A stretch of DNA of 64,000 bases from an uncultured bacterium. GTDB taxonomy: Bacteria > Patescibacteriota > Minisyncoccia > Phycocordibacterales > UBA11359. A program made the translations under genes and the position numbers. Shown here piece by piece: positions 1 through 64,000 of this stretch (positions within the stretch are counted from its first letter, which is position 1; every line of letters begins with the position of its first letter). Location: NCBI GenBank assembly GCA_903831815.1, contig CAIKZC010000002.1, positions 7,244 to 71,243 on the forward strand, read 5' to 3'. The notes beneath the pieces were generated by a model. That model ran no database searches. It saw only the letters and a list, made by a program, of their open reading frames with translations, and was not told where the DNA came from.

Positions 1-551
1 TTGCTTTGGTTAAACAAGGTTAACGCTTCGTTACCATCTCCGAAATCACTTGAAGAAATGTTCGCTAAACTATTATTCAAAATGATGGCTGTACCTTTTA
101 GATCATCGGCCACTAAATGGTCAATTTGTAAATTTTCTCCATTAGCAAAAATTGCTTGATTAGAACCTTTCAAATTCATGTGAGAAAGTGTCGATGTCCC
201 GTGGCTAAAATAGATATTCCAGTCATCATTTTCCGTGTTAGAAGAAAAATAGACCGGCAAATTTTCAGTACCGTTTACATTCAAACTGCCCAAAACCGTC
301 ATTGACCCTTTTGCGCCAGAATCATCATTAGCAAATTTAATTTCAACTCCTGGGTCTACCGACAAAGTAGCTCCTTCATATATGACCATGCCGCCTCGCA
401 CTACATACGGACTATTCACCAAATCCAAAGTAAGATTTGTGGATATTTCAGCAGGAATATTAGTATCCGCGAAAGTGACCGTTACACTAAAAAATAAACT
501 TACTAGTAAAAAGCTGATAAATACGATACCTGCATAAAATAATTTTTTCAT
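1..551 (-). CDS. secreted surface protein with beta-helix-like Gly/Asn/Ser-rich repeats; start codon inside window, C-terminus beyond the window edge (partial)
   Basis: ATG at 551..549. The frame stays open down to position 1. N-terminal signal peptide MKKLFYAGIVFISFLLVSLFFSVTVTFA. Repetitive G/N/S/T-rich beta-strand-like segments. Absent from the ORF track because it is truncated by the window edge. Confidence 0.5.
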   Translation of the reverse strand, partial: MKKLFYAGIVFISFLLVSLFFSVTVTFADTNIPAEISTNLTLDLVNSPYVVRGGMVIYEGATLSVDPGVEIKFANDDSGAKGSMTVLGSLNVNGTENLPVYFSSNTENDDWNIYFSHGTSTLSHMNLKGSNQAIFANGENLQIDHLVADDLKGTAIILNNSLANISSSDFGDGNEALTLFNQS

Positions 552-576
552 GCAGAAATCATAAACAAGCACCCCT

Positions 577-613
577 AAAATATTTATAAAAAAATATTAA
601 AGAAATTCTAAAA
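577..613 (-). promoter_or_regulatory. shared AT-rich promoter-like motif, copy 1, upstream of the 1..551 gene
   Basis: TAAAATATTTATAAAAAAATATTAAAGAAATTCTAAA, near-identical to copy 2 at 13306..13341. Read on the gene sense strand it contains TTTAGAATTTC...TTTTTTTATAAATATTTTA, a -10-like TATAAAT box, about 25-60 nt before the ATG. Confidence 0.45.
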
Positions 614-856
614 ATTTTCTAAAGAAAAAATAAAGCAGCCATATGCTATCTTTAGAAAGATTTTATTTCTCGTTCATTAGTATTTTCTACAGAATTTCAG
701 AATATTATTATCGCGCTGCCACCGAAGCGTCGATACTATCTTGATAATATCCGGAAAAGGCCATTATGGCGAAACTCACGCTTATAATAAGTATGAAACC
801 AATCGCGAACCTAAAAAAAGTTTTGTCGAAAAGGTCTAACATGAAATAATTATAAC

Positions 857-888
857 AAAAACCCCGACCTCTTACGAGGTCGGGGTTT
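857..888 (-). terminator. rho-independent terminator after the 911..2683 gene
   Basis: Perfect inverted repeat AAAACCCCGACCTC-TTAC-GAGGTCGGGGTTT followed on the minus strand by a T-run. Lies directly 3' of the stop at 911. Confidence 0.7.
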
Positions 889-910
889 AAGCTTTTAAGC
901 AATCCGAAAA

Positions 911-2683
911 TTATTCTCCATTAAGGATCTCACGAGTCATCGGTCCAACTCGGCCCGGTGTCGGCAAACCCTTTGCTTTTTGGAATTTAATAACAGCCGC
1001 CTTGGTTAAACCACCAAAGTATCCTTTAGCCACTCCGTTTGGCATAACTAGGAAACCGCTATTTTCAAGGAAAGTCTGGAGTGCCGAAACATCATCGCCT
1101 TCCGAGCCAACAAAGAGGTCTCGTGAAAGTTTTGTTGCCAATGAATGCGAAGAAGGTGTCGCAGGCACGGCCGGACTAACTCCCGGCACGGCAGGTGTTG
1201 CAGGTACCGCAGCATTAGGATTTCTTGCGCTGCTTCCACCACCATGAGAACCACTACTTCCATTAGCGCTTATAATGTAGACCTTAGTCATTAAACTAGA
1301 AACGTTGGAATACGCATCGCATCCGACCGCTTTCAAAACAAGGCTTCGGCTAATAGTTAAGGCAGAGCTATACAAATTACCGCTGGCACAAGCAGGAATC
1401 GTACCATCGTTCGTATAATAGATATTTGCAGCACCAACCGAAGAAAGAGTTGCTGTTGTTTCATGAGAATAAACCGTACTTGCGTCAAGACTGGAAACTG
1501 GAGTTACAGGAGACAATGCATCAGTTATCGAAGTTGTAGCAGTTGAAGTAAATGCATTTCCGGCAACATCTGTTACCGCACTTGTAGGCGCAATAGTATC
1601 ACCGCTTTGTACAGTCGCAGTAGAACCTAGAGTTACGGTTACCTCAGTATTTGTTGGACTGTTCCAAGCCAATGTTGAATTTCCAAATGTATGAGCATCT
1701 AACCCAAGAGTTGTCGTGGAAACTGTAGATGTATCTATTTTTTCGTCAAAAGTAATCTTTATATCATCACCAACTGAAATATTAGTATTATGATCATTAT
1801 CCGTCGTTGAATCCCAAAGTACACTTGATACCGTTGGTGCAGTCGTATCATAAGTTACGCCAGTTACAGTCGTTGTTGCCGAAACGTTTCCCGTTGCGTC
1901 AGTTGCACTTCCAAAACTAAAAGTATAAACCGAACCATTCACAAGTGTCATTGCAGATACACATCCATTTGTAAGACTGGTTAAGTTAAGCGCTGAATGT
2001 GTTCCATAAGTGAGAGCCGATCCTGCAAGAACACATGAGTGCACGCTTGCATCTGCTGTTCCACCAGTACTTGAAGCGACAATGAGACCAGAAGCGACCG
2101 CTTCACTCAAAGAATAGCTCACATCCGAGGATGTTGTGGCAACACTATTAATATATGCGTTTGTTGTAGGAGAAGTCACAGTAATAGTGGGGACCTGCGC
2201 ATCCGCAATAGCAATTGAAGCACTATGCAATACCACCGCGTTTGTTGAACTACCAAGAGTTGTAACCAGACCACTAGCCGCAACATACAAACCATGAGAC
2301 GCATCATAACTTGCGCTGGTTGAAGCGAATGAACCTTGTGCAAAAGTAAGAGTTATTGTCCAAGGCGCAGATCCATTATGTGTAATCGCAGCACTTATAG
2401 GACCAAGCGGAGTTGAACCATTAGTATTCTGATCAATGTGCCAAGAAGAGCTGGCCACGGAAAAAAGATCACCGTCATTGCCGGCACCCATTTTGGTTGG
2501 ATCAAGTGTGACGAGCACCGTACTTGAAGATGTAATACTGACTGTCGATATTGTAGTAGAGGCCACGGCCGCAGAAGCCATCACCGGCACAACAAAAAGC
2601 ATCGACACGGAAAAAAATCCAATTGCCAACATAACGATTTTTTTGTAATTCATATTAAACGAACTTATTAATAATAAAAACAT
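911..2683 (-). CDS. cell-surface protein: N-terminal signal/TM, Thr/Ser-rich Ig-like repeat region, C-terminal peptidoglycan-binding domain (PG_binding_1-like)
   Basis: N-terminus MFLLLISSFNMNYKKIVMLAIGFFSVSMLFVVPVMASA. C-terminus DDVSALQTFLENSGFLVMPNGVAKGYFGGLTKAAVIKFQKAKGLPTPGRVG matches the peptidoglycan-binding fold. Long T/S/V/A-rich middle. Confidence 0.7.
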   Translation of the reverse strand: MFLLLISSFNMNYKKIVMLAIGFFSVSMLFVVPVMASAAVASTTISTVSITSSSTVLVTLDPTKMGAGNDGDLFSVASSSWHIDQNTNGSTPLGPISAAITHNGSAPWTITLTFAQGSFASTSASYDASHGLYVAASGLVTTLGSSTNAVVLHSASIAIADAQVPTITVTSPTTNAYINSVATTSSDVSYSLSEAVASGLIVASSTGGTADASVHSCVLAGSALTYGTHSALNLTSLTNGCVSAMTLVNGSVYTFSFGSATDATGNVSATTTVTGVTYDTTAPTVSSVLWDSTTDNDHNTNISVGDDIKITFDEKIDTSTVSTTTLGLDAHTFGNSTLAWNSPTNTEVTVTLGSTATVQSGDTIAPTSAVTDVAGNAFTSTATTSITDALSPVTPVSSLDASTVYSHETTATLSSVGAANIYYTNDGTIPACASGNLYSSALTISRSLVLKAVGCDAYSNVSSLMTKVYIISANGSSGSHGGGSSARNPNAAVPATPAVPGVSPAVPATPSSHSLATKLSRDLFVGSEGDDVSALQTFLENSGFLVMPNGVAKGYFGGLTKAAVIKFQKAKGLPTPGRVGPMTREILNGE

Positions 2684-2780
2684 ACACGCAAAGGAGACTT
2701 CCCTTTTCGTTAATCAAATTATACAGTATGTGGAACAATCTTTATATCAAAAGTTATCCACAGTTATAAATTCAGGCAAC

Positions 2781-2806
2781 AAAAAACCGCCCTAAGGCGG
2801 TTTTTT
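2781..2806 (-). terminator. rho-independent terminator after the 2849..4711 gene
   Basis: AAAAAACCGCC-CTAA-GGCGGTTTTTT hairpin flanked by A- and T-runs, so it could work bidirectionally. Sits 43 nt 3' of the stop at 2849. Confidence 0.65.
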
Positions 2807-2848
2807 GTTGAGCGAATAAATGGTTAAACCATCTATAAGCTTGAGCTG

Positions 2849-4711
2849 CTAGTAAGCTGGGGTCTCAACTAGATTTGCAATAGCAGTATTTGCTACGTTC
2901 GTGATTGTACCACGTACTAATCCAGTTACACCACCGGCAGATGCCAACTTTACAGTAAGAGTAAAGTTTGCAGTATCACCAGCAGAGATGGTGAAGTCAT
3001 TCGAACCATCCTTTGTCAAATCAGTGCTGTCAAGTACAGCATCAGTTGTAGTTGCGCCTGTAACATTGAAGACGACAACCTTTGCGCCAGCTGATTGGCT
3101 AGCCTGACCTGATGTCTTTCCAGTACCGAACTGATCTTGTGAAAGGGTAATATCGCTGTCACCCAAAGCTGCAACTTGGAAGGTCATCTTTAGGGTTCCA
3201 TCAATATGATCAGTTACGTTTGGAGCTACGTAAGAGCTAGATACAAGTCGTACCTGTGGTCCTGCGATAGCGAATGATTGTGTTTCGCCAGCTGCTGAAC
3301 CGGTAGGATTGATAGCATCGCCATTTGAATCCTCAGGAGCAAAAGCATCTGTTGAATCTGTATAACTTACAGAAGCAGTAGCTGCATCGCTTGATCCGAA
3401 GTTGGTTGAATCATTAACAGTTGCGTAAACACGGAAGACTGCAGTTGTGTTTGCGGCAATATTGAATGTGTCATCCAAGTTGAATGTAGCTGCTTGACCA
3501 CTTGTAAGTGTTGATCCATCGATAGTTGCGAGAACGGTTGAACCATTTCGAAGTTGCAATTCACCAATAACTCCTGGAGTACTTGTAGAAGTAGTTGGAG
3601 TTACTTGAATTGAATCGAATGATACAGCTGAATCGCTAGCCTTGACTTTGAATTCAAGCATCAAAACATCCTTTGTTGAAGCGGTGTCTGATACTTCAAC
3701 TCTCTGTGCTAATGGACTTCCTGAACCCTTTGAAACAACAACTTTAGCATTGCCTGATAGGGCTAGGCTAGTGAATTTGAAGGTCGCAGTTTGTGAGTTT
3801 GGATTCTCGGTAAGAATAGCACCAGTCGAATCTGTGAATCGAATGTTGCTGACAGTAAGAGTCCAGTTTGCATTAAAGTCGGTGGTGTCGATATTTTCGA
3901 CAGCATCAACAGTGACATAGAAGGTCTTCTTGTTGCCTGAACCGTCTCGAACAACTGCGTTTGAAAGCGAAATTGTCTTTGAGTAGGCATTACCAGACTT
4001 CGTGAAGTCAGCTACATCAGCTGAACCGATCTTGGTTGAACCATCCCATACGCTAACAGTGTTAACATATCGGCTAAGTCGTAGTGATGATGCGCTTGCG
4101 CCATCAGCTAGGAAGCTAACCTTAACGCTGGTAACAGCGATGTCAGATCCATCAGCCTCAACCTTGAAGCCGTAAACCTTAACATTGCTTGAACCTTCGT
4201 CAACAGATGACTCAACATCAGTTGCGGTCTTTGTAACAGTTGCGCTACCTGCGCCACCATTAAGAGAACCGTTTGATGCGCCTGGAGCTGACATACAGTT
4301 GCTTGCCAATGTCATACCATTTGGACATAGAGCACCTGCAGCTGCGCCTGGGGCAGTTGAACAGTTACTTGCTAGTGTCTTGCCATTTGGGCAAAGAGCA
4401 CCTGCAGCTGGAGCGCCGTTAAGAGCACCTCGAGTTATAGAACCAACGAAACCAGCTGCTGGCGTAATGCCATTTGCAACTTGGTATTTGATAACAGCAG
4501 CCTTTGTTGCAGCACCGAAGTATCCCATGCTGACGCCAGCTGGCATTGTCAAATAACCACCGCTAACGAGGGTTGTTTGAAGTGCAACTACGTCTGCACC
4601 TGTACTACCAACTGTAAGATTTGTATTGATTGCTGCGCTTGCAACAGTTGTGATGGTCAAAGCCATTGCAACTACGAAAGCTACGGCAAGAATTTTTGTA
4701 GATAATTTCAT
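2849..4711 (-). CDS. cell-surface protein: signal peptide, N-terminal peptidoglycan-binding domain, Cys-containing tandem repeats, long Ser/Thr-rich Ig-like region
   Basis: MKLSTKILAVAFVVAMALTITTVASA signal peptide. VVALQTTLVSGGYLTMPAGVSMGYFGAATKAAVIKYQVANGITPAAGFVGSITRGAL matches the PG-binding fold. Repeated APAAGALCPNGKTLASNCSTAPG units. Confidence 0.7.
   Translation of the reverse strand: MKLSTKILAVAFVVAMALTITTVASAAINTNLTVGSTGADVVALQTTLVSGGYLTMPAGVSMGYFGAATKAAVIKYQVANGITPAAGFVGSITRGALNGAPAAGALCPNGKTLASNCSTAPGAAAGALCPNGMTLASNCMSAPGASNGSLNGGAGSATVTKTATDVESSVDEGSSNVKVYGFKVEADGSDIAVTSVKVSFLADGASASSLRLSRYVNTVSVWDGSTKIGSADVADFTKSGNAYSKTISLSNAVVRDGSGNKKTFYVTVDAVENIDTTDFNANWTLTVSNIRFTDSTGAILTENPNSQTATFKFTSLALSGNAKVVVSKGSGSPLAQRVEVSDTASTKDVLMLEFKVKASDSAVSFDSIQVTPTTSTSTPGVIGELQLRNGSTVLATIDGSTLTSGQAATFNLDDTFNIAANTTAVFRVYATVNDSTNFGSSDAATASVSYTDSTDAFAPEDSNGDAINPTGSAAGETQSFAIAGPQVRLVSSSYVAPNVTDHIDGTLKMTFQVAALGDSDITLSQDQFGTGKTSGQASQSAGAKVVVFNVTGATTTDAVLDSTDLTKDGSNDFTISAGDTANFTLTVKLASAGGVTGLVRGTITNVANTAIANLVETPAY
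4297..4415 (-). repeat. in-frame tandem direct repeat, 2 x about 57 bp, inside the 2849..4711 CDS
   Basis: Near-identical 57-bp units (..CCATTTGGRCAWAGAGCACCTGCAGCTG..) encoding the duplicated Cys-containing ALCPNG(K/M)TLASNC peptide. Confidence 0.6.
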
Positions 4712-5245
4712 ATTTATAATTAATTAATACTGACCTTATAATTTTTCTCTTTATTTTTTAAATATTGTTAATGCGAGAAAAATTATTCTTACTTCTTACA
4801 ACAGAGTATTGATTAAAAACTTTTTAAACAATAAGTCTGTCGCCTTTGACTAAGTCTTAGTACTTCAGTATCGCCTAAAGTAAAAAGATTAGTTGGATAA
4901 TTTGGACCGATTTTCTAGAGCTAACAACCATGAAGGAAAAAGATATTCGGAAGAATTTTTAACATCGTTTATTAAATTGTCAACGTTCTTATTCGTACTG
5001 AAAAATACTCCGTTCGCTTGTACAGATATGACGGTAACATAACCTAAATGTTACAGAAATTATCTATCCAAAAAAACGTTAGATTACAACGCAATATGGG
5101 CATATATTAATACACGCCAATAATGCATAGGAATCATTATATATCTTGGCCTATAACCGTGCAAATGAGGCTGTGGATAACTCCACAATTAGCCCTATTT
5201 TCACGGCCGCCCAATCATCGCATATTTAGGCCGAAAAGTCAAAAA

Positions 5246-6073
5246 CTAAACCAGGGAATAGAGGCTCCAACGGCGCTCCCCTGTTTTCTTAAGGACACCA
5301 GTAGCGACAAGCGAAATTAACTCTCTCTGGATCGTTTTTTCACTGCAATCTTTGATCTCTCGTGCAAAATCTTTGATACCCAGCGTTTTACCATCATTTA
5401 ATAGTCTAATTATATTATCGTGACGACTGTTCTTTATGTCCTTTATATTGTCTTTTTGCACTTGTTGTGTCTGTTTGTCCTTTACACTTTCCGATGTCCT
5501 ATAGTGTCCTTTAGTAGGAAATAGCTTTGCTAAAGGATAATTTGATGGTGATGAAACAGATGAGACTTGTGACGAAATTCCAGAATTGTTGATCGAATTA
5601 CCAATCGGGGTTGCCACGTTGAAAAAATCTTGTGGAAAAACCGAAGAACCATTTGCGGTGATTTCTTCGTGAATATTTTGCAAATTGTCCATAAGCAAAA
5701 CGAGCTCCTTTTGAATGATGGAATAATTCATAGAGGAAATATGATCTGCCGTTGACGCAATTTTTAGCAAAGAAATCGTTTCAGACATGGATGACATAAG
5801 ATTGATAAGAGTTTGTCTTGATTGCACTACAGTTGTCTTTTTGAGCGACAAAACATCCGACATTAGTCCTATAGAAAGTTTACGGATCTGAAGTTTGATT
5901 GGTTCCGTGTCCGATATTAAATTGGTTATAAGATAAAGGGCAGCGATAATTTTTTCTGTCTTTTTGAAAATGAAGAGATACGCAGGGTCACTAAAGATTA
6001 CCTTTGACTGGATTTTATCAAGGCTTTTTTCATCATATTTCTTTAAATAGCTATCCTGATGTTTGGAGACCAT
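5246..6073 (-). CDS. hypothetical protein with C-terminal winged helix-turn-helix DNA-binding domain (putative transcriptional regulator)
   Basis: C-terminus ...IIRLLNDGKTLGIKDFAREIKDCSEKTIQRELISLVATGVLKKTGERRWSLYSLV looks like a wHTH (DeoR/MarR-like). The N-terminal 200 aa are unrecognised. A KD-rich low-complexity stretch precedes the HTH. Confidence 0.45.
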   Translation of the reverse strand: MVSKHQDSYLKKYDEKSLDKIQSKVIFSDPAYLFIFKKTEKIIAALYLITNLISDTEPIKLQIRKLSIGLMSDVLSLKKTTVVQSRQTLINLMSSMSETISLLKIASTADHISSMNYSIIQKELVLLMDNLQNIHEEITANGSSVFPQDFFNVATPIGNSINNSGISSQVSSVSSPSNYPLAKLFPTKGHYRTSESVKDKQTQQVQKDNIKDIKNSRHDNIIRLLNDGKTLGIKDFAREIKDCSEKTIQRELISLVATGVLKKTGERRWSLYSLV

Positions 6074-6301
6074 ATTAGTGTTTTAAATGTCTTATATAGA
6101 TTACGTGTCCTTTACTTACCTGTCCTATAACATTTCCACCTGTCTTTTAAAATAAATTAGAACGAATTTATGTCCATTATAGTATAGGACAAAGTTGAGC
6201 GTCAATATATACAAATTTGATAAATGTGCTCTTGATAGGGCACACTATCTTAAGATAAGATAAAATCTTTCTTGAGGTCTTTATGGAAATTTTAATATTT
6301 C

Positions 6302-6327
6302 TTTAGAATTTTTTTATAAATATTTTA
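6302..6327 (+). promoter_or_regulatory. shared AT-rich promoter-like motif, copy 3 (shorter), upstream of ftsK
   Basis: TTTAGAATTTTTTTATAAATATTTTA 57 nt before the ftsK ATG. Same gene-relative orientation as copies 1 and 2. Confidence 0.4.
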
Positions 6328-6383
6328 TCCCCTCTAGTATATGTTTATTATGTCCTCGTATGATATTATTACTCTAAACACAT

Positions 6384-8636
6384 ATGAGCAAACGAAATAA
6401 ATCATCAAAAGAAAATGACAATGAGGCTATGAGTCACCTCAAAGAAAAGACTCTCCATGCAATCGTAGCAGTCACACTCTTTGTTATCGCAATCTACTTT
6501 GTTCTTTCCGCAATCAGTCTGGCCGGTCGAGCTGGCATTGATACGTATATCATCTTCTCTCAACTTTTTGGTGTCGGATATTATCTCATACCTATCGTTC
6601 TTATTATTCTAGGTATCTCGTTCTTTAGATCAGCTCAGCAGAAGATCGCCATGTGGCAATCGATCGGTGGGCTAGTCTTGTTCTTGTCCGGACTCGGTAT
6701 CATCTCGACTATCTCTTTTATGATCTCAAAGGATCTAAGTCTTGTCGGCGGTGTTGTCGGCTACTATGTTTCTTTGCCGCTCATTAAAATATTTTATGTG
6801 TATTTCACCTTAGTATTTCTGTTAGCACTGGTTCTCATATCAATACTAGTAATCTTTGACGTGCACCTCGCCGATTTGATCTGGTGGCGTAAAGATGAAG
6901 ACGAAGAAAATGAAAAGAAAGATGCTAAAGGAGTTTCAGCCGACCTTGATGCAGCGGAACTCAAAAAAATGGATGAGGCTCGCAAAGCCAGTGACAAAAA
7001 TACCGCTAATAATGACGATAAACAAAAACTCAAAGACGCGACCGACACCAAGAACAAACAGGACGAGTTTACTTTATCAATGCCAGCGCATATCGGGAGA
7101 GTTAGCCATAATGAATTCGTGCCACTCCCCCTCTCTCTCCTTGAAGGCGATAAAGGCAAACCGGGAGTCGGAGACATCAAGGCCAATGCCAACATTATTA
7201 AGCGCACACTTCAAAACTTCGGTATCTCAGTTGAAATGGATGAAGTTTCGATCGGACCTTCTATCACTCGCTATGCCCTGAAACCTGCCGAGGGTGTAAA
7301 ACTTTCTCGCATCGTCGCTTTACACAACGACCTCGCTCTCGCTCTCGCCGCTCACCCGATCCGTATCGAAGCACCTATCCCCGGTAAATCGCTCGTCGGT
7401 ATTGAAATTCCAAATAGTGTCAAAACAACAGTCGGTCTTGCCAATCTTATCGGTGATCCGGAATATCAGAATTCCAACAAGCCGCTCCTTGTCACTTTAG
7501 GTAAAGGTATTTCTGGAAAGTCCTATTTTGCCAACCTTGGCAAAATGCCTCACCTTCTTATCGCCGGCGCCACCGGTTCCGGTAAGTCCGTGACCATTCA
7601 CGCCATCATCACCTCTCTGCTTTATCGCAACACGCCAGAAAATCTCAAATTCATCATGATTGACCCAAAGCGTGTTGAACTCACGCTTTACAACAAAATC
7701 CCTCATCTACTCACTCCGGTCGTGACTGAAGCCAAAAAAGCTATCCTGGCACTCAAATGGGCGGCAAAAGAAATGGATAGACGTTACGATATTCTGGAAT
7801 CAGAATCCGTGCGAGACATTGAGTCATATCATAAAAATATTCTGGCTCCAGCCGTTAAAAAACTTGATGATGAGGAAAGGGCCGAGCTCGAAGCCGCAGG
7901 CAAAATACCGGAAACCCTTCCATATATTGTCATTGTCATCGATGAATTGGCCGATATCATGCAAGCCTATCCCCGCGAGTTGGAATCTGCCATTGTTCGC
8001 CTCGCTCAGATGTCCCGCGCTGTTGGTATTCACCTCATCGTTTCAACCCAACGTCCTTCAGTCAACGTCATTACCGGTCTTATTAAAGCCAACATCCCTG
8101 CCCGCATTGCCCTCCAGGTGTCATCTCAGATCGATTCTCGTACGATTTTGGATGCATCGGGTGCAGAAAAATTGCTCGGCGCTGGCGATATGCTCTTCCA
8201 GTCTGGCGATATGTCTCAACCAAACCGTATTCAATCTGCCTTTATTTCCGAAACTGAGCTCAAAAATGTCGTAAAATTCCTCGTTGAAAACAATGATGCA
8301 ATCCCAGAAGCTGGTATCGATCTCAGCAACACCCAACCACAAGAAAAGAATTCGATTTTTGACGCGGTCAATAACGCAGATGAATTTGGAGACGATGACG
8401 ATGATTTATATGAGCAAGCTCGAGAAGAGATAATTCACGCCGGCAAAGCTTCAACTTCATATCTTCAAAGAAAACTACGTATCGGTTATGCTCGTGCCGC
8501 TCGCCTCATGGATATGATGGAAGAGCGTGGAGTAATCGGTGCAGCCGACGGTTCACGACCTCGCGATGTGATTGCCGACAAACCTAGCGAAACAACAGGT
8601 GCGGAGAGTACAGAAAATCTGCCACCTGCGGCCTAA
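6384..8636 (+). CDS. ftsK: DNA translocase FtsK/SpoIIIE
   Basis: N-terminal multi-TM region, linker, Walker A LLIAGATGSGKS, Walker B VIVIDELAD. C-terminal gamma wHTH TSYLQRKLRIGYARAARLMDMMEERGVIG. Confidence 0.9.
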   Translation: MSKRNKSSKENDNEAMSHLKEKTLHAIVAVTLFVIAIYFVLSAISLAGRAGIDTYIIFSQLFGVGYYLIPIVLIILGISFFRSAQQKIAMWQSIGGLVLFLSGLGIISTISFMISKDLSLVGGVVGYYVSLPLIKIFYVYFTLVFLLALVLISILVIFDVHLADLIWWRKDEDEENEKKDAKGVSADLDAAELKKMDEARKASDKNTANNDDKQKLKDATDTKNKQDEFTLSMPAHIGRVSHNEFVPLPLSLLEGDKGKPGVGDIKANANIIKRTLQNFGISVEMDEVSIGPSITRYALKPAEGVKLSRIVALHNDLALALAAHPIRIEAPIPGKSLVGIEIPNSVKTTVGLANLIGDPEYQNSNKPLLVTLGKGISGKSYFANLGKMPHLLIAGATGSGKSVTIHAIITSLLYRNTPENLKFIMIDPKRVELTLYNKIPHLLTPVVTEAKKAILALKWAAKEMDRRYDILESESVRDIESYHKNILAPAVKKLDDEERAELEAAGKIPETLPYIVIVIDELADIMQAYPRELESAIVRLAQMSRAVGIHLIVSTQRPSVNVITGLIKANIPARIALQVSSQIDSRTILDASGAEKLLGAGDMLFQSGDMSQPNRIQSAFISETELKNVVKFLVENNDAIPEAGIDLSNTQPQEKNSIFDAVNNADEFGDDDDDLYEQAREEIIHAGKASTSYLQRKLRIGYARAARLMDMMEERGVIGAADGSRPRDVIADKPSETTGAESTENLPPAA

Positions 8637-8640
8637 CATC

Positions 8641-9084
8641 ATGACGGCTTCCCAAAAACTCATTCTTAAAATTTCAATAGTCATCATAACCCTATTGCTC
8701 ATTTTGGGTTATGGACTATTTCAGGCTCGCAACCTCATAAACGGACCGGAAATCAGCGTTTCAACGCCAAAAAATGGCGAGAACCTATCTAACCCTCTCA
8801 TTGTGGTGGCCGGTTCAGCAAACAACATCACTCACATTAGTCTCAACGATCGACAGATCTTTGTTGACAAACAAGGCAATTTCTCGGAGAAATTGCTGGT
8901 GCCTTCCGGCTATACTATAATTAAGCTAGAGGCACAGGATAAATTTGGCCGAAGCACAAAAAAGCTTATCGAGCTAAATTACACTGCTCCGCAGGCAAGT
9001 AGTACGTTAATCGGTAATGCAAGTACAACTGGCATGACCGCAACAAGTACCGTAGCCACAAGCACACAGAAGATTATTCAGTAA
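8641..9084 (+). CDS. membrane-anchored hypothetical protein with an Ig-like extracellular domain
   Basis: Start taken at MTASQKL immediately after the ftsK stop; the ORF-track start at 8572 overlaps ftsK. One TM helix [21 protein letters not shown]. Ser/Thr-rich C-terminus. Confidence 0.45.
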
Positions 9085-9095
9085 TTACAAAATTT

Positions 9096-10139
9096 ATGGC
9101 AAAATTTGGAAAAGAAAAAGCTCCCCCAAAAGAAAGTAACGCAAGCATTAAAGATACGTTGGACGCGATTCGCACAAAGTTCGGTGATGAGTCTATTATG
9201 ATGCTTGGCGAAAAACCAAGAGTTGATATCAACGCCATCTCTACCGGTTCAATTGGACTAGATGCCGCACTTGGTGTTGGCGGACTCCCCCGCGGTCGTA
9301 TCATCGAAATTTTTGGACCAGAGTCATCTGGTAAAACAACTTTGGCTTTGCATGTCATCGCCGAAGCCCAGAAAAAAGGTGGTATCTGCGCCTTTATTGA
9401 TGCTGAGCATGCTATGGATCCTGTTTACGCCGGAAACTTAGGCGTAAAAATTGGAGAATTACTTTTGTCACAACCAGATACAGGTGAACAAGGTTTAGAG
9501 ATTTGTGAATCATTAGTCCGTAGCGGCAAGCTTGACGTGATTGTTATCGACTCTGTCGCAGCGCTGACTCCAAAGGATGAAATTGAAGGAGATATGGGTG
9601 CACAGCACGTCGGCAAGCAAGCTCGACTTATGTCGCAAGCTTTGCGTAAATTGACCGCTATTGTCGCCCGCTCAAAAACTATTGTTATCTTCATCAACCA
9701 GATTCGTATGCAAATTGGTGTGATGTTCGGTAATCCGGAAACAACTCCTGGCGGAAAGGCTCTCAAGTTTTACACTTCCGTTCGTTTGGATATCCGTCGC
9801 ATCGCTCAAATTAAAAAAGGTGAAGAAGTTGTGGGTGGACGTTGCCGCGTGAAGGTTGTAAAGAACAAAGTCGCTGCCCCATTCCGTCAGACCGAATTTG
9901 ATTTGATTTACAACGAAGGTATTTCCAAGGAAGGTGAAATTATCGCCCTCGGTGAGAAAATGGGCTTGATTAAAAAAACTGGTATCAGTTATGCCTATGG
10001 TGATGAGAAATTGGGACGAGGCTATGATGCTACTCGTACGTTTTTGAAAGAAAATACCAAAGTTTCGGACAAGATTCTGAAAGAGATTCGTGAACAACTG
10101 GCTAAAGGAGATGTGAAAATGGAAAGTGGTGGAGAGTAA
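9096..10139 (+). CDS. recA: recombinase RecA
   Basis: [12 protein letters not shown] Walker A. Full-length match to the RecA pattern ([14 protein letters not shown]..., [10 protein letters not shown]..., [11 protein letters not shown]...). Confidence 0.95.
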
Positions 10140-10150
10140 ATAAATCGCTA

Positions 10151-10247
10151 CAAACAGGCAGTCCTGAGGGCACAGGTAAATTTCCTGCTGGAAATTTCCT
10201 TCACACTCGCGCCGTCGCGCTCCGTGAGTCCCTCAGGACTGCCTGTT
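10151..10247 (+). repeat. structured palindromic repeat element, copy A (about 100 nt; 68-nt conserved core with two internal hairpins; outer 19-bp stem)
   Basis: AAACAGGCAGTCCTGAGGG-[core GGGCACAGGTAAATTTCCTGCTGGAAATTTCCTTCACACTCGCGCCGTCGCGCTCCGTGAGTCCCTC]-AGGACTGCCTGTTT then TTTCGCTTT. Lies 12 nt after the recA stop, same orientation as recA. Four related copies elsewhere in the window. Confidence 0.8.
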
Positions 10248-10585
10248 TTTCGCTTTACCTCCTCTTCACTTGCATTTGCGAATCATCTGAGTAGTATGAT
10301 AAACAGAAATGATTGTTCTAATACCCTCTAACCTTGGGAGACTTATCCATGAGAACTTCAGTGTGGCCCGATTGGTTTCATCATCACGGAACCAAAGTCC
10401 GCGTCAAAGACGGATGCTCTCCAAATCTACTCATTCTGGAAAGTAGCGCCGGAAGTCTGGTGATACGGCGAAAGAGCGACAACAAATGGACTGTGGACTG
10501 GTAAGTCAGCCAATCCGAGGAAACAGGTGAATTTTCGACCGGAAGACGAATCTTCACGTCAGATGAACTTCGGATTGCCTTTGGA

Positions 10586-10789
10586 TTGAAGGAAACTGGG
10601 ACGCCCTCTGATAGTCCCTCTTTCTTTGACAAGTGGGACTGCGACCGCGCGTTCCAGGGGAAATTCGTCGCAAAAGCTCAGTATCTAAACATTCCGGAGG
10701 GCGGCTCCGGTTTTGATGGAAACCCCAACATATCCATTGAAATCGATGATGCTATCCGTGATGCGGTGAGGAACATTGTGGAATACTGA
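10586..10789 (+). CDS. hypothetical small protein (TTG start), weak call
   Basis: 67-aa ORF followed by a terminator-like hairpin. It is in frame with an upstream 51-aa ORF (10349..10501) across a single TAA. No recognisable domain. Confidence 0.25.
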   Translation: MKETGTPSDSPSFFDKWDCDRAFQGKFVAKAQYLNIPEGGSGFDGNPNISIEIDDAIRDAVRNIVEY

Positions 10790-10813
10790 GTTTTTCCAAC
10801 ACCTATCGAACCT

Positions 10814-10854
10814 AGCCGACCCAATTACGGGCCGGCTTCTTTTTTTGTTTTTTC
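10814..10854 (+). terminator. rho-independent terminator-like hairpin
   Basis: AGCCGACCC-AATTAC-GGGCCGGCT followed by TCTTTTTTTTGTTTTTT. Confidence 0.5.
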
Positions 10855-10910
10855 TAGTAGACAAATCCCCTATTTTGCCCTAGAATGGCCTTACATTAAC
10901 CAAAAATATC

Positions 10911-11483
10911 ATGCTTGAATACAACGAAATCACCGTTCACAAGTACATTATCTACGAGGATCAGCCATTTGAAGTAATGGATTCTCACGTTTTCCGCAAA
11001 CAACAGCGCAAGCCGGTCAATGCCGTCAAAATGCGTAATATGATCAGTGGCAACATGAAAGAAGTTTCTTTCCACGTTACTGATAAAGTAGAGGCAGCTG
11101 AGCTTTCAAAGCGCGATATTAAGTATCTCTATACCAACCGAGGCGAGATTTGGTTCTGCGAAATCAACGATCCTTCAAAGCGTTTTCAACTTTCAACCGA
11201 GCTTGTTGGTGACAGAATTAAATTCATGAAGCCAAATTCCCTTCTAAACGTTCTAATTTTTGAAGAAGGAATCATTGGTGTGGAAATGCCAATCAAAGTC
11301 GACCTCAAAGTCACCGATGCTCCTCACGCCGTTCGAGGTGATACATCAAAAGGAGGAAACAAACAGATAACACTCGAAACTGGCGCAATTATCAACGGTC
11401 CAATGTTCATTAACGAAGGTGATGTTGTCCGCATCAACACCGAAACCGGCGAATACACCGAACGTGTCGGCGGAAAATTTTAA
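10911..11483 (+). CDS. efp: elongation factor P
   Basis: 190 aa. N-terminal KOW-like region plus two OB domains. ...GGNKQITLETGAIINGPMFINEGDVVRINTETGEY matches the EF-P C-terminus. Confidence 0.85.
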   Translation: MLEYNEITVHKYIIYEDQPFEVMDSHVFRKQQRKPVNAVKMRNMISGNMKEVSFHVTDKVEAAELSKRDIKYLYTNRGEIWFCEINDPSKRFQLSTELVGDRIKFMKPNSLLNVLIFEEGIIGVEMPIKVDLKVTDAPHAVRGDTSKGGNKQITLETGAIINGPMFINEGDVVRINTETGEYTERVGGKF

Positions 11484-11540
11484 TTGACTTCTTTTTTGAA
11501 AGGAATATAATCATATTTGATTATGGGCTTCGGCCTCCGA

Positions 11541-11565
11541 GAAACCACGTTAAAAGCGTGGTTTC
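11541..11565 (+). terminator. hairpin after efp (weak terminator)
   Basis: GAAACCACG-TTAAAAG-CGTGGTTTC. The downstream U-tract is poor. Confidence 0.3.
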
Positions 11566-11648
11566 GTTGTATCTACAAACAATTCTTTACACTTGATTAA
11601 CAGCGTAAATTCTAAAATTATGAAATTTGAGAAACTTTATTCCTATTT

Positions 11649-11859
11649 TTATTTTTTTTCGTAAAGCCAACCAACAAAAATACCTAAAAAAACTAATATC
11701 ACAAGAAGCCATAAAGAAATCGGAATCTCTATTCCACAAAGACCACCTCTGTAACCAGAATTCGAACATTTAAAAAAACTATGGAGTAATAAACCGATGG
11801 GGAAAAAACTAACAATCAAACCGACTGCCCCTCCCCTCAACCAATATCTTTTTGTTTTC
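11649..11859 (-). CDS. small two-TM membrane protein (hypothetical)
   Basis: Internal Met of the 126-aa track ORF: MKTKRYWLRGGAVGLIVSFFPIGLLLHSFFKCSNSGYRGGLCGIEIPISLWLLVILVFLGIFVGWLYEKK. The upstream part of the track ORF is occupied by repeat element B, so it was trimmed. Confidence 0.35.
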
Positions 11860-11914
11860 ATGGGTTTATAATAACACACTGTTTGATGATTTGTTGTGCA
11901 CATCTTTTGCGGAC

Positions 11915-12010
11915 GAGAGTGCCTATGCAGGGACTCACGGAGCGCGACTGGCGCGAGTGTGAAGGCAATTTTCAGCAGAAAATTGACCTGTGCCCTGCAT
12001 AGGCACTCTT
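11915..12010 (-). repeat. structured palindromic repeat element, copy B (reverse orientation, downstream of rpsR)
   Basis: Outer 17-bp perfect stem AGAGTGCCTATGCAGGG / CCCTGCATAGGCACTCT. Core is about 90% identical to copy A. Hairpin 1 is changed to CAATTTTC-TGCT-GAAAATTG, compensatory relative to A's AAATTTCC-TGCT-GGAAATTT. Confidence 0.8.
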
Positions 12011-12028
12011 GGTAGCAAAAGTAATACA

Positions 12029-12057
12029 CAAAAAAACCACCGAGCGGTGGTTTTTTT
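12029..12057 (-). terminator. bidirectional rho-independent terminator downstream of rpsR
   Basis: AAAAAAACCACCG-AGC-GGTGGTTTTTTT. Confidence 0.7.
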
Positions 12058-12070
12058 GTTAATTCGCAAA

Positions 12071-12271
12071 TTATCGAACCACAAACGGCATCAAGCCCAA
12101 GAATCTCGCCCGCTTCAAAGCATTAGCGAGTTGTCGCTGATGATTGGCTGAAACACCCGTACGCTTGCGCGCAATAAGACGACCATGTGGGTTAACAAAT
12201 TTCTTGATAACCTCAATGTCCTTGTAATCAATATATGCAACTTTGTTTTGTGATAGGAAATTTTGCTTCAT
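12071..12271 (-). CDS. rpsR: 30S ribosomal protein S18
   Basis: 66 aa. ...YIDYKDIEVIKKFVNPHGRLIARKRTGVSANHQRQLANALKRARFLGLMPF is the bS18 signature. Confidence 0.9.
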   Translation of the reverse strand: MKQNFLSQNKVAYIDYKDIEVIKKFVNPHGRLIARKRTGVSANHQRQLANALKRARFLGLMPFVVR

Positions 12272-12276
12272 AAAGT

Positions 12277-12765
12277 TTAAAATGGAATATCTTCTGCGTT
12301 AATTTCTTCTTCTGGATACTCGATCGCACCCCCTACATCCGCCCCTGCGTCCTTGGCAGCACCTGCTGCACCTTTGCCCCCCTTTTCTGTCTTACTTGCT
12401 GGGGCTCCCGTACTTGCTCCTACCGCACCACCTTCTCGACGAGGACCAAACTGGACTCTGTCAGCCACGATTTCCGTGCGATACTTCTTTTCGCCTGATG
12501 TTTTGTCATCCCAAGAACGTGTTTGCATGCGACCTTCAACCAAAACTGATGCTCCTTTTTTCAAATATTGTGCTGCGGTTTCTGCTTGGCGACCAAATAC
12601 TACGACGTTGTGATAATCTGTACTCTCCTGCTTTGCTCCGTTCTTGTCTTTCCAAACTCGATTGGTAGCAACAGCGAAACTTGTGACTTGAATCCCCGAA
12701 GGCAAAGCCTTCATTTCTGGGTCTCGTGTTAAGTTTCCGATGACGATTGCTTTGTTAAAATACAT
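12277..12765 (-). CDS. ssb: single-stranded DNA-binding protein
   Basis: OB-fold MYFNKAIVIGNLTRDPEMKALPSGIQVTSFAVATNRVWKDKNG... Gly-rich linker. Acidic tail ending DIPF. Confidence 0.9.
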   Translation of the reverse strand: MYFNKAIVIGNLTRDPEMKALPSGIQVTSFAVATNRVWKDKNGAKQESTDYHNVVVFGRQAETAAQYLKKGASVLVEGRMQTRSWDDKTSGEKKYRTEIVADRVQFGPRREGGAVGASTGAPASKTEKGGKGAAGAAKDAGADVGGAIEYPEEEINAEDIPF

Positions 12766-12774
12766 ACGATTTGA

Positions 12775-13248
12775 TTAAGCAACAGTTAGATCGCTGACAG
12801 TCTTGTCGATAGACTTATCCATATCTTCTGTTGAAACTGGATGTTTTGCACCGCCTTCTGCCATATTTTTGTCAGAAGTTTCGATATCCAATTTGCTCGA
12901 GAGCAAAGTATGCTCACGAACAGTGTTAATAAGGAGGAGGCGTAAGATAGACTCGACTTCTTTCACCTCTTTTTCAATGAGACGCACCTCGACAGGAGCG
13001 GCTTCAAACTTGATCCAACCAAAATAGGCGCTGTCGAAACGTCGGTTTACTGTCCCGATTTTTTTAACCATAGTATAAGCCAAAGAACGAAGTGATGCTG
13101 TCTCGTCAGACAAAACTGTCGCTTTATGCTTGCTGAGAACGTCCTTTATAGTACTAATTTCCGCAGCAATTTTTTCTGCTGGAATTGAAGGCACTATTAA
13201 ATAGCCAATCTCATATACTTTTACGTCTCGTTCCGCTGTTTTTTCCAT
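12775..13248 (-). CDS. rpsF: 30S ribosomal protein S6 (with C-terminal extension)
   Basis: First gene of the conserved rpsF-ssb-rpsR arrangement. N-terminal 100 aa fit the bS6 fold pattern (YEIGYLIVPSIPAEK...). Confidence 0.75.
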   Translation of the reverse strand: MEKTAERDVKVYEIGYLIVPSIPAEKIAAEISTIKDVLSKHKATVLSDETASLRSLAYTMVKKIGTVNRRFDSAYFGWIKFEAAPVEVRLIEKEVKEVESILRLLLINTVREHTLLSSKLDIETSDKNMAEGGAKHPVSTEDMDKSIDKTVSDLTVA

Positions 13249-13305
13249 AAATTACAGCCTATCACAGGCCTTTTGGTTATGCAATAGTTATAGCAAATTA
13301 GGGTT

Positions 13306-13341
13306 AAAATATTTATAAAAAAATTATAAAGAAATTCTAAA
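13306..13341 (-). promoter_or_regulatory. shared AT-rich promoter-like motif, copy 2, upstream of rpsF-ssb-rpsR
   Basis: TAAAATATTTATAAAAAAATTATAAAGAAATTCTAAA, 34/37 identical to copy 1. 58 nt upstream of the rpsF ATG. Overlaps the 3' end of tatD. Confidence 0.5.
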
Positions 13342-14145
13342 GATTTTTAGAGCGTTATTTACAAGATTTTTTTTCATTTCTTCTGTTGAAATACCCTTTA
13401 TTTGAGCCATTTTTTCGACTACTTGTTCAACATAGGACGGTTCGTTGCGTTCACCTCGATGTGGAATTGGAGCCACAAACGGCGCATCAGTCTCACTCAT
13501 AATCATATCAAGCGGAGCGTATTTTACCGCTTCATCATAGGCTTTTACAAAAGTTATGACGCCGGTAAACGATACGGAAAAACCAAGATTCAGGTATTTT
13601 TGCTCAATTTCTGTTGTCCCCGTGAAAAAGTGGGCATTACCCCGCAATTTTTCGCCGTATATTTTCTTTTTTGCCGCTAAAATATCCAAAACATCTTCGT
13701 GAGCATTGCGCACATGCAACATCATCGGTTTGTCATACTTCGCCGCAAAGTCGATTTGTTTTTCAAAATCTTTTTTCTGGCGAATTTTATCTGCTTCGGT
13801 AATTGTGTCGCTCGGAATATTAGGATCATTTTTCGATCGACCGTAATCCAAACCACACTCACCTATCGCTACCACTTTTGGATGCACGACCAGTTTTGCA
13901 AACCCCTCTTCATTAAAAGTTTGTGTCGACACATCATCAGGACCATCGTGTGGATGAAGCCCGATAGCTGTATAAACATTTTTATGTTTCTCGGCAATTT
14001 CAATCTCTTTTTTTGAAGTTTCCAAATTTACGCCGACACTAATCGTCCAAACTCCCCTTTCCAACATACGAGCAATAACCTCCTCACGATCCTTGTCGTA
14101 GTCGGGAAAATGCAAATGTGAATGGATATCAAAAAATTCAGGCAT
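13324..14145 (-). CDS. tatD: TatD-family metal-dependent DNase/hydrolase
   Basis: FDIHSHLHF start motif, conserved His/Asp/Glu positions, 273 aa. Confidence 0.8.
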   Translation of the reverse strand: MPEFFDIHSHLHFPDYDKDREEVIARMLERGVWTISVGVNLETSKKEIEIAEKHKNVYTAIGLHPHDGPDDVSTQTFNEEGFAKLVVHPKVVAIGECGLDYGRSKNDPNIPSDTITEADKIRQKKDFEKQIDFAAKYDKPMMLHVRNAHEDVLDILAAKKKIYGEKLRGNAHFFTGTTEIEQKYLNLGFSVSFTGVITFVKAYDEAVKYAPLDMIMSETDAPFVAPIPHRGERNEPSYVEQVVEKMAQIKGISTEEMKKNLVNNALKIFRISL

Positions 14146-14161
14146 GATAGAGGTTCCGCCG

Positions 14162-15622
14162 TTAATCTTTTCGCATAAAGAGAGGTTTTTCGGGCATCGA
14201 GTTGTTTTTTATGATGTCTTTGATTTTTTCGGAAGTTTCCGGAAGTAACGGAGCCAACATGCAAGCGACATTGTAGAGACGAACAGCTAATTCAGAAATT
14301 ATTTCAATCGCTTTTTCTTTGTCAGTTTTGATTAATTTAAAGGGAGCAGTTGTCTGAATCATTGTGTCCAACTCCCCAATTTCGGCCCACACAATATCTG
14401 CCGCTTTTTTAAGATCGAAACTTTCGATTGCGTCTTTATAATTTTGTGGAATGTTATTTTCAGGAATTTTTATAGGCTCGACGAGATTAGTCGAAGCCAT
14501 TTTCATGACACGACTCACTAAGTTACCGAGACCGTTGGCTAAATTGGCGTTGTACGACAGTTTAAATTGCTCGAGAGTAAATGGTGAGTCTTCGAAAGGT
14601 TGCAATTCGCGCAAAACGAAATAGCGCAAGGCATCAATACCGTATTCAGAGACGATATCGCGAGGATCAACCACATTACCGAGACTCTTGCTCATTTTGA
14701 CGCCGCCGGCCCCCGTCACGAAGCCGTCGACTACGATAGTGTGCGTCGGCGGGAGGCCGGCGGAAACTAGCATTGCCTGCCACATAGCCGATTGCTGTCG
14801 CAAATTATCTTTGCCGCAGTATTGCACCGGTGTGCCACTGACCCAAAACTTTTCGAATTGCTCCTTATTTTCCGGCCAACCTAAAGTAGTAATATAGTTA
14901 GTCAAAGCATCAAACCACACATACATCACCTGTTTGTCGTCTCCCGGCACCGGCACGCCCCAAGGCATTTTGCTGGCTAAACGCGAAATACTGAAATCCT
15001 CCAAACCGCGTTCGACAAAAGCCCGTATCTCACGCAAACGGTTATCCGGCACAACCATTTTTGGATTCGCTACATACAAATCAAGTAATGCTTTTTGATA
15101 TTTGGAAAAACGAAAAAAATAATTTTCTTCGTCAATAAGTTCAATCGTTAGATTTGGGTGAAGCGGACATTTGCCATCAACAAGTTCCGAATCCGTTTTT
15201 TCCAACTCACAACCGACACAGTATTTTATTTTATAGGTTTTTTTGTAGATATCGCCGGCTTTTTCGCAAAGTTTCCAAAACTCCTGCGCCGCTTTTATAT
15301 GATGAGCATCCGTCGTTCGTACAATATGTATATCCGAAGTCATACCAACCTCTTTTATAAACTTCTGAAAGTTTGGAGCGAAGCCGTCAACGTACTTTTG
15401 CGGCTCTATCCCCTGCTCAGCTGCTTTCTTAAAAATTTTCAAACCATGCTCATCAGTTCCGGTATTAAAAAACACTTCATATCCCATCAGCTTTTTATAT
15501 CGCGCAATGACGTCGGCGCGAACAAACTCCAATGCGTGCCCCAAATGCAGATCAGCGTTCACGTACGGCAACGTTGTTGTAATATAAAAGTTATTGGAGT
15601 GACTCTCGTTTTTCATAGGCAA
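14162..15622 (-). CDS. metG: methionyl-tRNA synthetase (catalytic core only, no C-terminal tRNA-binding domain)
   Basis: HIGH motif LPYVNADLHLGH, KMSKS motif KMSKSLGNVV, Cys-containing CP knuckle. 486 aa ending just after the anticodon-binding helices. Confidence 0.85.
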   Translation of the reverse strand: MPMKNESHSNNFYITTTLPYVNADLHLGHALEFVRADVIARYKKLMGYEVFFNTGTDEHGLKIFKKAAEQGIEPQKYVDGFAPNFQKFIKEVGMTSDIHIVRTTDAHHIKAAQEFWKLCEKAGDIYKKTYKIKYCVGCELEKTDSELVDGKCPLHPNLTIELIDEENYFFRFSKYQKALLDLYVANPKMVVPDNRLREIRAFVERGLEDFSISRLASKMPWGVPVPGDDKQVMYVWFDALTNYITTLGWPENKEQFEKFWVSGTPVQYCGKDNLRQQSAMWQAMLVSAGLPPTHTIVVDGFVTGAGGVKMSKSLGNVVDPRDIVSEYGIDALRYFVLRELQPFEDSPFTLEQFKLSYNANLANGLGNLVSRVMKMASTNLVEPIKIPENNIPQNYKDAIESFDLKKAADIVWAEIGELDTMIQTTAPFKLIKTDKEKAIEIISELAVRLYNVACMLAPLLPETSEKIKDIIKNNSMPEKPLFMRKD

Positions 15623-15637
15623 AATTTTATGACTAAA

Positions 15638-16750
15638 TTATAGTACGACGTGTGATTCCGCAACTTGTGCTTGAACAGCTTCTTTGGCGGCCGGATTTTT
15701 GCCACGCTCAACGTCGCGCAAATATTCCATACCAATAGTCGCAAGAGGCACCGATATGACAAGGCCCAAAAATCCGGCCAGCTCATACCCGGCAATAAGA
15801 GAAATAATCACAATAATCGGATTGATTCCAACAATTTTGCGAACAACTAAAGGATAAATCAATTGATTTTCCAGTTGATGAATCAACAAATACATACCGG
15901 CGACAATAAGCGCCAAAGTAAAACCGCTATCAAGATACGAAAAGATCACCGCCGGGATAGCACCAATTATAGGCCCAAAAAGCGGTATAAATTCGCAAAT
16001 AGCGATGAACAAACTCAAAATTAATGCATCTTTAATTCCGAGTAAAGTTAGACCTAGATATGTGAGCAATCCGACAATAATGCTTAGCAACAATTGTCCT
16101 TGCATCCACTGACCTATTTTTCTTTGCGAACGTTTCCAAAGATCAAGTACGTATGGCTCATGTCGCACCGGCGCAATTATTTTCAAGAAATTACCGACTC
16201 CATCACGTTGAACTGACAAATAAAATGACAAAACAAATATGACGATGAAACTGACAACTCCTCCGACAAGAGATGAAGCTGCGTTGATAAATCCGCCGGA
16301 AATGGATGAAAATGAGTTACTGAAAGCGGCAACAGCATCTTTAAAAGACAAAGCTCCGGTCAAAGCTTCAACAAAAGGTTTCCATGTCAGTACTCCAAAC
16401 TGGTTGCTTGTATTATTGATAGCGGTGTATTTTTGAAGTGAATCGAACAAAGTCAAAACTTCCTGAAAAAGTTTCGGTAAAACGAAATAGAAAATTCCGA
16501 CAACTACTAGCGCGCTTACGAGATAAACAAAAAGAACCGCCAGCAATCGAGGTATTCTGCGCTGTTCAAACCATGAAGCCGCTGGCTCAATTGCCGATGC
16601 AATTATAACTGCCGTGAGCAAAACGAGAATAAGGTTTTTGAGAATCAGAACGACGGCAAAAAGCACAATGATAAGCAGTGTTCTCACAATGCTATCTGTT
16701 GAAATTGAGAACGTAACTTTATCCTTGTTCATACAAGGCAATAGTAACAC
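15638..16750 (-). CDS. AI-2E family transporter (PerM/UPF0118 membrane protein)
   Basis: 8 predicted TM helices. Conserved family pattern ...LIIVLFAVVLILKNLILVLLTAVIIASAIEP... Confidence 0.65.
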   Translation of the reverse strand: MLLLPCMNKDKVTFSISTDSIVRTLLIIVLFAVVLILKNLILVLLTAVIIASAIEPAASWFEQRRIPRLLAVLFVYLVSALVVVGIFYFVLPKLFQEVLTLFDSLQKYTAINNTSNQFGVLTWKPFVEALTGALSFKDAVAAFSNSFSSISGGFINAASSLVGGVVSFIVIFVLSFYLSVQRDGVGNFLKIIAPVRHEPYVLDLWKRSQRKIGQWMQGQLLLSIIVGLLTYLGLTLLGIKDALILSLFIAICEFIPLFGPIIGAIPAVIFSYLDSGFTLALIVAGMYLLIHQLENQLIYPLVVRKIVGINPIIVIISLIAGYELAGFLGLVISVPLATIGMEYLRDVERGKNPAAKEAVQAQVAESHVVL

Positions 16751-18120
16751 TAAATAGTGATTTTTGAAAGAATGTCCGAAATGGCTACCCTCTCCTGTTT
16801 TCCGCTATCGCGTTCGCGTATAGTGACCATATTATCGGTCAAAGTTTCAAAATCGACGGTGATGCAATATGGTGTACCAATTTCATCCTGTCGTCGATAA
16901 CGTTTACCAATATTACCGTTATCATCAAACATAATTTGAGGAATTTGTTTTTTGATCATATCGTAAACTTCACGAGCTTTTTCAACCAAATTTGGTTTGT
17001 TTTTTAGAAGAGGAAAAACCGCCGCTTTGATTGGAGCAAGATTTGTTGGAAATTTTAGAAAAACACGTTTCTCACCCCCCAATTCATCTTCGGTGTATGC
17101 TTTGGAGATTACAGCAAGAACATGTCTCCCTAAACCAAAAGTTGGCTCAAGAACATGGGGCACAGAACGCGTGTTATCAATCGGATCCAAATAAGATAGA
17201 TCCTTGCCGCTATTTTCAATATGATTTTTAAGGTCAAAATCGGTTCGATATGCCAAACCGGCAATTTCGTCAAATTTCTGCGGATAATTAAAATGAAAAT
17301 CAACTGTTCGTTTTGAATAATGAGCACGATCACCTTCTTCGATTTCGATTTCTTTAATATCTTCTTTGGTGAATCCGAGCAACTCGAACCATTTATGCAT
17401 TTGTTTTAACCAATATTCAAATTGTTCTTTCCATTGTTGTTCTTTAACAAAATATTCAAATTCCATTATCTCAAGCTCACGAACGCGAAATATAAAATCG
17501 CGAGGCGCTATTTCGTTACGGAATGAACGACCGATTTGAGCCATACCAAAAGGAAGTTTTGGATGATATGAATCTAAAATATTTTTGAAATTAACAAACA
17601 TTCCCTGAGCGGTTTCAGGTCTTAAATAAACAGTCGTATCCCCTCCTTCAATAGAACCGACCGAGGTTCTGAACATCATGTTAAATTGTTGTGGTGCAGT
17701 TAAATCATTGCCATCCGGGCTTTTAATTTTCTTTTCAACAATAATTTTACCCATTTCTTCCAAACTCATACCTTTTGGATCAACGCCAGCTTCTTCGAGC
17801 AAATGATCCGCTCGGAATCTTTTTTTGGTCTTTTTGTCTTCAACAAGCGGATCAGAAAAACCTCCAACATGACCGCTGGCTTCCCAGACTCGAGGATTCA
17901 TGAGAATAGCCGAATCAATACCAAACATATCATCACGAGAATCAACAAAAAAACGCCACCAAAGATTTTCTATATTTTTCTTGAGAGCCAAACCAAGAGG
18001 ACCATAGTCCCATGTGCCGGCAAGTCCTCCATATATCTCCGAGCCCTGATAAATAAAACCGCGTCGTTTGCAAAGCGAAACTAGTTTCTCCATGAGTTCA
18101 ATGTCTTTGGTCATATTCAA
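16750..18120 (-). CDS. glyQS: glycyl-tRNA synthetase, dimeric class II (GlyQS type)
   Basis: N-terminus ...RRGFIYQGSEIYGGLAGTWDYGPLG is characteristic of alpha2 GlyRS. Class II motifs and a C-terminal anticodon-binding domain. Stop overlaps the start of the AI-2E gene. Confidence 0.9.
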   Translation of the reverse strand: MNMTKDIELMEKLVSLCKRRGFIYQGSEIYGGLAGTWDYGPLGLALKKNIENLWWRFFVDSRDDMFGIDSAILMNPRVWEASGHVGGFSDPLVEDKKTKKRFRADHLLEEAGVDPKGMSLEEMGKIIVEKKIKSPDGNDLTAPQQFNMMFRTSVGSIEGGDTTVYLRPETAQGMFVNFKNILDSYHPKLPFGMAQIGRSFRNEIAPRDFIFRVRELEIMEFEYFVKEQQWKEQFEYWLKQMHKWFELLGFTKEDIKEIEIEEGDRAHYSKRTVDFHFNYPQKFDEIAGLAYRTDFDLKNHIENSGKDLSYLDPIDNTRSVPHVLEPTFGLGRHVLAVISKAYTEDELGGEKRVFLKFPTNLAPIKAAVFPLLKNKPNLVEKAREVYDMIKKQIPQIMFDDNGNIGKRYRRQDEIGTPYCITVDFETLTDNMVTIRERDSGKQERVAISDILSKITI

Positions 18121-18152
18121 TATCCTAGTACATTTAGAGAGCTAACGCAAAA

Positions 18153-20054
18153 TTATCTATTCACCACGCCCCATCCACTCTTAAATTGCGGGTCATCAAT
18201 GATATCCGTCGTCACAGAATCTGCTGACGATGTCAAAGCGGAATTTGTATATGTATCGTTGGCCTTTAAAGTGCTGTCTCCCATCAAGATCGGTATTGTG
18301 CCAACTTGAGAGAGACTTGGTAAGATCGAAACTTGGAAAGAAACTTGTCTTGGCGCGGAAGTGAATCCTGTATTGGTTTTAATATTTCCAACATTCCAAT
18401 CAACTTCGCCGGAAATAGGATCGTAAGTCAACGCTTCATTTTGTGGACTCACATTATTTAGAAACTTCACATATGAAGGCAAAACTGCCGACACCACAAC
18501 GTTTGAAATGTTGTTAAATGTATTGGAAATAGACCAATTTATCGTATACGTCGTATTTTGTTCGACTTTTGGCGGGATCGGTCCGGTATTATTTAAAGAT
18601 CCGGAACTATAAACGGCATTTGCCATAAGAGCAATATTTGAAGCTACGACGACACTGCGAGAAATGCCTGAAGAGATCGATATATTCCCGCTGCTTCCGA
18701 CCTGCGTAGCATTGACATTAGTGGACAGATTTATCTTCTGACTGCTTTTGGAATAAGAAGCGCCAACCGAGTACGGCAAAGTTTTAAAACTAAACTGCAC
18801 GGTACCTTTATCGCCCGGACTCAAAAAACCAAGTGCTGGAAGATTCCTTTTATCCCAAGTAATCGTATTGTCGGCCGATTGATAAAATCCTTGCGTCGAA
18901 AAAATATTATTTTTATCCAGTATCACGCCATCAAATTTCACCACGATCACGGCATCCGAAATGGAGGTCGACATATTATTGCTGTACGAAAGAGTCGCGT
19001 TGACAATATCCCCCGCCCTCACCGGATAAGGGTTTGAATTATTGTTATCGAAGGTCAAATCCAATCCGATAAAAGGTTTTTGGATCTTAACTGTTTCCGT
19101 ATCGGCATAAAAAACCGTTGCGATTTTATGAGTGTCTATGGGATTGTTAATGCCGACATTAAATTTGAAAGCTCGGTCCTCATTTTCTTGACCTTCAATT
19201 TTTCCGCTTACCATTATAGTTTTGTTTTCACCGGGAGCCAGATCGCCGATTTGCCAAACATTATTGTCTAGGCTTGCCGAAGGAACGGCATTTTTGAAGG
19301 TAAATCCAAATGGATATTGAGCATTAAGAGCCAAATTATTGAGAACTTCCGTGGAGTTTGAAGTTACAGTCACGGCAAAGGAAACATCCTGTCCAGAATT
19401 CACCTCCGCGACATGAGAAACGACCACCGAGACCGGGCTGGCGCCAAGAGTAAATAAATAATCTTTATTTCTTGCGAATAAGTTAGTCGAACCTAAAACA
19501 TGATACTCAACCGAAATTTTTATTTTTTCTTGAGTTCCTTCGAGTCCAAAAAATGCCGCATTAAAAGTGCGATCCAAATGGCCACCCGTTGCGAGGTTAC
19601 CGAGAGATATATGATCTTGAACTAAGGGTTCGGTTTGCGAAGCGTCCTTTCTGGCGCCATCCGGGTATTCGATATTTAAATATGCATCCTGCAGATCAAC
19701 CTGATTTTTGTTATCTATGGAAACAGCAAATGTCGAATCTCTACCCGCATCAATCGTCGGAGATCCGGTAACGGCAATATCGACATTGTCGGCTGAAATA
19801 GTGTTATAGCCGTTGTAATAAATGAATCCGGCGATACAAACTGCGACAAAAAAGAAAATGAAAGAAAACCAGACCAAAATTTTACCCAAAGGCCATTTGG
19901 TTTTTTTAATTGTATCAATTGGCGGAGTCCAAGTATCCTTTACTTCGTAAGTTTTATTGGGAAGATCATGAACGGGACTATCGGGCTTGAAATTTTGACG
20001 TGAATAAAGAGTCTTTTTTAAATCTTCAATTTTATTTTTATCGTCGGGGAACAT
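18153..20054 (-). CDS. large membrane-anchored extracellular hypothetical protein
   Basis: Single N-terminal TM (ILVWFSFIFFFVAVCIAGFIY) followed by about 570 aa of beta-rich repeats (Ig/DUF11-like). No catalytic motif recognised. Confidence 0.4.
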   Translation of the reverse strand: MFPDDKNKIEDLKKTLYSRQNFKPDSPVHDLPNKTYEVKDTWTPPIDTIKKTKWPLGKILVWFSFIFFFVAVCIAGFIYYNGYNTISADNVDIAVTGSPTIDAGRDSTFAVSIDNKNQVDLQDAYLNIEYPDGARKDASQTEPLVQDHISLGNLATGGHLDRTFNAAFFGLEGTQEKIKISVEYHVLGSTNLFARNKDYLFTLGASPVSVVVSHVAEVNSGQDVSFAVTVTSNSTEVLNNLALNAQYPFGFTFKNAVPSASLDNNVWQIGDLAPGENKTIMVSGKIEGQENEDRAFKFNVGINNPIDTHKIATVFYADTETVKIQKPFIGLDLTFDNNNSNPYPVRAGDIVNATLSYSNNMSTSISDAVIVVKFDGVILDKNNIFSTQGFYQSADNTITWDKRNLPALGFLSPGDKGTVQFSFKTLPYSVGASYSKSSQKINLSTNVNATQVGSSGNISISSGISRSVVVASNIALMANAVYSSGSLNNTGPIPPKVEQNTTYTINWSISNTFNNISNVVVSAVLPSYVKFLNNVSPQNEALTYDPISGEVDWNVGNIKTNTGFTSAPRQVSFQVSILPSLSQVGTIPILMGDSTLKANDTYTNSALTSSADSVTTDIIDDPQFKSGWGVVNR

Positions 20055-20089
20055 GAATAATATTATACCACAGGAGTAAACTCGCGCTT

Positions 20090-20692
20090 CTAGAGTTGTG
20101 TTTCTTTGATAGAAGAATTGATGAAATTGATGGCTTGCGAGCGAAAATTGGACATATTTTCAATCATTTCGGACGATAGCGCATCGTTGATGCACCATAA
20201 AAGCTCGGTTGGTGGCGCAAAATATCCGAGAGTATAGAGTATTTGGAGGAGCAAGATGAATTCGAGATTCATGACCTGTTTGATCGTTGGCAATTTGTTT
20301 TTTGTTCCACAGGTTAAATAGATTAAACCTTCGGAAAGATGATCGAAAAGCGCTTCGTTCTTTTCTTCGCCGTTTACTAGCCGGCGCACTAAACTTAAAA
20401 CACGAGATATCATGGCGACACTTTGCGGAACATCTTTTATTTGCCAATAAATATTGGAAATTTCACGCGCATTGACCACACGCCAACCGGCGCGACCGCG
20501 CACCAGAGAAACTTCAGAGATGGAAAGCGGTTGCAAACTGAAACGTAACTTTGAAGTTGAAAGACGCACCCCTTGCGCGGTCGCCAAAACCATTCCAAGT
20601 TCACGCGTAAAGATCCAATAATTTTTATTGGCTTCGCGAACATTAATAGCCTCGATGACTATTCCCCGCGTATGGTAGATATGATGACTCAT
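20090..20692 (-). CDS. recO: DNA repair protein RecO
   Basis: TRGIVIEAINVREANKNYWIFTRELGMVLATAQGVRLSTSKLRFSLQPLSISEVSL matches the RecO N-terminal OB-fold pattern. 200 aa. Confidence 0.6.
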   Translation of the reverse strand: MSHHIYHTRGIVIEAINVREANKNYWIFTRELGMVLATAQGVRLSTSKLRFSLQPLSISEVSLVRGRAGWRVVNAREISNIYWQIKDVPQSVAMISRVLSLVRRLVNGEEKNEALFDHLSEGLIYLTCGTKNKLPTIKQVMNLEFILLLQILYTLGYFAPPTELLWCINDALSSEMIENMSNFRSQAINFINSSIKETQL

Positions 20693-20698
20693 ATTTTT

Positions 20699-23600
20699 CT
20701 AAACTTTTTTGAGTTGTACTGTAAGGTGAAGGTCTTCGGCGACCACGGGGGTGCCGGTCGTGTTTTGAACGAAGGACGGCGCACTGACCAAATTTACTTT
20801 TTTAACAAGTTCATCATTATATTTTTTAATAAAAGCCACCGTCATATCATCACCGGAAAATTCCATCGATGCCTTATCTTGCGGATTAAATTCCATCTCT
20901 TTACGAACCTCTTGAATAGCGCGCATGAGCTCGCGCAATTTCCCCTCTTCGATAAGTTCCGGTGTCATTTTAACATCAACAAGAACCGTAACATCGTTTG
21001 CCGTCATGCTTTCGTTATTTTTTTCTTTCAATCCTAAACTTCGCTTAACCAATTTTACGTTCAATTCCTCGGCAATGATCGACTCAAATTCCGGAGAAAG
21101 CATATTTTCCGCATCATATTCAATTCCAGCAAGCGGTTGACGAACTTTTTTGCCTTCTTTGGCTCTAAAAGCCAATCCAACTTCAACGATTTTTCGCACG
21201 GTGTTCATGTCGGTCAAAATTTTGACATCATAATTCTCACAAACCGGCCAAACACGTAAATGAACACTTTCAGCATCTGTTTCATTTTTAACTTTCTGGT
21301 AGATATCTTCGGCAATAAAAGGCATAAATGGTGCGATCAAAATTGAAAATTCAAACAAAACATATCGCATAGTAGCCAAGGCAGCCTCTTTGTCCGCAGC
21401 ATCGTCGCCTTTGAAACGATCACGTGATCGACGCAAATACCAAACGGAAAAATCTTCAATGAAATCATCAATCGGACGCGCCGCTTTGTCTAGCATGTAA
21501 GCGCCAAGAGCGCCGGTAATAGTGTTACAAGTTTGAGATAATCGAGCTAAAATCCAGCGGTCTAAGACATTTTCACTATTTTTGTAAGCTGCAGAATTGT
21601 CGGCATAAAGTGCGTAAAAAGAATAAATATTATTCAAACGCATCAAAAGTTTTTTAACGACCTCATCAAGACCTTTTTCGGAAAAGAGCAGTTCTTCGGA
21701 TTTTACGGCCGGACTCGACATCAAATAATAACGTAGAGCGTCGGCGGAATATTTATCGACGGCTGGCATTATTTCGGGAAAATTTTTCAATCTCTTGGAC
21801 ATCTTTTTGCCGTCTTCTGCCAAGACCAAACCGTTCACTATCACATTTTTGTATGGCGACTCATTGAAAAGCGCCACACCTAAAACAATCAAAGTGTAAA
21901 ACCATCCACGAGTCTGGTCTAGTCCTTCACCAATAAAATCAGCCGGGAAATTTTTGTGTTTTTCGGCATCAAAAACCGTTTTTTCAAAAGGATAATGATT
22001 TTGCGCATATGGCATCGAACCGGAATCGTACCAAGTATCAAAAACATCCAAGACACGCGCAAATTTACCGCCACACTCACAAGGCCATGAAATATCATCG
22101 ATATAAGGTCGATGGAGGTCAAGCTCCAATTTTTCATTGCGAGGGATATGATAGAAATGATGTTGCTTTACTTCTCCCGGATGCAAATAATCTTCATCTT
22201 TGGTTGCCGAAATTGCCAATATTTGTTTGCGAGTAAGCCCTTGCGCACCCATTCGCATAAAGAAAAGCGGATCGTCGTGACTTACGATCAAAATATTTTT
22301 ACCCTCATTTTCCTTATCAATGCCTATCAAAAATTCAGTCACGCGATTTCTCACGTTTTCCACCGTCTCCCCACCATTTGGTGCTTTGATATAGCGTTCC
22401 TCTTTATTTTTAAACAATGCATGATATTCCGCGCAACTTTTGCCATCCATTTCACCAACGTTCAATTCGCGAATTCGTTTATCAAAAATGATTTTTTCAA
22501 TCGGAAACCCAATCGTTTCCGCCACGATCTCGGCCGTTTCTTTGGTCCGAACAAAATCAGAAGCGTAGATAATATCGATTTTTTTGCCTTTCAAACTTTT
22601 AGCCGATTTCGCCACGTCATCTCTACCTTTTTCGGTAAGATGATGTTGATTTTCAACTTTTGAACTCAAAATATTTTTAACATTATGCTCGCCTTCGCCG
22701 TGACGCATCAGGAAATAAGTATTCGAGCTTCTAACCTTTTGTTTGAGGTCGTCGATCGAACCGAGTACTTCGATCTTTTTACATTCCTTGCAACGCCAGA
22801 TCGGCATGGCTGTACCCCAATATCGCTGTCGTGAAATACCCCAATCTTTGGCGCCTTCCAGCCAATTTCCAAAGCGCGCTTCACCGACATAATCCGGCAC
22901 CCAATGAATTTTATTATTTTCCGCAACCAAACGCTTTTTGATTTCAGTCACTTTTACGAACCATGAAGAAGTCGCATAGTTGAGAAGCGGCGTATCACAT
23001 CGCCAACAATGGGGATATGAGTGAATTATTTTTTCTTTAGCAAAAAGATTGCCCTTACCGGCCAAATATTTGATGATCTCGATATCGGCTTTTTGATGAT
23101 CGCCTTTCGGTTTTACGTCCTGCCCAGCAAATTCAATGACTTCCTTTTTAAATTTTCCGTCGGCGCTGACATGTTGAACAAATGGAATTTTTTTCTCCTG
23201 TGACAATTGCAGATCATCCTCGCCAAAACCGGGCGCAATATGCACTACTCCCGTACCATCTTCGATCGTGACAAATTCGGCTTCGTATACATGCCAAGCA
23301 TTCTCTTTGTTCGGCAATTCAGTATCTTTGTAATATGGAAAAATCGGTTCGTATGATTTACCGACCAATTTTGTACCCTTAAATTCATCTTCAACGGTAT
23401 ATGCCGACTTTATCGTCGACAATCGATTTTTGGCCAGAATAAGTTTAATGGTTTTTTCTGGATTTTTCTCATCAACGATGGAGATTTGGACATAATCAAT
23501 CTTCGAATTTACAGCTAAAGCAAAGTTACCAGGCAATGTCCAAGGTGTCGTCGTCCAAGCCAGCAAAAAAGTGTCCGGTACAATCTCGTCTTTTTTATCC

Positions 23601-24295
23601 TTCAACTGAAACTTCACATAAACCGAAATATCGGTGATATCTTTGTAACCTTGGTTGACTTCAAAGTTGGAAAGCGTCGTGCCGCAATGCGGACAGAGAT
23701 GCACCGATTTATAACCTTCGTAAGCCAGATCTTTTTTGAAAAGCTCTTTGAACGACCACCAAACGGATTCCATATAGGTCGAATCCATGGTCATATAATA
23801 ATTGTCCATGTCCACAAAACGACCGAGACGCGGAATTATTTTTTTCCAATCGGCGTAATATCGCAAAACGCTTTCGCGTGCGGCTTTGTTAAATTTTTCG
23901 ATACCGTATTCCTCGATCTCTTTTTTATTCTTAAGCCCAAGTTCCTTTTCGATCAAATTTTCTATCGGCAAGCCATGACAATCCCAACCCCAACGACGAG
24001 TGACGTGATAACCTTGCATCGTTTTGAAACGTGGGATCACATCTTTCATTGTGCCGGAAAGGATATGACCATAGTGTGGCAAACCGGTCGCAAATGGTGG
24101 ACCATCGTAAAAAGTAAACTCACCTTTTGGCGCGTCTTTTTGCAAAGTTTTTTCAAAAATTTTGCTTTCATCCCAAAAAGCCAAAATCTCTTCCTCGCGA
24201 GCGGCTAATGCGCTTTTCAAAGGAACTTCTTTCGCCGGTTTAACGGATTCACTTCCCTTTTCTTTTTTAACTTTGTCTGTCGCCATATATTGAAA
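20699..24295 (-). CDS. ileS: isoleucyl-tRNA synthetase carrying an internal histidine-phosphatase (PGAM-like) domain insertion of about 200 aa
   Basis: HIGH PFATGLPHYGH, KMSKS KMSKRLKNFP, editing domain. The insertion lies between WGISRQRYWG and VLDVFDTWYDSG and carries RHGEGEHN and ILIVSHDDPLFFMR motifs. Start taken at MATDK (24295); the track ORF extends to 24367. Confidence 0.85.
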   Translation of the reverse strand, partial: FQYMATDKVKKEKGSESVKPAKEVPLKSALAAREEEILAFWDESKIFEKTLQKDAPKGEFTFYDGPPFATGLPHYGHILSGTMKDVIPRFKTMQGYHVTRRWGWDCHGLPIENLIEKELGLKNKKEIEEYGIEKFNKAARESVLRYYADWKKIIPRLGRFVDMDNYYMTMDSTYMESVWWSFKELFKKDLAYEGYKSVHLCPHCGTTLSNFEVNQGYKDITDISVYVKFQLKDKKDEIVPDTFLLAWTTTPWTLPGNFALAVNSKIDYVQISIVDEKNPEKTIKLILAKNRLSTIKSAYTVEDEFKGTKLVGKSYEPIFPYYKDTELPNKENAWHVYEAEFVTIEDGTGVVHIAPGFGEDDLQLSQEKKIPFVQHVSADGKFKKEVIEFAGQDVKPKGDHQKADIEIIKYLAGKGNLFAKEKIIHSYPHCWRCDTPLLNYATSSWFVKVTEIKKRLVAENNKIHWVPDYVGEARFGNWLEGAKDWGISRQRYWGTAMPIWRCKECKKIEVLGSIDDLKQKVRSSNTYFLMRHGEGEHNVKNILSSKVENQHHLTEKGRDDVAKSAKSLKGKKIDIIYASDFVRTKETAEIVAETIGFPIEKIIFDKRIRELNVGEMDGKSCAEYHALFKNKEERYIKAPNGGETVENVRNRVTEFLIGIDKENEGKNILIVSHDDPLFFMRMGAQGLTRKQILAISATKDEDYLHPGEVKQHHFYHIPRNEKLELDLHRPYIDDISWPCECGGKFARVLDVFDTWYDSGSMPYAQNHYPFEKTVFDAEKHKNFPADFIGEGLDQTRGWFYTLIVLGVALFNESPYKNVIVNGLVLAEDGKKMSKRLKNFPEIMPAVDKYSADALRYYLMSSPAVKSEELLFSEKGLDEVVKKLLMRLNNIYSFYALYADNSAAYKNSENVLDRWILARLSQTCNTITGALGAYMLDKAARPIDDFIEDFSVWYLRRSRDRFKGDDAADKEAALATMRYVLFEFSILIAPFMPFIAEDIYQKVKNETDAESVHLRVWPVCENYDVKILTDMNTVRKIVEVGLAFRAKEGKKVRQPLAGIEYDAENMLSPEFESIIAEELNVKLVKRSLGLKEKNNESMTANDVTVLVDVKMTPELIEEGKLRELMRAIQEVRKEMEFNPQDKASMEFSGDDMTVAFIKKYNDELVKKVNLVSAPSFVQNTTGTPVVAEDLHLTVQLKKV

Positions 24296-24382
24296 CATAC
24301 TAGCATTTTTCCTGATTTTATAAAAGAAAAGCCCGACGGTAAAGTAACCGAAGGGCTGGAATGCCACGAATGCGAAACATTA

Positions 24383-24763
24383 TCAAAATGCCGGAGTCGA
24401 ACCCTTGTGATCCCACATGCTTCCCCGGAAAAGAGCGTTGCGAACCCTGCGTCGCCGAAGAGCAAGTTTGTTCCCCGCCACAAACGTGTAGGGCCTCAGG
24501 GTCGGGACGTCGTCGGTGGAGTGCCAAATCTTCAGATCGAAGTGGCTATTCCGCCGGCTTTTGTCGATCAGCCGCATATCTTTGTAGAACACTTCACAAA
24601 CGGTATGAGGCAGGCCCTTGCTATCACGCAAGGTCATTGGCTCGGAAAACATGATCCCCTTCCCAATACTGTTCTCGGTATGAGTATCATGCCCCTCAAT
24701 GAAATACCTCTCCGGCCTGGTGCCTGGAGGATAAACCTTCGCCGCCTTCTTTTTTCTGGTCAC
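24383..24763 (-). CDS. GC-richer orphan hypothetical protein (126 aa, GTG start)
   Basis: RBS AAAGGAG 7 nt before the GTG. Downstream hairpin plus T-run at about 24330-24365. Locally higher GC than the flanking ileS/argS. No recognisable domain. Confidence 0.45.
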   Translation of the reverse strand: MTRKKKAAKVYPPGTRPERYFIEGHDTHTENSIGKGIMFSEPMTLRDSKGLPHTVCEVFYKDMRLIDKSRRNSHFDLKIWHSTDDVPTLRPYTFVAGNKLALRRRRVRNALFRGSMWDHKGSTPAF

Positions 24764-24838
24764 GATTAACTCCTTTCAAGTTCAAAAAATTACCATGGTT
24801 CTACCCAACACTAAACAACATTTCAGCGTTTTTTGCAA

Positions 24839-26566
24839 CTACATCTTTTCCGGAACGGAGATACCGAGCAATTTTAAGCCGTGATTCATTATCTGCACGA
24901 AACCGGCTGTCAAAGCGACCTTATAGGAAGCGGTTTCATCAGTTGGATCCACGATTTTGTTGGCGACATAATATGAATTGAATTCTCCGGAAAGTTGGAG
25001 CAAATAAGTTACTATATTCTGCGGAGCAAGATTAACGGTCGCGTGTTCAACGACTTCTTCGAAACGCGCAAGTAATTTTTCAAATTCTGAAACCTCGGCC
25101 GGAATATTTTTCTGAGATGGTTTTATCCCCTCTTTCTTGGCTTTTTGCAGAACCGAGTTGGCGCGCACACTACCGTATTGCAAATACGGACCCGAATCGC
25201 CTTCGAACGAGAGTGATTTTTCAAAATCAAAAATGATGTCGTTACCCGGAGCTTGTTTTAAAATTGAAAACTTAATCGCGGCAATCGCAACCGTATCAAG
25301 AATTTGTTTTTTCTCTTCCCCATTTAATTCACGGTCAGCAATTTTTTCGGCGACCATTTTCTCAACATCATGAATTAAAGATTCGCCGGTGATCACATTA
25401 CCTTTACGCGAACTCATTTTTCCCTCAGCAAAACGTAACATGCCATGGGAAATGTGTCTCATTTTATTAGCCGTTTCCGGAAAAATAAATTCGATAACCT
25501 TGAGCAAAACTTTAAAATATTCATTCTGCTCATTTCCCGTAACTGAAATCGACAGATCAAACGGATAGGTTTCAATTTTACGTTTGGCAAGACCGAGTTC
25601 TTTGGCTTCATAGGTCGGAATACCCTGAGAATTAACAAAAACACGAGTATGTAAGCCGTATTTCTCGCCCTTAAAAACAATCGCTCCCTCGCTTTTTTCA
25701 AATATTCCTTTTTGCAAAAATTCATCAACCAAAAACATGCCAATCGGCGCCATTTCGCTTTCGTAAAATTCAAAATCAAACCGCGTGTCGAGTTTTGGAA
25801 ATATTTCGTGAAAATGTTTTATACTGATCTCCCTACCCCACTTGTATAATTCTTCAATCTTAGCATCGGAATGTTCAAAAATTTTCTTATTTATTTCTTT
25901 TATGTTGTCCGCCAAAATCGGATCACTTTCAAAAGCGGTGTTGCCTTCGGCGTAGACACGACCAATGTAAGCAATTTCAGTCTCTTTACCGGATTTATCG
26001 TACGGAGTTTTCATCATACCCCAAATCGCTTTGGCTACATGCAAGCCCACATCACCTCCATAATATGCGCGTTTCACCTCCGCTCCGGCATTTTCAAAAA
26101 GTCGAGAAATAGTTTCTCCGATTGCATTCGACATCAAGTGCCCGATATGAAATGGTTTGAAAGGATTTGGATCGGTGTATTCGATCATCACCTTTCTGCC
26201 TTTGTGCAAATTATTTTTGCCGTATTCGCTACCATCTTTCAAAATCTGTTCGACAGTTTTGGCAAAAAATTCGCGGGTAAAATAAAAATTAATGAAACCG
26301 GGACCCGCGATCTCGATCCTCTCAACTTCAGAAAGTTTGTTTTTGCGAAATACTCCGCTTTTACGCTGTTTTTCCAATTCCAAAACGATCTTTTCGGCCA
26401 AGACACGCGGATTTTGTTTAGTAATTTTGGCGTGGATCAAAGCGGCGTTGGTGCTCAAGTCTCCGTGCTCAACGTCGTTCGGATATTCCAAACTAAAATC
26501 AATGACTCCGATCTTTAGATCAGCCAGCGCATCCCCGATTGCTTGTTGTAATTTTTGTTTGATCAT
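24839..26566 (-). CDS. argS: arginyl-tRNA synthetase
   Basis: HIGH motif PFHIGH, N-terminal Arg_tRNA_synt_N-like domain, DALR-type C-terminus. 575 aa. Confidence 0.9.
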   Translation of the reverse strand: MIKQKLQQAIGDALADLKIGVIDFSLEYPNDVEHGDLSTNAALIHAKITKQNPRVLAEKIVLELEKQRKSGVFRKNKLSEVERIEIAGPGFINFYFTREFFAKTVEQILKDGSEYGKNNLHKGRKVMIEYTDPNPFKPFHIGHLMSNAIGETISRLFENAGAEVKRAYYGGDVGLHVAKAIWGMMKTPYDKSGKETEIAYIGRVYAEGNTAFESDPILADNIKEINKKIFEHSDAKIEELYKWGREISIKHFHEIFPKLDTRFDFEFYESEMAPIGMFLVDEFLQKGIFEKSEGAIVFKGEKYGLHTRVFVNSQGIPTYEAKELGLAKRKIETYPFDLSISVTGNEQNEYFKVLLKVIEFIFPETANKMRHISHGMLRFAEGKMSSRKGNVITGESLIHDVEKMVAEKIADRELNGEEKKQILDTVAIAAIKFSILKQAPGNDIIFDFEKSLSFEGDSGPYLQYGSVRANSVLQKAKKEGIKPSQKNIPAEVSEFEKLLARFEEVVEHATVNLAPQNIVTYLLQLSGEFNSYYVANKIVDPTDETASYKVALTAGFVQIMNHGLKLLGISVPEKM

Positions 26567-26596
26567 TTATTGTTTATTTTTCTCTCTATCCTAACA

Positions 26597-27025
26597 TTAT
26601 TTTCTGCCAGTGCTACCAAATTGGCCCATTCCTCGAGCGCTTTCGGATAATTCTGAAACTTCCTCTAGTTTAGCAATTTCAACCGGAAACAGAACAACTT
26701 GAGCAACTTTATCCCCCTTTTCAACCGTGTATGGTTTATCACTCAAATTTACCAAATGAACGTTGTATTCGCCTCTAAAACCGGCGTCAAATACCCCACC
26801 CATTGTGTGAAGTCCGGCTTTGGAAATACTGCCTTTGTCTTTGATGATACCGGCATATCCGATCGGAAATTCCATTGCAAAACCGTTATAAAAGCGATGA
26901 TGTTCACCGGGATTTATCGTCACTTGCTCAAGCGAATACAAATCAAGACCAACATCACCGGCATGTGCATAGCTCGGTAATTTCGCTTCCGGATTCAATC
27001 GTTTAATTTTTACAGTCAGTGCCAT
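26597..27025 (-). CDS. dut: dUTP diphosphatase
   Basis: AGDVGLDLYS, RSGLA-like KSISKAGLH, C-terminal GMGQFGSTG motif. Start at MALTVKIKRL (27025); the track ORF runs to 27070 and overlaps the upstream small ORF's stop. Confidence 0.85.
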   Translation of the reverse strand: MALTVKIKRLNPEAKLPSYAHAGDVGLDLYSLEQVTINPGEHHRFYNGFAMEFPIGYAGIIKDKGSISKAGLHTMGGVFDAGFRGEYNVHLVNLSDKPYTVEKGDKVAQVVLFPVEIAKLEEVSELSESARGMGQFGSTGRK

Positions 27026-27035
27026 TTTTATAAAA

Positions 27036-27254
27036 TTATTCTTCAGAAAAAACCTCCACACAAAGAACATTTTGGTCGTTGACCATTACTAAACGCCCGT
27101 CAGTCGTATTGAATTTAGTAAATTGTCCCTGGGAAATAGAACTGGAAATAACGCCTTTTATCGTTTTCTTAGTACCGCCCATAAAAGTAATGATTTGGGT
27201 CACAGTTTTTCCTTTTGACTCCACTGAAGATTTTAGATCAATTTGTTTAGGCAT
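27036..27254 (-). CDS. small hypothetical protein (72 aa)
   Basis: Complete ORF between glyA and dut on the same strand. No motif recognised. Confidence 0.3.
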   Translation of the reverse strand: MPKQIDLKSSVESKGKTVTQIITFMGGTKKTIKGVISSSISQGQFTKFNTTDGRLVMVNDQNVLCVEVFSEE

Positions 27255-27260
27255 ATTTTT

Positions 27261-28460
27261 TTATTTTTTACCTTTTTTCTTCGACGTTTTGCCGCGGAGA
27301 ACAGCATCGATCTTTCGAGCAATGGCAATCATATCTTTTTCTCTCTTGCCTCGAGTCGTTTCAGCCGCCGTACCCAAGCGAATGCCAGATGGGTCCATCG
27401 GACTTCGAGTTTCGTTCGGGATTGTATTCATGTTCACAATAATTCCGGCTTTCTCCAACAACTTGCTGGCCACGCTTCCGGCAATACCCTTGCCCATCAT
27501 CCAAGTGTCCATCAAGATCAAGTGACTGTCCGTACCGCCCGAAACAATTCTCCAACCGAGTTTTACCAACTCCTCTGCTAGCACTGATGCATTTTTCTTG
27601 ATCTGATGTGCATATTTTTTAAATTCGGGAGATGCTGCTTCTTTTAGAGCAATGGCAACGGCCGCAATCTGATTCATGTGCGGACCACCTTGCATACCAG
27701 GGAAAATAGCTTTATCGATTTTTTTGCCAAGTTCTCGTTCATCATTTTTGGCAAAGATCAAAGCACTACGCGGACCACGAAGAGTTTTGTGCACGGTCGT
27801 TGTCACAACATCCGCATAATCAAAAGGCGTAGGATACGCTCCTCCAGCCACAAGCCCGGCCACATGCGACATGTCTACCATCAAAATTGCACCAACACTG
27901 TCGGCAATTTCACGAAACTTTTTGAAATCGATAACGCGAGGATAGGCGGTAAATCCGGCGACAATTAGAGCCGGTTTTTCTTTTTCGGCCACCGCTTTTA
28001 TTTCTTCATAATTAAGCTGTTCGGATTTTGCATCCACGCCATAAGCGACTTGCTGCCAAGCTTTTCCGGAAATCGAAACTTTGTGGCCGTGAGTTAAGTG
28101 ACCACCATGCGAGAGGCTCATACCCATGATTTTGCCACCAAGCGGCACTAGAGCTAGATACACTGCAACATTGGCTGGCGATCCGGAAAGTGGCTGTACA
28201 TTAACATGCCACTTTGCCGGAGAAAGTTTAAAAAGTTTCAAAGCGCGTTTTTGCGCCAAAATTTCTATTTTGTCGGTAAAAGTTTGTCCGCCATAATATC
28301 GGTGACCGGGATACCCTTCGGAATATTTGTTAGTGAGCTCTGAACCGAGTGCCGCAAGCACATCAGCTGAAACAAAATTTTCAGAAGCGATGAGGTTGAT
28401 GACTTTTTTCTGTCTTTCCTTCTCAGCCTTCATAAGTTTACCGATTTCTTTATCTTTCAT
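27261..28460 (-). CDS. glyA: serine hydroxymethyltransferase
   Basis: PLP-site TTTVHKTLRGPRSALIF. N-terminus ...LIASENFVSADVLAALGSELTNKYSEGYPG. Confidence 0.9.
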   Translation of the reverse strand: MKDKEIGKLMKAEKERQKKVINLIASENFVSADVLAALGSELTNKYSEGYPGHRYYGGQTFTDKIEILAQKRALKLFKLSPAKWHVNVQPLSGSPANVAVYLALVPLGGKIMGMSLSHGGHLTHGHKVSISGKAWQQVAYGVDAKSEQLNYEEIKAVAEKEKPALIVAGFTAYPRVIDFKKFREIADSVGAILMVDMSHVAGLVAGGAYPTPFDYADVVTTTVHKTLRGPRSALIFAKNDERELGKKIDKAIFPGMQGGPHMNQIAAVAIALKEAASPEFKKYAHQIKKNASVLAEELVKLGWRIVSGGTDSHLILMDTWMMGKGIAGSVASKLLEKAGIIVNMNTIPNETRSPMDPSGIRLGTAAETTRGKREKDMIAIARKIDAVLRGKTSKKKGKK

Positions 28461-28516
28461 GGCAGTAGCGCACCGTGGCGCAAGTTATTGAATATGTGTA
28501 AAGTTTATCACAAAAA

Positions 28517-28548
28517 AAGAGGACTCCGTAGCTTGACGGAGTCCTTCT
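28517..28548 (-). terminator. rho-independent terminator after the 28583..28927 gene
   Basis: Minus strand reads AGGACTCCGTCAAGCTACGGAGTCCT followed by CTTTTTTTGTG. Confidence 0.6.
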
Positions 28549-28582
28549 TGCGTTTCGCGCCATCGCCCACCTAATCCTTGAT

Positions 28583-28927
28583 TTACCACTGCCAGGGCTC
28601 ATCGTCGGTAAATACGGTTTTACCCCCGCTCTCGGTTGTGGTTACCGAACGAACGTCATTTCTTGACGTGACAATGCGATGTTCAAGTGAAGACGGCGCC
28701 CAATCACTATCACTTAACCTCTGCATGTCTCCAGACAGTGGTTTGATGGCCGACTCAGGCAGTGCGACATCTGCATTCGAACTACCGCCGTTCGTAACCG
28801 GCGGGTTTTCAGGTGATGGTTTTAAACCATCCCGCGACAGATTTACCTGCAAAGATTCTGAGAAGTTGCTATCAACGCGACGACGACCGCTACTGCTTCG
28901 CAGTAAACAACCAACGTGATGCATCAT
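28583..28927 (-). CDS. GC-richer orphan hypothetical protein (114 aa, low-complexity, probably disordered)
   Basis: RBS GGAGGAAGACATC then ATG. Own terminator downstream. GC visibly higher than the neighbours. No domain recognised. Confidence 0.4.
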   Translation of the reverse strand: MMHHVGCLLRSSSGRRRVDSNFSESLQVNLSRDGLKPSPENPPVTNGGSSNADVALPESAIKPLSGDMQRLSDSDWAPSSLEHRIVTSRNDVRSVTTTESGGKTVFTDDEPWQW

Positions 28928-29039
28928 GATGTCTTCCTCCCAAAAGGTTTATCTAGTTCCAACTGTTCTGTAATTATAATAACTTTTAAAAACATTTCTC
29001 GCAACGTTACAAAAAAATGTCTTGTGATAGAATTAAAAA

Positions 29040-29546
29040 ATGATTTCAATTATCTCGGCTGTGGCAGAAAATGGAATTATCGGAAAAAACAACGATTTGC
29101 CTTGGAAAATATCCGCGGACCTTTCGTATTTTGCAAAAACCACCAAAGGCAAGCCCGTGATCATGGGTTTAAATACTTTCAAATCGATATTTTCACGCAT
29201 CGGCAAGGCGCTTCCCGGGCGAAAAAATATAGTTTTAGTTTTTGAAAAAGACCCGACACTGGTCGGATGCGAGCAAGTTAAATCATTGCAAGAAGCTTTC
29301 GATCTAGCGGGCGCAAAAGATCAAGAAGTTTTTGTGATCGGTGGAGCAAGCATCTACAAACAATCAATAGATTTTGCGGATAAACTATATATCACAAGGA
29401 TCCATGCTTCCCCGGACGGAGACACTTCGTTCCCTGAGATAAAAGAAAGTGAATGGAAAATTGTTTTGTCGGAAGATCACACCAAAGACGATACAAATGA
29501 ATTCGATTATTCATTTACCATTTATGAGAGAATTAGCGTAAAATAA
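29040..29546 (+). CDS. folA: dihydrofolate reductase
   Basis: MISIISAVAENGIIGKNNDLPWKISADLSYF..., VIGGASIYK, 168 aa. Confidence 0.85.
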   Translation: MISIISAVAENGIIGKNNDLPWKISADLSYFAKTTKGKPVIMGLNTFKSIFSRIGKALPGRKNIVLVFEKDPTLVGCEQVKSLQEAFDLAGAKDQEVFVIGGASIYKQSIDFADKLYITRIHASPDGDTSFPEIKESEWKIVLSEDHTKDDTNEFDYSFTIYERISVK

Positions 29547-29569
29547 ATATATTAGTTAACTTAACCACC

Positions 29570-30472
29570 ATGTACAAACAAGTAAGTGAACGGAAAGCAG
29601 ACAGCCAGTACCAGGATTTATTACGAAAGATCTTGAAGGAAGGGCGAAGTTCTGGAGTCATACAGGGCGAAGACGCGATTCGCATCATCGGATTACAACT
29701 TCGATACGATATGAGCAACGGTTTTCCGATGATAACCGAACGAGATATGTCCGGACCATTTCTTAAAGCGGCTCTCGGCGAACATATCGCTTTTTTAAAC
29801 GGCGCTCGCACTCAAGCAGAACTGGAAAAATTTGGATGTAAATTTTGGTCACGTTGGGTCACCAAAGAAAAATGCGCTATTTTCGGATTGCCTGAAGGAG
29901 ATTTGGGACCAGGTTCATATGGCGCTGCTTGGGCCAACTTCCCCACTTCAGAAGGCGAACCGTTCAATCAGATCACTCATTTAATGCAACAAATAAAAGA
30001 AAAGCCGTATCTTCGTACGCACATTCTCACACCTTGGATTCCTCAGTACACAATCCAGCACAATGGTTTAAATCGTAAGGTTGTTGTCGCTCCATGTCAC
30101 GGTTGGGTTCACGTCGTCACCTACCCCGAACAAAAAGAGTTTGCGATTCACCATTTCCAACGCAGTTCCGATATGCCGGTGGGAGTGCCATTCAATATAA
30201 TTCAATATGCCGCATTTGGTCTTATGTTGCAAAAATTGATCGGCTGGAAATTTGTTGAATACATTCACACTTTTTCAGATGGACATATTTATGAAAGCCA
30301 AGTAAAACACGTTGAAGAATTGTTGCAACGAGAACCGCGTAAACTTCCGACAGTTCGCATAGATGAAGAAGCTACTAAAAATATTACGGATATCAGAGAT
30401 TTCCGACAGGAACACTTTATTGTCGAAGATTACAATCCACACCCAAAAATGACCATTCCGACACCAGTTTAA
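29570..30472 (+). CDS. thyA: thymidylate synthase (ThyA family, divergent)
   Basis: Active site APCHGW and FQRSSDMPVGVPFNI (conserved R, S, D and N; Asn retained, so dUMP-specific). DLGPGSYGAAW folate-site region. Confidence 0.8.
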   Translation: MYKQVSERKADSQYQDLLRKILKEGRSSGVIQGEDAIRIIGLQLRYDMSNGFPMITERDMSGPFLKAALGEHIAFLNGARTQAELEKFGCKFWSRWVTKEKCAIFGLPEGDLGPGSYGAAWANFPTSEGEPFNQITHLMQQIKEKPYLRTHILTPWIPQYTIQHNGLNRKVVVAPCHGWVHVVTYPEQKEFAIHHFQRSSDMPVGVPFNIIQYAAFGLMLQKLIGWKFVEYIHTFSDGHIYESQVKHVEELLQREPRKLPTVRIDEEATKNITDIRDFRQEHFIVEDYNPHPKMTIPTPV

Positions 30473-30483
30473 TCCCAAAAAAA

Positions 30484-30936
30484 ATGATCGAGAAAAAATT
30501 CGTAAACACCAACAATACCCAAGATCGCCCTGATGGAAAATACAGCGGTGTTATTGCCGACATCCAAAAAGACGGCGTTTGTCCTTTTTGTGCCGAACAA
30601 TTAAAAAATTATCACAAAAATCCGATCATCGAGGAGACCGAACACTGGTTAGTGACCAATAATATGTACCCCTATAAGAACGCTAAACATCACATTTTAC
30701 TCATTCACAAGGTACATATAGAAAATATAAAAGAGATGAGCGAGAAAGCCTGGTCAGAACTTCACGCGATCTTTTTAAATGCAATTGAGCGATCAGATAT
30801 CCCGGGCGGCACGATGTTTATCCGCTTTGGAGATACAAAATTTACCGGTGCCAGCGTTTCGCACTTGCATGCACACCTCGTTTCATCTGATCCAGAAAAT
30901 CCTGGATACACACCACTCCTCACCAGAATTGGTTAA
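30484..30936 (+). CDS. HIT-family (histidine triad) nucleotide hydrolase/transferase
   Basis: Histidine triad HLHAHL near the C-terminus. Cys pair CPFC near the N-terminus. Confidence 0.6.
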   Translation: MIEKKFVNTNNTQDRPDGKYSGVIADIQKDGVCPFCAEQLKNYHKNPIIEETEHWLVTNNMYPYKNAKHHILLIHKVHIENIKEMSEKAWSELHAIFLNAIERSDIPGGTMFIRFGDTKFTGASVSHLHAHLVSSDPENPGYTPLLTRIG

Positions 30937-30938
30937 GC

Positions 30939-31763
30939 CTATTTAACCAAAATTATATCAATTTCGTATTGTTTAAAGAGTTTTTCCGCGTCTATCAAAG
31001 AGTAACCACTCGAATAGAAAACTTTTTTGATGCCGGCCTCTACGATAAGTTTGGCACAAACCGGGCAAGGAAAAGTTGTCGAATAAATTGTGGCACCATC
31101 AAGTGACACACCCTTTTTGGCTGCCTCGGCGATAATGCCGGCCTCGGCATGAATCGAGGTGTATAAATCGAGATGTTCCCCAGCATCAAAATTGTTGCGT
31201 GGATCACCATTTTCATACGGACTATTAGGTGACGGTAAGTGACGATTATACCTAGCAAAAAGCACTTTATCCCCTTTTACCGCTACTGCCCCAATTTGTC
31301 GCCACCAATCCGAACTCTTATCCGCCGCCGCAAAGGCCAACTTCATCATTTGTTTATCAAAATCTTTCTGAGAGATTACCCTATTTGGATCGATTATATT
31401 TTCACGTAGTGTAATTGGTTTGTCCCATCGTAAAAAAACTTTTTCAAAGGTTATTTGGCAGTCTGGTAAATATTTTTCAGCAAAGTACCTCATTAAATCT
31501 TCATCCGGCATGACAATTTCCGCATCTGGAGATATTTTGCCAATATCCTTTTTTTCCAACACTTCAATTTCGGAAACAATATTTAATCCTTCTATGGCTT
31601 TTTTCATATCTCCAGGAGCCACCAATCGAATTTCACGTTCCATGCGCGGAAATTCGAGAATTAAATCTCGTCCAAGCAAATACACTGTACCTGGGTACTT
31701 TTTTAACAAAGAAACGTAACCAGCATGCAATACCGGAATATAGGCAATAAGAATTTTAGCCAT
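30939..31763 (-). CDS. deoxycytidylate (dCMP) deaminase with an N-terminal extension of about 130 aa
   Basis: C-terminal CDA-fold zinc motifs HAE(AG) and PCPVCAKLI. The N-terminal 130 aa are unrecognised. Confidence 0.65.
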   Translation of the reverse strand: MAKILIAYIPVLHAGYVSLLKKYPGTVYLLGRDLILEFPRMEREIRLVAPGDMKKAIEGLNIVSEIEVLEKKDIGKISPDAEIVMPDEDLMRYFAEKYLPDCQITFEKVFLRWDKPITLRENIIDPNRVISQKDFDKQMMKLAFAAADKSSDWWRQIGAVAVKGDKVLFARYNRHLPSPNSPYENGDPRNNFDAGEHLDLYTSIHAEAGIIAEAAKKGVSLDGATIYSTTFPCPVCAKLIVEAGIKKVFYSSGYSLIDAEKLFKQYEIDIILVK

Positions 31764-31767
31764 ATGA

Positions 31768-32361
31768 TTATCCTTTTTTAATTTTCTCCAGAAAATCTTG
31801 AGTGAGTTTTACAACTTCGCTTGCCAACTCCTCTGCCCCTTCTATTGTCAGATTGCGAATGCGAGCAGTTGTTGAGGTGGTCGCTTGCGGCGGCATCGTC
31901 ACAATTTTTCCACAAACATCTTTATATTCCGATTTCATTTTTTCATCAAAATCACTTGTGCTAGAAGATGTTACCAACACATCTGGTCGAACCAAACGGA
32001 TCAAATCACCAATATCATGACTAGCCTCACGAACGGTAACAATATCAACATGACGTAAATGAACCAACATTTTCAGACGTTCCGTTTCAGGAACAATGGG
32101 ACGATTAGGGCCTTTACGGACTCGCGTTAGCTCATCCGAGTCTACACCAACGATAAGAATGTCTCCGTAACTTTTGGCAACTTCCAAATAAAGCGCGTGT
32201 CCTTCATGAATCAAATCCCAAACACCTTGAGTTAGAACGACTTTTTTCCCTTGTTTTTTGAAAGTTTCAACAAGTTTTTTTAATAGACCTTGGTCATTAA
32301 TCAATCTGTGTTGAAAATTTGTTTCTGGCGCGAGAATCTTTGCGGTGTGTTTAGGCGACAT
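31768..32361 (-). CDS. cytidylyltransferase-like nucleotidyltransferase (TagD/RfaE-II-like HIGH-motif family)
   Basis: TQGVWDLIHEGHALYLEVAKSYGDILIVGVDSDE matches the (T/H)xGH nucleotidyltransferase signature. Confidence 0.55.
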   Translation of the reverse strand: MSPKHTAKILAPETNFQHRLINDQGLLKKLVETFKKQGKKVVLTQGVWDLIHEGHALYLEVAKSYGDILIVGVDSDELTRVRKGPNRPIVPETERLKMLVHLRHVDIVTVREASHDIGDLIRLVRPDVLVTSSSTSDFDEKMKSEYKDVCGKIVTMPPQATTSTTARIRNLTIEGAEELASEVVKLTQDFLEKIKKG

Positions 32362-32394
32362 GAAAGGTATTGAATTATTATTAGCCTAATTATA

Positions 32395-33504
32395 TTAAAC
32401 TTTAAAGTGTTTAGCTAGTCTTGGACCGGATTGAACAATATAGTTGGAAGAAATGGCGTCATAAGACTGCGGCGGCATGCCGGTCATGCGTTCAAATTTG
32501 ACCTTAGCGATCGGTTGACCGTGACGAACTATCAAATCTTCGAGTGGACGCACCTCGAGCGTCAGCGGCCTGCCTTTACCCTCGGCTCGCACTCCCCAAC
32601 CCCACCCCGGATCAATAAAACCGGCGTAGTGAGAGCGAAATTCGGCGCTACGAACATCCATCGGGATCATTTCACAAGCGAGTTCCGGCGGTACGCGCAC
32701 AGCTTCGTGGGTAGCCAGAAGATAAAATGCGCCTTTTTTCAGATAAGCTAAACCGTTCTTTATTTCAATTTTTTTGAAGAATTTTTTGTGATCATAATGA
32801 TCGATCTGCGAGAGATCAACCACGTTGTCGGAAACAATTCCCTCATAACCCGGATTGTCTCCATCCAAATCCAAAGTCATAACGATGGCGCCATCCTTCT
32901 CGCTGACAGTCATATCTTCATAGTTATATGGTGTACCTTTGTTCTGATACCAAAGTAATTTGTAATTTTTGACCGCCACTTCGACTTCAAAAGGATTGAG
33001 TCGAGTGTCCATATTGAAAAAACGGATCTGGTTGAGCGAAACACCTTCGTATAATTTTATCGGAAAAGTTTTGGGAATGACGAAGATCCAAATCTCGCCG
33101 GTAAAACCCGGGGTCACCGAATCGTATCGCGCTACCCCGTCGGCGATAAGGCGCACATGCAAATCAATACGACCGGAAGTTGAGCGCGGATTTAGGAAAC
33201 CGTAGACCGAATGAGGTAATTCCAAAGTTTCTTTGAGACGAATTAAATAAATCTGATCATGTAAAAGCGGTTTGCTGATCGGATGTTTTTTCTTGTTGAT
33301 TTTCGATAAAATCTTTTTAATCGTTTCACCTTTGGCCGGTTGGAAAATACCATCCACGGAATAAATCTCGTCGGAAATAGTGAGGTCGAGTGAAGCCGGG
33401 CGCACATTTTCTTCTTTGGCATTTTGAATGAAGCCGGCGCGAATAAGCTCGATGATAGTCTGGCTTGGGAGCGTGCCTTTTCCGTTTAAAATGCTGACAT
33501 TCAT
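32395..33504 (-). CDS. long-form 2'-deoxycytidine 5'-triphosphate deaminase (DCD family, dUTPase fold, about 360 aa)
   Basis: VRPASLDLTISDEIY resembles the dCTP-deaminase substrate loop. Length and two-lobed repeat fit the 360-aa DCD family rather than the 190-aa Dcd. Confidence 0.45.
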   Translation of the reverse strand: MNVSILNGKGTLPSQTIIELIRAGFIQNAKEENVRPASLDLTISDEIYSVDGIFQPAKGETIKKILSKINKKKHPISKPLLHDQIYLIRLKETLELPHSVYGFLNPRSTSGRIDLHVRLIADGVARYDSVTPGFTGEIWIFVIPKTFPIKLYEGVSLNQIRFFNMDTRLNPFEVEVAVKNYKLLWYQNKGTPYNYEDMTVSEKDGAIVMTLDLDGDNPGYEGIVSDNVVDLSQIDHYDHKKFFKKIEIKNGLAYLKKGAFYLLATHEAVRVPPELACEMIPMDVRSAEFRSHYAGFIDPGWGWGVRAEGKGRPLTLEVRPLEDLIVRHGQPIAKVKFERMTGMPPQSYDAISSNYIVQSGPRLAKHFKV

Positions 33505-33552
33505 TATCCTTTAATCATAGGCCTATGGAAAGAAAAAAGCAAAAAAGGGACA

Positions 33553-33580
33553 AAAATAAAGCCGACACTTCTGTCGGCTC
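33553..33580 (-). terminator. terminator hairpin after the 33607..34095 gene
   Basis: AGCCGACA-GAAGT-GTCGGCT followed by TTATTTTTGTCCCTTTTTT on the minus strand. Confidence 0.5.
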
Positions 33581-33606
33581 TACTTCCATTTTTATGGAAC
33601 TCCATT

Positions 33607-34095
33607 TTATACGGCCAAACGCATTCGAGACTGACCTCGAACAAACTCCGGAAACAAAGGATGTTGAGTTTCATCATCTTTTTGCATCCTGGCAAGCTTG
33701 TCCGCCACCAAAGTGGCACCGTCGGTTCGTAAATCACGATATCGACGAAATTCAAAGCCCGGCTGACGAGTGTCAATGATGAGATCAGACACAAGAGATC
33801 CTTCGCGAGCAATAGCCAAACATGGCATACCCCTCGCCTCAACTTGTGTGGCCATTTCATAGCCAAGACCGGTTGCCGGATGATCACAGACTGCAACCAT
33901 CAGACAACATCTCATGACACAATCATGAATATCGTAACGATATATCTCGTAGGGAGGAAAATCTCCCAAACCCAAAAATGAAAGTACGGTGCAAAACGAC
34001 TTGACATTGATCTTGAAGCCCTCGATCTCCGCGCGAAATTCTGGCGGAGCATGAGTCAAACCACAACCAATATAAACCTTGCGATCAAAGAACAT
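33607..34095 (-). CDS. nucleoside 2-deoxyribosyltransferase-like / Rcl(DNPH1)-like deoxynucleotide N-hydrolase
   Basis: RBS AAAGGAG 8 nt before MFFDRKVYIGCG. VAVCDHPATGLGYEMATQVEARGMPCLAIA matches the catalytic Glu-containing GxGxExG(y)A motif of the NDT/Rcl superfamily. GC-richer than the neighbours. Confidence 0.55.
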   Translation of the reverse strand: MFFDRKVYIGCGLTHAPPEFRAEIEGFKINVKSFCTVLSFLGLGDFPPYEIYRYDIHDCVMRCCLMVAVCDHPATGLGYEMATQVEARGMPCLAIAREGSLVSDLIIDTRQPGFEFRRYRDLRTDGATLVADKLARMQKDDETQHPLFPEFVRGQSRMRLAV

Positions 34096-34177
34096 GGCCA
34101 GCTCCTTTTGTAAAAAGCCAAAGTTAAATCCTAAATATAATATAAGCCCAACTGAATAAAAAAGCAAAAAAGAGCCC

Positions 34178-34225
34178 CGGGTTTTGTTCGTCGCTTTCTT
34201 GCGACGAACAAAACCCGGGGTATAC
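34178..34225 (-). terminator. strong rho-independent terminator (21-bp perfect stem) after the 34228..34770 gene
   Basis: CCCCGGGTTTTGTTCGTCGC-TTTCTT-GCGACGAACAAAACCCGGGG. The minus strand continues CTCTTTTTTGCTTTTTT. Confidence 0.75.
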
Positions 34226-34227
34226 CC

Positions 34228-34770
34228 TCACCCGACACAACGAAGCAACTGGTCACAACCGAAAACAATCTTGCGATTCATGTCCCACCACTTGTCCCAT
34301 GGTCTGGCGACTTCAGCCTGAAGACAAAGCCGGCCATGATCATCTCCAAAGATCCTTAGGATGCAAGGATCGCTCGCCGAATCAAGGCGTTGATTCATGA
34401 CAAACCACAGGTCAATGCCCCTGTAAGTCGGCCGGCGGCTAAGGTGAACTGCGACAGCCAAAACGGCCTCGCTTGGACAGATCCGACCGCCTATACTTGG
34501 AATGTAACTCCAGATCTCGTGAGTGGCGGGGATGGATTCAAACAGCATATCGAGGCGAGCCGCAGCCAAATTGAGCGGTATCACACTTCGACACAGGCTA
34601 CTGAATCCCCTACTTTTGATCACGAAGTCGGCCTCCGGCAAAACATGAACGCCCACGGCATTCAAAATAAGTGCCCATTCATCCTCTGTTTTGTATGCCG
34701 CTTCGATCTGCATCCAAAACATTTCACGCGCACTTCTGACAGTACGTTTCTGGATTGTCATCTGTGACAT
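34228..34770 (-). CDS. GC-richer hypothetical protein (about 180 aa)
   Basis: RBS AGGAGG 7 nt before ATGTCACAGATG (MSQMTIQ...). Strong terminator downstream. No domain recognised. Confidence 0.45.
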   Translation of the reverse strand: MSQMTIQKRTVRSAREMFWMQIEAAYKTEDEWALILNAVGVHVLPEADFVIKSRGFSSLCRSVIPLNLAAARLDMLFESIPATHEIWSYIPSIGGRICPSEAVLAVAVHLSRRPTYRGIDLWFVMNQRLDSASDPCILRIFGDDHGRLCLQAEVARPWDKWWDMNRKIVFGCDQLLRCVG

Positions 34771-34884
34771 CGCGCATTCCTCCTGAAAAGAACTCCGTTT
34801 AAAATTCAAAACGATTGACGCTGACATTAATTAAACGTCCGCCAGATTACATTGTCAACGAATAAGTATTTAAAAAACAAAGTA

Positions 34885-34980
34885 AAAGAGCAGTTTTGAG
34901 GGACTCACGGAGCGCGACGGCGCGAGTGTGAAGGAAATTTCCAGCAGGAAATTTACCTGTGCCCTCAAAACTGCTCTTTT
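34885..34980 (-). repeat. structured palindromic repeat element, copy C (reverse orientation, 3' of rplK)
   Basis: Core identical to copy A over 68 nt. Outer 19-bp stem AAAAGAGCAGTTTTGAGGG / CCCTCAAAACTGCTCTTTT. T-run on the minus strand after the element. Confidence 0.8.
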
Positions 34981-35002
34981 ACTTTGCTTTCTACTCTTTT
35001 TA

Positions 35003-35428
35003 TTATTTAACCACCTCCACCCCCATCGATCGTGCCGATCCTTCAATGATCTTCATAGCGGCTTCAATATCGTTGGCGTTTAGATCAGGAAGTTTCTTTT
35101 CAGCTATTACACGAATTTGAGCTTTGGTAATCTTGCCGGCTTTGGTAATTTTGTTCTTGCCGGAACCTTTCTCGATCTTGATAGCCTTAAGAATCATGTT
35201 GGAAGCAGGCTCAGTCTTGTAGGTCATCTTGTAGGTACGATCCTCGAAAACTTCGATGATCGTAGGTACATTTTCACCGGCGCGAGCTTTGGTTTCGTCG
35301 TTAAAACGCTTGACGAATTCGCCAATGTTAATACCGGCCTGACCTAGAGCAGGACCGAGAGCTTGTCCGGGAACGGCTTTACCGCCGGGAATAATCAATT
35401 TTAATCTTTTTGTAACTTTTTTTGCCAT
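35003..35428 (-). CDS. rplK: 50S ribosomal protein L11
   Basis: MAKKVTKRLKLIIPGGKAVPGQALGPALGQAGINIGEFVKRFN... is the uL11 signature. Confidence 0.95.
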   Translation of the reverse strand: MAKKVTKRLKLIIPGGKAVPGQALGPALGQAGINIGEFVKRFNDETKARAGENVPTIIEVFEDRTYKMTYKTEPASNMILKAIKIEKGSGKNKITKAGKITKAQIRVIAEKKLPDLNANDIEAAMKIIEGSARSMGVEVVK

Positions 35429-35484
35429 AGAATTTTCGAAAAATATGTATAAATTTGAAGCGTAACAGTGAAAAAGAGTCTACC

Positions 35485-36030
35485 TTAAACCTTCTTAACT
35501 TGCAAGAAATCCAATTCGACTGGGGTTTCTCGACCGAACATTGAAACCAAGACTTTCACCTTGCCTCTTTCCTCATCAATACTGTTAACTGCACCTTCCA
35601 AATCCTTGAAAGGACCGTCGGAAATCATGACTCGGTCATTTATCGCCAAATTAATTGCGTGTTTGACGTCGCCTGAGTTCATGCGTTTAAAAAGAACTTC
35701 AAATTCTTTCTTGTCGATAGGCACAGGATAGACACCGGATCCAACGAAACCAGTGACGCGAGGCGTGTTGCGAACAACATACCAACTATCATCAGTCACG
35801 ATCATATCCACCAAAATATATCCGGGATATATTTTCTCTTCCTCTTCAACACGTTTGCCGGCTTTGACTTTGATTTTCTTTTCAGTCGGCACAAGTACGT
35901 TAAAAATCTTATCCCCCATTCCGAGAGATTCGATGCGCTGTTTCAAATTACGAGCCACGGCATTTTCGTATCCGGCATAAGTGTGGATGACGTACCAGTT
36001 TCGCTCGGCTTCAATTTGCTGTTTTGCCAT
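35485..36030 (-). CDS. nusG: transcription termination/antitermination factor NusG
   Basis: NGN domain WYVIHTYAGYENAV, KOW domain ...RVMISDGPFKDLEGAVNSIDEERGKVKVLVSMFGRETPVELDF. Confidence 0.9.
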   Translation of the reverse strand: MAKQQIEAERNWYVIHTYAGYENAVARNLKQRIESLGMGDKIFNVLVPTEKKIKVKAGKRVEEEEKIYPGYILVDMIVTDDSWYVVRNTPRVTGFVGSGVYPVPIDKKEFEVLFKRMNSGDVKHAINLAINDRVMISDGPFKDLEGAVNSIDEERGKVKVLVSMFGRETPVELDFLQVKKV

Positions 36031-36058
36031 AATATTTTATCTTAAGATAGTGTTAAAC

Positions 36059-36238
36059 CTATGAAATTAAACTTTTCAAAATTGTTGAAAAAATAGAGTC
36101 GAAGGCGCCGAGCAGGAATGCGACTACGGCCGAAAGAACAATGACCACGACAGTGTAACCAATGGCTTGAGCGCGAGTTGGCCAGTTAACATGTTTGAGC
36201 TCAGATCGAGTGTCTCTTATATATTCGGTGATTTTCAT
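36059..36238 (-). CDS. secE: preprotein translocase subunit SecE (59 aa; below the ORF-track cutoff)
   Basis: Manual translation: MKITEYIRDTRSELKHVNWPTRAQAIGYTVVVIVLSAVVAFLLGAFDSIFSTILKSLIS. Conserved secE-nusG-rplK order. Confidence 0.75.
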   Translation of the reverse strand: MKITEYIRDTRSELKHVNWPTRAQAIGYTVVVIVLSAVVAFLLGAFDSIFSTILKSLIS

Positions 36239-36328
36239 ATAATTTGCGGTTTTTTACTTGGTTTCTTTTACTAAAAAACCCCGCTGGGGGCTTTTAGTAC
36301 CATATCATATTGGTAGAAGAATTGCAAG

Positions 36329-37108
36329 TTATTGAATTTCGTAGGTAATCGACACGTCAGAAGTCGAGGTGTTCTGCCCTACCGGAATTGACGGTGTCGG
36401 AGCCGCAGAATTTGCTCCCATACCTAGAACCATATCTTTTGAATAATAGACAGGTCGTGCGGAACCACTTTCAGAGAAGCTGGTAATGCGGACCAAGCGG
36501 ACCCCAAGACCACTAGCAATAGATTGCGCCTGCGCTTTAGCTTGAGCGATAGCTTTGTTACGAGCTTCCGTTTTGACAGCGGAATCATCTTCAACAGTCA
36601 AAGAAAGTCCGCTTAAATTGGTGACATTCTTTTGTCCTAAAACACCGAGGATTGTTCCGGCAGTATCAATAGCGCGAATTTTAACTTGAACAGTATCAGA
36701 AACTGTATAACCAACCAAAATCTGTCGAGAAGGTGGACACAAGCCAACCGTACAAACCGAACCTTGATATTCATATTTCGGATTTATATCATACGAAGTT
36801 GTTTGAATATCTTTGTCGGCAATACCGGAAGTTTTAAGCGTTGCCAATACATCATTCATTTGTATGGTAACTTGATTTTGAGCATCAGCGACAGTTTTAG
36901 CGGTTTTTTCTATAGAAAAACTAACCGTGGCAATATTTGGAACAGCAAAAGCGTCACCATGTCCGGAAACTGTGATCGTATTTGTTGAAGGAGCACTGCC
37001 GATAAAACCCGTTGCTTTCAACGTATAAATAACCAAACTTAAAACAAAGATTGAAACTAAAACTCCCAACGTCATTATAAGTGCCTGAAAATATTTCCAA
37101 TCACGCAT
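36329..37108 (-). CDS. SIMPL-domain (DUF541/BP26-like) periplasmic or surface protein
   Basis: N-terminal TM, then the pattern ...ITVSGHGDAFAVPNIATVSFSIE...AQAKAQAQSIASGLGVRLVRITSFSESG typical of the SIMPL family. Confidence 0.55.
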   Translation of the reverse strand: MRDWKYFQALIMTLGVLVSIFVLSLVIYTLKATGFIGSAPSTNTITVSGHGDAFAVPNIATVSFSIEKTAKTVADAQNQVTIQMNDVLATLKTSGIADKDIQTTSYDINPKYEYQGSVCTVGLCPPSRQILVGYTVSDTVQVKIRAIDTAGTILGVLGQKNVTNLSGLSLTVEDDSAVKTEARNKAIAQAKAQAQSIASGLGVRLVRITSFSESGSARPVYYSKDMVLGMGANSAAPTPSIPVGQNTSTSDVSITYEIQ

Positions 37109-37150
37109 ATTTTTTTAAATTAAAATGATAATTAAATTATTATAACACGT

Positions 37151-38317
37151 CTATTCAACGGTAGACGTTGTAGACGAACTAGAAGTACCTGTAGAAGTTG
37201 CTATTGATGTAGACACATCGCTATCAACTGGCATAATTACGGTTTTCTCTCCCGCTTCCAAAATTTTTCCTGCTTCACGAGCGGTATCTTCCGCTTGTTT
37301 TAAAAGCACAAAAGAATCGCCGTAGTCTTTGACATCGAGTTTTGCATTGCCTTGAGACAAGAGATCAGAAGCTTGTTGAAGTTTGATCTCGGCTTTGTTT
37401 ATGTATGTGCTTGTTGCAACATTAATTGTGGTCGTGCCGATGATGGTCGAAGTCGCTTCAGTCGAGCTAGAGATCAGAGGAGTTATGTAAGGCAATTCAA
37501 CGCCACCCAATTTTTCATCGGTTGTCGTTGCAGTGCTAGAGGTAGCCGAAGCAAGTGAGACTTGAACAGCGGAAATGGCATCCTGAGCGGCTTTTTGTTG
37601 GCTAAGCAAAACCTCAATAGACAAAGTCGTACTTGAATTTCGTGAATCGATACCGGCTCGGTCTAAAGAAAGAGCCGTGGCTTGAATACTGACTTTTGTC
37701 GCCAAATCTTGTACGGCATTGTTAACTGTTGCATTACCGTCTACCAATGTATCCAAAATAGCTTCGTGAACTTTTAATGAGGATTCGGCTTTGGAAGAAG
37801 TATCGACTGCAGCCGCGCTATTATTGTCGGTTTCTAGTTGTTTAACACTGTCCTTGATGACGGCCAAGTTGGAATCAATCTTGCTTTCAGCTTGAGCAGT
37901 TGTGGTAGCATCGAGTGTGCCGGCCATAGCCATAGTTTCCACTTCTTCAAGTCGACGAACCGCCAGCTCGGTGTGAAGCTGAGCTTTTGACTGAGGAGTG
38001 AAAGCGAACAATCCCAGAACATTTTCGTTGACGCTGGTCTTAACTTGATATAGAGGTTGTCCAGGAAGAGCTTTTTCGGCAGCGGTTGAAATGCCTCCAA
38101 TTAGAAGCACGGCCAAAAGCGCCATGGAAACGTATTGAGGTTTTACATACAAAGAAATATTTCGCCAATAGAACATCGGTGAATACGGCGAAAGAGTATC
38201 GCGTTCCGAATAGGCGATCTTAGAAAGCAATCGCGCTCGCATAGCCTCGCGCTCATCGAACGTTAATCCGATTTTTTGTCCTAAGTTATAAAGTTTTTCT
38301 TCAAATTTATTAATCAT
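37151..38317 (-). CDS. putative anti-sigma factor (cytoplasmic N-terminus, one TM, extracytoplasmic Ala/Ser/Thr-rich domain)
   Basis: Start overlaps the upstream ECF sigma gene by 4 nt. TM YVSMALLAVLLIGGISTAA. Confidence 0.45.
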   Translation of the reverse strand: MINKFEEKLYNLGQKIGLTFDEREAMRARLLSKIAYSERDTLSPYSPMFYWRNISLYVKPQYVSMALLAVLLIGGISTAAEKALPGQPLYQVKTSVNENVLGLFAFTPQSKAQLHTELAVRRLEEVETMAMAGTLDATTTAQAESKIDSNLAVIKDSVKQLETDNNSAAAVDTSSKAESSLKVHEAILDTLVDGNATVNNAVQDLATKVSIQATALSLDRAGIDSRNSSTTLSIEVLLSQQKAAQDAISAVQVSLASATSSTATTTDEKLGGVELPYITPLISSSTEATSTIIGTTTINVATSTYINKAEIKLQQASDLLSQGNAKLDVKDYGDSFVLLKQAEDTAREAGKILEAGEKTVIMPVDSDVSTSIATSTGTSSSSTTSTVE

Positions 38318-38814
38318 ATATGTAATATCTCCTGCAACATTTTGATTGCTCGATTGAGTTGGACTGAAACTGAATTTTCCGTACGTTTGACGATCTCTCC
38401 TATTTCCGACGGTGAAAGTCCTTCCACAAAACGCAATGTGACGACCTGTCGATATTTTTCCGGAAGCTTTGCGATCGCCTGACGAACTTTATCAATCTCC
38501 ATAAACTCCATGATTTTCCCTTCGTCGTCATCTTCTATATCAAAACCACTTTCTTGCATCATATCCAGCGAAACCATTTTCTTGCGACGATACTCGTCGA
38601 TGATCAAGTTGTTGGCTACCCGATAGACCAATGCGGTGGGATTTTTAATATCTGTGCCCCTGTCAAAATACTCCCAAACTTTCAAAAAAGCTTCTTGAGA
38701 AATCTCCAAGGCCCGTTCACGACTACTCAAACGAAAAAAGCAATGTCTGAATATCGCAGAGGAAAGCGTGTCATAAAGAGCTATAAAAGCTTGTTTTGTT
38801 TCCTCTTTGTCCAT
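38314..38814 (-). CDS. RNA polymerase sigma-70 factor, ECF subfamily
   Basis: Region 2 ...AFLKVWEYFDRGTDIKNPTALVYRVANNLIIDEYRRKK. Region 4 HTH LPEKYRQVVTLRFVEGLSPSEIGEIVKRTENSVSVQLNRAIKML. Confidence 0.85.
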   Translation of the reverse strand: MDKEETKQAFIALYDTLSSAIFRHCFFRLSSRERALEISQEAFLKVWEYFDRGTDIKNPTALVYRVANNLIIDEYRRKKMVSLDMMQESGFDIEDDDEGKIMEFMEIDKVRQAIAKLPEKYRQVVTLRFVEGLSPSEIGEIVKRTENSVSVQLNRAIKMLQEILHI

Positions 38815-39273
38815 ATATAGACGGTCTCAAAGGGCCGTTCTTACAGCATATAATACCACAAAAAACCAATACATAAAGCCCATTTTTGCATAAAAAAAGG
38901 CGGCAGGTGAGTATCATCCCTGGTATACAAGAGATTGAGTCACCAGACCGCCGTTGCTTCTAACGTCTATGCGAATGATCCGCAAGAAAATGCAAACCAT
39001 CGGCACCATGAACAAAATGGTCCAAACCTCCCTTCTCGTCTTTCGGCCAATCCATTCATGAACAGGCGCGATGATAAGTGTTGTGTCACCTCATGTGACA
39101 CGGTTCAACGATACGCTCTAACCGATGTTAGGGTCGTCGCGAGGTAGCACCATGACGGAACCTCCCTTCTATACTCAAGGATATTCCCACAAATATCGCG
39201 TGTCAAGTTCATAACAAAGCTCGCCATGCAGCCATCTTAAAAAAACTTTTAAATTACAAAATCAATTAGAAAA

Positions 39274-40251
39274 CTAATTATGCCATCTTCCGAAGATTCC
39301 GGCCGGTAAAAGTCTCCCGGTTTTTTCTTCTTCAATCGTGAGTTCCCCTACTTCAATAGAGCCGCCCCAATCAGCGGTTAAATTTTTTAAAATATTTTCT
39401 AAAGCGATAGCGGAATATCCAGCTGCATATCCGTTAATTAAAAAGAAAAGTGGTTTTGGCGCCATAATTTGCTTGCAAAGTTCAACTAATTGCAACAAAC
39501 TTTCTTCGATTTTCCAGACTTCACCGTTTGGTCCGCGTCCAAAAGCCGGCGGATCCATAATAATGCCGTCGTATTTTTTGCCTCTTTTAATTTCTCGCTT
39601 CACAAAAACAATCGCATCATCCAAAATCCAACGTATTTTTTTATCAGAAAGTCCGGAAATGTCGGCGTTGTCTTTAGCCCAGCTGATTGCCGATTTCGAG
39701 CCATCAACGTGACAGACATCGGCGCCGGCCTGGGCGGCGGCCAAAGTCGCGCCACCAGTATAACCAAATAAATTCAAAACAGAAATTTTCTCACTGCCGG
39801 CGCCGACATTTTTTTTATGATCCATTATTACATTTCGCAACCAATCCCAGTTTCCAACTTGCTCGGGAAAAACGCCGACATGTTTAAAGGCCGATGGTTT
39901 GATCCAAAACTTCAAACCACCTAGGATTATCTGCCACTTATCAGGCACATTCACCTTTAGTTTCCAAGCACTTTTTTCCTGTCTGCCACCTTTTGATTTT
40001 TCATCCTTTGATTTAGCTTCTTTTATACCTTCATTTTTAGCCATTTCATGAGCAAAAACACCTTGAGCCTTCTGCCAAACTTCAATAGGAGCACTTTTAG
40101 TCCACAATGCCTGCGGATCCGGACGAGCCAAAGTAAACACGCCGAAACGTTCCAGCTTCTCGCCTGCCCCGCTATCAATAAGAGCGTAATCAGCCACCGA
40201 TTTTGTAATCAAAATTTTTGGATTCATATGATGTGAGTTTATAAAATCCAC
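39274..40251 (-). CDS. class I SAM-dependent rRNA methyltransferase (RlmI/RlmK-like)
   Basis: SAM-binding site LNLFGYTGGATLAAAQAGA, DGSKSAI, IIMDPPAFG (the DPPxF motif of this family). Confidence 0.65.
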   Translation of the reverse strand: MDFINSHHMNPKILITKSVADYALIDSGAGEKLERFGVFTLARPDPQALWTKSAPIEVWQKAQGVFAHEMAKNEGIKEAKSKDEKSKGGRQEKSAWKLKVNVPDKWQIILGGLKFWIKPSAFKHVGVFPEQVGNWDWLRNVIMDHKKNVGAGSEKISVLNLFGYTGGATLAAAQAGADVCHVDGSKSAISWAKDNADISGLSDKKIRWILDDAIVFVKREIKRGKKYDGIIMDPPAFGRGPNGEVWKIEESLLQLVELCKQIMAPKPLFFLINGYAAGYSAIALENILKNLTADWGGSIEVGELTIEEEKTGRLLPAGIFGRWHN

Positions 40252-40278
40252 TATAACACAAAATTAAATAAGCACACC

Positions 40279-41595
40279 CTATTCTTCTCCAACCTCTTCA
40301 TCCAGCTCTTTTTCAAATTCTTGCTCCATGCGACGAGGCGACAAACTGGTAAAGAAATGAAAGAGAACAATAAAAAGCGTAATCCAAAAAACACCGAGTG
40401 CCATGCCAGCTAAAACATCGGATAACCAGTGCGCATTAAGATACAATCGACTTAAACAAATTAAAAGTCCTGATAATACGCAAGCGGAAATATAAATTCG
40501 CCGCCAAACTAAATTACGAATTGAATCTTTGAAAAAATAAATGATGAGTCCAAAGAATATCACGGCCAGAGTGGCGTGACCGCTCGGAAAACTAAAGTCT
40601 GAAGTGACAACTAGTGAAAACGGCGGTCGAGCAACGTGAATTATTCTTTTCAAGATTGTAAAAGAAATTATACCGGCAAAAAGAGACGAAGGCAGAAGAG
40701 CCAAAAAAAACCAGCGACGACGATACATAAAATATCCAGCTAAAAAACATCCAACAATAGTCACATTGGTCGGTGTGGCCAGTGCGGTAATAAAAATAAA
40801 AATATTTGTGAGAAACGGTGTTCGAATATTTTGGAAGAAATTATTTAAAATCAAATCAAATCTGTGAATCCTGCTTCCAATCACAACCGACTCGGTAATT
40901 TTGGCTACGACGTAAATAGAAACGAGGTTCAGTAGAAGCGGATAGACTTGGTAACGTTGGATAATATGTTTATTCTTTTCGGTAAATCGGCTAATGAATT
41001 GATAGCTATAGATAATCAAAATGCTTAGGACAAGGGCAACAAAAAATATTACACCAAAATAACGCGACGCAACTTCGAAACCTTGTCCAAAAATAAATCC
41101 AACCAAGATATTTACGGTTGCCCACGACAAGGCGCTCAGTGCCGCAAAAGGTAAAAATAAATCAAGGTTAATATCGGCAGAACCGGCCGCAAACGGCACC
41201 ACGCACCGTGTTAGAGCGTGAAAACGGCCTCCAATAAGGGCTTTTCGAGGATGCGCTTGAAGAACTTTTTTGGCTTTTTCAAAATGAACCGGTTTAAAGA
41301 AAATATACTTTCCCATTCTGATCAAAAACTCATAACCAAATTGATTTCCTAGAAAATAAGCAGTGGTGTCACCAATAAAGGCGCCAATCGAAACAATAAT
41401 AACTGCCGGCCAAAAATGCAGAATGCCAATCTTAACAAAAAATCCGGCTGCAATTACAATCACTCCACCAGGAATTACTAACCCGACTAGAGGTAAAGAT
41501 TCGAGCAAAGAAAAAATAAAAATAATAATATAACCCCACTGCCCCAAAATAGCGAGTGGAAGATTTAAAATAGCGTCAACTAAGTGACTCAGCAT
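40279..41595 (-). CDS. fusion membrane protein: DedA/VTT-family domain + PAP2 (BcrC-like) phosphatase domain
   Basis: N-terminal DedA-like segment ...LLESLPLVGLVIPGGVIVIAAGFF.... C-terminal PAP2 motifs KxxxxxxRP (LKRIIHVARP), PSGH (FPSGHA), SRxxxxxHxxxD (SRLYLNAHWLSD). Confidence 0.7.
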   Translation of the reverse strand: MLSHLVDAILNLPLAILGQWGYIIIFIFSLLESLPLVGLVIPGGVIVIAAGFFVKIGILHFWPAVIIVSIGAFIGDTTAYFLGNQFGYEFLIRMGKYIFFKPVHFEKAKKVLQAHPRKALIGGRFHALTRCVVPFAAGSADINLDLFLPFAALSALSWATVNILVGFIFGQGFEVASRYFGVIFFVALVLSILIIYSYQFISRFTEKNKHIIQRYQVYPLLLNLVSIYVVAKITESVVIGSRIHRFDLILNNFFQNIRTPFLTNIFIFITALATPTNVTIVGCFLAGYFMYRRRWFFLALLPSSLFAGIISFTILKRIIHVARPPFSLVVTSDFSFPSGHATLAVIFFGLIIYFFKDSIRNLVWRRIYISACVLSGLLICLSRLYLNAHWLSDVLAGMALGVFWITLFIVLFHFFTSLSPRRMEQEFEKELDEEVGEE

Positions 41596-41619
41596 ACAAT
41601 TTTATTTTTACAAATAAAT

Positions 41620-42426
41620 TTACAAAAAAGGAATGAAGGCGAAAGCAACAATAATTCTATAAATACCAAATGAAGTAAAATTATGCGTTTTAACATAACT
41701 CAAAAACCATCTAGCGCTAAAATAAGCTGTGATAAATGCGGTAACTAGACCAACAAACAATAATCCATACTGCCCCGTTTCAAGATGAGGAGAACTTTTT
41801 ATTAACTCATAACCAGAAGCGGCAGCCATTGTCGGTACTGCCAGCAAAAAAGAAAATTCTACGATTGCCGCGCGCGAGACACCGAGCGCGCGACCAGCCA
41901 CAATCGTCGCTGCCGAACGCGAAACTCCGGGAATTATGGAAATAGCTTGAGCCAAACCGATCATGACCGCTTTGGTATAAGACATACCAGACAGTTCGGC
42001 AAGTGATTCTTGTGTCGGTTGTTTATCTTTATGAAAAATTTCAAAAAGAATGAGCAATGCTCCGCCAATTCCGAGCGCCCAAACAGCCAAAGTATTGTTG
42101 CCGAGAAAATCTTTAAATAATTTGTATAAAATTAAACCGATTATGCCGGTCGGAATAAAAGCCGCTAAAATTTTTGTCCAAACCGCACGCAAAGCGGACA
42201 TACGAGACCAATATAAAGTTACGATGGCTAAAATGGCACCGAACTGAATTACAATTTCAAAAGTTTTTAAAAAATCATTATCGATAAGACTCATTAACCT
42301 TGAAGCCATCATTAAATGTGCTGTTGAAGAGATCGGCAAAAACTCGGTTAGTCCCTCCACTGCCCCTAAAACCAACGTTTGAAGTATATGCATAGGCATA
42401 AAGTATACAATCAGAATGGCAATCAA
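41620..42426 (-). CDS. uppP: undecaprenyl-diphosphate phosphatase UppP/BacA
   Basis: LGAVEGLTEFLPISSTAH and downstream BacA-family motifs. The true start is probably an internal Met (MPMHILQ). Confidence 0.85.
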   Translation of the reverse strand: MIAILIVYFMPMHILQTLVLGAVEGLTEFLPISSTAHLMMASRLMSLIDNDFLKTFEIVIQFGAILAIVTLYWSRMSALRAVWTKILAAFIPTGIIGLILYKLFKDFLGNNTLAVWALGIGGALLILFEIFHKDKQPTQESLAELSGMSYTKAVMIGLAQAISIIPGVSRSAATIVAGRALGVSRAAIVEFSFLLAVPTMAAASGYELIKSSPHLETGQYGLLFVGLVTAFITAYFSARWFLSYVKTHNFTSFGIYRIIVAFAFIPFL

Positions 42427-42536
42427 GCAACATTGTGTTATTGTGAAAAATTATCATTGCTCCGCAGGTATAAAAATTGATATACTTTTATTCACCTAAG
42501 AAAAAGCAAAATTTATTAACCAATATTTTTTCACGT

Positions 42537-44867
42537 ATGAGTCCAACGACAAAAGCGGAAATAAAAAAAATTTCCAAGGCAGCAGATCTTATAAAAACGA
42601 TCCAAAAACGAGACGGTTCGCTTGTCGATTTTAATTTTGAAAAAATTGTTATTGCAATTAACAAGGCGATGAATGCTGTCGGTGAAGGTTCCGAGGACGA
42701 AGCCCGTATTGTCGCCACCAGAGTACTTTCCGAACTCGTGCGCATCAAGAAAAAATTCAAAAATTTCGTCCCGACCGTCGAAGGCGAACAGGATATCATC
42801 GAAAAAGAACTTATTTTAAGTGAATACGTGAAAACCGCTAAAGCTTACATTCTTTACCGCGAAGAAAGAAACAGAATTCGAGAAAAAAGACTCGAAGTTC
42901 CTGAAAATGTAAAAAAAATGGCGGAAGAAAGCAAAAAATACTTCCGCAACTCGCTCGGTGAATTCGTTTACTACCGATCTTACTCAAAATGGATCGACGA
43001 AGAAAATCGCCGAGAAACTTGGATTGAAACAGTCGATCGATATATTGCGTTCATGAAAGAAAATTTGGGCAACAAACTCAAAGACACCGAATACAAAGAG
43101 GTTCGTGAGGCGATTTTAAAACACGAGGCAATGCCATCGATGAGACTTTTGCAATTTGCCGGCAAAGCGGCTCGCGCGACGAACGTTTGCGCATACAATT
43201 GTTCGTTCATCGCTCCGACATCTTTTCAAGACCTCGCCGAGATCATGTACATTTCCATGTGTGGAGCCGGATCTGGCTGGGCAGTAGAAAGCACCAATGT
43301 TCAAAAATTTCCACAGATCGAGCCTCAGACCGGCGAAAAACTTCCGACATTTGTCATTCCCGATAGCAAGGAAGGTTGGGCCGACTCGCTTACTCTCGGT
43401 ATGAAGACTTGGGCCAGCGGCAAAGACATTGCTTTTGACTATTCACAACTTCGACCGGCAGGAGCACGACTTGCAACCATGGGAGGAAAATCATCCGGTC
43501 CTGCACCACTCATGAGACTTCACAATTTTACCCGCGACACAATGATGTTAAGACAAGGTAAACGTCTACGAAACATCGATGTACATGACATTATATGTAT
43601 GATTGGTGATTGTGTCGTTTCCGGTGGAGTTAGACGAAGCGCCATGATCTCGCTCTCCGACCTCGATGATGCCGAAATTCGAGATTCAAAGAAAGGTGCC
43701 TTCTACGTTGCTCATGGACACAGAATGTTGGCTAATAACTCGGCTGTTTATATCAATAAACCAAGTAATGAAGACTTCCTTAAAGAATGGATGGCTCTCA
43801 TTGAAAGTCACTCGGGAGAACGCGGTATTTTCAATCGAGGATCATTGGCTAAAACACTGCCGGAGAGACGTATAAAGGTCTTGAAACAATATAAAGGATA
43901 TTTTGACGCTTCAGGACAAAATATCATTGGACCGATCGGCACCAATCCTTGCGGAGAGATCATTTTGCAATCAAAACAGTTCTGTAACTTGTCCGAGATC
44001 GTCGCTCGAGCCGAAGATACCGAAAAAACTTTGTTAAAGAAAATGCGTATAGCCACGATCATCGGAACCTACCAATCATCTCTCACTTTCTTCCCTTACC
44101 TTTCAAAACAATGGCAAGAAAATTGCGAGAAAGAAAGATTACTGGGAGTTTCCGTAACAGGTCAATGGGATTCGCCTGTTGCTCGCAAACCGGAAGTTTT
44201 GAAAAAACTCCGCGAAGAAGCCATAAAACAAAATAAATTGTTCGCAAAAAGATTCGGTGTTGGCGAATCAACCGCCATCACTTGCGTAAAACCATCCGGG
44301 ACTCTTTCACAAACCGTTGATTGCTCATCCGGCATGCATCCACGACATTCTCCTTACTATATCCGACGTGTTCGCATCAGCGCCACCGACTCATTGTTCA
44401 AAATGCTTCGCGATCAAGGTGTACCCTATTTCCCGGAAGTTGGACAAACAATGGAAAATGCTTCAACTTATGTTTTGGAATTCCCTGTCGCCGCTCCGGC
44501 CGGTTCGATTTATAAAAACGACATTAGCGCCATTGATCAACTTGAGCACTGGAAGATCGTAAAAGTAAATTACACCGAACACAATCCATCCGTAACGGTT
44601 TCAGTTGGCGATAATGAATGGATCGAAGTAGCAAATTGGGTTTACAAAAATTGGGACATTGTCGGAGGTCTTTCATTCCTTCCACGAGACAATCACGTCT
44701 ATCAACTTGCCCCGTATGAAGCTATCGACAAGAAACGATACGAGGAACTTTCAAAACGACTTGAACACATCGATTACTCAAAGATCATTTCTTACGAGAA
44801 GAAAAATGAGCAAGATCTAAAGAGAGAGTTGGCGTGTGCGGGAGGTGTTTGTGAGACAGCATTATAA
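42537..44867 (+). CDS. nrdJ: class II (adenosylcobalamin-dependent) ribonucleotide reductase with N-terminal ATP-cone
   Basis: ATP-cone IQKRDGSLVDFNFEKIVIAINKAM. Catalytic NPCGEI motif. C-terminal Cys pair ACAGGVC. Start taken at MSPTTKAEI; the track ORF begins at 42477 with an implausible extension. Confidence 0.65.
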   Translation: MSPTTKAEIKKISKAADLIKTIQKRDGSLVDFNFEKIVIAINKAMNAVGEGSEDEARIVATRVLSELVRIKKKFKNFVPTVEGEQDIIEKELILSEYVKTAKAYILYREERNRIREKRLEVPENVKKMAEESKKYFRNSLGEFVYYRSYSKWIDEENRRETWIETVDRYIAFMKENLGNKLKDTEYKEVREAILKHEAMPSMRLLQFAGKAARATNVCAYNCSFIAPTSFQDLAEIMYISMCGAGSGWAVESTNVQKFPQIEPQTGEKLPTFVIPDSKEGWADSLTLGMKTWASGKDIAFDYSQLRPAGARLATMGGKSSGPAPLMRLHNFTRDTMMLRQGKRLRNIDVHDIICMIGDCVVSGGVRRSAMISLSDLDDAEIRDSKKGAFYVAHGHRMLANNSAVYINKPSNEDFLKEWMALIESHSGERGIFNRGSLAKTLPERRIKVLKQYKGYFDASGQNIIGPIGTNPCGEIILQSKQFCNLSEIVARAEDTEKTLLKKMRIATIIGTYQSSLTFFPYLSKQWQENCEKERLLGVSVTGQWDSPVARKPEVLKKLREEAIKQNKLFAKRFGVGESTAITCVKPSGTLSQTVDCSSGMHPRHSPYYIRRVRISATDSLFKMLRDQGVPYFPEVGQTMENASTYVLEFPVAAPAGSIYKNDISAIDQLEHWKIVKVNYTEHNPSVTVSVGDNEWIEVANWVYKNWDIVGGLSFLPRDNHVYQLAPYEAIDKKRYEELSKRLEHIDYSKIISYEKKNEQDLKRELACAGGVCETAL

Positions 44868-44895
44868 GAAATAATAGCTGTAAAAAGAAAAAGTA

Positions 44896-44990
44896 AAAAG
44901 CAGTTTTGTGGGCACAGGTAAATTTCCTGCTGGAAATTTCCTTCACACTCGGCCCGTCGGCCTCCGTGAGTCCCTCAAAACTGCTTTTTA
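44896..44990 (+). repeat. structured palindromic repeat element, copy D (3' of nrdJ, between convergent genes)
   Basis: Core identical to A except hairpin 2 reads GGCC-CGTC-GGCC instead of GCGC-CGTC-GCGC, which is compensatory. Outer stem AAAAAGCAGTTTTGTGGG / CCCTCAAAACTGCTTTTT followed by a T-run. Confidence 0.8.
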
Positions 44991-44998
44991 CTTTTTCT

Positions 44999-45565
44999 CT
45001 ACACACCTAGTGCTTGTGATGCCGAAGCTATCAAATAAATACCGATAAAGTTGAGGATCAAGGTCATAGGGATCAAATAGCGGGTTTTCATTTTTGAAAT
45101 TCCCATCAAACTGAGACCGATCTCGTCCGGCAGAGGAGAAATGATCACCACTGCTCCTACAAGCGGCCCGAACCATCGTAAAAAAGTAAAATGCGTCTTG
45201 CTTAAAATCTTCTTAAATCTTGAATCCTTGATCGCCCCCCTTACATCTTCGGAAAAAACATCTCGAATAAAATAAAAAATAATCAAGTCGCCGAGCATGG
45301 CGCCAAAAGCCCCCCATGCAGCCAGAGTAAAAGGGTCGATGCTTTTGGAAAGATGGGCAATGGCGATAGATGCTGGTGAGATTGTAAAAATACTTGTCCA
45401 AAAAAGTCCGGCGATAAAACTTTCAACAACAGACCATCCTTGCGAAACACTCAAAATTTTATCCAGAACACCAAATCTCACCAAAAAAATCGTGAACACG
45501 ATACTTAGACCCAAAATAAACATGTCACGTCGAAGATTTTTGTAGTAATCGATCTTTTTGATCAT
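44999..45565 (-). CDS. hypothetical integral membrane protein (about 5 TM)
   Basis: Hydrophobic segments throughout. No motif recognised. Confidence 0.4.
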   Translation of the reverse strand: MIKKIDYYKNLRRDMFILGLSIVFTIFLVRFGVLDKILSVSQGWSVVESFIAGLFWTSIFTISPASIAIAHLSKSIDPFTLAAWGAFGAMLGDLIIFYFIRDVFSEDVRGAIKDSRFKKILSKTHFTFLRWFGPLVGAVVIISPLPDEIGLSLMGISKMKTRYLIPMTLILNFIGIYLIASASQALGV

Positions 45566-45756
45566 GCAGAAAGTATACCATAAAGAACTTTGTGTCAGCG
45601 CATTTGTCTTTATCCAACACCTGTCAAGGAGAGATCGAAAAAGTTGTGCACTTCACTAAAATAAAAACATTGAAAAAGACTCAAACGGGGCTTAATGAAA
45701 GCTGTTTAGAACTTTATTCACTTGTTATTAACATCTTACTCACATAAAAAGACTTG

Positions 45757-45783
45757 ACTAAAAAAGGTCGGGGTTATACTTAC
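45757..45783 (+). promoter_or_regulatory. sigma70-like promoter candidate
   Basis: TTGACT-(15/16 nt)-TATACT upstream of the 45841 ORF. An AAGGAGGG element lies 30 nt before the ATG, too far for a normal RBS. Confidence 0.35.
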
Positions 45784-45840
45784 AACACGCCCGAAGCCTC
45801 AAAAGGAGGGTTAAATAAAATTAATAATAATTAATAAAAA

Positions 45841-46041
45841 ATGAGAAAAACAATAATCAAAGCGACAAGTTATGTTTATGAGCATCTCACAAATGTTCTA
45901 TCAAAGGGTTTGCAGACGGCAATCCCGAAGGATGTTTTGGAGAAGGAGGGTTTGGACGTTGACGAGCTTAGCGAATATTTTTACACTAAGCGCGGACCTT
46001 ATGGACTTATTCATTTCTTGGGCATAAGAAAAGCAATTTAG
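45841..46041 (+). CDS. small hypothetical protein (66 aa)
   Basis: Complete ORF downstream of a sigma70-like promoter. No motif. Confidence 0.3.
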   Translation: MRKTIIKATSYVYEHLTNVLSKGLQTAIPKDVLEKEGLDVDELSEYFYTKRGPYGLIHFLGIRKAI

Positions 46042-46078
46042 GATTGAAGGTTAAAATTATTAGCTAACCTTAAATAAC

Positions 46079-46270
46079 ATGTGGCAAAATTGGGTAAACG
46101 CAATTCTTGGTCTCTGGATAATGCTCTCGTCGTTCTTAGGTATGAGCTTGAGCGCCATGATGACTAACTTATTGATCGTTGGTGCGGTAATTGCAATCTT
46201 GGGGTTCTGGGGGGCATATAGTGCAAGTCGTACATATGACTCATCGGAAAGTAGACATATGCATGCATAA
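46079..46270 (+). CDS. small hypothetical two-TM membrane protein (63 aa)
   Basis: MWQNWVNAILGLWIMLSSFLGMSLSAMMTNLLIVGAVIAILGFWGAYSA. Confidence 0.35.
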   Translation: MWQNWVNAILGLWIMLSSFLGMSLSAMMTNLLIVGAVIAILGFWGAYSASRTYDSSESRHMHA

Positions 46271-46303
46271 GATCAAAGTGCAGAAAAGATAGAGAAGAAA
46301 AAA

Positions 46304-46406
46304 GTAGAAAAGCAGCTCTCGAAGCACACGGAAATCGCCTTACTGGCGATTTCCTTATCCTCGCGCCAGTCGCGCTGCGGAGTGCTTCTGCGAGTTGCTT
46401 TTCTAC
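46304..46406 (+). repeat. structured palindromic repeat element, copy E (divergent variant; between convergent genes, overlapping the rarA stop region)
   Basis: Outer stem of about 24 bp, GTAGAAAAGCAGCTCTCGAAGCAC / GTGCTTCTGCGAGTTGCTTTTCTAC (a few mismatches). Hairpin 1 GGAAATCGCC-TTACTG-GCGATTTCC. Hairpin 2 CTCGCGCCAGTCGCGCT conserved. Followed by TTTTTAGTTTTT. Confidence 0.7.
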
Positions 46407-46409
46407 TTT

Positions 46410-47546
46410 TTAGTTTTTCTTATAGTATTTCTTGCCTTTCAATTTCTCCGGCAATAAGTCTTCCTTGGTATATTTCTCATAACCTTTTCCGTAATCAAGA
46501 TCTTTCATGAGTTTAGTTGGAGCATTCAGAATATTTAAAGGTATTGGCAAATTACCGAATTTTTTAGCGTCATCCAAAGCAGTCATGTAGGCATAATATG
46601 CCGACTTGTTTTTTGGCGCTTGTGAAAGATATACGACACCATGTCCCAAATTGATTCCCGCTTCGGGATATCCTATCGTCTCTACTGCTCTAAACACCGC
46701 ATTGGCCAACACCAAAGCGTGAGGGTCTTCCATACCGACATCTTCACTGGCAAAAATCACCATGCGCCGAGCAATAAATTTTGGGTCCTCCCCCGCTTCG
46801 ACCATACGAGCCAGATAATACAGCGCCGCATCCGGTTGACTGGCTCGCATGCTTTTTATAAAAGCGCTGATGGTGTTGTAGTGTTCATCGCCTTTTTTGT
46901 CATAACGCAAATATTTCGATTGCAGAGATTTCTTGAAATTTTCTATTGTCATCTCTCCGTACAATCTTTCGGTATTTTCGATCAAAGCGATAGCTTGTCG
47001 AGCATCACCACCCGATGCCGCCACGAGCCAATCCTCCACCTCTTTCGAAATATCAAAACCTGTACGTCCGATAATTGTTTTTATTTCATTCTCGGCCAAT
47101 TCGTTGAGCACAAAAACTTGGCAACGCGAGAGAAGTGCCGGGATAACTTCAAAACTCGGATTTTCGGTCGTTGCACCGATTAAAGTCAATTTACCGGATT
47201 CAACATAAGGCAAAAGAAAATCTTGTTGAGCTTTATTAAATCGATGAATCTCATCGAGAAACAATATTTTGGCGCCAAAAAGTCCGGCCGGTGCATTCAC
47301 GATTTCTCGAATATCATCTTTTCCGGCCGACACCGCCGAGAGCTCATGATATTCAGCCTTGAGCGATTTGGCGTATATTCTAGCCAACGTCGTCTTGCCG
47401 ACTCCGGGCGGTCCCCATAAAATAAAAGAGAAAAGATGTTTTTTGGCCACAGCAACGCCGATCGGTTTATCATCCCCGACCAAATGTTCCTGCCCGACAA
47501 ATTCAGAAAGGTCTTTCGGCCGTATCTTTGAAGCCAGCGGTTCCAT
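46410..47546 (-). CDS. rarA: replication-associated recombination protein A (AAA+ ATPase RarA/MgsA)
   Basis: Walker [10 protein letters not shown], Walker [11 protein letters not shown], sensor and arginine-finger regions, C-terminal MgsA helical domain. Confidence 0.85.
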
Positions 47547-47567
47547 ACCTATATTATACGCCTCTCG

Positions 47568-48094
47568 CTAAATTAATCTCCTCTTTTTCTTATGAAGAAA
47601 TTCCAAGTCGCGAAGACGTTTTAGAGCCTCAAGACGCGTGCCGGAAGGACCACCAAGGTTCTTGCGAAGCCTTTCCGAAATGACGTAATATCCATTGCCT
47701 TTTTTAATAATCATAACGATACCCTGCCGTTTGCCAGGTGGAGAAATTACAACCAAAAAGAAGAGCTGGCGTAACGAAACGACAGCTCTGACAAATCGAC
47801 GATCGACAGCGAGCGAGGTCGTTATTGGACCGAACGCCTTTCTAACGTAATCTCGGCCTCCTTGGAACTTAACAGTTTCCATTCTGAGACGGAAAGATAT
47901 GGTCGCATACAATGAATCACTTCTTTGAGACTCAATCCCGTTTCCCCGATAAAACTCTCTGCCACTAGGACCAGCCCTCTTGATAATCCGGAGGATATAT
48001 CAATACGAGCAAATCTTTCATCTATTGAAGCTCGGTCAATCTTAACCCCAGTCTTGTTAGCTGACGGTAGTTCAGACATAATCCCCCCCTTCAT
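47568..48094 (-). pseudogene. two overlapping out-of-frame ORFs (90 aa + 114 aa), probably one frameshifted gene; the C-terminal part has a possible GIY-YIG-like nuclease motif
   Basis: The ORFs 47822..48094 and 47568..47912 overlap by about 90 nt in different frames on the same strand. A G7 homopolymer sits at the 5' end. The second ORF carries GIVMIIKKGNGYYVISERLRKNL. Confidence 0.3.
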
Positions 48095-48137
48095 GTACTT
48101 CTAATACTAGGCCGTAAGACGAATACTACCCTTACAC

Positions 48138-50900
48138 TTACACCGGTTTAGCAACAATAGGCTCAGGTTTTTTGGAATATTTTTCGGCAATGTCGGCTTC
48201 GATTTCGGCGCGGTCGCGACCAAATTTTAGGAATGAAAGTTCTTTGAGAGCATCAAGGTGATCTTTTGAATTTACTGGTGGTGGTAAAGTTTCAATATTG
48301 AATGGTTTAACCGGACGGCCATCAACCAACAATTTTACGTAAGCATTTCGATTGTCGATGTTCATGATATCGGCGGCGAGAAACGGTTCAAATTGTTTGG
48401 CTAAAAACTCGGCATCTTCGGCACCGGTTCTAAAGGCGGCAATGGAGCCGACGTTACCGAACACGGCGTCACGAATATTTTCTTCAAGTTGAGCGATAAA
48501 TTGATGAGCAACGGTCAGCGACAATTTATACTTACGAGCTTCTGAAAGAATTGTGGCAATCGAGTCGGTGGTGACGTTTTGGAACTCATCGATATACAAA
48601 TAAAACGGTGGCAAATTTTTATCAACTGAATCAACTCGCGAAAGTGCAGACATCAAGATCTTGCCAACTAAAATGAGACCAATCAAATTGGCATTAATAT
48701 CACCGAGTCTACCTTTAGCCAAATTAACCAATAATATTTTTTTACCATCCATAACCTCACGGAAATTGAACGATGATTTCTGCTGTGAAATGATCGGCCG
48801 CATAATGTCGTTAGAAAGAAATACATCAAACTTGCTAGTGATATAAGGCACAATGTTGGCCAGCGACGCTTCCCCACCGGCTTTATCAGCCACCTCTTTC
48901 CAAAACTGAACCACAATCGGATTTTTGCAATGCGAAAGTTTCATTTCGCGGAAAGGTTTGTTGGCCAAAACTTTGGAAACATCGAGTAACGTATTCCCCG
49001 TTTCCGGATCTTCCATGACAAGCAAGACAGCATTTCTAAAATATTGTTCGAACATCGGACCGCCAGCCACTTTCATATCAAACAATTTATTGAAAATACT
49101 GAGCATCTCGTTGACCACAAAAGTTTTTTGCTCCGGATGATTTATATCGTACTCAAGCATGTTGATGGCCATTGGCCGCGCACTTTGACTTGGATCAAAA
49201 TAAATAACATCTTCGTAACGCTCTTTTGGCACAGCCGCCAAGACATCCAAAATATCAATGCCATGAGGGTCAATCATACAAACTCCGGCGCCTTGCTGAA
49301 TATCCTGAATAATCATGTTTTTGAGCATGGTTGATTTACCTGTTCCGGTCTGTCCAATGACATACAAGTGACGCAAACGGTCCTCAGCGGTCATATAGAC
49401 CTTAGTTTCAACGTTGCGGTGTCTATTAACCCCCATGAGCGTTCCAGAAGTCGGCATACCAACCGGTGCCGGAGCAGAGCCGGATTTTGCCTGTCGCAAT
49501 TGCGGAGCAGCATTACCAGTCGTTTGAAAGTGCATCAGCGAAGCCAGTTCGTGAATGTTGAGAGGAATTGATTCATCTTCATCAAAAATTCTAAAAGAAA
49601 AATCATGCAAGACGGCGTTGGTGGCGGACGTTTTCACTCGTTTAAATTTCAAACCGTTACCGAGCGTATTGTTGAACTGATTAAATGTCGCCTCAATTTC
49701 AGCCAGGATTTTTTCGGCATCAATTTCCGTTTGACCGGAAACCACAATTTTAATTGAAACTTCGACGATTGGATTGGAAACTTTTTTGGTTACAAGCTCG
49801 ATAGCTTGATCATCCATTTTTAACGGTTCTTTTTTCTCTTCTTCGTCTTTCTTTTTTTCGGTTTTAGCAAAAACGTCTCTTAATCCTTTCCAAACTTCGC
49901 CACCTATTGAATCCGGAACGTCCAACGCATCTTTTGTTTTTACCCCTTTGTGGAGTTGTTTCAATGCACCGCTGTAAAGTTTTACATAATGATCATCAGC
50001 CGGCCTGACCATCACCTGCAAACTGGCGCCCTCACCTATTTTCTTAATCTTGGAAAAACTATTTAAAATAATATTAAGTGGATCGTATTCAAATTCTTCA
50101 TAAGTCTTGATTGGATAGATGGATTTACCAGAAGATACAGCATACGAAACAACCGATACACCGGCTTCATCAAAAACATTGTAGTCGCCTGAAACTTCAA
50201 TAATTTTGGCATTAGGGAAAATAGCCAAAAGTTGTTTTTCAAAAAGATCTTTTTTGACATCCGGTACGGAAACATAAAATATCGATTCTTCGCTGTGATT
50301 TGGATTGGCGATTTCCAGAGAAAAATAATTGTCCTCAGCATTTTTGCCACCAGCAATCGAAAGCATGCCGGCATAAAACTGTTCCATTGAACCGATAAAT
50401 TCTTTCAATGTTTTCTCTTCAGACTGTTTATCGCCTTTGGGTAGTGCAATTTCAAAAAGCGTCATGTGCAAAGCCTTATACAAAGTGCTTTTATCTTTCA
50501 AACCATCTAAAGGAAAACCCTGTTTCAAATATTGCACCAAAAAGCGATGAAAATCGTCATCAATATGAGGATCATTTAACTTTTCGATAACGGAAAGTGT
50601 GTTCCAGATCCCCTTCTCCTGAAGGAGACCCAGTAATTCGGCAATTTTTTCATCATGTTCCTCCGGCTCTAAATCAAGGACGATTTTCTCGATTTTTTTA
50701 TCCGAGAGCTGCATTTTAGGATGCAAAACTTCGTTGATTGGCTGTTTTTTATATTCCTCAACTGTTTTTTGAACCAAAGAATGCATCTCTTGTCGCGTTT
50801 CGGCCGTGCTGGCGTGTTCATAGACTTTGGCCCGCAAATATTCAAGTTCTTCTTCCGGAGTTTTAAATACCGGTATTTCGTTTGTTTGAAGTTTCTCCAT
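48138..50900 (-). CDS. 920-aa soluble protein with C-terminal VirD4/TraG/TrwB-type coupling-protein (T4CP-like) P-loop ATPase domain
   Basis: Walker A YVIGQTGTGKST. Walker-B-like FYLYIDEFQNV. TVAHQ...FRTG region parallels TrwB's VVAGLQS...FRS. No predicted TM helices. The N-terminal 480 aa are unrecognised. Confidence 0.55.
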   Translation of the reverse strand: MEKLQTNEIPVFKTPEEELEYLRAKVYEHASTAETRQEMHSLVQKTVEEYKKQPINEVLHPKMQLSDKKIEKIVLDLEPEEHDEKIAELLGLLQEKGIWNTLSVIEKLNDPHIDDDFHRFLVQYLKQGFPLDGLKDKSTLYKALHMTLFEIALPKGDKQSEEKTLKEFIGSMEQFYAGMLSIAGGKNAEDNYFSLEIANPNHSEESIFYVSVPDVKKDLFEKQLLAIFPNAKIIEVSGDYNVFDEAGVSVVSYAVSSGKSIYPIKTYEEFEYDPLNIILNSFSKIKKIGEGASLQVMVRPADDHYVKLYSGALKQLHKGVKTKDALDVPDSIGGEVWKGLRDVFAKTEKKKDEEEKKEPLKMDDQAIELVTKKVSNPIVEVSIKIVVSGQTEIDAEKILAEIEATFNQFNNTLGNGLKFKRVKTSATNAVLHDFSFRIFDEDESIPLNIHELASLMHFQTTGNAAPQLRQAKSGSAPAPVGMPTSGTLMGVNRHRNVETKVYMTAEDRLRHLYVIGQTGTGKSTMLKNMIIQDIQQGAGVCMIDPHGIDILDVLAAVPKERYEDVIYFDPSQSARPMAINMLEYDINHPEQKTFVVNEMLSIFNKLFDMKVAGGPMFEQYFRNAVLLVMEDPETGNTLLDVSKVLANKPFREMKLSHCKNPIVVQFWKEVADKAGGEASLANIVPYITSKFDVFLSNDIMRPIISQQKSSFNFREVMDGKKILLVNLAKGRLGDINANLIGLILVGKILMSALSRVDSVDKNLPPFYLYIDEFQNVTTDSIATILSEARKYKLSLTVAHQFIAQLEENIRDAVFGNVGSIAAFRTGAEDAEFLAKQFEPFLAADIMNIDNRNAYVKLLVDGRPVKPFNIETLPPPVNSKDHLDALKELSFLKFGRDRAEIEADIAEKYSKKPEPIVAKPV

Positions 50901-50926
50901 AGGTTTATTATATCCTACCGTCGAGA

Positions 50927-52015
50927 TTATTTCACTTCGCCGAAAATTCTCTTGTGTATTTGTGAACTGAGTTCACCGGCAATTTTTTCGCCTATTTCCT
51001 TCCCGGAAAACAATAGATAATTATAATCGGACGGATAGCCAACCAGTTCCATAAAACCAACCCCATTTACATTTTTGCCAGCGATAGTTCCAGAAACCTC
51101 AAGCGGTCCTTCCCAATAATTTATAGCCAAAAAAATCATTTCCTGATCGGACATAAGCGATTTGACGTGCAATTTTGCCTCGTACTCAGGGATTTCAATA
51201 TCCCAAGACAATGGATATTCCGCCTTAGTTAATTTGCTTTGCCAAATATCTGCACCGGGTTTTAAAATTAAATTTGAGAAATGAAACGATTCGTTTGCCT
51301 TAGTAATTATATCCACCAAATTCCCTTTCTCCCTCTTGTCATCATATTCGCAACACATAATATCCGTGCCATTGTTGAGCTGGAGAGAAAACCACGTCCA
51401 TTTATCTTTTTTATATGACACATCCGCCCACTGATGATCAAACCACGATTTGCCTTTAACTTTTATTTCTTTGCCGTCAATGAGTAATGTACCCGAAGTT
51501 TCAAGATCGGTTAGTGAGTAGTAATAACTTTCTCTGCCACAAACAGTGATATGTCCCTCTCCTCCTTCGAGCAGAGCCGGCTTTTGCGATTTTAAAATTA
51601 AATCCAGTTTTTCGGTTTTGATATGAAAAACATCGTTTTCAATTTCGGCGATTTCATTATTTTCAAAACCTTTTAAAAGAATGGGATTGATATAATTCAC
51701 GAACAAACGCTCTTTGGTAAAACTATCGTTCGAGACCAACGAAACATTCTGAACTTCTTTATAATTTTTCTGATTTTCAAGGTCGGATACAACTGAATGG
51801 GCAAAACAAATATATTTTTTACCGCCAAGTATTTTATTTACTGGCAAATGTTTCAAATAAGGGATTTCTACATTTTCCACATCCACTCGAAAAAGGCAAT
51901 TCATAAAACTGTATTTATGACCGTTTTCGTCTTCTAATACGCCGTTAAAATACCACCATTCAACTATAGAATCGTGCTCCTTGTGATCTCGCGGAAAAAT
52001 AATTTTCTTATGCAT
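50927..52015 (-). CDS. AttH/CrtC-like (hydroxyneurosporene synthase family) protein
   Basis: N-terminal HKEHDSIVEWWYFNG motif and C-terminal ...INYWEGPLEVSGTIAGKNVNGVGFMELVGY, characteristic of the AttH/CrtC lipocalin-like family. Confidence 0.5.
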   Translation of the reverse strand: MHKKIIFPRDHKEHDSIVEWWYFNGVLEDENGHKYSFMNCLFRVDVENVEIPYLKHLPVNKILGGKKYICFAHSVVSDLENQKNYKEVQNVSLVSNDSFTKERLFVNYINPILLKGFENNEIAEIENDVFHIKTEKLDLILKSQKPALLEGGEGHITVCGRESYYYSLTDLETSGTLLIDGKEIKVKGKSWFDHQWADVSYKKDKWTWFSLQLNNGTDIMCCEYDDKREKGNLVDIITKANESFHFSNLILKPGADIWQSKLTKAEYPLSWDIEIPEYEAKLHVKSLMSDQEMIFLAINYWEGPLEVSGTIAGKNVNGVGFMELVGYPSDYNYLLFSGKEIGEKIAGELSSQIHKRIFGEVK

Positions 52016-52058
52016 AAGTATTCTGATTATAACACCAAAATACTGATCATCTGAATAT

Positions 52059-52460
52059 TTATGACACTAATTGGGTGCAATGAGAACAACGACGAGCATC
52101 AATAGGAATTTCACTTAAACATTCTTTACATTTTTTGGTCGTAGGGTCGGGTGATGGTTCTTTGTGAGATCTGGAAACAAGCAAATTAATCGGTTTAACC
52201 ACAAAAAAGAAAATGGTCATTGCTACGAGAATAAAAGAAATCAGTGCATTAAGAAAATGACCATACATAAATTTACTGCCATTTATAGTGAATAAAAGTC
52301 CGCTAAAATCCGGGACTTTAGCTATAGCTGAAATAAATGGAGTTAAAATATCCGAAACCAGACTGGCTACTACAGAACTAAAAGCGGCGCCGATGACGAC
52401 ACCGACCGCCAAGTCAACAACATTACCGCGAAGTATAAATTGTTTAAATTCTTTTAACAT
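52059..52460 (-). CDS. mscL: large-conductance mechanosensitive channel MscL with C-terminal CxxC...CxxC extension
   Basis: FKQFILRGNVVDLAVGVVIGAAFSSVV matches the MscL TM1. C-terminus KKCKECLSEIPIDARRCSHCTQ has zinc-ribbon-like Cys pairs. Confidence 0.85.
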   Translation of the reverse strand: MLKEFKQFILRGNVVDLAVGVVIGAAFSSVVASLVSDILTPFISAIAKVPDFSGLLFTINGSKFMYGHFLNALISFILVAMTIFFFVVKPINLLVSRSHKEPSPDPTTKKCKECLSEIPIDARRCSHCTQLVS

Positions 52461-52487
52461 AAATTTTAATTAGTCGATAAACCTAAC

Positions 52488-52658
52488 TAAAAACCGAGTA
52501 ATTTTACTTTTATATACAAAGTGAGCATGCCAATCACAAAACCGGACACAAATATAAGGGTGCTGTTGAATTTAGCGCCACCCTTGACGAAAAAAGTGAT
52601 ACATAACACCACTACTAAAGCGATGGCGACTCCAATAAAAAATCCAGTAAGTGTATTC
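52488..52658 (-). CDS. small two-TM membrane protein (57 aa; below the ORF-track cutoff)
   Basis: Manual translation MNTLTGFFIGVAIALVVVLCITFFVKGGAKFNSTLIFVSGFVIGMLTLYIKVKLLGF. Confidence 0.3.
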
Positions 52659-52797
52659 ATGTAATTAAAATTAGATGATTAAATCTTTTATTCATTATAA
52701 CATACCAATGAGAGCGTATTATTTACGGCTATTGCCTTTATACAATTTATATGGTAAAGTATAAATAGAGTCGAACATCAAACACAAGGAGACAACG

Positions 52798-53172
52798 ATG
52801 AACGAAAGTGAGACGCTGGTCGGCAAAAAGATGATTGAACTCCGAGACGGACTTGCAGCGTGGGCGGAAGCGAATAGGGTTCTAGGCGCAGGGCAAAGAC
52901 TTGTCTTCACTCTTCGGATTGAAAACACGCCGACCGTTGTGTGCGAAGGGTCAACAACCACGACCACTGACATCACACCTCAGCAGGTCTATGACGCGAC
53001 TTTGCGAGTAAAACAGAGACACAAATCTGTGTCCTCACTGAAGGTTAGCACGGAACTTGGTTGTGGGAGTGCGTTAGCTATGCGAATTTACAAACGTGGG
53101 AGTTGGTTTCGAGCGGCATATTTCGCAGCGCAGGAAGGTAAACCCTTCCCAGAAAATCCGGCCAAAGCGTAG
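52798..53172 (+). CDS. GC-richer orphan hypothetical protein (124 aa)
   Basis: Strong RBS AAGGAGACAACG then ATG. Terminator hairpin GCCCCAGCCGAAACTGGGGC downstream at 53253..53276. No domain recognised. Confidence 0.5.
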   Translation: MNESETLVGKKMIELRDGLAAWAEANRVLGAGQRLVFTLRIENTPTVVCEGSTTTTTDITPQQVYDATLRVKQRHKSVSSLKVSTELGCGSALAMRIYKRGSWFRAAYFAAQEGKPFPENPAKA

Positions 53173-53290
53173 CCAGATCGCTTAACGAAGACATCGCAGA
53201 CGAGCAGAAGGAGTCCTCCCTACTGCTCTTTTTTTTATATAAATATAAAAAAGCCCCAGCCGAAACTGGGGCAGATTAAACAAAGAACAA

Positions 53291-53689
53291 CTAGTCTTCT
53301 TGGGGTCTTCTTGGAGCAAGATCGTAAACTTCCAACAATTTCTTTTTGGAAGCTATATTGACACTATTGCCCATACGTAAAGAGCAATGGATTAATTCCT
53401 CCGAGTTAATGATGATTGCCATGTGGGTCCACGGACGTAACAATTCGGTTTCCTTTCGTTTGAAAAAGACGGAATGCCCGATAGGCATCAAGGTAAACTC
53501 ATCGGGAGAAAGATGAAATTCAAACGGCGGAGGGAGGCTCTTGATAAGTCGAGGCAAATTTATTCCAACCCCAAAATAAACTTGCCGAACAAAGTGAACA
53601 CAATTGAATGTGTCCCAGTCAAAAGGTTTACCTAAATAATGACATGAAACAATAACGATACGTTCGGACAGTTCTTTAGAGAGAAACAT
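53291..53689 (-). CDS. NlpC/P60 (C40) family peptidase-like protein
   Basis: Putative catalytic Cys in FDWDTFNCVHFVRQVYF and His in WTHMAIIINSEELIHCS, in the family's order and spacing. Confidence 0.5.
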   Translation of the reverse strand: MFLSKELSERIVIVSCHYLGKPFDWDTFNCVHFVRQVYFGVGINLPRLIKSLPPPFEFHLSPDEFTLMPIGHSVFFKRKETELLRPWTHMAIIINSEELIHCSLRMGNSVNIASKKKLLEVYDLAPRRPQED

Positions 53690-53809
53690 GCCAAACTCCT
53701 TTCTTTTTTTAGTTAAAAGACGCAGAAAAACAGAGGTATGTATTATATAAAACTAGACCAAGTTGAAATTTTTTTATTTAAAATCATTTTTTTGGATAGA
53801 GTAACTTGC

Positions 53810-54580
53810 TTAAGTTAAAATTTGTTCAAGCTCTCCGACTTTCTTCAAATAAATAGAGCAACTTTTACAATCGCAATTTAGATCGGCTACGGGACGAGCT
53901 CCACCAAGAGGCTTCAACACATAATCTTTTACGACAAGCCATAGCTTAAATTTTTTGTTGAGATCAGCTTCCTTTAAAAATTTTTCAATAAGGACCGAAA
54001 AAGGTTTGTCCCAAGACCTTAAATCCTTTAATAAGCGCTTTGAGCTAACCTGCCATCTTCCAACGGTCCTATAACGCATTTCTATCAAATTCGTAAGATT
54101 GGTGTGCATGCCCGCAAATGCAGCAGCAGGGTCGCTTTGCAAATATCGTTCAATACAGTTGGTAAAATGATAAGCAAGAAAAATAATACCTTCATAATCG
54201 GCCGGCTTATATTTTGGTGCTTTTACTTTAGAGTATTTTTTCTTCAGCTCGCGAAGCTTACCTGTCTTATCAAAAATAATTATCGATTCGGCGATCATCG
54301 GTACTCGTTCTCGTTTCGCCACCTGTTTGTCCATCACGGCGATAATATGATCATAAGACATGAATGTAATATCCAACTTCACTCCGCGAATGAAAGGATG
54401 ACTCACATGCGTGCAGTCACTTTTATCCACCAGAACTTTTACATCAATATCACTTTCCTTCCCAAATTCTCCTCGAGCCGCCGAACCAAAAATATAAGCA
54501 CCAAGAAAATGCTTGTCATTATCTAGCTTCTTTAAATCTTCCAAAATAGATTTCTGTAGCTTTTTGTAATCCATAGCCAA
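53810..54580 (-). CDS. nucleotidyltransferase of the Pol-beta superfamily, ANT(4')/KNTase-like aminoglycoside nucleotidyltransferase fold
   Basis: GAYIFGSAARGEFGKESDIDVKVLV (GS...DxD NTase motif) plus a helical C-terminal domain. 256 aa, comparable to KNTase. Confidence 0.5.
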   Translation of the reverse strand: MAMDYKKLQKSILEDLKKLDNDKHFLGAYIFGSAARGEFGKESDIDVKVLVDKSDCTHVSHPFIRGVKLDITFMSYDHIIAVMDKQVAKRERVPMIAESIIIFDKTGKLRELKKKYSKVKAPKYKPADYEGIIFLAYHFTNCIERYLQSDPAAAFAGMHTNLTNLIEMRYRTVGRWQVSSKRLLKDLRSWDKPFSVLIEKFLKEADLNKKFKLWLVVKDYVLKPLGGARPVADLNCDCKSCSIYLKKVGELEQILT

Positions 54581-54712
54581 AGCATACCAAAATTGAAACT
54601 AATTTTACAGCAGGGTTAGAATGCCCGCTGTGATATGAATAATTGACTGAAAATTGGGTGACCACCCGGTTATGCTCCGGGGCTAAAAGCTCCACAAGCT
54701 TCTGTGCTGCTA

Positions 54713-55234
54713 TTACACCATGGTCACCATGTTTTGCCAAGGCTTTACGAAACTTAAAAACCTTCGCTTTTCAAGCTTATCATGATGTATGAGGTAATGG
54801 CAATTGTGACAGAGCCAAACTAGATTTTTTATATTTAAATTTGAGTGATCTTGATCGATGTGATGCACAACAAGAATTCTTGAATCTACCTTGTGACAAA
54901 GTAAACATTCTGCTTTTAATCCGCTTTTTAACACTATTTTTCTATAAATCGTCTGCCCACCCTTCCAACCTAAATGTTTTTTGCCGCTATATTCAACATT
55001 CCTCCATTTAGTCTGACAAGATTTTCCACAAAAATATTTACCACTTTTAGAACGACTAATTTGCGACATTGTTTTATAAATAACTTTGTTACAAACATAA
55101 CAATTGGTCTCTTTTCTAGTTCTTGTACCAAACTTCTTACAATATCTTGAACAAAATATCCCCCACCCTATTTTTTCATGACTAGGTTTTACATAAAAAT
55201 CATTATTGCAAATTTTACATTTATGAATTGACAT
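54713..55234 (-). CDS. HNH endonuclease with N-terminal zinc-ribbon repeats (paralogue 1)
   Basis: Multiple CxxC pairs, then VVHHIDQDHSNLNIKNLVWLCHNCHYLIHH (HNH motif). Confidence 0.7.
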   Translation of the reverse strand: MSIHKCKICNNDFYVKPSHEKIGWGIFCSRYCKKFGTRTRKETNCYVCNKVIYKTMSQISRSKSGKYFCGKSCQTKWRNVEYSGKKHLGWKGGQTIYRKIVLKSGLKAECLLCHKVDSRILVVHHIDQDHSNLNIKNLVWLCHNCHYLIHHDKLEKRRFLSFVKPWQNMVTMV

Positions 55235-55757
55235 TTATTTTAATTTTACTATTAAATCTCGTTAGTTCAGAGGAATTATTATGAACAAGAAAATGGCAAT
55301 TGTGACAAAGCCAAGTTAAATTAGATAAAGAGTTATTCTCTCTATTTTTATCAATATGGTGAACCGACAAAATACGGGGATCTTTTTCTCCACACAATAT
55401 ACAAATAATCGCAGTATCAGCCCTTTTCAAAATATTTTTATATGAGAACTTACCATTTATCCAATTTGAGTGATTTTGTCCCCTATTTTTACCGCCAAGC
55501 CATTTATTGCTACAATTTACGCCACAAAAAAACTTTTTATTCTTTGAATTATTTATATCTTTATTTTTCTTATAGACTTTCTTACCGCAAACAAAACATT
55601 CAATAATTTTACCTTTCTTCCTACCTAGAATTTGACATTTAACTGAACAATAATGTTTTTTGGCAAGAAGAACTTGCGATCTTTTTCTTACAAAATATCG
55701 AGAACATATTTCACATCGAATAATCATTGTTCCATTATAACACAATGGATGACTCAC
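55221..55757 (-). CDS. HNH endonuclease with N-terminal zinc-ribbon repeats (paralogue 2)
   Basis: CxxC pairs, then SVHHIDKNRENNSLSNLTWLCHNCHFLVHN. Collinear with and similar to the downstream paralogue; overlaps it by 14 nt. Confidence 0.7.
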   Translation of the reverse strand: MSHPLCYNGTMIIRCEICSRYFVRKRSQVLLAKKHYCSVKCQILGRKKGKIIECFVCGKKVYKKNKDINNSKNKKFFCGVNCSNKWLGGKNRGQNHSNWINGKFSYKNILKRADTAIICILCGEKDPRILSVHHIDKNRENNSLSNLTWLCHNCHFLVHNNSSELTRFNSKIKINVNS

Positions 55758-55784
55758 TGTTAGTATCGAACGTTCTGGATGATA

Positions 55785-56339
55785 CTATTTGTAATTAGGC
55801 GATTCTTCGGTAATTCCAGACTTGTGGTTACTTAGTCTAGCGAGAGCATAGAGAATGCTGGAAAGACGATTGAGAAAAGCGAGGGTTGTCGGTTGAATTT
55901 TAACCTTCCCCTCTTCAGCGACCGCGACGACTCGGCGCTCGGCACGGCGCGCGATCGTGCGCGCGAAATCAAATTTCGCCGCCATTTCGGTACCGCCGGA
56001 AATAAAGAAGGTTTTTATCGGCGGCATTTCGCGCTCACAGGCCACGATTATTGTTTCCATTTCTTTGATTTTTTCTTCCGGCACATCCATCGGAAATCCG
56101 GCCACCTGAGCTTGCACCATAAAAAGTGTTTGCTGCAGACCATGCAAGATCGCTTCAAACTTCTTGTTGGCAATCACAAAACTGCGTCTTTCTGAAGCAA
56201 CTTTGCAAATTCCAAGAAACGAGTTTATCTCGTCGAGTGAACCAAGGGCTTCGGCCACAATCGAGCTTTTAGACAACTTCTGGTCGCAACCATAAGTCTT
56301 TGTTGAACCGTCATCACCTTTTCCTGTGAATAGTGACAT
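55785..56339 (-). CDS. ATP:cob(I)alamin adenosyltransferase, PduO type
   Basis: N-terminus MSLFTGKGDDGSTKTYGCDQKLSKSSIVAEALGSLDEINSFLG matches the PduO-type ATR signature (TGDxGxT ... DELNS). Confidence 0.8.
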   Translation of the reverse strand: MSLFTGKGDDGSTKTYGCDQKLSKSSIVAEALGSLDEINSFLGICKVASERRSFVIANKKFEAILHGLQQTLFMVQAQVAGFPMDVPEEKIKEMETIIVACEREMPPIKTFFISGGTEMAAKFDFARTIARRAERRVVAVAEEGKVKIQPTTLAFLNRLSSILYALARLSNHKSGITEESPNYK

Positions 56340-56361
56340 ATAATTTTAGGTTATGAATATG

Positions 56362-56445
56362 TGCTCGGGACAGGACTTGCACCTGCACGCCCTTACGGGC
56401 TTACGCACCTCAAGCGTAAACGTCTACTAATTTCGCCACCCGAGC
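56362..56445 (-). tRNA. tRNA-Leu(GAG)-like, type II with long variable arm; atypical D-loop and T-loop
   Basis: 84 nt. Perfect 7-bp acceptor GCTCGGG/CCCGAGC plus discriminator A. Anticodon stem TACGC/GCGTA with loop TTGAGGT. Variable arm GCCC-GTAA-GGGC. T-stem GCAGG/CCTGT. D-loop lacks the GG dinucleotide and the T-loop reads TGCAAGT (G at position 55). No encoded CCA. Confidence 0.45.
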
Positions 56446-56446
56446 G

Positions 56447-57136
56447 TCATTTTGTCAATATCCGCACCGTCTGTTTATGAACTATAGCTAAACTTTGCTT
56501 AATTTTCAAGTTTTTTCTAGATAAGCAAGTAACATCCTGTTTGTAATACATACCTTTAACTAAAGCAATCCCCTCTTTTTTTGCGTATCTAAGTTGATAG
56601 CAACCATTCAACCTATTTGTATAGGTTACATGTCCATTTAATTTCAAAAACCTGAAAACAGATGCCTGAATCCAATCAATGAATTCCTTACTCGCAGAAG
56701 CAAGACTTAGATAAAACATAAAGCTAGATCTCCAACGTGGATCCCAATATGAATAACTACAACCATCACCGTCAAAACACCCTCTCAAAAAATCGAAGAA
56801 ATATTCGTCTGGAATTTTAATTTTTCCAATTGTTAAAGACTTTGCTGAAGTGATTCCAATACTCTGAAGAAATTCATAAAACAGCACGTCTCCAAACTGA
56901 ATTCTGAAAGACATATTCTTTCCGCCTCCAGAAAAAGTTTTACCAACTTTAATGTCAACAATATTAAGACATTTCACAAAATTATTTATCTGTTCTATAT
57001 CTTTTGAAACAAAAATAATATGTCGACCATCACACGAAAGACAACCATCCGTAACAATCAACCCAATCGAATACGCAAAATTTGCCGACCATTCAATTTT
57101 GATTTTTCCTTTTGGTTTTGGTCCTGTGATGCTCAT
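56447..57136 (-). CDS. LAGLIDADG-family homing endonuclease (single chain with two motifs)
   Basis: Motif 1 YSIGLIVTDGCLS, motif 2 FLRGCFDGDGCS. 229 aa. Stop codon 1 nt from the tRNA-Leu-like 5' end. Confidence 0.75.
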   Translation of the reverse strand: MSITGPKPKGKIKIEWSANFAYSIGLIVTDGCLSCDGRHIIFVSKDIEQINNFVKCLNIVDIKVGKTFSGGGKNMSFRIQFGDVLFYEFLQSIGITSAKSLTIGKIKIPDEYFFDFLRGCFDGDGCSYSYWDPRWRSSFMFYLSLASASKEFIDWIQASVFRFLKLNGHVTYTNRLNGCYQLRYAKKEGIALVKGMYYKQDVTCLSRKNLKIKQSLAIVHKQTVRILTK

Positions 57137-57190
57137 ATTTTCAATTATATTAATTAACTAAATATGAGTTTGGGAGTTATACACAACAAA

Positions 57191-57225
57191 AAACCTCCGA
57201 AACCGGAGGTTTTTGTTTTTTTCTT
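57191..57225 (-). terminator. bidirectional rho-independent terminator between rplS and the LAGLIDADG gene
   Basis: AAAAAACCTCCG-AAA-CCGGAGGTTTTTGTTTTTTT. Confidence 0.7.
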
Positions 57226-57248
57226 TTTTAATTTATTTCGTGGATTTC

Positions 57249-57719
57249 TTATTTTGCTGCTTCGGTCTTTTCGGTAACTTCGGCTTTTGTGTTTTCGGCT
57301 GGAACTTCTGCTTCCGGCACATCCTTGGCGGTACGGATATTTCTCATTTGTCGAGAAATTTCCTTGGCAGCCTTAGTACGAATATGATAGAGCTTTGCGC
57401 GACGAACTTTAGCGCGTTTGATAATCTTAATCTCGTCAATCATTGGAGAATATAACGGGAAAACTTTTTCTACACCAACACCGGAAGCAACGCGTCGTAC
57501 GGTAAAAGTAGCACCGGCTTCATTGCCATGTTTGTGAGCAAGAACAAGTCCTTCGAAAGACTGAAGACGGAATTTATCCTTTTCTTTGATCCTTTGAACA
57601 ACATCAACGGTATCGCCAGCGCGAATGCCGAGTTTTATTCTGCTATCCATGTTTACGGGAGTAATTTTCATATATATTGCGGTGAGGGAAACTTTAGCAT
57701 AGAGCGGCGTTTTAGGCAA
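57249..57719 (-). CDS. rplS: 50S ribosomal protein L19 (with C-terminal Lys/Glu/Ala-rich extension)
   Basis: ...GDTVDVVQRIKEKDKFRLQSFEGLVLAHKHGNEAGATFTVRRVASGVGVEKVFPLYSPMIDEIKIIKRAKVRRAKLYHIR is the bL19 signature. The real start may be an internal Met. Confidence 0.85.
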   Translation of the reverse strand: MPKTPLYAKVSLTAIYMKITPVNMDSRIKLGIRAGDTVDVVQRIKEKDKFRLQSFEGLVLAHKHGNEAGATFTVRRVASGVGVEKVFPLYSPMIDEIKIIKRAKVRRAKLYHIRTKAAKEISRQMRNIRTAKDVPEAEVPAENTKAEVTEKTEAAK

Positions 57720-58469
57720 CTATTTTGACGTTTCTGTCGATATACCAAGAGTTTTAAGGGCATTTGTAAAGTCGGCCGGATATGGCGCCGAAACAGAAAT
57801 TGGCTCATTTTCTAGGTTTTTGAACGAAATAGATTCGGCATGAAGAGCGAGTCTCTCAAATCCTAATATACCATTTCGGTTGGGTGCATAGACTGGATCA
57901 CAAACAATCGGATGACCAACGGATCGTAAATGCACCCGTATTTGGTGCGTTCGGCCAGTTTTCGGCATCACCTCAACAAAGGTAACCTCATCGGTTTTGT
58001 GAACGACTCGATACTCAGTCGCCGCTTCTCGCAGTGTCCCCCGTGCATCCGTACCAATTGCAAAGCGTCGAAAATCCGTTTTGCTGCGTCCGATTGGCGA
58101 ATCAATAATTTGACGATCAACTGCCACACGACCATAAACAAATGCGTAATAAGTTTTTTTAACTTTGCGGGTTTCAAATTTTTTCTGCAAATCTTCAAAT
58201 GCGGTCTGATTTTTTGCCACAACCAAAACACCGGAGGTTTCGCGATCGATTCGGTGCACTAATCCCCAACGTTTCACTGATTTGCCCTGCCCTATTTCAA
58301 TTTCACCTCCAATATTTTGGAGTTCAGGATATTTTTTAGAAAGCCAATCGGTGAGACTCCCAGTCGCCCGACCAACTTTTAATTTTTCGTCGGAGTGCAC
58401 CAACAAACCAGCCGGTTTATCCAGAATTAAATAATTTTTATCTTCAAAAAGAATTTTTGGCGTGATCAT
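57720..58469 (-). CDS. RluA-family pseudouridine synthase
   Basis: Catalytic motif LVHRIDRETSGVLVVAK. Pattern ILFEDKNYLILDKPAGLLVH. Confidence 0.85.
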   Translation of the reverse strand: MITPKILFEDKNYLILDKPAGLLVHSDEKLKVGRATGSLTDWLSKKYPELQNIGGEIEIGQGKSVKRWGLVHRIDRETSGVLVVAKNQTAFEDLQKKFETRKVKKTYYAFVYGRVAVDRQIIDSPIGRSKTDFRRFAIGTDARGTLREAATEYRVVHKTDEVTFVEVMPKTGRTHQIRVHLRSVGHPIVCDPVYAPNRNGILGFERLALHAESISFKNLENEPISVSAPYPADFTNALKTLGISTETSK

Positions 58470-58472
58470 AAA

Positions 58473-58745
58473 TTATAGTTGATCAAATTTAGTGTATTCT
58501 TCCTCGACTTTGCCCCACATGACATTCAGACTTTCGACTTGAGCATTTTCCGGACCAACACTGATAGATTCTAGAAAAGTTTTCAAAACATTTTCTTCCC
58601 CCTGTGCCACCACCTCAACCGTACCGTCTTCCATATTTTTTGCATACCCAAAAACACCGAGGCTATCGGCTTTTTCTTTAGCAAACTGGCGAAAGAATAC
58701 TCCCTGAACGTCGCCATGAACTATGCAATAAATTTCTTTTTTCAT
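58473..58745 (-). CDS. acyP: acylphosphatase
   Basis: VHGDVQGVFFRQF...GVFGYAKNMEDGTVEV. 90 aa. Confidence 0.85.
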   Translation of the reverse strand: MKKEIYCIVHGDVQGVFFRQFAKEKADSLGVFGYAKNMEDGTVEVVAQGEENVLKTFLESISVGPENAQVESLNVMWGKVEEEYTKFDQL

Positions 58746-58833
58746 AGGGTTACACTATCTTGAGATATCCTGCATACTACACCAAAAGTTGATTATTCTG
58801 AAATTATCGGTTAATGTATTGAGACATTTTAAT

Positions 58834-58909
58834 GCGCGATTAGCTCAGTTGGTAGAGCAACAAGTTTACACCTTGAAGGTCGCAGGTTCGAGTCCTGCAT
58901 CGCGCACCA
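58834..58909 (+). tRNA. tRNA-Val (anticodon TAC), CCA encoded
   Basis: GCGCGAT-TA-GCTC-AGTTGGTA-GAGC-A-ACAAG-TTTACAC-CTTGA-AGGTC-GCAGG-TTCGAGT-CCTGC-ATCGCGC-ACCA. Canonical cloverleaf with U33 and A37. Confidence 0.9.
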
Positions 58910-58926
58910 AATTAAGTTAACTATTG

Positions 58927-58998
58927 TGCCCCGAGCAGGAATCGAACCTACATACCCGGCTTAGAAGTCCGGAGTTTTATCCATTAAACTATCGGGGC
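58927..58998 (-). tRNA. tRNA-Arg (anticodon TCT)
   Basis: GCCCCGA-TA-GTTT-AATGGATA-AAAC-T-CCGGA-CTTCTAA-GCCGG-GTAT-GTAGG-TTCGATT-CCTGC-TCGGGGC-A. Anticodon loop CTTCTAA. One A-G mismatch at the base of the anticodon stem. Confidence 0.8.
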
Positions 58999-59021
58999 TA
59001 ACAGTAAACACACTACCAGTC

Positions 59022-59351
59022 CTAAAGCGAAGGGTCAATGAACACAGGTTTTTGTGTCTGCAAACTATTTAATATTTTCGCTTTGGCATCAAAATCTTGA
59101 ATTATCCTATTCAAATTATTTTTATCGATCGTTTCATTGTGCGGCGGAGTTTTAGATCCTTCATCAAAGATGTCTCCTGCCCTTACACCCAGAAAGACAT
59201 GCACACTGTAAGAAACGACAATGATCATGATCAGTAAAAAGAAAGTTAAAAGTATTTCCCAATCGAAACCTTGACCCCGACCGCAGATCGACAATCCGCT
59301 AAAATCAGTGCGACGGAAAATCTTTTTAAAGTAATTTTTGATTTTATCCAT
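59022..59351 (-). CDS. small membrane protein, last gene of the pilMNO-like operon (hypothetical)
   Basis: One TM helix (LLTFFLLIMIIVVSYSVHVFL). 109 aa. Confidence 0.3.
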   Translation of the reverse strand: MDKIKNYFKKIFRRTDFSGLSICGRGQGFDWEILLTFFLLIMIIVVSYSVHVFLGVRAGDIFDEGSKTPPHNETIDKNNLNRIIQDFDAKAKILNSLQTQKPVFIDPSL

Positions 59352-59352
59352 A

Positions 59353-59886
59353 TTAAATACTTTCAGTTACATTAATATCGAAAGTCGCTGTCCATGAAGA
59401 ACTGTAACCACCACTCGTAATAGGTGTCCTGTTGATCATAAATCCTTGCACATGAATATCATATGGCAAATTTTCGATCTGACTCATAAAATACATCGTA
59501 TTGCTCCAAGTCCCCGTAGTTCCCACTTGCAAACTTAAATTATTGCTAGTGTTAGCAACCCCATCAGAGGCAGAAATATTGTTCGTTTTACTCTCCAAAC
59601 CGCTTTTTGTTGCTAAAGATTCAATTTGACCAATAAAAGTAATTTCACTGTCTTTAGGCAATAAAAATATCGCGAGTTGTTGACGTTGTGATTCCGTTTC
59701 CTTTATGATCGCTCGCAAAGAACCCAAACGACTATTTTTTTGCTCACTAACATTGATCGCGTTGATCAAATTCGATGACGATTGAGTTTCTGTCACAATG
59801 AAATGGAACAAAAAATAATACCCTGTAACGGCGAAAAGATTGCAAACGATTAGTATGATCAAAATTTTGGTTGACTGAAACTTCAT
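59353..59886 (-). CDS. pilO: type IV pilus assembly protein PilO-like
   Basis: N-terminal TM, coiled-coil, then periplasmic domain. Position after pilM/pilN. Confidence 0.4.
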   Translation of the reverse strand: MKFQSTKILIILIVCNLFAVTGYYFLFHFIVTETQSSSNLINAINVSEQKNSRLGSLRAIIKETESQRQQLAIFLLPKDSEITFIGQIESLATKSGLESKTNNISASDGVANTSNNLSLQVGTTGTWSNTMYFMSQIENLPYDIHVQGFMINRTPITSGGYSSSWTATFDINVTESI

Positions 59887-60425
59887 TGATTTTTTGGATT
59901 CATTATAATGGTTATGGCAAAATCGATATTTTGGGCCTTGGCAAAATCCGACACAGGCAAATCGGCCGAGATGACTCCCTGTTGCAATTTTATTTTTTTA
60001 ACGAAATCAAGCAAAGTTTGTCGCGAACTAGCTCTTCCGGAAACAATAATTTGCATTTGACCATTAATCATTCTGTATAGGAAACTGCTTAGATTTATGG
60101 CCGTGCCGCGCGTTTTTACAATAATCTGGAGGGCATTAACAACTCCTATAGGTGTAGATGAGGACGACAAAATATTGATGTAAGAATTGGTTTTTTGGAC
60201 GATTTTTGACAATTCTAAGGTCTCGGCATTTAAATTTTGAACTTTTAGATCAGCTGATTGCGAATTTAAAATATCAATACGCGTTTGCGCAGTTAAAAAT
60301 GATGGAACAAGCAGGATCAAAGAAATTGCTTCCCCGGCCAAAGCGAGAGCGAGAGCAACCACAATAAACCTGTTTCGATACTCTCGAATTATTTTCTGTT
60401 TTTGTTCTTTTAATAAAAGGTTAAG
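59883..60425 (-). CDS. pilN: type IV pilus assembly protein PilN-like
   Basis: Start taken at MLNLLLKEQKQKIIREYRNRFIVVALALALAGEAISLILLVPSF. Short cytoplasmic N-terminus, TM, then periplasmic coiled-coil, typical of PilN. Confidence 0.45.
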   Translation of the reverse strand, partial: LNLLLKEQKQKIIREYRNRFIVVALALALAGEAISLILLVPSFLTAQTRIDILNSQSADLKVQNLNAETLELSKIVQKTNSYINILSSSSTPIGVVNALQIIVKTRGTAINLSSFLYRMINGQMQIIVSGRASSRQTLLDFVKKIKLQQGVISADLPVSDFAKAQNIDFAITIIMNPKNQ

Positions 60426-61425
60426 CATGATAGAAACGTAATAATGACAAACCAATAGCAGGAGCATAATCAAGCGATTCTTCAAAAGACATTTCCGGAA
60501 TTTGTTCGCTAAAATCCAAAACATTCACCCAAACATTGGCGAGTTCAACTCCACAACCTGCGATGTCCGCCAAATATTGTTTCAACCCCGGAGCGGTTGC
60601 CGCTTTGCCGGAAATAAAAACCTTCTTGATGGCCGTATTTCCGCTTTCATTACGACTCTGCCAGTATAATTTAAGTTTAACAATTTCATCCTTAAGAAGT
60701 GATAGTCTCTTTTCAATATCAGTCTGCTCACTCACACGACCAGCATTGACCGTAGATGTAAACTGCAAAAAACCATTGCTCACGATACCAAAACCGGTTC
60801 TAGTATCTCCAACATTTATGATGAGACATGTTTCCGTTTCGCCTCGCGGAATGACAGTTCTGGCAACAGCCTGAGTCACCAATTCACAAGAGACAGGTAC
60901 GATTGAAGCTGAATGGAAAAGATCCAGATAAGCGCCGATGACTTTATTGGGTACAACAGTTACCACAGCTTCGTCACGTTTGTGACTATCAACAGATCGA
61001 ATAGTATTAAAATCAAAAACTGATTTTGCTGCATCAACCGGAACGTTTTCGTCCAAACGAAGCTCTATGTTTTCGGCGATATATTTATCTTCGACATTAG
61101 GCAATTCCATTTTAAAAAGATAACCCTTCTCTTCCGGCAAAGATATGCTGGCAAATTTAAAACCGTGCTCCTTATGGATTTCAGCCAAAACTTTTTTAAT
61201 TTCTTCAGGCTTATTAATAAATCCGCCAGTAATTACGCCTTCTGCAAGTTTTTTCTCACCAAATGATTTGAGATGAAAACGATGACGCCCGGATTCGGTA
61301 TGCGCAATCTCGATAAAACGAACAGCCTGATCGGAAATATCTATGCCAACCGAAGGCATTTCCAAATAGGCCGGTGTTGGGAAAAAATCAAAAAATTTTC
61401 TTTTATGATGAACTGATGTGCTCAT
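60421..61425 (-). CDS. pilM: type IV pilus assembly ATPase-fold protein PilM (actin/FtsA-like)
   Basis: ...VGIDISDQAVRFIEIAH... N-terminal actin-fold start. 334 aa. Followed by the pilN/pilO-like genes. Confidence 0.6.
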   Translation of the reverse strand: MSTSVHHKRKFFDFFPTPAYLEMPSVGIDISDQAVRFIEIAHTESGRHRFHLKSFGEKKLAEGVITGGFINKPEEIKKVLAEIHKEHGFKFASISLPEEKGYLFKMELPNVEDKYIAENIELRLDENVPVDAAKSVFDFNTIRSVDSHKRDEAVVTVVPNKVIGAYLDLFHSASIVPVSCELVTQAVARTVIPRGETETCLIINVGDTRTGFGIVSNGFLQFTSTVNAGRVSEQTDIEKRLSLLKDEIVKLKLYWQSRNESGNTAIKKVFISGKAATAPGLKQYLADIAGCGVELANVWVNVLDFSEQIPEMSFEESLDYAPAIGLSLLRFYHA

Positions 61426-61463
61426 AGTCCAAAACTATGAACATATTATACCACAAGAAAAAA

Positions 61464-62264
61464 TTATTTTACTTTTGTACCGGGTGGAATAGTTGGGTCA
61501 ATGGAAAGTAAAGAAAATGTGCCTGCATCGGTCGAAACGGCGAGGATCATACCTTGGCTTTCAAGACCCATCATCATGCGAGGTTCGAGATTTGTGACAA
61601 AGCCGATCGTGCGTCCGATCAAAACATTAGCATCAGAAAAATGTTTGGCGATACCAGAGAGAACCTGACGAGATTTTTCTTCACCAAAATCAACTTCAAG
61701 CTTTAGAAGTTTATTAGATCCCGGAATCGGTTCCGCTTTGAGGATTTTGCCCGCCCGAATTTCAACTTTTGCAAAATCATCGATGGTTATTGAGGGTTTT
61801 TGCATTTGTTGAGGTTGCTCTTTTTTATTGTCTTCTACCCTGCTCTTTTTCTTGTCCAAATAACTTTGCAAAATTAGAGCGGCTGCCGATGCATCCAGCA
61901 GATCATGTTTCCCTTGGAAAAATTCAGCCTGATGCGAAGTTAAAAATTCCGGTTCGAAAAATATCGGGATGATCGGCGGCACCAGTGGCGGAGACAAAAG
62001 CACTAACGAGCTCTCCATGGCAGTTTTAAAATCTCGAATTTCGGTCATAATGGAATTATCCTCTCCTTTAAAATCTTTTGATTCACCCAAGACTATTTCC
62101 GCGACGTTTTCTTTTTTGATGATCTCAACGATTTCGGCCAAAACTTTTTCTTTAGTGCTTCTGGAGTTTTTTATGACGGAATAAGGCTGCCCAAAAGCCT
62201 GCCCTTCATCGCTTAGGGCTATGCCGATACGCTTTGTGCCGTAATCTATTCCTAAAATTCTCAT
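61464..62264 (-). CDS. ruvX: fusion ORF: Holliday-junction resolvase-like RuvX/YqgF + CsaA-type tRNA-binding (Myf) domain
   Basis: N-terminus MRILGIDYGTKRIGIALSDEG...DASAAALILQSYL is RuvX. C-terminus ...ITIDDFAKVEIRAGKILKAEPIPGSNKLLKLEVDFGEEKSRQVLSGIAKHF...LEPRMMMGLESQGMILAV is the tRNA-binding domain. No stop codon between them. Start trimmed to avoid tRNA-Ser. Confidence 0.6.
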   Translation of the reverse strand: MRILGIDYGTKRIGIALSDEGQAFGQPYSVIKNSRSTKEKVLAEIVEIIKKENVAEIVLGESKDFKGEDNSIMTEIRDFKTAMESSLVLLSPPLVPPIIPIFFEPEFLTSHQAEFFQGKHDLLDASAAALILQSYLDKKKSRVEDNKKEQPQQMQKPSITIDDFAKVEIRAGKILKAEPIPGSNKLLKLEVDFGEEKSRQVLSGIAKHFSDANVLIGRTIGFVTNLEPRMMMGLESQGMILAVSTDAGTFSLLSIDPTIPPGTKVK

Positions 62265-62334
62265 ATTCGCATTGTATACCAAAATGCCAAAAGTTGAAAA
62301 TAAAGAGAAAATATGGCAGTATTTCAAAACCGAC

Positions 62335-62421
62335 GGAGAGATGGCCGAGAGGTTTAAGGCAACAGTCTTGAAAACTGTCATCCGGGAAACCGGATCGTGA
62401 GTTCGAATCTCACTCTCTCCG
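62335..62421 (+). tRNA. tRNA-Ser (anticodon TGA), type II with long variable arm
   Basis: GGAGAGA-TG-GCCG-AGAGGTTTAA-GGC-A-ACAGT-CTTGAAA-ACTGT-[CATCCGGGAAACCGGATC]-GTGAG-TTCGAAT-CTCAC-TCTCTCC-G. Confidence 0.85.
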
Positions 62422-62451
62422 CAGAAAAAATATTTGTGATATAATTATCGC

Positions 62452-62922
62452 ATGAACATTGAAGGGATTTCGTGGCGAGCATATGAATTTGCTCACCAAC
62501 CAAAAACATCCGATTGGTATTGGGCCGTTGGCATCGTAACGCTCGGCGCAGTTTTAGCTTCAGTATTTTTCAACAATATTATTTTAGCAATTTTATTGGC
62601 TGTTTCTTCCCTCTCTTTACTCCTCCATGCCAACAAACCGCCAAGACTCTTGGAATATCATTTAACTTCTCGCGGACTCATCATCGACAAACAATTGTAT
62701 CCGATCGCGACCATCGAATCTTTTTGGGTCGACGAATACGAAAACGGCGTGGCAAAATTGATCTTGAAATCTACAAAAAAGATGATGGTCTACATAATCG
62801 CGCCGCTAGTGCCCGATGTTACGTCAGACGAGATCAGACATTTTTTCTTCCAAAATCGCATTCCGGAAGTCGAACACCACGAACCTGTTTCTCAACAGAT
62901 CATGGAATATTTGGGATTTTAG
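62452..62922 (+). CDS. hypothetical membrane protein (two TM then soluble domain)
   Basis: WYWAVGIVTLGAVLASVFFNNIILAILLAVSSLSLLL. Confidence 0.35.
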   Translation: MNIEGISWRAYEFAHQPKTSDWYWAVGIVTLGAVLASVFFNNIILAILLAVSSLSLLLHANKPPRLLEYHLTSRGLIIDKQLYPIATIESFWVDEYENGVAKLILKSTKKMMVYIIAPLVPDVTSDEIRHFFFQNRIPEVEHHEPVSQQIMEYLGF

Positions 62923-62949
62923 GGGTTGTGTGGTAACGTACTGCTGTTA

Positions 62950-63021
62950 GTCCTCGTCGTTCAATGGATAGGACATGAGTTTGCGGAACTCAAAATGTAG
63001 GTTCGATTCCTACCGGGGGCA
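62950..63021 (+). tRNA. tRNA-Arg-like (anticodon GCG), acceptor stem with two G-U pairs
   Basis: GTCCTCG-TC-GTTC-AATGGATA-GGAC-A-TGAGT-TTGCGGA-ACTCA-AAAT-GTAGG-TTCGATT-CCTAC-CGGGGGC-A. Good D, anticodon and T arms. Acceptor 2:71 and 5:68 are U-G pairs. Confidence 0.5.
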
Positions 63022-63031
63022 CATTTTGTAG

Positions 63032-64000
63032 CTAAAATTTTACACTTTGCAATTCCTGCACCGTTTTCTTGATTGTTGCGATTTCTTTATATCTTTCAGC
63101 AATTCGATTAGTAAGCGCTTTATCTTCCTCGGCTTTTTTCTCAATTAATTCAGTCTGATTCTCGGATTGTTTTTTCTTTTCTTGCATTTCAATTCCGGCT
63201 TTCTCGGCGTCTTGTCTTTGTATCTCAAAACTTCGGTTCAAAGCTTCGATGCTTGCTTTCAGTTTGGCGATAGCCTCTTTATTTTTTGCAATCTTCTCGC
63301 CCACCTCTTTCTCTATTCTCTCCATCTCAGATTGGAACTGTGTTTTTGAAGAATCGAGTTCTTTGGTTTGATCTTTTAACGATACAATATCTTTCTGAAT
63401 ATCTTTTTCTTTGGTCTCCAGAGCCTCCAATTCGAGAGATTTTCTTTTAACTTCCTCTTTGAGCACCGAAATTTGTTTAAGCAAATTCCTTTCTTGTTGC
63501 TCTTTCTCAACAATCGGAGATCTCTCACCGCTTTTATTATCCGCTTTTTTAGTTTGAGATGACCGACCTTCGGATATTTCTTTTTCAAAAGCTTTTATCC
63601 TTGCTTCCAGATCCTGTTTTTTAGTCTCAAATTCACGTTCAAGTTTCGCCAATTCATCTATCGTTTTTTCCAGCAAACCTTCCTTTTCGGAAATCTGCGA
63701 CTCCTTCTGCTTATTCGCCGCATCTTGTCTCAAATCTTCCATAGCCCCACCTTTCAGTGTCTCAATTTCTTGTTTCATCGCCACGTCTTCATTTTCAGCG
63801 CTTTTTAATTCCTCGGATTTTTCCTGAAGTTCTTTTCTCAGTTCAGATATTTGTCGAAGCAACTCTTTACCGTCCTTTTCCCTCATGGTAACAGCAGATT
63901 CCGCTTGAGTACCGTGTGTTTTGGCTTGCTTGTCTTTTTCAATCAAAAGATTTTTCTTCTTCTCCGTGTCGCGTTCAAGCTCCGTGTCTTCTCTTTCGAT
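63032..64000 (-). CDS. coiled-coil (Glu/Lys-rich) protein; the ORF continues past the window end (5' partial)
   Basis: Heptad-rich EK-repeat sequence (..LKEEVKRKSLELEALETKEKDIQKDIVSLKDQTKELDSSK..). No stop upstream of 63946 out to position 64000. Confidence 0.4.
   Translation of the reverse strand: MEREDTELERDTEKKKNLLIEKDKQAKTHGTQAESAVTMREKDGKELLRQISELRKELQEKSEELKSAENEDVAMKQEIETLKGGAMEDLRQDAANKQKESQISEKEGLLEKTIDELAKLEREFETKKQDLEARIKAFEKEISEGRSSQTKKADNKSGERSPIVEKEQQERNLLKQISVLKEEVKRKSLELEALETKEKDIQKDIVSLKDQTKELDSSKTQFQSEMERIEKEVGEKIAKNKEAIAKLKASIEALNRSFEIQRQDAEKAGIEMQEKKKQSENQTELIEKKAEEDKALTNRIAERYKEIATIKKTVQELQSVKF

Follow-up and report, generated by a model that had tools for sequence, protein, structure and literature searches.

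The locus studied here raises the question of what a coupling-type ATPase does in a genome where neither a relaxase nor a T4SS is encoded beside it. A large part of bacterial diversity belongs to the Patescibacteria, which live off host cells. Canonical coupling proteins (T4CPs), such as TrwB of R388, VirD4, TraD, DotL and Cag-beta, carry an N-terminal two-helix TMD and are encoded together with a relaxase and a T4SS.

In a recent survey, T4CP homologues were present in 2,918 of 3,035 Patescibacteria genomes (96%) and VirB4 in 80% (Quinonero-Coronel et al. 2025, PMC12102498). Clusters of VirB4/TrsD/VirB3/VirB6/VirB2, related to monoderm (Gram-positive-type) T4SSs, were found in 2,417 genomes, 148 of 5,713 T4CP homologues lay near virB4, relaxases were almost absent, and the authors raised exaptation of the T4CP homologues (PMC12102498). 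The T4CP homologue of S. epibionticum is non-essential and its T4SS genes are essential (PMC12102498). The Patescibacteria T4SS proved essential in the one species tested, and its cluster is without a recognisable coupling protein or relaxase (PMC10633639).

Architecture of the 920-aa protein

The gene lies on the minus strand at 48138..50900 of the window, by which we mean the whole 64-kb stretch of DNA analysed. It is a complete, intact ORF of 920 aa plus stop with an ATG start and encodes a DUF8128-T4CP-like ATPase, which represents the 'long, soluble' version of the T4CP homologue of Patescibacteria. Over 1800 Patescibacteria homologues have a length of about 910-970 aa, and other metagenome contigs encode an identical protein. 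The start codon is supported by conservation of the N-terminus, M1 being nearly invariant and E18, L22 and R23 invariant in close homologues. Just 5' of it a tentative promoter-like hexamer pair, GTGAAA-17-TATAAT (50907..50935, minus strand), overlaps the end of the CrtC-like gene. Promoter-like sites in the region number 21 versus 15.5 +/- 4.0 in shuffles, an excess that is not significant, and we therefore treat the pair as a lead only.

The motifs which the initial annotation had read in this ORF are all in place, namely the Walker A YVIGQTGTGKST (residues 513-524), the DExx-like box FYLYIDEFQNV (766-776) and the TVAHQ (796-800) and FRTG (823-826) segments. Across 42 diverse homologues G516, T518, G519, G521, K522, D771/E772 and H799/Q800 show little or no variation. 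Residues ~481-881 (48258..49460, minus strand) are predicted to form a RecA-like P-loop ATPase domain of the VirB4/T4CP group, with Walker A at 516-523, Walker B at 767-772, an AHQ sensor-like motif at 798-800 and an all-helical insertion at ~591-720, which corresponds to the all-alpha domain inserted in the NBD of T4CPs. A C-terminal helix pair (882-893 and 897-908 in the model) and a short variable tail complete the protein (residues ~882-920; 48141..48257, minus strand). Confidence of the model (pLDDT) falls after residue 910; close homologues share K886, S889 and G894 as conserved positions.

T4CP sequence models recognise this NBD. The 920-aa protein passes the Pfam cut-offs of T4SS-DNA_transf (PF02534; 29.6 bits, cut-off 20.1, residues 502-808), TraG-D_C (PF12696; 26.2, cut-off 22) and TrwB_AAD_bind (PF10412; 21.6, cut-off 20.5), and a 62%-identical member is matched by CONJscan t4cp1. 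TraG-D_C matches 37 of 42 family members and TrwB_AAD_bind 35 of 42. The best matches among PDB sequences are TrwB and DotL. NCBIfam equivalog cut-offs for T4CPs are not reached (SXT_TraD, 53 bits versus 366), nor are the curated Pfam cut-offs of FtsK_SpoIIIE and HerA_C; HerA and FtsK family models and the accessory domains of these proteins (the HAS barrel of HerA; 4TM, alpha and gamma of FtsK) are likewise without a counterpart. In predicted structure the ATPase domain fits VirB4, DptH, TrwB and HerA about equally. Assignment to a VirD4/TrwB-type ATPase, as originally proposed, is thus borne out by the T4CP Pfam cut-offs, but structure places the domain about equally close to VirB4, DptH and HerA. 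Sequence profiles gave no HerA/FtsK placement and a Kyte-Doolittle scan no missed TM helices, the two results by which that assignment could have fallen. To judge from sequence, the C-terminal ~430 aa are a P-loop ATPase of the VirB4/T4CP branch, and we regard this as supported.

The protein had also been described as soluble, and the Kyte-Doolittle scan (19-residue window) agrees, as residues 1-480 hold no TM-like segment. Its sole peak, 1.8 at residues 735-753 (INANLIGLILVGKILMSAL), contains Lys and belongs to the ATPase core, directly ahead of Walker B. The N-terminal transmembrane anchor of T4CPs is therefore missing. This is not disqualifying, because T4CPs without a TMD are an accepted subclass, class iii of Llosa and Alkorta 2017 as cited in PMC7431656. 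A TM helix is absent in all 139 long-form relatives. Short-form CPR relatives carry a single N-terminal TM helix in 8 of 9 cases in one set and 23 of 39 in another, which points to action at the membrane.

What the long form has at its N-terminus is a helical module (residues ~7-127; 50520..50882, minus strand) without a Pfam match, in which the motif DPH-x-DDFH-RFLV is conserved and helices span residues 15-126 of the structure model. It is homologous to a separate soluble protein of ~138 aa, which short-form relatives encode in a gene of its own just upstream of the ATPase gene; such an adjacent partner gene, with gaps of -4 to ~20 nt, is present in 39-43 of 74 short-form loci. An HMM of 44 such upstream small proteins matches residues 7-127 of the 920-aa protein (E = 6.3e-15) and 144 of 145 long-form proteins, and hhalign aligns the 44-member alignment with the module at 98.8% probability (E = 6.8e-17). 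The relationship is clear only with this 44-member alignment: the small proteins of loci L084 and L086 gave hhalign E-values of 0.38 and 0.022 against the N-terminal extension and no match in default hmmsearch. This homology to a separately encoded upstream protein identifies the long form, at the level of sequence comparison, as a gene fusion of the partner protein with the DUF8128-ATPase.

Between module and ATPase lies the core of DUF8128 (PF26449; residues ~135-470; 49491..50498, minus strand), consisting of two alpha/beta subdomains with a disordered Lys/Glu-rich loop (~340-362) between them. Precomputed annotation of an identical protein carries the PF26449 match without a weak or faint mark. 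A full-text literature search for 'DUF8128' found no paper. Two structural methods agree that the modelled fold is that of the N-terminal domain of VirB4/TrwK, and the 920-aa protein thereby appears to share the N-terminal domain fold of VirB4. A link between NTD and VirB4 at the sequence level was rejected, since a profile of 46 NTDs retrieved no VirB4 and nothing relevant from PDB sequences at E <= 10 and tblastn of the NTD against plasmids gave no match. The NTD-VirB4 link is thus one of predicted structure, and profile-profile comparison ties the NTD to the plasmid relatives described below. The earlier view that the N-terminal region has no recognisable domain has to be abandoned in favour of PF26449 with its VirB4-NTD-like fold and, in front of it, a module homologous to the upstream protein.

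A two-domain architecture of this kind is that of VirB4, and it speaks for a second VirB4-type assembly ATPase, which would power VirB2-like pili or T4SS assembly beside canonical VirB4 or in its place. In one short-form locus, moreover, the next gene encodes a borderline T4SS_pilin domain (25.8 bits versus a cut-off of 26.6). VirB4 models, however, fail to recognise the 920-aa protein (TIGR00929, 19.5 bits versus a cut-off of 643; no PF03135 (CagE_TrbE_VirB) match at E <= 1), whereas T4CP models do, and the structural match of the modelled CTD is better for VirB4 than for TrwB by a small margin (29.8 versus 27.5). Plasmid relatives, too, occupy the T4CP position by the relaxase, with a separate AAA_10 VirB4-like protein in the module. 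We consider a second assembly ATPase improbable.

Relatives in Patescibacteria and on Gram-positive plasmids

KKR53198.1 (917 aa) is 62% identical to the 920-aa protein; Table S3 of PMC12102498 records it as a T4CP that is matched by profile t4cp1 with 86% coverage and does not lie near virB4. The 920-aa protein belongs to the same family as the Patescibacteria T4CP homologues already catalogued there; we see no family-level difference, and in both cases the genes are chromosomal and unlinked from virB4. That survey gives no architecture, and the VirB4-like DUF8128 fold, the fused partner module, the split into TM and soluble forms and the synteny are new with respect to it. The DUF8128-ATPase family is conserved like ribosomal proteins: at ~56%, its pairwise identity is the same as for S5, L6, L18, L15, Map and Ndk when these are compared between the same pairs of genomes. 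In the loci examined the gene is apparently mostly single-copy.

Outside the CPR, relatives are found on plasmids of Bacillaceae and Staphylococcus. Shouchella clausii plasmid NZ_CP012476.1 encodes a soluble 883-aa DUF87/DUF8128 protein (WP_248290882.1) with intact Walker motifs, which aligns with the DUF8128 and ATPase parts of the 920-aa protein over 661 columns (E = 1.9e-39, ~26% identity) and with the NTD alone at 94% probability (E = 1.1e-7). When it is used as query, CPR proteins are hit with E-values from 1e-50 to 1e-38. Its gene is flanked by a primase and a Replic_Relax gene, after which come TcpC, TcpE and a VirB4-like gene of the AAA_10 type. The linkage to a relaxase and/or T4SS expected of T4CPs is therefore present in the plasmid relatives. 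A homologue on S. aureus plasmid pJRA307-1 has the same gene order as the S. clausii plasmid; with the NTD it gave a non-significant hhalign E-value of 0.08. Many Bacillaceae homologues carry precomputed PF26449. Over most of its length the 920-aa protein is related, as these alignments indicate, to putative coupling proteins of Gram-positive conjugative plasmids. A homologue on a ~65-kb B. subtilis plasmid was considered as the T4CP of pLS20 and rejected: pLS20 gene 48 encodes 786 aa with two TM helices, and the plasmids found carry Tcp-type genes. The closest plasmid match to the CTD (36% identity) is a Bradyrhizobium protein without DUF8128, encoded among CHAT and TPR genes.

Genomic context and proposed role

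The gene is flanked by a CrtC/lipocalin (AttH-like) gene (50927-52015), MscL (52059-52460) and RarA/MgsA (46410-47546), and a class II ribonucleotide reductase is also close by. The initial annotation had seen these neighbours and no conjugation or T4SS genes nearby, and the picture holds on a wider scale. No VirB4-, TcpC-, TcpE- or relaxase-like ORF occurs in the entire 64-kb window, no T4SS component or relaxase homologue lies within +/-10 kb of the gene in about 165 loci, and the VirB4 companions VirB3, VirB6 and VirB8 are absent from the window and the loci examined. There are no paralogous ATPases near the gene; the other Walker-A proteins of the window with assigned families are FtsK, RecA and RarA only. 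Related genomes hold a separate VirB3-TrsD-VirB4 cluster. In Paceibacteria loci SecY-Adk-Map lies upstream of the gene and Ndk downstream, and in about 40-47% of those with enough flank the gene closes the spc ribosomal operon and precedes ndk. Short-form lineages have GtrA-like and DnaX genes downstream. The dnaX linkage is limited to these lineages.

By analogy with known ring ATPases, the 920-aa product most likely works for the unlinked Patescibacteria T4SS as a hexameric translocation motor. It would form a ring, like its structural relatives VirB4, TrwB and HerA, and ATP hydrolysis would feed a polymer, which may be an unfolded protein or a nucleic acid, to a membrane channel. The single N-terminal TM helix may serve to tether the ring in the short form. 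In the long form this task would fall to the fused partner module together with the VirB4-like domain; the most plausible docking site is the VirB4/VirB3/VirB6 platform of the relaxase-less T4SS, whose genes lie at another place in the chromosome. The ancestor of the family was probably a conjugative coupling protein of the Gram-positive type, which became domesticated as a vertically inherited core gene. This explanation as a whole, a domesticated coupling-type ring motor of three modules presumed to dock on the relaxase-less T4SS, is offered tentatively, with doubt slightly outweighing confidence. Counting against a T4SS role are the missing T4SS linkage in about 165 loci, a spread wider than that of VirB4, the housekeeping neighbours and, if it is of the DUF8128 family, the non-essential T4CP homologue of S. 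epibionticum.

The same observations lend themselves to a motor exapted for a core task without the T4SS, such as movement or import of nucleic acid (host DNA or RNA) or replication-linked chromosome handling, together with the small partner and some membrane protein. A spread over 96% of genomes, as opposed to 80% with VirB4, with virB4 linkage almost never seen and exaptation already raised (PMC12102498), fits such a task, as do evolution as slow as that of ribosomal proteins, the position at the spc operon end before ndk, the 31 of 84 short-form loci with dnaX no more than six genes downstream, and RarA and ribonucleotide reductase close by in the window. That growth of Patescibacteria is based on the import of host RNA has been put forward in a 2026 preprint, which names no importer. 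Synteny with ubiquitous housekeeping genes in tiny genomes of related lineages may, however, be functionally meaningless. Moreover, dnaX and rarA linkage is absent from 80 Paceibacteria loci, the window also encodes a canonical FtsK, and the closest non-CPR relatives with DUF8128 plus ATPase sit in conjugation modules. An indispensable core role would also be at odds with the S. epibionticum homologue, again provided that it is of the DUF8128 family. We judge a T4SS-independent task unlikely, yet a serious contender. A bolder account, which we consider distinctly doubtful, has a Gram-positive conjugative coupling protein and its small partner domesticated as a T4SS-independent housekeeping motor, e.g. 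a host DNA/RNA uptake engine for nucleotide-auxotrophic epibionts or a DNA translocase linked to replication; as a separate point, the family would by its VirB4-like NTD be a surviving VirB4/T4CP intermediate.

A defence-type or conflict-system NTPase, as the initial annotation had suggested among other roles, would be akin to MADS Mad8 or the C-terminal domain of DptH. PADLOC reports a mad8 match (E = 3e-14, residues 510-812), and the Bradyrhizobium protein has its CHAT and TPR neighbours, but lacks DUF8128. Neither the window nor about 165 loci contain partner defence genes of these systems, and the family is near-universal, vertically inherited, conserved like ribosomal proteins and found inside housekeeping operons. 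The MADS paper assigns no function to mad8, and the genomic context speaks against a defence reading by way of Mad8, which we regard as very improbable.

Coming back to the preferred T4SS-serving motor, the DUF8128-ATPase family is the only candidate coupling motor of the Patescibacteria T4SS and is more widely spread than VirB4. It bears on the passage of macromolecules between host and epibiont and on the divergence of VirB4 and coupling proteins. Handles for experiments are the three-module architecture, the candidate partner in separate or fused form, the VirB4-like putative docking domain and the tractable plasmid relatives in Bacillaceae.

Comparison with known systems

Canonical T4CPs (TrwB, VirD4, TraD, DotL, Cag-beta) differ from the 920-aa protein in having no DUF8128 domain, and their identity to it is ~15%. 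In contrast to VirB4 (TrwK of R388; VirB4 of Thermoanaerobacter pseudethanolicus), the gene has no sequence-level membership in that family and does not lie beside VirB3/VirB6, and its TraG-D_C signature is that of T4CPs. Patescibacteria genomes and plasmid modules contain distinct, bona fide VirB4 proteins apart from this family. The S. clausii plasmid protein has in common with the 920-aa protein DUF8128 plus ATPase, intact Walker motifs and no TM helix. The Bacillaceae proteins differ in being plasmid-borne beside Replic_Relax, TcpC, TcpE and VirB4-like genes, in lacking the ~130-aa N-terminal partner module and in having an acidic C-terminal tail; we know of no experimental characterisation of them. 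TraJ of pIP501, likened here by its description, is similarly a coupling-type ATPase without its own membrane anchor that is presumed to be recruited by a partner. The partner of TraJ is the membrane protein TraI, whereas the candidate partner of the DUF8128-ATPase family is a soluble helical protein, here fused to its ATPase.

Architecture of the DUF8128-ATPase

The gene at 48138-50900, for which the initial annotation gave a 920-aa protein, is an unbroken open reading frame (ORF) of 920 codons on the reverse strand with an ATG start. It encodes an intact, soluble ATPase of three modules: a helical partner module fused at the N-terminus (residues ~7-127), a DUF8128 domain (~135-470) and a RecA-like ATPase domain (~481-881). 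The motifs quoted earlier are all found; among 42 diverse homologues there is little or no variation in Walker A (GQTGTGKS at 516-523), in Walker B (D771/E772) or in the AHQ motif (798-800). A Kyte-Doolittle scan detected no transmembrane (TM)-like segment in residues 1-480, in line with the soluble character proposed before, and the sole hydrophobic peak (735-753) lies within the ATPase core and includes a lysine.

The proposed affiliation of the ATPase domain with type IV coupling proteins (T4CPs) is borne out by sequence models, which place it with the T4CP families. PF02534 (aligned to residues 502-808), PF12696 and PF10412 scored above their Pfam cut-offs and FtsK_SpoIIIE and HerA_C below theirs, a pattern repeated across 42 family members. 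The top NCBIfam matches were SXT_TraD and VirD4-like CD1115, both well under their equivalog cut-offs, and the nearest PDB sequences are TrwB and DotL. Since the window also encodes a canonical FtsK with 4TM, alpha, motor and gamma domains, this ATPase is not the FtsK of the cell.

The N-terminal region had been described as lacking any recognisable domain, which does not hold. Precomputed annotation assigns it PF26449 (DUF8128), besides DUF87, T4SS-DNA_transf and TraG-D_C in the same protein. Residues 1-488 were modelled with AF2 from 56 diverse sequences, and the model is confident (pLDDT 85.8, pTM 0.77). As an independent result, a Foldseek search with this model gave 14 chains of TrwK, the VirB4 of R388, as the only matches at E <= 1e-3; since no P-loop domain is part of the model, it is the N-terminal domain of VirB4 that is matched. 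The DUF8128 domain shows a VirB4-like fold in the model. A VirB4-like role in assembly appears improbable to us; VirB4_CagE (NCBIfam) reached just 19.5 bits with the window protein.

A phmmer search of the whole library with residues 1-480 as query returned 1048 clusters, in which relatives of ~800 aa (short forms) match only from query residue ~130-145 onwards. A single N-terminal TM helix is present in 8 of 9 short forms versus 0 of 139 long forms, the soluble type to which the window protein belongs. Among 80 metagenomic short-form loci, the ATPase gene is directly preceded on its own strand by a gene for a soluble helical protein of ~138 aa (39-43 of the 74 loci with enough flank; gaps of -4 to ~20 nt). 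An HMM of these small proteins matches residues 7-127 of the window protein (E = 6.3e-15) and 144 of 145 long forms, and hhalign aligns them with the long-form N-terminus (probability 98.8%, E = 6.8e-17). Therefore the long form is a fusion of partner and ATPase in which the TM helix was lost.

Family and chromosomal context

More than 1800 homologues (~910-970 aa, ~60% identity) were found. All named ones are from Patescibacteria (CPR), including Taylorbacteria, Parcubacteria and Paceibacterota, and lie on contigs as long as 1 Mb; a close relative is present in more than 531 GTDB species genomes. Quinonero-Coronel et al. (2025) counted 5,713 VirD4-type T4CP homologues, spread over 2,918 of 3,035 Patescibacteria genomes and near virB4 in only 148 cases, and raised exaptation as a possibility (PMC12102498). 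Their Table S3 enters KKR53198.1 as T4CP (t4cp1, 86% coverage, not near virB4); this protein and the window protein share 62% identity, so the family is already catalogued. The window protein hence belongs to the DUF8128 or "Patescibacteria T4CP homologue" family, which is known yet uncharacterised. Our literature search found no paper naming DUF8128, and as far as the searchable literature goes the architecture reported here, like the function, is without prior description.

In the window the ATPase gene is surrounded, as initially annotated, by genes for CrtC/lipocalin (AttH-like), MscL and RarA; its isolation from conjugation genes extends to the whole 64 kb, where no VirB4-, TcpC-, TcpE- or relaxase-like ORF was found. 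A small ORF (47822-48094, reverse strand) follows ~45 nt downstream on the same strand; counted from its first ATG it encodes 90 aa, and other assemblies annotate it as an 85-aa gene. It has no Pfam match and is absent from the conserved neighbours in 80 Paceibacteria loci. MscL (52059-52460, reverse strand) carries a C-terminal Cys-rich, zinc-ribbon-like tail (25.8 bits to UPF0547, slightly under the cut-off of 29). Elsewhere in the window, a histidine-phosphatase domain (His_Phos_1, residues 552-717, E = 1.8e-31) splits the catalytic tRNA-synt_1 domain of an IleRS-like class I tRNA synthetase of 1222 aa (20699-24367, reverse strand) into two halves, which is unusual as an insertion or fusion.

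The typical order in the 80 Paceibacteria loci is L6-L18-S5-L15-SecY-Adk-Map, ATPase, Ndk on a single strand; with enough flank, Map lies upstream in 22 of 58 and Ndk downstream in 26 of 55. In short-form lineages the next gene encodes a GtrA-like membrane protein, and in 31 of 84 loci DnaX is among the six genes that follow. With a median identity of ~56%, the ATPase is level with S5, L6, L18, L15, Map and Ndk in the same genome pairs and ahead of Adk, though its value may be slightly inflated because loci were chosen for their resemblance to the query. Conservation and context are housekeeping-like.

No paralogous ATPase or type IV secretion system (T4SS) gene was found near the family gene in any locus examined. 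The sole hint of T4SS linkage is a borderline T4SS_pilin match (residues 214-272; 25.8 bits, cut-off 26.6) in a 673-aa protein encoded immediately downstream of a short-form ATPase (locus L088, 10558-12579). In another genome (locus L084, 6915-16573) the short-form ATPase lies inside a tight same-strand block with genes for an FtsQ-like POTRA protein, a 635-aa PMT/ArnT-like multi-TM protein, the small partner, two paralogous membrane proteins of ~240-250 aa, two multi-TM proteins and a 529-aa Pro-rich secreted protein. Most of these proteins have no Pfam family, and the block may be a lineage-specific envelope module.

A possible motor for an unlinked secretion system

We tentatively favour a motor coupled to an unlinked, relaxase-less T4SS of Patescibacteria, a reading to which we give somewhat less than even chances. 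The subunits would form a ring translocating a polymer, with the VirB4-like domain and the partner module docking the ATPase on the T4SS. A core role independent of T4SS is rather unlikely in our judgement; it draws support from the higher genome occupancy of T4CP homologues (96% versus 80% for VirB4), from the missing linkage to T4SS genes and from the report, on one species, that the S. epibionticum T4CP homologue is not essential (PMC12102498). The defence and competence functions suggested initially found no support, and we regard a defence NTPase as very improbable.

Relatives on plasmids

A tblastn search of plasmids with the ATPase domain yielded 667 records in three groups: orphan ATPases of Alphaproteobacteria (34-35% identity), TraG-like proteins of haloarchaeal, Sulfolobus and Thermococcus plasmids, and "DUF87" proteins of Bacillaceae and Staphylococcus plasmids. 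One of the alphaproteobacterial proteins, encoded on Bradyrhizobium sp. 131 plasmid p131_1 (locus L171, 7059-9185) and 708 aa long, shares 36% identity with the CPR ATPase domain over its C-terminal 400 aa; its ~290-aa N-terminus is unrelated and without DUF8128, and CHAT-domain and TPR genes flank it. It could represent a branch of this ATPase subfamily that serves a conflict system.

An 883-aa protein without TM helix, encoded on a Shouchella clausii plasmid, can be aligned to the CPR family over the DUF8128 and the ATPase domain alike (661 columns, E = 1.9e-39). Residues 1-330 suffice for a match to the N-terminal profile of the CPR family (probability 94%, E = 1.1e-7, 271 columns), and a search with the plasmid protein brings up CPR proteins from Gracilibacteria and Altimarinota at E-values of 1e-50 to 1e-38. 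PF26449 is precomputed on many Bacillaceae homologues. The Shouchella gene stands between genes for a primase and Replic_Relax, with TcpC, TcpE and an AAA_10 VirB4-like ATPase next in order; in a Tcp-type conjugation module this is the place of the coupling protein. S. aureus pJRA307-1 has the same gene order; the N-terminal similarity of its protein to the CPR family is not significant. None of the 58 full-length Firmicutes-type proteins examined has a TM helix. The pLS20 T4CP is a different protein, and it is to that protein that two TM helices belong. In its DUF8128 domain as well as in its ATPase domain, the window family has a plasmid homologue encoded at the coupling-protein position.

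Follow-up and report, generated by a model that had tools for sequence, protein, structure and literature searches.

Probable homing endonuclease cassettes joined to tRNA-Leu(GAG) and tRNA-His(GTG) genes in a member of the Patescibacteria

The window analysed here (the whole stretch of 64,000 nucleotides, from an uncultured member of the Patescibacteria) carries what we read, by sequence comparison, as two free-standing homing endonuclease cassettes that replace tRNA genes, one composed of a LAGLIDADG gene and a tRNA-Leu(GAG), the other of an HNH gene pair (HNH-B/HNH-A) and a tRNA-His(GTG); we would give this reading roughly seven chances in ten. It builds on the adjacency of nuclease and tRNA genes, on presence, absence and decay among relatives, on discordance with the host, on linkage of alleles in one host group, on tRNA fragments located upstream and on intact nuclease motifs. 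The original prediction had correctly placed the HNH frames, a pduO gene, the tRNA-Leu and the LAGLIDADG frame, all on the minus strand. In our opinion the cassettes are best read as a variant of intronless homing, as with SegB of phage T4, and they appear to spread among Patescibacteria by tRNA-gene replacement.

The nuclease genes and their borders

The LAGLIDADG gene (56447..57136, minus strand) encodes a double-motif protein of 229 aa, identified by Pfam, invariant motifs, an AF2 model and homologues. It matches LAGLIDADG_3 (PF14528) with 26.3 bits for a cut-off of 22.5, and the profile of its family matches PDB 2dch at E 1e-6. The two motifs, GLIVTD30G and FDGD124G, each end in a catalytic acidic residue; neither D30 nor D124 varies among 21 homologues, nor among 78, and the GDG is likewise invariant in the family. 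The AF2 model (pLDDT 87.4, pTM 0.85) is made of two alpha-beta-beta-alpha-beta-beta-alpha repeats, i.e. a pseudo-dimeric fold, for which Foldseek gives I-Tsp061I as the top solved match (E 5e-12), further matches being I-SceI, I-AniI, I-DmoI, the bI3 maturase and WhiA. Given the intact catalytic aspartates and the matching predicted fold, these enzymes look active. The family counts 2893 homologues, and relatives are encoded by at least 386 species genomes, which does away with the idea of a unique homing endonuclease relic.

The TGA stop of this gene is indeed, as first noticed, 1 nt from the 5' end of the tRNA-Leu. The left edge of the cassette is the intrinsic terminator of rplS (57189..57214, minus strand; an 11-bp stem and a T run), and the succession of terminator and cassette is common to an alignment of 86 loci. 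A putative -10 box, TATAAT (57144..57149, minus strand), in a column 90-99% conserved in the alignment of the 86 upstream regions, is located 7 nt before the ATG, so that the mRNA is putatively leaderless. A promoter-like site, TTGAAA-17-TATAGT (56481..56509, minus strand; 10/12 consensus), lies inside the 3' end of the gene, 36 nt before the tRNA-Leu, and is the probable promoter of the tRNA; a similar site (at least 9/12) is present at most 80 nt upstream of tRNA-Leu in 43 of 83 occupied loci, and it is also kept in ORF remnants where the nuclease gene is lost.

The two HNH genes were rightly described as overlapping paralogues (14 nt of overlap, 39% identity). HNH-A (54713..55234, minus strand; 173 aa), the downstream member, was assigned from invariant residues, a family profile and homologues, and HNH-B (55221..55727, minus strand), the upstream member, from Pfam and clustering. 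The mechanical HNH-B frame covers 55221-55757, starting with a GTG at 55757; comparison with homologues rather suggests a start at the ATG at 55727 and a protein of 168 aa, and a promoter-like extended -10 (CTAACA-18-TATAAT with TG before the -10; 55734..55763, minus strand) is found 6 nt before this ATG. HNH-A has two N-terminal CxxC...CxxxC zinc modules, then the HNH domain. Twelve cysteines, H124/H125 and N137 are invariant among 23 homologues, as is the HNH motif with its zinc site (C110, C113, H124, H125, N137, C142, C145 and H146; 23 sequences). HNH-B matches HNH_3 at E 1e-4 and HNH at E 1.5e-3. With 18.5 and 22.2 bits, the two window proteins stay below the curated Pfam cut-off of 24.8; 17 of the 23 homologues match HNH_3 at E below 0.01, and the family profile matches the solved HNH domains of IscB (5.8e-5) and of a group II maturase (4e-4). 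There are at least 493 homologues, and the invariance of the catalytic H, N, H and of the 12 cysteines makes these enzymes, too, look active.

The duplication had been taken for a recent one. The two-gene unit is on the contrary old, because the copies share only 39% identity and because, across six loci, the upstream copies form one cluster and the downstream copies another, HNH-B grouping with the upstream copies of the five other loci. The last 15 nt of HNH-A are also the first 15 nt of the tRNA-His, and in all nine independent loci the end of the HNH gene falls somewhere from 19 nt ahead of the tRNA-His gene to 15 nt into it. Between the two cassettes lies a PduO-type cobalamin adenosyltransferase gene (55785..56339, minus strand; Pfam PF01923, E 2.5e-41), a host backbone gene that is found at this position in about 25 related loci, whether or not the nucleases are there.

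Occupied sites, empty sites and upstream fragments

In 77 of the 77 informative loci (GTDB loci left whole, not broken at a contig end), the LAGLIDADG frame is followed on the same strand by tRNA-Leu(GAG), usually after 0-30 nt and sometimes with an overlap, in the order rluD-rplS-LAGLIDADG-tRNA-Leu; a sister LAGLIDADG subfamily (subfamily 2) is tied to tRNA-Phe(GAA) in five loci out of five. The gene occupies only about 6 of 40 rplS-tRNA-Leu sites in a sample chosen by rplS, and one locus (L112) is an empty allele within a close group of occupied hosts. C-terminal LAGLIDADG remnants adjoin the tRNA in L100 (E 1e-12), L095 (E 0.003) and L098 (E 0.03), and 2 of 80 copies are truncated. Judging from these comparisons, both nuclease genes are site-specific occupants located just 5' of a tRNA gene, present in some relatives and absent in others, which is how mobile homing endonuclease genes behave. 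In IMG/VR, viral relatives of the LAGLIDADG protein are only distant (24-34% identity, no tRNA nearby), and the HNH proteins gave one partial match and no close relatives. In the literature that we covered, incompletely, we found no account of Patescibacteria in which LAGLIDADG or HNH genes adjoin tRNA genes.

The mean pairwise identity is 0.57 for the LAGLIDADG protein, 0.54 for RplS and 0.50 for RluD; LAGLIDADG identity does not follow that of the rplS/rluD flanks (Spearman about 0), whereas rplS and rluD follow each other (r 0.57). Hosts whose rplS are 85-94% identical carry LAGLIDADG genes just 53-70% identical, and between L055 and L078 nucleotide identity is 80-90% in the flanks, about 58% in the LAGLIDADG gene and about 65% in the tRNA. 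In one closely related host group, the LAGLIDADG allele and its own tRNA-Leu allele travel together: four close hosts carry two haplotypes, with 72-75% (nuclease) and 83-96% (tRNA) identity within a haplotype, and 53-57% and 66-73%, respectively, between the two. It is on this local case that the co-travel rests, the global Mantel correlations of tRNA-Leu similarity being weak in every direction (r 0.16 with the nuclease, 0.11 with the host).

Most LAGLIDADG copies are preceded by a conserved block, AATTGGTAGACGCTAT..CCTTGAGG, which abuts the -10 box (80-99% conservation per column in most of the 86 loci) and corresponds to positions ~14-39 of tRNA-Leu fused to the promoter; it equals the tRNA-Leu sequence of empty sites plus one extra base. 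The copy in the window is itself devoid of this fragment. The constant truncated form of the block and the same extra base fit selected inheritance better than fresh scars, and the fragment may double as an operator or a homology arm. Upstream of the HNH genes, L034 has a 43-nt piece that shares 97.7% identity with a canonical tRNA-His (its positions 1-43), nothing significant being detected in the other eight loci; upstream of a sister LAGLIDADG gene, L205 repeats positions 1-19 of another tRNA-Phe allele without a mismatch (19/19 nt).

The D-loop AAAYTGGTAGA is present at 17 of 36 empty sites versus 5 of 83 occupied ones (p 5e-7), and the match to a D-arm 13-mer is lower at occupied than at empty sites (p 7e-5), p-values which are optimistic since the species are not independent and the two sets of loci were chosen by LAGLIDADG and by rplS similarity, respectively. 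Divergence of the D-arm cannot be a general immunity rule, since the tRNA-Phe fragment of L205 can equal the resident D-arm. Our guess for the target of the LAGLIDADG enzyme would be the part of the tRNA-Leu gene that goes from the D-arm to the anticodon arm, and the cassette's own tRNA allele presumably resists cutting.

The two tRNAs and their A18:G55 elbow

The tRNA-Leu(GAG) (56361..56445, minus strand), found at this place by ARAGORN, the check that had been recommended, is a class II tRNA with A73 and no encoded CCA. The tRNA-His(GTG) (54656..54728, or 54656-54727 without G-1, minus strand), with an encoded G-1 at 54728 and a C73, is recognised by both ARAGORN and Rfam, as is the tRNA-Leu; their RF00005 scores are 45.6 and 44.2 bits, respectively, for a gathering score of 29 (a whole-window Rfam scan with default filters missed both, a permissive scan of the region found both). 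This tRNA-His, whose start lies within the end of HNH-A and whose elbow is odd in the same way, had been overlooked at first. tRNA-His genes of this type are also present in L013 and, behind HNH, in L171.

In the tRNA-Leu, the D-loop is AAAUUAGUAGA and the T-loop UGCAAGU, with A18 and G55. The G at position 55 of the T-loop had been correctly noticed, but the D-loop was said to be without G18G19 and both partners of the interaction between the loops to be altered, which holds for half of it: G18 is changed to A and the 18:55 pair with it, whereas G19 is kept and the 19:56 pair is intact. In the tRNA-His, the D-loop is AAUAGCA (A18) and the T-loop AGCAUAA (A54, G55, U58); the remaining four tRNAs of the window are canonical. 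The changes of G18 to A and of U55 to G occur together in 26 tRNAs, with no intermediate carrying a single change, and the double change is present in 21 of 119 tRNA-Leu(GAG) genes of relatives. Its association with a LAGLIDADG gene at tRNA-Leu is not significant (18/83 with versus 3/37 without, p 0.12); that with HNH at tRNA-His (3/9 versus 1/52, p 0.009) is based on very few cases.

Charging of leucine tRNAs depends on the discriminator base and the variable arm, that of histidine tRNAs on G-1:C73, and these elements are all in place here (A73 and a long variable arm in tRNA-Leu, G-1 opposite C73 in tRNA-His). The proposal that the tRNA-Leu is a decaying pseudogene should be abandoned, because its Rfam score is above the threshold, because positions 18 and 55 covary in the 26 tRNAs and because CUU and CUC are the most frequent CUN codons in the 64-kb window. 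Both tRNAs look functional and would be working genes in which A18:G55 stands in for the G18:Psi55 tertiary pair. We found no description of A18:G55 tRNAs in a literature search of incomplete coverage; these genes provide a natural data set of this pair in what seem to be working tRNAs, which makes the structural rule of a supposedly invariant G18:Psi55 pair, and possibly the selective cause, testable.

One could go further and suppose that homing endonucleases aimed at the most invariant parts of tRNA genes drive the remodelling of the elbow in Patescibacteria, a proposal that we consider speculative and rather doubtful. Recognition would fall on the GG of the D-loop and on the TΨC part; a first mutation, either G18A or U55G, would protect the tRNA gene from cutting, a second one at the partner position would then bring the tertiary pair back, and the resistant tRNA would spread along with the gene of the nuclease. 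The conserved block derived from the tRNA, at the promoter of this gene, would represent a version of the target that escapes cleavage and would work as an autoregulatory operator, as with I-TevI.

Homing as the proposed mechanism, its rivals and its precedents

In the scenario that we favour, that of replacement cassettes, the nuclease would cut the ordinary tRNA gene of a cassette-free genome and the break would be repaired off cassette-bearing DNA, so that the cassette's tRNA allele would be copied in together with the promoter and the nuclease gene and would take the place of the resident allele, whose 5' part would stay upstream as a fragment. Later, the nuclease gene would decay and be deleted, leaving its 3' end with the tRNA promoter and a site open to re-invasion.

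The best surviving alternative, which we nonetheless regard as unlikely, is that the nucleases are domesticated nucleic-acid-binding proteins, kept by the host to express, fold or process the adjacent tRNA in the manner of LAGLIDADG intron maturases or of WhiA (a transcription factor derived from LAGLIDADG proteins), the tRNA-like block being a regulatory site. Indeed, a class-wide LAGLIDADG identity of about 57%, as high as that of RplS, is unusual for a selfish nuclease and might point to a role in the host; the gene order is the same in at least 77 species, the tRNA promoter is located within the LAGLIDADG frame, the block covers the gene's own promoter, and the structural matches include the bI3 maturase and WhiA. 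However, the picture of a conserved core gene, correct for this synteny, is not correct for the many close relatives whose site lacks the gene, be their tRNAs canonical or atypical, or has remnants only; truncated copies occur as well, LAGLIDADG similarity is independent of the flanks and haplotypes are swapped, and the catalytic Asp, which maturases and WhiA tend to lose, is invariant.

It is still less probable that tRNA genes act here as generic hotspots attracting unrelated mobile DNA at integrase att-like sites, with the nucleases as unspecific passengers. tRNA genes are classic integration sites, and the spacing between tRNA-Leu and tRNA-His does vary among genomes, from 119 nt to 5 kb, with variable extra DNA; yet each family keeps to one tRNA in differing neighbourhoods (Leu(GAG) 77/77, Phe(GAA) 5/5, His 9/9), no integrase adjoins the nuclease genes, and the insert is the nuclease gene and the tRNA alone. 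The integration hotspot suggested at first survives as a specific site just 5' of the tRNA, occupied or empty, and not in its generic form.

A permissive Rfam scan of 54300-57500 (E up to 10) detected no group I or group II intron, its non-tRNA matches being only terminator look-alikes such as STnc230 and Phe_leader; this does not agree with a tRNA hosting an intron-like insertion, and as the LAGLIDADG frame is moreover alone between terminator and tRNA, we consider it free-standing. That the nucleases are leftovers of group I introns or inteins, and the tRNA-Leu a pseudogene or former intron host, is hardly credible, even if LAGLIDADG_3 proteins are found in CPR rRNA introns (PMC11270868), tRNA group I introns are known in Patescibacteria (PMC13011429) and the upstream tRNA piece resembles a 5' exon, for no intron RNA family was detected by Rfam, the downstream tRNA-Leu is complete (44 bits), the changes at positions 18 and 55 always compensate each other, CUU/CUC codons are abundant and the LAGLIDADG gene is intact, with conserved catalytic residues.

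The closest precedent for replacement cassettes is SegB, a free-standing endonuclease of a T4 tRNA cluster, whose 27-bp site includes a tRNA TΨC motif and which drives the preferential inheritance of itself and of neighbouring tRNA genes (PMC2330249). As with SegB, SegF, SegG and MobE, a free-standing nuclease gene is located next to the targeted gene (here an inferred target) and, as may be the case with SegB-like inheritance, the nuclease allele seems in one host group to be passed on with its neighbouring tRNA allele. SegB belongs to a phage and is of the GIY-YIG type, whereas ours are putative LAGLIDADG and HNH nucleases of Patescibacteria chromosomes, with no close copies found among the viral contigs of IMG/VR; here, one nuclease gene (or pair) is joined to a single complete tRNA, a few bases away at most, and a 5' fragment of the target tRNA is left or carried at the promoter. 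With I-Tsp061I, I-DmoI, I-SceI and the LAGLIDADG proteins of CPR rRNA introns, our family shares the fold, the two motifs, the catalytic acidic residues and a sporadic, decaying distribution; unlike in introns and inteins, it would be a whole replacement tRNA, and not splicing, that keeps the target gene intact.

Mobile elements that repair what they break are not new. A GIY-YIG element of the fungus Allomyces reportedly brings a replacement piece of the mitochondrial atp6 gene that it invades, and integrative elements bearing a tRNA gene's 3' end supply the part that they disrupt, which makes insertion into an essential gene harmless. In these cases a pseudo-fragment of the displaced native sequence persists, and L034 and L205 show the like; here, however, it is the 5' part of the tRNA that is displaced, a full tRNA follows the nuclease, and there is no integrase. 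As for the elbow, the non-proteinogenic tRNA-Gly of Staphylococcus lack G18G19 and U55 (PMC4574755), so that our tRNAs are not alone among bacteria in being without the canonical G18/U55. The former are extra copies for cell-wall synthesis, with U18U19 or C18U19; the latter keep G19:C56, have A18:G55 and occupy the syntenic place of the ordinary tRNA-Leu(GAG) and tRNA-His.

If our reading is correct, intronless homing, so far phage-only, extends to the chromosomes of a huge phylum of uncultured bacteria, in a compact design where a spare for the essential tRNA gene under attack travels with the nuclease gene. It would also explain the strong divergence of tRNA-Leu(GAG) and tRNA-His genes between close Patescibacteria, and the nucleases would count as new enzymes of natural origin, with long recognition sites specific for tRNA genes.

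Finally, a DnaA-box-like 9-mer (57177..57185, minus strand; TGTGTATAA, or TTATACACA on the plus strand), with one mismatch to TTATCCACA, lies between the terminator and the LAGLIDADG promoter, and exact copies are equally placed in other loci.

Arrangement of the nuclease and tRNA genes

The genes of the region lie on the minus strand in the following order: a rluD-like gene, rplS (57249-57719) with its terminator (57214-57189), a LAGLIDADG ORF of 229 aa (56447-57136), a tRNA-Leu(GAG) gene that begins 1 nt past the stop codon of this ORF (56361-56445), pduO (55785-56339), then HNH-B (55221-55727, counted from the likely ATG) and HNH-A (54713-55234), which overlap by 14 nt. The nuclease genes, pduO and the tRNA-Leu-like gene were recognised in the original prediction, which overlooked a tRNA-His(GTG) gene at 54656-54727 (minus strand), the first 15 nt of which lie within HNH-A.

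The proposal that the nuclease genes are relics, or that the tRNA is a decaying pseudogene, has to be abandoned. No intron RNA was found in a local Rfam scan of the region, in which the tRNA-Leu and tRNA-His score 44.2 and 45.6 bits (threshold 29); CUU and CUC are abundant (256 of the 325 CUN codons in 12 window ORFs), and the expected A73 and G-1:C73 are present in tRNA-Leu and tRNA-His, respectively. Judged from their sequences, both look like working tRNAs. A scan of the whole window with default filters missed both, although they reach 44-46 bits in a scan of only 3 kb; tRNAs of this atypical kind may be under-called by annotation pipelines. A near-threshold match to the enterobacterial sRNA STnc230 (57180-57260, 44.7 bits against 50) was discarded, as it is made up of the hairpin of the rplS terminator plus the A/T-rich sequence beside it.

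A widespread but sporadic nuclease gene that appears to travel with its tRNA

The LAGLIDADG protein has 2893 homologues (E ≤ 1e-5); those listed are 56-74% identical to it, and every one with a source name is from Patescibacteria. Both catalytic Asp residues are invariant in 78 homologues, and the predicted structure (pLDDT 87) resembles I-Tsp061I, I-SceI, I-AniI and I-DmoI. When one genome was scanned for each species, at least 386 genomes proved to encode a relative. We fetched 80 loci, three of which stop at a contig edge; in all 77 informative ones a tRNA-Leu(GAG) gene directly follows the ORF on the same strand (gap usually 0-30 nt, sometimes an overlap), and the order rluD-rplS-LAGLIDADG-tRNA-Leu is kept.

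This gene is widespread, yet it is not a core gene. When metagenome contigs were searched with rplS rather than with the nuclease, most rplS-tRNA-Leu(GAG) sites proved to be empty, the gene being present in about 6 of 40. At some "empty" sites in related loci from other genomes or contigs (designated L, with their own coordinates), C-terminal remnants of the ORF abut the tRNA: one of 35 aa in L100 (E 1e-12), together with a relic of an upstream tRNA-derived block, and others in L095 (E 0.003) and L098 (E 0.03); the ORF is truncated in 2 of 80 copies. Mean pairwise identity is 0.57 for the nuclease, a level of conservation like that of rplS (L19, 0.54), and 0.50 for rluD, but the nuclease identities correlate with neither neighbour (Spearman about 0), whereas rplS and rluD correlate with each other (r 0.57). 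Hosts with 85-94% identical rplS carry nucleases that are just 53-70% identical, and some distant genomes have nuclease genes of 74% identity.

The tRNA appears to follow the nuclease gene in this discordant history. A comparison of loci L055 and L078 gives nucleotide identities of about 85% for rplS and about 80% for the sequence past the tRNA, but of only about 58% for the nuclease gene and about 65% for the tRNA. Two nuclease-tRNA haplotypes are present among four close hosts whose rplS is 82-90% identical: within a haplotype, nuclease identity is 72-75% and tRNA identity 83-96%, against 53-57% and 66-73% between haplotypes, and a further member of this host group, L112, has an empty site. 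Over all loci the correlation of tRNA similarity with nuclease similarity is weak, so that the claim of joint movement rests on this local case. On this comparative evidence, the nuclease would cleave the tRNA gene, and repair would then replace the latter by the tRNA of the cassette (the nuclease gene with its adjoining tRNA).

tRNA-derived blocks, putative target sites and other nuclease-tRNA pairings

In most of 86 nuclease-bearing loci, a block AATTGGTAGACGCTAT..CCTTGAGG lies about 12 nt past the rplS terminator. It corresponds, with one extra middle base, to positions ~14-39 of the tRNA-Leu(GAG) type predominant at empty sites (A[T/C]TGGTAGACGCACTACCTTGAGGTG); empty-site alleles of the L112 or L106 type carry GGCGAAATTGGTAGACGCACTACCTTGAGGTGG. 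Right next to the block, or 16-17 nt past it, comes a -10 box, and the ATG is only 6-7 nt further on, which implies a leaderless message. The block columns are 80-99% conserved despite only ~57% identity of the proteins, hence the block is either selected or constantly renewed. It has been lost from the window's own copy. A DnaA-box-like 9-mer, TTATCCACA (complement TGTGGATAA), occurs between the terminator and the block and also just upstream of HNH genes; it has 20 exact matches across 172 loci, 9 of them at such spots. Exact copies are located in L011 (1748-1756), L018 (1441-1449 and 4176-4184), L032 (7981-7989), L060 (5950-5958), L007 (3171-3179), L042 (5939-5947), L049 (1169-1177) and L074 (5931-5939), and a copy with one mismatch in the window (57177-57185).

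A promoter-like site for tRNA-Leu (TTGAAA-17-TATAGT, window 56509-56481) lies within the 3' end of the LAGLIDADG ORF, and a similar site is present in 43 of 83 occupied loci and kept in the ORF remnants; the tail of the ORF would survive deletion because it contains this site. The D-loop AAAYTGGTAGA is found at 17 of 36 empty sites against 5 of 83 occupied ones (p 5e-7), and the match to the D-arm 13-mer, though not to the anticodon part, is poorer at occupied sites (p 7e-5). This contrast fits a nuclease that reads the tRNA gene from D-arm to anticodon-arm and that the cassette tRNA escapes, but is only suggestive, since the two samples lack phylogenetic independence and each was drawn in its own way.

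The HNH pair adjoins tRNA-His in a similar manner. In its family (at least 493 members, 48-79% identity), 12 Cys and the HNH motif are invariant, and the family profile finds HNH domains in IscB and in a group II intron maturase. Nine independent loci have the HNH gene or genes ahead of tRNA-His, with pduO or other genes on the far side; the HNH genes end from 19 nt before to 15 nt inside the tRNA, whereas in most relatives tRNA-His directly follows pduO. The duplication had been taken as a sign of recent activity; HNH-A and HNH-B are only 39% identical, however, and in six paired loci the upstream copies group together, as do the downstream copies (single-copy loci forming a third group), so that the duplication is old and the pair a conserved unit. 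L034 has, some 60 nt ahead of its HNH gene, a 43-nt stretch that is 97.7% identical to positions 1-43 of a canonical tRNA-His, and the complete downstream tRNA-His is very unlike it, with an A18:G55 elbow. At L013 (10276-10347), a tRNA-His of the window's A18 / AGCAUAA type has no HNH ORF ahead of it; this site may once have had the nuclease and lost it.

The design is a general one. In a profile search over 1.8 billion representatives, 251 clusters reached E ≤ 1e-30. A second subfamily of LAGLIDADG proteins, sister to the first and 43% identical to the window protein, comprises at least 370 members, from Doudna-, Wildermuth-, Yanofsky- and Niyogibacteria. Its ORF extends 10 nt into tRNA-Phe(GAA), the stop codon being U8-A9-G10 (5/5 loci, in different neighbourhoods). 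A 5' fragment of tRNA-Phe is found upstream of its promoter; in L205 this fragment matches positions 1-19 of another tRNA-Phe allele (19/19 nt). In L204 (Niyogibacteria genome CP066691.1), an HNH-like ORF (1-356) stops 1 nt before tRNA-Leu(UAA) (357-440), and this may be a fourth pairing. A short GIY-YIG ORF of 86 aa (L203 4074-4334) is located about 750 nt downstream of a tRNA-Phe/tRNA-Gly pair after a LAGLIDADG gene.

The original observation is borne out and extended, and the suggestion of a tRNA-targeted system holds in a sharper form: each nuclease family adjoins its own tRNA. The closest known system is SegB of phage T4, a free-standing endonuclease whose gene sits among clustered tRNA genes; it recognises the TΨC motif found in tRNA genes and takes neighbouring tRNA genes along (PMC2330249). 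In contrast, the enzymes described here are LAGLIDADG and HNH nucleases, they reside in bacterial chromosomes (close viral copies were not found), one nuclease gene is tightly fused to one complete tRNA, and a tRNA-derived block is present at the nuclease promoter. We found no published description of such cassettes in the literature searched.

The altered tRNA elbow

Neither tRNA-Leu nor tRNA-His has the D-loop GG or the T-loop UUC. More precisely, both keep G19 and C56 and have G18->A with U55->G (A18:G55), in place of the canonical G18:Psi55 pair; tRNA-His has in addition U54->A and A58->U, and the other four window tRNAs are canonical. Of the 343 tRNAs in these loci, GG+TTC is present in 301, AG+xGC in 26, GG+TCC in 13 and some other combination in 3, and neither G18A nor U55G ever occurs alone. 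The paired change is present in two different D-arm designs and differs between L056 and L078, which have the same cassette haplotype, indicating that it arose more than once.

This elbow is found in 25 of 180 tRNA-Leu(GAG) and tRNA-His genes, versus 0 of 125 for tRNA-Val(TAC) and tRNA-Arg(TCT) (p 1.5e-6). Single cases, none beside a nuclease gene, are an initiator tRNA-Met, a tRNA-Cys and a tRNA-Leu(CAG) (L125 1533-1604, L129 962-1034, L007 1751-1834). Its link with nuclease presence is not significant for tRNA-Leu (p 0.12) and, for tRNA-His, has a p of 0.009 from few cases. A second variant, with a T-loop UCCGAxU (U55->C) and G18G19 kept, was observed in 13 tRNAs (Val, Arg, His, Gly, Ile), at L102 690-762, L111 2656-2729, L120 510-583, L122 1213-1288, L130 2937-3011, L132 3877-3951, L127 376-449, L129 6282-6353, L066 9123-9194 and L080 3624-3695 among others; U55 is thus not invariant in the phylum Patescibacteria.
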